This document shows, in pieces, positions 1-13,140 of a DNA stretch of 13,140 nt. A program made the position numbers and the translations under genes. The notes beneath the pieces are model-generated. The model ran no database searches. It had not been told where the DNA came from and saw nothing but the letters and a program-made list of their open reading frames with translations. Location: contig JBKHVI010000065.1 in NCBI GenBank assembly GCA_046570105.1, positions 1 through 13,140 of the forward strand, given 5' to 3'. Origin of the DNA: Bacteriovoracia bacterium (GTDB taxonomy: Bacteria; Bdellovibrionota; Bacteriovoracia; Bacteriovoracales; Bacteriovoracaceae). Position 1 is the first letter of the stretch; every line of letters starts with the position of its first letter.

Positions 1-72
1 CTTTTCACGGGCCGTGAACACAGTGCGCAAGTGATGAGAATGAATCAAGAAGGAGGGTGAAAAATGAGTGTG

Positions 73-112
73 AAAAAAAGAAAAAACCCGCAGCTGTTAT
101 AACAACTGCGGG
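73..112 (-). terminator. Intrinsic terminator downstream of icd
   Basis: Stem CCCGCAG(87-93)/CTGCGGG(106-112) with inner TGTT/AACA pairing. A-tracts at 73-86 give a U-tail on the minus strand, 9 nt past the icd stop. Confidence 0.85.
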
Positions 113-121
113 CCAAAAAGA

Positions 122-1351
122 TTAGTTACGGTTCAATTTCTTTTGCAAATTACTATTGATCGCTTCCAGGAAAGCCTCAGTTGTGAGGTAGTGCTCAGCT
201 GCGACCTTGTCTCCATGAATACAAACCGCCAAGTCCTTGGTCATTTTGCCTGACTCAACAGTCTCGACACAAACAGTTTCAAGTGACTCACAGAAGTGAG
301 CGAGCTCTTTATTGTTATCAAGCTTTGCTCTATGAGCAAGACCGCGTGTCCAAGCAAAGATAGAAGCAATCGGGTTGGTTGAAGTAGGTTTGCCTTGTTG
401 GTGCATACGATAATGGCGAGTGACAGTACCATGAGCGGCTTCCGCTTCCATTGTCTTGCCATCTGGTGTCACCAAGACAGAAGTCATAAGACCAAGAGAG
501 CCAAAGCCTTGAGCTACCGTGTCTGATTGAACGTCGCCATCGTAGTTCTTACAGGCCCAAACGAAATTACCATTCCACTTCAAAGCCGATGCAACCATGT
601 CATCGATCAAGCGGTGTTCGTAAACGATGCCCTTGGCTTCGAATTTCTTCTTATAGTCAGCTTGATAGATTTCTTCGAAGACATCTTTGAAGCGACCATC
701 ATACTTCTTCAAGATGGTATTCTTAGTTGAAAGATAAAGCGGCCAGCCTTTCATAAGTGCCATATTAAAGCATGAATGAGCAAAACCTTTGATCGACTCA
801 TCGGTGTTGTACATACAAAGAGCAACACCGTCGCCTTTGAAGTTATACACTTCCCACTCTTGTGTTTTCCCATCTTCGCCAGTGAAGCTCATTTTGAGTT
901 TGCCCTTACCCTTGATCACTGTATCAGTGGCACGGTACTGGTCACCAAAAGCGTGACGGCCGATCATGATTGGCGCTGTCCAGTTAGGAACGAGGCGAGG
1001 AACGTTCTTACAGATGATGGGTTCACGGAAAACAGTACCATCCAAAATATTACGGATAGTGCCGTTAGGTGATTTCCACATTTGCTTGAGTTTAAATTCT
1101 TGTACACGTTGTTCATCAGGAGTGATAGTCGCGCACTTGATGCCGACATTATATTTCTTGATGGCTTCGGCCGCGTCCACAGTCACTTGGTCATCTGTCT
1201 TATCACGGTACTCCATGCCTAAATCGAAATACTTAATATCGATGTCGAGATAAGGGGTGATGAGTTTTTGCTTAATGAATGACCAGATAATACGAGTCAT
1301 TTCATCGCCGTCGAGTTCCACGACAGGATTTTGCACTTTAATTTTTTGCAT
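122..1351 (-). CDS. icd: NADP-dependent isocitrate dehydrogenase (dimeric, eukaryote-like subfamily II)
   Basis: Motifs [49 protein letters not shown] and [17 protein letters not shown] Shine-Dalgarno (SD) at 1362-1358. Confidence 0.98.
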
Positions 1352-1437
1352 GGTGTGCTCCTAAATATGAGAGAGAAGTCCCCCTATTTTTAGGTATTAC
1401 CCCCCGTCTGTCGAGGGTTATGCCATGCTGAAAAGCG

Positions 1438-1839
1438 TTATATTGAATGCATAAAGCCAACCGCTTTCATCAGCGGTAGATTCTTCTCTTTCACGATACG
1501 GCACTTATCATATTCCACACCCGTTAGACGGATGCATGACGAGCCATCTTGCAGCACTTTGCAGATGTCATAATTCACACCAGAGAAACGACTACAAGAG
1601 CGAGCGTTTTTATAAGTCTGGCATGTCTCGGCGGCTTCTCCACGTAAGCGATAGCATGAACCTTCGTCTTTATAGACCTTACAGGCATCATAGGATTCGC
1701 CTCTTAAGCGTGAGCAAGATGCGCCTTCTACATAGACTTTGCATTTATCGTAATCCTCACCAGCGAAGGTGTGGCAGCTCAAAGCATGGGCATGAGATAG
1801 CAGAATGAAGTTCATCACAACGAAGAGAATCAGACGCAT
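1438..1839 (-). CDS. Secreted cysteine-rich tandem-repeat protein (133 aa)
   Basis: ATG at 1839 has AAGGA 7 nt upstream and begins a signal peptide MRLILFVVMNFILLSHAHA (AxA site). Five 20-aa repeats with 2 Cys each follow. Confidence 0.85.
   Translation of the reverse strand: MRLILFVVMNFILLSHAHALSCHTFAGEDYDKCKVYVEGASCSRLRGESYDACKVYKDEGSCYRLRGEAAETCQTYKNARSCSRFSGVNYDICKVLQDGSSCIRLTGVEYDKCRIVKEKNLPLMKAVGFMHSI
1483..1782 (-). repeat. 5 x 60-nt (20-aa) degenerate coding repeat
   Basis: LSCHTFAGEDYDKCKVYVEG / ASCSRLRGESYDACKVYKDE / GSCYRLRGEAAETCQTYKNA / RSCSRFSGVNYDICKVLQDG / SSCIRLTGVEYDKCRIVKEK. Confidence 0.92.
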
Positions 1840-1908
1840 GGTTGAATCCTTGGTGGAGGCCAAGGATAAGGGATAAATGGATGGAGAAGTGAGCTTCGAG
1901 TAAATTAT

Positions 1909-2556
1909 TCAGAAGGGCAGATGAAAACCTAATTGGCCCTTATGAAAGAAAGGCTTCTTTCCATGGGTTGTCAGCCATTCAACAAAAGGTGGGGCGGGGG
2001 CCTTCCACATCTGCCACTGGTGGCGCTGTCCGATGTATTCAGTTACCAAGGCCAAGAAGTCTTCCTCGTGGCCATAGCTCAAATGAATAAGCCGCAAAAC
2101 GTCTTCATCTGCGAGATAGAGCTTCACTTTTTTCCCCTGAATTTCAACGGGTGCAATGGCAAAGCTCATACCCTGTGCCATCTCATCGGTGGGGTCGTGG
2201 CGAGGGGCATCGGGTTGGGTGAAATAGGGATGAAGTTTGATATCGCGCGACTCCCAAGCAATGCCCAGTTCGTGACGTTGTAACCAGCGCAAGAAGGCGC
2301 GGCCTTCGCCTAACTCTCTTTCCTCTTGAGCGCCGGAAGCCCGCCAGCCGCGATAGGCGCGGGTGAAGGAGACCTGTTTAGGCATCTTTCTTCTTAATAA
2401 CAGGAGGGCGGTGCGATCACCGGGCTTAGGTTGCCAGTGCTTGCCTTCGGCGTAGATAGAGCTGAATTCAATGACAGGTTTGGGCTGACAGGGCTGCAGA
2501 GGATCAAAGTCCCCGTAGGTATAAGTGGCCCGTCCATAGCGTAGTGTTTGCCTCAT
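1909..2556 (-). CDS. Hypothetical protein (215 aa), divergent from umuDC, C-terminus QLGFHLPF
   Basis: Longest ORF filling the gap, with promoter-like elements upstream. No family recognised and no SD. Confidence 0.72.
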   Translation of the reverse strand: MRQTLRYGRATYTYGDFDPLQPCQPKPVIEFSSIYAEGKHWQPKPGDRTALLLLRRKMPKQVSFTRAYRGWRASGAQEERELGEGRAFLRWLQRHELGIAWESRDIKLHPYFTQPDAPRHDPTDEMAQGMSFAIAPVEIQGKKVKLYLADEDVLRLIHLSYGHEEDFLALVTEYIGQRHQWQMWKAPAPPFVEWLTTHGKKPFFHKGQLGFHLPF

Positions 2557-2597
2557 TGAGGAGTATAACGACCAAGCCGGGGGAAAATTTTAATCAC

Positions 2598-2626
2598 TTG
2601 AATTATACGGAAAAGTTACGGATACT
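2598..2626 (+). promoter_or_regulatory. Putative sigma70 promoter of umuD'C
   Basis: TTGAAT(2598-2603)-N17-GATACT(2621-2626), followed by SD GAGGTG at 2634-2639 and ATG at 2644. Confidence 0.6.
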
Positions 2627-2631
2627 GTCAA
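2602..2631 (-). promoter_or_regulatory. Putative sigma70 promoter of the 215-aa orphan
   Basis: Perfect consensus hexamers TTGACA(2631-2626)-N18-TATAAT(2607-2602) on the minus strand. Confidence 0.7.
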
Positions 2632-2643
2632 GCGAGGTGTAAA

Positions 2644-3000
2644 ATGCGTGTCGCTGGTTTTCCGTCCCCCGCTGATGAATATGGACTCGTCAGCCTTTCT
2701 CTCACCGAACTGATGATTCCCCGTCCGACGAGCACTTTTTTTATCCGCGTAGTGGAGGATCTGGCGCCCAATATTAAGCGCCAAGATATTCTGGTGGTGG
2801 ATCGTTCCTTGAAAATCACCGAAGGCTGTCTAGCCTTGATCGTGAATCAGGGTGAGTTGTGTTTGCGGCGGGCCCAGCACAAGAATAATGAGTGGTGGCT
2901 TGTTTCTTTAACTCAAGGGGCGCCCTTGCGCTTAGGCGATGAGGAAGAAGCGATTTTATGGGGAGTGGTGACCTATGTTATCCATCAAACCCTCAAGTAG
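2644..3000 (+). CDS. umuD: UmuD'-like S24-family accessory subunit, armless and predicted catalytically dead
   Basis: AGFPSPADEY, P-T-S-T-F-F-I-R-V, DILVVDRS and C-terminal WGVVTYVIH align with UmuD. GDSM is replaced by EDLA and the catalytic Lys by Arg. Overlaps umuC. Confidence 0.88.
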   Translation: MRVAGFPSPADEYGLVSLSLTELMIPRPTSTFFIRVVEDLAPNIKRQDILVVDRSLKITEGCLALIVNQGELCLRRAQHKNNEWWLVSLTQGAPLRLGDEEEAILWGVVTYVIHQTLK

Positions 3001-4291
3001 TCGCTGGGCGATTCTTGATTGCAACTCCTTCTATTGCTCTTGCGAGCGCCTCTTTCGTCCGCATTTGCGCCACAAACCGATTGTGGTGCTCTCTAATAAT
3101 GATGGCTGCATGATCAGTGTCAGTCATGAAGCGAAAGCACTGGGTTTGAAGCTCGGCGCTCCCGTCCATGAAGTGCGTGAAATCATCCGCCGTCATCGTG
3201 TGCAGGTGTTCTCTTCTAATTATCAGCTCTACGGGGATCTCTCTCGCCGCGTGATGCGCATCCTCGATGAGCTGCATCCCGATGTTATGCAGTATTCAAT
3301 TGATGAAGCCTTTATCGATTTCTCCCATGTGCCCTTGGGCGAAGAAGAGAGTTGGGCCGATTATGTCTGTCGCAAAGTCACGCGGGACACCGGCATTCCT
3401 GTCACTATTGGCATTGGCCCGTCTAAGACGCTCGCCAAGATTGCCAGTCGCAAGGCCAAAAAAGAAAATCGTCGTGCGCTCGGTTTACTTTCTCTCGAGC
3501 AGATTGATGATTGTTTGGCAGTCACGAGTGTCGAAGATATTTGGGGGATTGGTTACGGCTCGGCTTTGAAGCTTAAAAATATTTATCTGCGAACCGCTAA
3601 GGATTTTCGTGACTACAGTAACACCGCCTTAATTCGCTCTTTATTAACAGTCACAGGCGAGCGCATCCGCGATGAGCTGCGAGGTATTGACTGCATTGAG
3701 CCCGGTGAAATGAGTGAGAAAAAAATGATCACCAGCACGCGCTCCTTTGGAAAGCGCGTTTATGATCGTCGTGAGCTAGAAGAAGCGGTGGCGACCTATG
3801 TGGGCTTTGCTTGTGAAAAACTGCGGGCGCAAAACAGTGTGGCGCGTGGCCTAAGTGTCATGCTGAGAACCAATCCGTTTGATGAGAAGGCCAATTACTA
3901 TCGCAACGATGCTCAAACATTTCTCACCGTCGCCAGTAGCGATACCGGAGTCTTCACAGAAAAAGCTTTAGAGCTGGTACGCGGACTTTATCGCGCGGGG
4001 CTTGCTTATAAAAAGGCAGGGGTGTTTCTCTTTGAGATTACTCCTCGTCATGAGCAGCAACTGGATCTCTTCGCGCCTGAACTGCCTGACCGTCATGGCC
4101 TCATGCAGGCGATGGATGTGATCAATAAAAGATGGGGGCGAGGCACTATTCGCATGGCCGCTACCGGCACCACTGCGGATTGGCGGATGCTTTCAGAGAG
4201 TCGCTCCAACAAAACTCAGCTGGCCTGGAACGATTTAGTTGAAATCAAATCTGAGCGTACTAGAGTCCCTCATTCACGCTCAAGTCATTAA
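2975..4291 (+). CDS. umuC: Y-family DNA polymerase, Pol V catalytic subunit UmuC-like
   Basis: DCNSFYCSCE, VVLSNNDGC, FSSNYQLYGDLSRRVM, YSIDEAF, TKTLAK-like SKTLAKIA, STRSFG, YKKAGV, clamp motif QLDLF (4058-4072) and a DUF4113-like tail. GGAG SD at 2962-2965. Confidence 0.96.
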   Translation: MLSIKPSSSRWAILDCNSFYCSCERLFRPHLRHKPIVVLSNNDGCMISVSHEAKALGLKLGAPVHEVREIIRRHRVQVFSSNYQLYGDLSRRVMRILDELHPDVMQYSIDEAFIDFSHVPLGEEESWADYVCRKVTRDTGIPVTIGIGPSKTLAKIASRKAKKENRRALGLLSLEQIDDCLAVTSVEDIWGIGYGSALKLKNIYLRTAKDFRDYSNTALIRSLLTVTGERIRDELRGIDCIEPGEMSEKKMITSTRSFGKRVYDRRELEEAVATYVGFACEKLRAQNSVARGLSVMLRTNPFDEKANYYRNDAQTFLTVASSDTGVFTEKALELVRGLYRAGLAYKKAGVFLFEITPRHEQQLDLFAPELPDRHGLMQAMDVINKRWGRGTIRMAATGTTADWRMLSESRSNKTQLAWNDLVEIKSERTRVPHSRSSH

Positions 4292-4320
4292 AACTTAAGT
4301 GAGCTTTGGCCTTCGTAAAG

Positions 4321-4390
4321 GTTCACAACTTCCTCGCAAAATTTTCACACTTGGCAATTTTTTGTGAACGGAAGTGCCATTATGTGTGAA
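4321..4390. promoter_or_regulatory. Four-box dyad TTCACA-N16-TTCACA-N13-TGTGAA-N16-TGTGAA, putative operator
   Basis: Hexamers start at 4322, 4344, 4363 and 4385. Inner and outer pairs share one symmetry axis at 4356. Confidence 0.6.
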
Positions 4391-4460
4391 TAAGTACTGG
4401 CGCATAAAGTCGAGTTTGGGCACATTCCGCAACAACGCGGGATTGTATGAAAGAGGATCT

Positions 4461-4967
4461 ATGAAAGTAGTCTGCTTACTAGTGTTCATTGGATGTGTCT
4501 TAAGTAGCGGGGCCTTTGCTCAGCGCCTGACTGCGCGCTCAAGTTGGGAGGCGATTAATAACAGTCGCCACCTCACTGTTATGTCTCCCATGGAACTCAA
4601 CGCGACCGGTGGGATTTTTAATACCTGTATCAATTCAAGTACCAGTACTTTTCATTCTATAAAAGATGTTCGTTATTGCGCTGAAGGCAGCATGGTCAAT
4701 CGTCGCGCGGGCGAGGGAGATACGCGCTGGGAATGGCAGTGTCATATCTATGATGAGGCGCCAGTCAGTATTTCTCGCACTGTTAATAAGCGTGAATGCG
4801 TGAAGCCAGTTAATGATGAGTCAGGCACCTACTGCGCTGAATACGCTCAAGTCACTTATGAAATTCCCGTTGATTTCTTTTTAGATGTCATCGAATCAAA
4901 CTCAGACACTTTTTACCAAGTGGCATTCCGTAAGTCTTACCGACTTCCAGAATGCGAAACGAAATAA
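4461..4967 (+). CDS. Secreted hypothetical protein (168 aa) with 6 Cys in the mature part
   Basis: AGAGGA SD directly upstream of ATG 4461 and signal peptide MKVVCLLVFIGCVLSSGAFA. The ORF-track start at 4374 is a probable over-extension. Confidence 0.82.
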   Translation: MKVVCLLVFIGCVLSSGAFAQRLTARSSWEAINNSRHLTVMSPMELNATGGIFNTCINSSTSTFHSIKDVRYCAEGSMVNRRAGEGDTRWEWQCHIYDEAPVSISRTVNKRECVKPVNDESGTYCAEYAQVTYEIPVDFFLDVIESNSDTFYQVAFRKSYRLPECETK

Positions 4968-4978
4968 GGAAGACTGCT

Positions 4979-5833
4979 GTGGACGCCACGCTCTTCGATT
5001 TTGACAACTACCGAGAGTATCTCACAAAAGTGATGATGCCGAACGGTCCGTATCAACAGAAAGGCTCGAACCTTTCTCGTTGGGCGCGTCGCTTGGGCCA
5101 CAGTTCGCCCAGCTTGTTGTCGATGGTCTTAAAGGGTGATCGCACTCCCAGTGATGAGCTGCTCGAAAAATTAATCCTAGAATTAAAACTTCCTCGCTCA
5201 GAGGCCAACTTCCTACGTTTGAAAGTGAAGCTTGAGCGTCTAGAGCGCAAAGGTAAATCAAGCCTAGAAATTCGCGAAGAAATTGAATCGCTCATTAAGT
5301 CGGTAGGCAAGGTTCGTCGTCAAGTCGTGGGCCTTTCAGCTTTCGAATCAATTGCTCAGTGGTACTGCGTTGTGATTAAGCAGTTAATCGCCACCGGTGA
5401 TTTCATTGAAGACCATGAATGGGTCTGTCGTCGTTTACGCAATAAAGTTCGTCCGCACCAAGTTAAAAAAGCCATCGAGCATCTCCTTGCTCTCGGAACG
5501 ATTCATAGAACGGAAGAAGGTATCTTGGCGGTGACTCATGCCGTGAGCACTCCTTCAGAAATTCCATCTCCTGCGATCGTACAGCACCACTTGGGTATGA
5601 TTGATCGCGCCCGTGAAGCACTTGAGGAGCAGAAGGTTCCCGATCGCTCGTTCATGGGACTCACCATGAGAGCAGATGCGAGTAAAATGACCGACGTTAA
5701 AAAAGATATCGCTGAATTTATTGAAATGATGAATGAGAAGTACGCAGTGGAAGAGTCCTCTCAAGTTTATCAGTTAAACGTACAGTATTTCGAACATACG
5801 ACGGAAACAACCGGTGGGGAGCGTTTACAATGA
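4979..5833 (+). CDS. TIGR02147/DUF4423-family protein with N-terminal XRE-like HTH
   Basis: FDFDNYREYL, LSRWARRLGHSSPSLLSMVLKGDR, QWYCVVIKQL, IVQHHLGMIDRAREAL, VYQLNVQYF. GTG 4979 has TAAGGA 8 nt upstream; an alternative in-frame ATG lies at 4952. Confidence 0.9.
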   Translation: MDATLFDFDNYREYLTKVMMPNGPYQQKGSNLSRWARRLGHSSPSLLSMVLKGDRTPSDELLEKLILELKLPRSEANFLRLKVKLERLERKGKSSLEIREEIESLIKSVGKVRRQVVGLSAFESIAQWYCVVIKQLIATGDFIEDHEWVCRRLRNKVRPHQVKKAIEHLLALGTIHRTEEGILAVTHAVSTPSEIPSPAIVQHHLGMIDRAREALEEQKVPDRSFMGLTMRADASKMTDVKKDIAEFIEMMNEKYAVEESSQVYQLNVQYFEHTTETTGGERLQ

Positions 5834-6885
5834 AACTTTGGACACTTTTACTTTGTGTCGCTAGTTTAACTGCACAAGCGGCGGAGTTTGATAAGACGAT
5901 GTTGGAACAAAATCCCATCTTGTCTTCAACTCCCATTCGCGTAAAGCCGATTAATCCAGCTTGGCGAGTTGAGTTGTGTGAGCAAAAACTTTGTCGTCAA
6001 GAAAGCCTCATTGAAGTCCTTCGTCAGGCAAACGTAGAGCGCAGTGGCGGGGGAGACATCATCGGTAACGGTGGAGGTCTCGCTGAACAGAACTTCGTTT
6101 ATGCTCTTTCACAATTAAGTGAATTTATCGATGAAACAATAACCGCCGGAATTGTTAAGGGCCAAGATATTACCAATCTTGCTCGGATTGGCCGTCATGC
6201 TAAGAAAGAAGGTAATCGTGCTGGCGAATTGATCTTCCTATCAGGTAAAGCTGTTCCAGGATTGTTCGACAGTCCGTATGATCAAGAAGTTCGTTTGGCG
6301 AAAACAGCGCTCTCACCAGATGCACCGATATTGATCAACCTAGATTTGATCTATCAACGCTCTCATGGTGAGCTCGAAATTATGGCCATGCCAGTGATGG
6401 TGGCTAGCCTGGTTCATGAATTGGGCCATCAAATTGGTTTTGAAGATCATTCTTATCTCGACTTCCTCGGAAGCCGCGTACGTCGCTTGCTAGAGCGTGA
6501 ACAAAATCGTGTCGGCCGTATGCTCGGTCACGATGGACGCATTGAAATGACCAGTATCAATCTTGGACCATTATCAATTCCTCGTTTGTTTATGACTTTT
6601 GGAGATATTCTCATGTCGTTTGACGGAGAAATGACTAATGTTCTCAAGTGTAATAATGAGAAATCAATCGTACGTGCTGCTCGCATTGAAAACCAACACT
6701 GGCAACCAGCAGTCAATCTCGACAATCACTGGATTGCTCCGTTCCGTGCTTGGGTTGCCCTTACTTGCCAAGACGAAGAGGGCCGAGTGACTTTTGAAGA
6801 GCGAGACTTGGCACTCGACATGATTGTCGATGTGACTGCGCCTATCGCTGAACTTCGAGTTATTCAGTTTACGCTTTATAACTAA
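5830..6885 (+). CDS. Secreted protein with GGGDIIGNGGG motif and HExxH zinc-metallopeptidase motif
   Basis: Signal peptide MKLWTLLLCVASLTAQA, LVHELGHQIGFEDH at about 6409-6450, and an ATGA overlap with the upstream stop. Confidence 0.82.
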   Translation: MKLWTLLLCVASLTAQAAEFDKTMLEQNPILSSTPIRVKPINPAWRVELCEQKLCRQESLIEVLRQANVERSGGGDIIGNGGGLAEQNFVYALSQLSEFIDETITAGIVKGQDITNLARIGRHAKKEGNRAGELIFLSGKAVPGLFDSPYDQEVRLAKTALSPDAPILINLDLIYQRSHGELEIMAMPVMVASLVHELGHQIGFEDHSYLDFLGSRVRRLLEREQNRVGRMLGHDGRIEMTSINLGPLSIPRLFMTFGDILMSFDGEMTNVLKCNNEKSIVRAARIENQHWQPAVNLDNHWIAPFRAWVALTCQDEEGRVTFEERDLALDMIVDVTAPIAELRVIQFTLYN

Positions 6886-6890
6886 GTCTT

Positions 6891-6916
6891 AGGGCCACTT
6901 TAAGTGGCCTTTTTTT
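6891..6916 (+). terminator. Intrinsic terminator between convergent genes
   Basis: GGCCACTT-T-AAGTGGCC inverted repeat followed by a T7 run, just after the stop at 6885. Confidence 0.88.
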
Positions 6917-8108
6917 ATGGGAGTTCTCGAATCATTTGCGGCAGTGGAGAGACTTTGTTGAAGTCCTGACTTCGAATATAATCAAGCCGTTCGTTATGTC
7001 TTAAAAAAACTTTGAATTGATCTGAGTCATCCTGATTGTCCATGTAGCCAATGACTCCTTTGAGTTGCTCTTGAACATCGGGAGTAAAACCACTCAAATG
7101 TGTTTTTATCTGCTCTTTGAGCTTCTCTTTTATTGCTAAAGGTAGAGTGGTAACGCTGTAAATCGTGGGATCAATCACTGGAGTCAAAAGCACATTGTGA
7201 TTTAACTGAAGTTTATTAAGGCAATAATCGAGTGTCTCTATTAAAGAGGCGATACTTAGATTTGAAACAGTGCTGATAAGGCCAAGAGTTACATGAGGGG
7301 CTTCGCGGCGAATACGGGCAATATTAGCTTCTAACTGATTCCAGGACTGGCCATCGCGGATGTATTCACCCAAAGCGCCAATCCCATCAATACTGATGTT
7401 CAAATCAACATTTTCGAACTTATTCCACATGGCTACGACATCAATCCCGGCCATACCTAGAGTAGAAAGATTCGTAACGTATTCAACTCGGCATTTGGGA
7501 TTGAGTTCGTGAATGATCTCTAGAATAGTATAATGCTCTCTATGTAAGAGGGGTTCTCCGCCAGCAAAGAACATGCGTTCAGGTTTAAAGTTTGCCAGAC
7601 GAAAAGTGGCTTCTGCCTGTGCCAGCGTTTGGAAAGATTTGGTGGCCGTTTCAATGGGCCAAGCTTTGCCAGTTACGAGGGCATAATCCAGAATCCATTT
7701 TGAACTATGAACAGGACTGCAAGTGCGGCAAGCGAAGTTGCATACATTTGATGTACGTAAATCAATTGAGACCAGATCCTCATTAGTAACGTCGGCGCTA
7801 TTCTTTTCAATAATAAGGGGTAACTGAAGTTCAAACTTGCGATTGGAGGTTATGCGGTCGGAAATCATCCCGCCCGCTTCTTTTAGAGCACAGTTTTTAC
7901 ATTGCTGAGGAACTTTACCGGCCAGCATTTCTGAGCGAATTTTATGTAAAAAGGGATGCTGCCAAATCTGATGGATTGAATCGTCTGGAAGCTTACCTAA
8001 AAGATTTTCTTGATCAGGTAAGAACTTGGCAGCACAACAAGTGTAAGCACTGCCGTCTGGTTGAAACATTAAGTGGTGCCAAGGTAATGCACAAATGAAC
8101 TTTGTCAT
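6915..8108 (-). CDS. Radical SAM protein with N-terminal Twitch/SPASM-like domain
   Basis: N-terminal CALPW...DGSAYTCC...CKNC, then CNFACRTC (CxxxCxxC), SSKW, FAGGEPL, SIDG and YIR. Confidence 0.9.
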   Translation of the reverse strand: MTKFICALPWHHLMFQPDGSAYTCCAAKFLPDQENLLGKLPDDSIHQIWQHPFLHKIRSEMLAGKVPQQCKNCALKEAGGMISDRITSNRKFELQLPLIIEKNSADVTNEDLVSIDLRTSNVCNFACRTCSPVHSSKWILDYALVTGKAWPIETATKSFQTLAQAEATFRLANFKPERMFFAGGEPLLHREHYTILEIIHELNPKCRVEYVTNLSTLGMAGIDVVAMWNKFENVDLNISIDGIGALGEYIRDGQSWNQLEANIARIRREAPHVTLGLISTVSNLSIASLIETLDYCLNKLQLNHNVLLTPVIDPTIYSVTTLPLAIKEKLKEQIKTHLSGFTPDVQEQLKGVIGYMDNQDDSDQFKVFLRHNERLDYIRSQDFNKVSPLPQMIRELP

Positions 8109-8146
8109 AGAATCTTAGTGTAGGAAGTCTGGGATTAAAGGTAAGC

Positions 8147-8178
8147 AAAAAAAAAAGCCTCCGTTTCGGAGGCTTTTT
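8147..8178 (-). terminator. Intrinsic terminator of tRNA-Gly (potentially bidirectional)
   Basis: AAAAAGCCTCCG-TTT-CGGAGGCTTTTT, with an A10 run at 8147-8156. Confidence 0.9.
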
Positions 8179-8191
8179 AGTTTGGTTTGTT

Positions 8192-8267
8192 TGGAGCGGG
8201 CGAAGAGATTCGAACTCTCGACCTTCACGATGGCAACGTGACGCTCTACCAACTGAGCTACACCCGC
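8192..8267 (-). tRNA. tRNA-Gly (GCC)
   Basis: 76 nt GCGGGTGTAGCTCAGTTGGTAGAGCG...TCACG-TTGCCAT-CGTGA...GTTCGAATC...CGCCCGCTCCA. Cloverleaf fold, U73 discriminator and encoded CCA. Confidence 0.98.
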
Positions 8268-8278
8268 ATAGGTCTGAG

Positions 8279-8307
8279 AATTTAAAGGGGCCAAGCGCTT
8301 TCGTCAA
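8279..8307 (-). promoter_or_regulatory. sigma70 promoter of tRNA-Gly
   Basis: TTGACG(8307-8302)-N17-TAAATT(8284-8279), 11 nt upstream of the mature 5' end. Confidence 0.75.
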
Positions 8308-8321
8308 CGGCTTTTGGGGAT

Positions 8322-9653
8322 TTAGGCCTGAAATTTCTGCTCTAAAGCCTTGATAATCTTTTGATAAGAGGGGCTGGTGTACTGTGCATAGAGTAGTGGA
8401 AGGATTTCACGCTTGCTGGAAGGCATGTCGGGGCGCAATAGAATCTTCACGAAACGATCGGCAATAATGAAAACTTTTGAAAGTGGATGTAGATCTTCGC
8501 CCGGAGAGTCATTAAAGCCTACGCCATCAAGTTTTCCGTGGTGCTGCAGCAAAACAGTTTTAATGTACTCATTGGCCCCTGGGTGACGCTCTAAGAGAGT
8601 AGCAGCATCGCGTGCATGGGTGAGAACGGCCTGGCGTTCCTCATCTTCTAGGTTCGACTTGCGCAGATCTTCGTCTGAGACGATTGAGATTTGTTCATTT
8701 GATTTCAGCGTAATGTCGCTAAAGAAAGAGACAAAGCTTAAGACTTCAAGATGCTTCGGCTGATACCAGCTCTGCTTGGAAAGAATGTACTGGCACATGA
8801 CTGCAATCAAGTGGCAGTGCTGATAAGCGAGACTGACTTTACTGGTGAAGAGAAACTTTAATAGTCCGGCCAGTTGAGGCGAGTCTTTCACGCTGGCGAT
8901 CATGGAGTTAATACCCGCATCGGCGAGCTCGACGGTCGCTTGATCCATGCCAATCTTTAACACTTGATCGGCCACGACATCATATGAGTGTGCAGTGGTG
9001 AGGATACGATCTTCCATGGAAAGATCAGAGCGCTCGAGCTTTTTCACCAACGAGTTAGTCACAAAAGTGGTGAAGTACTGTTGGTAGTCGCGCTGAATGT
9101 AGAATTCTTTGAGGCCCTGTTCTTCGTATTTCTTGATCCCTGCGTAATCAAAAGTATCTTTTGAATGAATGCGCTTTACGAATTGGAAGTCGCCCGGGCC
9201 CTTCTTGATTCGTAGATAGATATCACAAGGAGTCTGAGTGATGTCGTAGAAATAAGACAAACTCATCGGGACAAAATCCGGCTTCACACGGCGAACCAGA
9301 TCCTCAGGAGTCACGCCTAAAAACTTGGCGGCTTGCTGAACGAGTTTTTCCCATACGACGGGCTCCGGAAGGCAAAGAGCGCGATCTGCGATGCTGGAGT
9401 TGTCGCCCATCACCATCATGGGAATATCGAGCATTTCTTCTTTGAGAAATTTGACGATTTTGGCAGCGGTCTCTTCTTCACCAATTTTATTTTTGCAGAC
9501 GATCAGCGAGATGGTCGGAAGAATGCGCAGAAGTTGAATGGCATCTTCGGCATTTTGGCGCACGATCACATCAGTACCAGCAAAGGTATTGAGGTTTAAC
9601 GAGTAGATCTTTCGTAAATCTTCGTTCGGTTCTATGAGGATGGTTTGACTCAT
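8322..9653 (-). CDS. Receiver-like domain plus degenerate HD-GYP domain protein
   Basis: N-terminal REC-like pattern (ILIEPN...LIVCK...PMMVMG). C-terminal AYQH...FFSDIT...THA...QHHGKLDGVGF...IIADRF follows HD-GYP motif order. Confidence 0.82.
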   Translation of the reverse strand: MSQTILIEPNEDLRKIYSLNLNTFAGTDVIVRQNAEDAIQLLRILPTISLIVCKNKIGEEETAAKIVKFLKEEMLDIPMMVMGDNSSIADRALCLPEPVVWEKLVQQAAKFLGVTPEDLVRRVKPDFVPMSLSYFYDITQTPCDIYLRIKKGPGDFQFVKRIHSKDTFDYAGIKKYEEQGLKEFYIQRDYQQYFTTFVTNSLVKKLERSDLSMEDRILTTAHSYDVVADQVLKIGMDQATVELADAGINSMIASVKDSPQLAGLLKFLFTSKVSLAYQHCHLIAVMCQYILSKQSWYQPKHLEVLSFVSFFSDITLKSNEQISIVSDEDLRKSNLEDEERQAVLTHARDAATLLERHPGANEYIKTVLLQHHGKLDGVGFNDSPGEDLHPLSKVFIIADRFVKILLRPDMPSSKREILPLLYAQYTSPSYQKIIKALEQKFQA

Positions 9654-9662
9654 ACTGATAAA

Positions 9663-9671
9663 ATTGTAACA
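9663..9671 (-). promoter_or_regulatory. Extended -10 element (TGnTACAAT)
   Basis: TGT-TACAAT ending 9 nt before ATG 9653, with no SD. Confidence 0.5.
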
Positions 9672-9705
9672 CGTTGATAGCAGAGGGGAAGAAGAGAAAA
9701 ATGCG

Positions 9706-10776
9706 CTATAGGCGAGCGCTGGGCTCAGGCTTCTGAATTAAAGGGTTTGCGAGAGCAACTAACTGCCCCGATCGATTGAGTAAACTGCCAGAAAAATGAT
9801 GCCCTTCGGGATTAAATGCGCTGACTTTTCCATGCCCACCGGGAATATCGATCACATATTGTGGAAGCATCCAGCCTGGAAGCTGGGTGTGGAGTTGACC
9901 CCAAAGTTCTCGGCCGGCTTCCAAGGGAAGCCAGAAATGCATGGCCCCGCGCACCTGATCGGGGTGGTGAAGATAGTAGGCCTCTATATTAAGTGAGGCG
10001 AGTTTTCTGAAGAGGGCAGAGAGATCCGCCACAGAGTTATTAACGCCTTTTAAAAGGACACTCTGAGAGAGCCAACGAACGCCCTTCGGTCTGAAGTTTT
10101 TAATGGTTTCTTTTGCTGTTTCAGTCCATTCGTCGTCATGGTTGGTATGCACTACCATCAGAATTTGAAATCTATCCTGAAAGCTTTCAAGCACAGTCTG
10201 CAATTCAGATGTTAAGCGCTCCGGTAAGATGACTGGAAAGCGCGTATGAAAACGCACAAATTTGAGACTGGGAATGGCCGAGAGTAGCGTTAACCAATTC
10301 GTCAGCTTTTCGTCGGATAACATTAAAGGATCGCCACCAGTGAAGATGACTTCTTCGATTTCGGGGTGCGCCGATAAATAATTTAAGGTGGCCTCAACGT
10401 CATTGGAGAACATGTCGGTCTGCAATTCGTTTTTCCGAAAACAGTAGCGGCAATGAACCGGGCAAACGGTGGTGGGAATTAAGAGCGCGCGGTTATCGTA
10501 GCGATGAATCAGTTGCGAAGTTTTTGAGTATGCTTCATCACCAATCGGATCGATTAATCCGTTTTCACTTAATTCATCTGCATGGGGGAGAAATTGGCGA
10601 GCGAGAACTCCAGCGGGGCCTTGCGTTTTTATTGCTTGGGCCAATGCGCGCGGAATGAGTAAAGGGTAATTGGCGACAACATCATGGGCGACATCAAAGC
10701 CCAAAAAAGAGCGCAGTGACTGAGAGTCACGAAAAGCGTATTGTAGTTCGAGCTGCCAGCTAGCGGGGGAGTTCAC
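9706..10776 (-). CDS. KamA/EpmB-family radical SAM lysine 2,3-aminomutase-like protein (about 356 aa)
   Basis: DPIGD, IHRYDNRALL, CPVHCRYCFRK, EVIFTGGDPL, RFHTRFPVILPER, QSVLLKGVN, YYLHHPD and YVIDIPGGHGK (PLP Lys). Start re-called at GTG 10776 because 10760-10969 holds a separate ORF. Confidence 0.9.
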   Translation of the reverse strand: MNSPASWQLELQYAFRDSQSLRSFLGFDVAHDVVANYPLLIPRALAQAIKTQGPAGVLARQFLPHADELSENGLIDPIGDEAYSKTSQLIHRYDNRALLIPTTVCPVHCRYCFRKNELQTDMFSNDVEATLNYLSAHPEIEEVIFTGGDPLMLSDEKLTNWLTLLSAIPSLKFVRFHTRFPVILPERLTSELQTVLESFQDRFQILMVVHTNHDDEWTETAKETIKNFRPKGVRWLSQSVLLKGVNNSVADLSALFRKLASLNIEAYYLHHPDQVRGAMHFWLPLEAGRELWGQLHTQLPGWMLPQYVIDIPGGHGKVSAFNPEGHHFSGSLLNRSGQLVALANPLIQKPEPSARL

Positions 10777-10969
10777 GTAAGTTATTTTCGTGAAGGTACT
10801 GGCGGCGATAGAGCCAGGCGCAGAAGCGAATGAGCAGTGCACCTGAAACGGCGAGCCCCATAAAATGCATGATGACGATTTCAATCGGCAGCGTGCCGCC
10901 TTCACCTAAGACATAAACGATCCATCTGAGCAAAGCGAGATGGGCCACCAAAATAACTAATTCCACCAT
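10760..10969 (-). CDS. Small membrane protein (69 aa, two predicted TM helices)
   Basis: MVELVILVAHLALLRWIVYVLG...IEIVIMHFMGLAVSGALLIRFCAWLYRRQY. Starts 13 nt after the exonuclease stop and overlaps the kamA-like start by 17 nt. Confidence 0.62.
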   Translation of the reverse strand: MVELVILVAHLALLRWIVYVLGEGGTLPIEIVIMHFMGLAVSGALLIRFCAWLYRRQYLHENNLRELPR

Positions 10970-10982
10970 TCGGCGGCGCCAG

Positions 10983-11948
10983 TTATTCTTGTTCAGGAAT
11001 GTCGAGAACCACGTCGGCATCTGGAATCTCCAAGGCTTTGGGGGTTTCTTCTTTCTCTTCGCGCACTTTAAAGGCCTTGATGCGTTTAAGCACAAAAGAC
11101 TTATTCATTTTTGTAATCAGGCATACGCCATATAAAACTGGTCCACGCGGCATCGGAATGAGCGCAATCGGTTTCACTGGACGCCACTCTTCTTCGACGG
11201 TACCGCCGGTGTATTGAATATCCAGCGGAGTTTGGTTGCGAATAAAGTCGCGCATATCATCAAAGCGCGTCGGTACTTGGAAGGCCGCATCTTTTTTATA
11301 CTGGCCCATCGCCATGGTGAATGAGCGCTCTTTGAATTCAACTTGTTTATCTAGTGGGGTGCGCTCAATCAGTCCGGCCATGACTTTTAAGCAAGCAAAT
11401 GTATCTTCTAGCGCAATATGATGGTGAAGAGGCACTTTAAAAAATTCTGCCAGCGTGGAGAGTTTGTAGTTTGGTGGTGATTTTCCGGCCGCCTCTGATT
11501 CGGGATTCTTCATGAGTGCACGTGCAAATTTAGCGCTATCGAACACTCGCGTTGCGGGAGCAGTGATCAGAAAATCGTGAGAGCCTTTAATTAAAAAAGC
11601 AGAATCAAATAAAGCGTTATGGGCCAGTAAAGGAGCGCGGCCGACGAAATCCCAAAGTTGGCGCAACGGACGTTTGAGTGTCGGTGCATTTTTCACATCT
11701 TCATTAGTGAGGCCATGAATCTTGGCGTTCTCAGGAAGAATCTCAGTCATAGGATTGATGAGTTGATGAAAAATTTCGATTTCGCCTGATTGAGTGACCT
11801 TAACGGCAGCGATTTCAATAATGCGATCAACCAATGGGGAGAGCCCAGTGGTTTCAAGATCAATCGCGACTACACCATATGGAAAGACCTTCAAAAGCTG
11901 GGCCGCTTCGCTGGGAGTGACGTTGAGATCGGTGGAGGTCCTTGACAT
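10983..11948 (-). CDS. DEDDh (DnaQ-like) 3'-5' exonuclease with C-terminal WYL-like domain
   Basis: ExoI DLETTG, ExoII AHNALFD, ExoIII HHIALED. C-terminal IQY...RPVKP...LYGVC...KSFVLKRI and an acidic tail. Confidence 0.88.
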   Translation of the reverse strand: MSRTSTDLNVTPSEAAQLLKVFPYGVVAIDLETTGLSPLVDRIIEIAAVKVTQSGEIEIFHQLINPMTEILPENAKIHGLTNEDVKNAPTLKRPLRQLWDFVGRAPLLAHNALFDSAFLIKGSHDFLITAPATRVFDSAKFARALMKNPESEAAGKSPPNYKLSTLAEFFKVPLHHHIALEDTFACLKVMAGLIERTPLDKQVEFKERSFTMAMGQYKKDAAFQVPTRFDDMRDFIRNQTPLDIQYTGGTVEEEWRPVKPIALIPMPRGPVLYGVCLITKMNKSFVLKRIKAFKVREEKEETPKALEIPDADVVLDIPEQE

Positions 11949-12069
11949 GGAGAGTCTTATAGCCGTTTTAGGGTGAGTAAGTCTAGGACAAGTGCTTGTC
12001 TTTCATTGACAAAACACGGCGCGTCAAATCAAAGTGGAGGGACTTCTAAGAATATAAAAAAGGACTCTT

Positions 12070-13140
12070 ATGGCCAAGAGCTTTGATGTTGTTGTTTTAG
12101 GTGCTGGGCCTGGTGGTTATGTGGCCGCCATTCGTGCCTCTCAACTAGGTAAAAAAGTAGCGATCGTGGAAGCTGATAAGCTTGGCGGTGTCTGTCTTAA
12201 TCGTGGATGTATTCCCACAAAAGCGCTCTTAAAGTCGGCCCACTCGGTTCATGAAGTGGCGGATCTTAAATCTTTAGGTATCAACGTAAAACTTGAAGGC
12301 CTTGATGGTGCAGTCGCTGTGAAGCGCGCTAACGAGATCGCCAGCAATATGTCGAAGGGCATCGCTTTCTTGATGAAGAAAAACAAGATTGAAGTCTTCA
12401 CAGGCAAAGGTACTTTTAAGACGGCAAAAACCATTGAAGTTGCTCTGACCGATGGTAAAAAAGAAGAACTGACTGCACAAAGTGTGATTATCGCTACTGG
12501 GGCCAAGTACCGCACTTTCCCAGGTCTTGAGCACAACGGAAAAAATCTTGTCGGTGCTTGGGAAGCTCTCAAAATCGAAAAACTTCCGAAATCAATTGGC
12601 ATTATCGGTGCCGGTGCTATTGGTGTTGAATTCGCTTACTTCTGGAATGCTTTTGGCGTCAACGTCACCATCTTTGAAATGCAAAAACATTTGCTTCCGA
12701 TTGAAGACGAAGACTGCTCAATTGAAATTGAGAAGCATTACAAGAAATACGGCATCACGCTCAAACTAGGCGTGGAAAAAGTGTCTGCCAAAGACAACGG
12801 CAAGGATGTCACCATCACTTGTACAGAAGGTGGCAAGGCGACTGACCACAAATTCGATATGGGTTTGATTGCAGTCGGTATGACCGGGAACATCGAAGGC
12901 TTTGGTCTCGAGAAAATCGGTGTCAAAACTGATCGCGGCTTTATCTCAGTCGATAAGTTCTATCAAACTTCAGTCGCTGGCGTTTACGCCATCGGTGATG
13001 TTTCTGGACCTCCACTCTTGGCACACGCTGCTTCTCACGAAGGTGTTGTCGCTGCTGAGCACTTGAGCGGTAAGCATCCTCACGCGATTGATAAATTGAA
13101 TATTCCAGGCTGCACTTACTGTCAGCCACAAGTGGCTTCA
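12070..13140 (+). CDS. lpdA: Dihydrolipoamide dehydrogenase (E3), truncated by the window end; absent from the ORF track
   Basis: ATG 12070 after AAGGA. My translation reads MAKSFDVVVLGAGPGGYVAAIRASQLG...GGVCLNRGCIPTK...IIGAGAIGVEFA...YAIGDVSGPPLLAHAASHEG...IPGCTYCQPQVAS. Confidence 0.97.
   Translation, partial: MAKSFDVVVLGAGPGGYVAAIRASQLGKKVAIVEADKLGGVCLNRGCIPTKALLKSAHSVHEVADLKSLGINVKLEGLDGAVAVKRANEIASNMSKGIAFLMKKNKIEVFTGKGTFKTAKTIEVALTDGKKEELTAQSVIIATGAKYRTFPGLEHNGKNLVGAWEALKIEKLPKSIGIIGAGAIGVEFAYFWNAFGVNVTIFEMQKHLLPIEDEDCSIEIEKHYKKYGITLKLGVEKVSAKDNGKDVTITCTEGGKATDHKFDMGLIAVGMTGNIEGFGLEKIGVKTDRGFISVDKFYQTSVAGVYAIGDVSGPPLLAHAASHEGVVAAEHLSGKHPHAIDKLNIPGCTYCQPQVAS

Follow-up and report, generated by a model that had tools for sequence, protein, structure and literature searches.

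The window analysed here, a stretch of 13,140 nucleotides from a bacterium of the family Bacteriovoracaceae, carries a umuD'-like gene (2644-3000, forward strand) that overlaps umuC (2975-4291, forward strand) by 26 nt, as a preliminary description of this DNA had stated. The 118-residue product begins MRVAGFPSPA; its four-residue stub, M-R-V-A (2644-2655, forward), stands where the 24-residue removable arm of UmuD would be, and is followed by the intact GFPSPA arm of UmuD' and an S24 fold without the catalytic dyad. Solved E. coli UmuD' can be aligned to the protein from its first Gly, and Ala4-Gly5 is the retained Ala/Cys-Gly scissile bond. The open reading frame and its start are as first described, with only four residues before the Gly of E. 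coli UmuD'. The label then given to the protein, 'born-processed', is right about the missing arm but slightly too strong, because four residues still precede that Gly, whereas the phage protein HumD starts Met-Gly.

An overlooked arm is excluded by the upstream sequence. An in-frame TGA (2599-2601, forward) closes the frame, and no ATG, GTG or TTG lies between it and 2644, as previously claimed; independently, 8 congeneric loci have an in-frame stop upstream of the ATG, at a distance of 1-17 codons (a single codon in L010 and L011). A Shine-Dalgarno-like GAGGTG precedes the start (2634-2639, forward). Over 2336-4300 a contig from run X2 differs by 23 substitutions and shows no gaps, which rules out an assembly error for umuD'-umuC; together with the in-frame stops this contig led us to reject both a missed upstream start and a frameshifted arm.

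The catalytic dyad is missing as well. Where canonical UmuD reads G-D-S-M, the window protein reads E-D-L-A (2755-2766, forward), with the nucleophile Ser gone and two residues deleted nearby. Ser60 had been equated with Leu40; the loss of Ser holds, because residues 31-54 contain no Ser at all, but the column shifts with the alignment among Leu40, Asp39 and a two-residue gap. The pairing of Lys97, the general base, with Arg75 (2866-2868, forward) recurred in every alignment, and this position is invariant in 23/23 clade sequences. The Peptidase_S24 profile, proposed earlier as a check, matches the product above its cut-off (E 4.4e-10); the UmuD models of NCBIfam and PHROGs also match it, with a score below the NCBIfam cut-offs for UmuD and HumD, and its predicted structure is a beta-rich fold (pLDDT 78).

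Upstream lies a divergent gene for a 215-aa protein of no known family (1909-2556, reverse strand). The window also encodes a small secreted-looking protein (1438-1863, reverse) with repeated Cys-containing units C..[LF].G..YD.CK, a tRNA-Gly(GCC) (8192-8267, reverse) with no integrase alongside among the ORFs scanned, and an RNase T-type exonuclease (10983-11948, reverse) whose C-terminal part weakly matches WYL (E 0.006, below the cut-off); the operator described below was not found near the exonuclease gene. No signs of a mobile element were seen in the window, and the umuD'C operon adjoins the same chromosomal genes in most congeners. Apart from the window protein, LexA alone matches S24 in the genome, although at 88% completeness a further S24 gene could have been missed. 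The genome encodes RecA, ClpX, one DnaE, DinB and three Lon proteins, the three full-length lon genes of this 3-Mb genome lying at C38, C82 and C18 of G000. A search for an alternative mutasome returned only the one DnaE and two Y-family matches (DinB and the umuD'-linked UmuC), and another mutasome in this genome was thus rejected.

Relation to known polymerase subunits

Pol V is generally described as activated by UmuD cleavage, and phage HumD is the exception named (PMC7092418). The HumD proteins (P1 HumD, N15 gp26 and HK140 gp28) are likewise encoded without a removable arm and have an S24 fold, and so set a precedent; P1 HumD complements UmuD' (GenBank note; PMC7092418), P1 humD has an annotated LexA site (GenBank note), and the N15 and HK140 forms also lack the Ser, as the window protein does. 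However, HumD proteins have no stub before the Gly, keep the Lys (P1 HumD also shows Asp-Ser) and carry a C-terminal extension, and their genes are phage genes with no umuC within 1.5 kb, whereas the window protein has a four-residue stub, neither Ser nor Lys and no extension, and its gene is chromosomal with its own umuC. Identity to the HumD proteins is 30-31%, and the score against NCBIfam NF051876 is 58.7 against a cut-off of 120.

The E. coli UmuD/UmuC pair has in common with the window the fold, the GFPSPA arm, the umuC overlap, a repressor operator in the promoter (a candidate one in the window) and the catalytic motifs of UmuC, to which stretches resembling the clamp and RecA-like motifs can be added by eye. 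E. coli UmuD differs in having both the 24-residue arm and the Ser/Lys dyad, the E. coli operon has a different operator, and the UmuC tail in the window is altered relative to E. coli. With neither dyad nor arm, the window protein would have no self-cleavage, no checkpoint form and no arm degrons, unlike its E. coli counterpart. Judged by its sequence, it is neither a canonical UmuD (no arm, no dyad) nor a HumD (score, stub, no extension, own umuC), and we infer that it would work like UmuD' and phage HumD.

A short uncleaved stub is also present in E. coli UmuD 18, from which residues 1-17 have been removed and which is physically UmuD'-like (PMC5342242). UmuD 18 is engineered, however, with a seven-residue stub and an intact active site, whereas the window form is natural, with a four-residue stub and no dyad. 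In B. subtilis, YqjW-YqjX and UvrX-YolD are further cases of a Y-family polymerase that has a small accessory subunit, and models place the N-terminal arm of this subunit inside the polymerase (PMC12926913, PMC6511836), but YqjX/YolD constitute a separate family, modelled as a monomer and not derived from S24, unlike the window subunit.

Loss of arm and dyad in the clade and across the family

In a protein search, 22 clusters of 116-119 aa had 59-95% identity, and a gap separated them from longer proteins. Arm and dyad were both missing in 23/23 aligned clade proteins and both present in 95 of the 98 remaining matches listed. Of 10 congeneric genomes, 8 carry the same short form immediately ahead of umuC; in G008 the short form is another defective one, and the tenth genome yielded no match. 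Across the clade the stub is kept as M-[RK]-[VI]-[AT], with synonymous codon changes, over a saturated synonymous distance.

Selection was estimated from 36 pairs, most g1 pairs being saturated and not used. Three unsaturated, non-overlapping pairs gave umuD' dN/dS values of 0.063, 0.082 and 0.064, compared with 0.04-0.06 for umuC and 0.01-0.19 for 11 pairs of intact umuD. The preliminary description had considered a decaying gene, with dN/dS near 1 and close orthologues that keep arm and dyad; instead, close orthologues also lack both, and a dN/dS of 0.06-0.08 rejects decay for the window's clade. That the gene is decaying or an annotation artefact is hardly conceivable: the lost conserved residues and the scores below the NCBIfam UmuD and HumD cut-offs would fit such an origin, but the protein is also fixed in length across the 22 clusters, its operator, Shine-Dalgarno sequence and umuC overlap are conserved, and the independent contig is gap-free.

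Across the family, umuC was found in 158/237 genomes. To cover genera, we took 100 of the 150 listed umuC places and added 18 further loci, and 115 of the resulting 118 have a UmuD-like gene upstream of umuC; dropping three loci open at their left edge left 112 scored. Ser-Met and Lys are both present in 69 of these and one or both are missing in 43. An arm of at most eight residues was found in 33/43 dyad-defective loci but in 1/69 intact ones, which bears out the expectation that arm loss and Ser/Lys loss go together. The other defective loci have longer arms (5) or unassigned ones (5, with L059 a contig-edge fragment), and two intact loci are unassigned. Scoring was strict, and the status of L032 and L036 is uncertain: both retain Ser and Lys, but the Ser is part of a Ser-Leu pair and the bond is Pro-Gly.

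Departures of other kinds were also seen. L105 and L108 combine a defective dyad and a long arm with an adjacent UmuC that lacks its C-terminal tail; a g77 subclade (L041, L046, L049, L056) has lost the GF..P arm of the subunit as well but keeps umuC; and L022, L023 and L061 have no UmuD-like gene in the ~1.1 kb upstream of umuC, the umuC of L022 and L023 forming the sister group to that of the window. In L016, L017, L020 and most intact UmuD proteins of the family, C-G-L-F-G-I-S-E-D and not A-G-F-P-S-P-A follows the cleavage site, and the dyad is intact.

The residues at the scissile position bear on whether the stub might be cut in trans, by LexA or another protease acting at the Ala-Gly, so that the proteolytic step would survive. 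Ala-Gly is present at the stub junction in 9/9 genus loci, and intermolecular cutting is known among UmuD-like proteins (PMC5342242). We nevertheless find this improbable, as the junction is Thr-Gly in 3 of the 23 clade proteins counted and Thr-Gly, Pro-Gly, Ser-Arg or Met-Ser in other dyad-defective lineages, and a seven-residue arm is described as too short for cutting (PMC5342242).

In a tree of UmuC (117 rows), the defective forms do not all group together. Nine rows make up the window's clade (support 100) and 21 rows a g77/g70/G008 clade (support 99); g11 forms are nested among intact ones (support 99), and L015, L065 and L101 are examples of defective rows that stand alone. A single origin of the defective form was rejected (AU p 0.0002) using 37 rows (12 defective, 25 intact) chosen after the tree had been seen, and the starred branches force at least 4 changes; the tree is one of UmuC, and transfer of the cassette between genera is likely. 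Purifying selection is evident in unsaturated g77 and g11 pairs too (dN/dS 0.09, 0.24 and 0.05). On our reading, the family has undergone this simplification several times.

Beyond the clade, 28 of 127 single-domain representatives lack both residues and 6 have an arm of at most eight residues, in a sample that comprises the proteins nearest to the clade profile and is biased towards short or defective forms. P0222, P0228, P0265 and P0353 are further armless, dyad-defective UmuD-like proteins, two of which start Met-Gly or Met-Ala. Others, among them P0217-P0221, P0224 and P0225, are 234-301 aa long with two UmuD domains per chain, in some of which the dyad is missing from the first domain but kept in the second; possibly these are single-chain UmuD dimers.

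A candidate LexA operator

Upstream of umuD' lies a candidate LexA operator, the direct repeat ATACGGA-AAAG-TTACGGA with a period of 11 (2605-2622, forward). It fills the spacer of a candidate sigma-70 promoter, TTGAAT-N17-GATACT (2598-2626, forward, 8/12), which fell below the threshold of the sigma-70 scan and was not reported there. A promoter of the form TTG..-N16/17-.AT..T with the repeat in its spacer is present in 9/9 genus loci, and its -10 ends only 17-19 nt before the ATG, so the transcript has no room for an arm. A perfect divergent promoter, TTGACA-N18-TATAAT (2602-2631, reverse), has the same operator in its spacer and occurs in only 3/9 genus loci.

Within the window alone the repeat does not stand out from chance, being matched in 43 of 200 shuffles, so the evidence for it is its distribution. 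The upstream consensus is TTACG[GC]A-N4-TTACG[GC]A. If no more than one mismatch is allowed, the 3.0-Mb genome has four sites, at lexA (two), recA and umuD'. A matrix built without the window locus, from 37 umuD sites elsewhere, ranks umuD', lexA, dinB, recA and lexA on top; column-shuffled matrices also find 0-4 genome sites scoring higher than the level exceeded by 5 real ones, and the case for the operator therefore rests on where the sites lie and not on their number. The repeat precedes lexA in 30/30 family loci fetched, against 0/119 control windows, recA in 9/9 genus loci, umuD in 95/112 loci, and lexA in 4/20 loci from other families of the phylum; it was seen at L122-L151, L182-L190, L195, L199, L203 and L213. 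The core SOS genes given in PMC8565304 coincide with the repeat-bearing lexA, recA, dinB and umuD'. The dyad and Ala-Gly of LexA are intact in 30/30 family proteins, the genome's own LexA being cleavable by sequence. These patterns make the TTACG[GC]A repeat a candidate operator of a shared SOS regulon of lexA, recA, dinB and umuD'C, and apparently one that has not been described before.

The candidate has partial likenesses to known boxes. The LexA box of Alphaproteobacteria, GTTC-N7-GTTC, is likewise a direct repeat of period 11, and that of Bdellovibrio bacteriovorus, TTAC-N3-GTAA, shares the TTAC half-site but is a palindrome (PMC8565304), whereas the candidate in the window is a direct repeat. 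The Bdellovibrio palindrome was itself rejected as the operator, as it precedes 1/30 family lexA genes and occurs at 0/26 loci in a second set. GTTCGG direct repeats of the alphaproteobacterial type precede lexA in L201 and L204, from two other families, and several f6 and f11 loci have, by eye, a CCATAC...GTATGG palindrome instead.

Base 6 of the umuD operator varies with the recognition helix of LexA. Counted over 19 loci from 17 genomes, it was G 16, T 4 and C 0 times where the helix has Asp, and C 17, T 1 and G 0 times where it has Arg, Lys or Thr. The covariation is broken at the lexA promoter in L133 and L142, and may reflect one event between two LexA clades.

These results divide the earlier proposal that, with the arm lost, control had moved to transcription or to a partner protein. 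Transcription is supported by the conserved LexA-type operator in the promoter spacer, but not as something acquired: the operator also precedes intact umuD in 61/69 loci, so transcriptional control was not newly gained, and one layer of control was lost. For a partner protein we found no support. The divergent 215-aa product might take over the regulatory role of the arm, since its gene shares the operator region and has the perfect promoter in the window, is confined to genera g1, g77 and g46 (52/237 genomes), two of which carry dyad-defective subunits, and encodes a conserved C-terminal G-Q-L-G-F, which we take to resemble a clamp-binding motif. Such a partner is very improbable, however, because the three genera are close kin (LexA 77-88% identical), the gene was not found in g11, g5 and g52, which also carry short defective forms, and in 2 genus genomes another gene lies between it and the operator; with the operator at 0/21 unlinked copies, the gene was also rejected as an SOS partner. 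The 215-aa protein has no Pfam, NCBIfam or PHROG family, its atlas matches are under 0.9, its model is confident (pLDDT 90) yet has no Foldseek match and a best Z of 3.5, and it shows no similarity to P1 Lxr. It probably lies outside the umuD'C system.

UmuC and the proposed regulation of an uncleaved Pol V

The 438-aa UmuC has unchanged catalytic motifs (DCNSFY, YSIDEAF), a QLDLF clamp-type motif and a stretch like the N-terminus of the genome's own RecA (both recognised by eye only), and a DUF4113 tail. Within this tail S-N-K-T-Q-L (4205-4222, forward) replaces the usual S-x-R-[YF]-T-T, a change specific to the window's clade: SNKTQL-type tails occur in 9/9 clade UmuC proteins, while 105/108 others match the aromatic form. 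Modelled together with two subunits, UmuC gave a score of 0.78, compared with 0.54 for the best control, although resemblance to known parts of Pol V may be behind it; the mark is reached by 116/157 solved and 2/215 mismatched pairs. Model runs share at least 80% of contacts, and partner pLDDT is at least 77. One subunit is predicted to bind via its barrel and the UmuC tail and the other via residues 3-23, with stub residue 3 in modelled contact with UmuC. The published model of E. coli Pol V likewise has one UmuD' copy bound by its barrel and the other by its N-terminal arm (PMC11791011). As a textbook pair can pass by likeness, our model shows compatibility only.

We consider it likely that the window encodes a chromosomal Pol V that operates without the self-cleavage step and is gated by LexA repression, probably with RecA as cofactor. 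On the motif evidence, LexA bound to the direct repeat between -35 and -10 would repress umuD'C together with lexA, recA and dinB. LexA proteins are established to cleave themselves on RecA activation; DNA damage would thus yield active RecA, LexA self-cleavage and transcription of the operon. The short subunit, never cleaved, would then dimerise and bind UmuC directly, and RecA would still activate the polymerase as a cofactor through the RecA-like motif of UmuC. We propose that the protease site of the subunit eroded because nothing was left to cut. What would be lost is the delay seen in E. coli, the UmuD2C checkpoint form and the Lon/ClpXP signals borne by the arm, whose roles in E. coli are set out in PMC5342242 and PMC8460599.

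[quoted passage not shown] The conserved four-residue stub may therefore damp polymerase activity. Taken further, an uncleavable stub and an altered UmuC tail might together make a permanently low-activity or more accurate enzyme, with a governor in place of the timer. The stub's conservation at the protein level over a saturated synonymous distance, its modelled contact with UmuC, the restriction of the tail change to the window's clade and the low mutagenesis of UmuD 18 (PMC5342242) are all consistent with such an enzyme; yet stubs of 1-8 residues coexist with an ordinary UmuC tail in other lineages, and the catalytic motifs of UmuC are intact. We regard a damped enzyme as rather unlikely, and favour a Pol V relieved of cleavage and controlled through LexA.

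In the literature searched (main texts, with few subscription journals), we found no report joining UmuD and Bacteriovorax, nor one on the clade or the operator; supplements to Y-family or LexA surveys could list such cases. Chromosomal operons that have their own UmuC and have lost the cleavage step repeatedly under purifying selection would make the role of the timer and the checkpoint form directly testable. Natural cleavage-free pairs of subunit and polymerase would also be useful for structural work on Pol V, the whole structure of which is unsolved according to a 2025 paper, and the candidate operator delimits a compact SOS regulon for a predatory family, with covariation between residue and base.

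A bolder reading, to which we give slightly less than an even chance, is that predators of the Bacteriovoracaceae type repeatedly dropped RecA-triggered Pol V cleavage, in four separate lineages at a minimum and possibly in eight or more, by an ordered path: the arm was shortened, the dyad eroded, and the tail of UmuC was adjusted to suit a fixed stub. A direct-repeat LexA operator not described before would be left as the only gate at the level of the gene. If this is true, the family would offer a natural series in which the proteolytic timer proves dispensable, and LexA, through its Asp/Arg switch, would hold a one-residue code for operator base 6.
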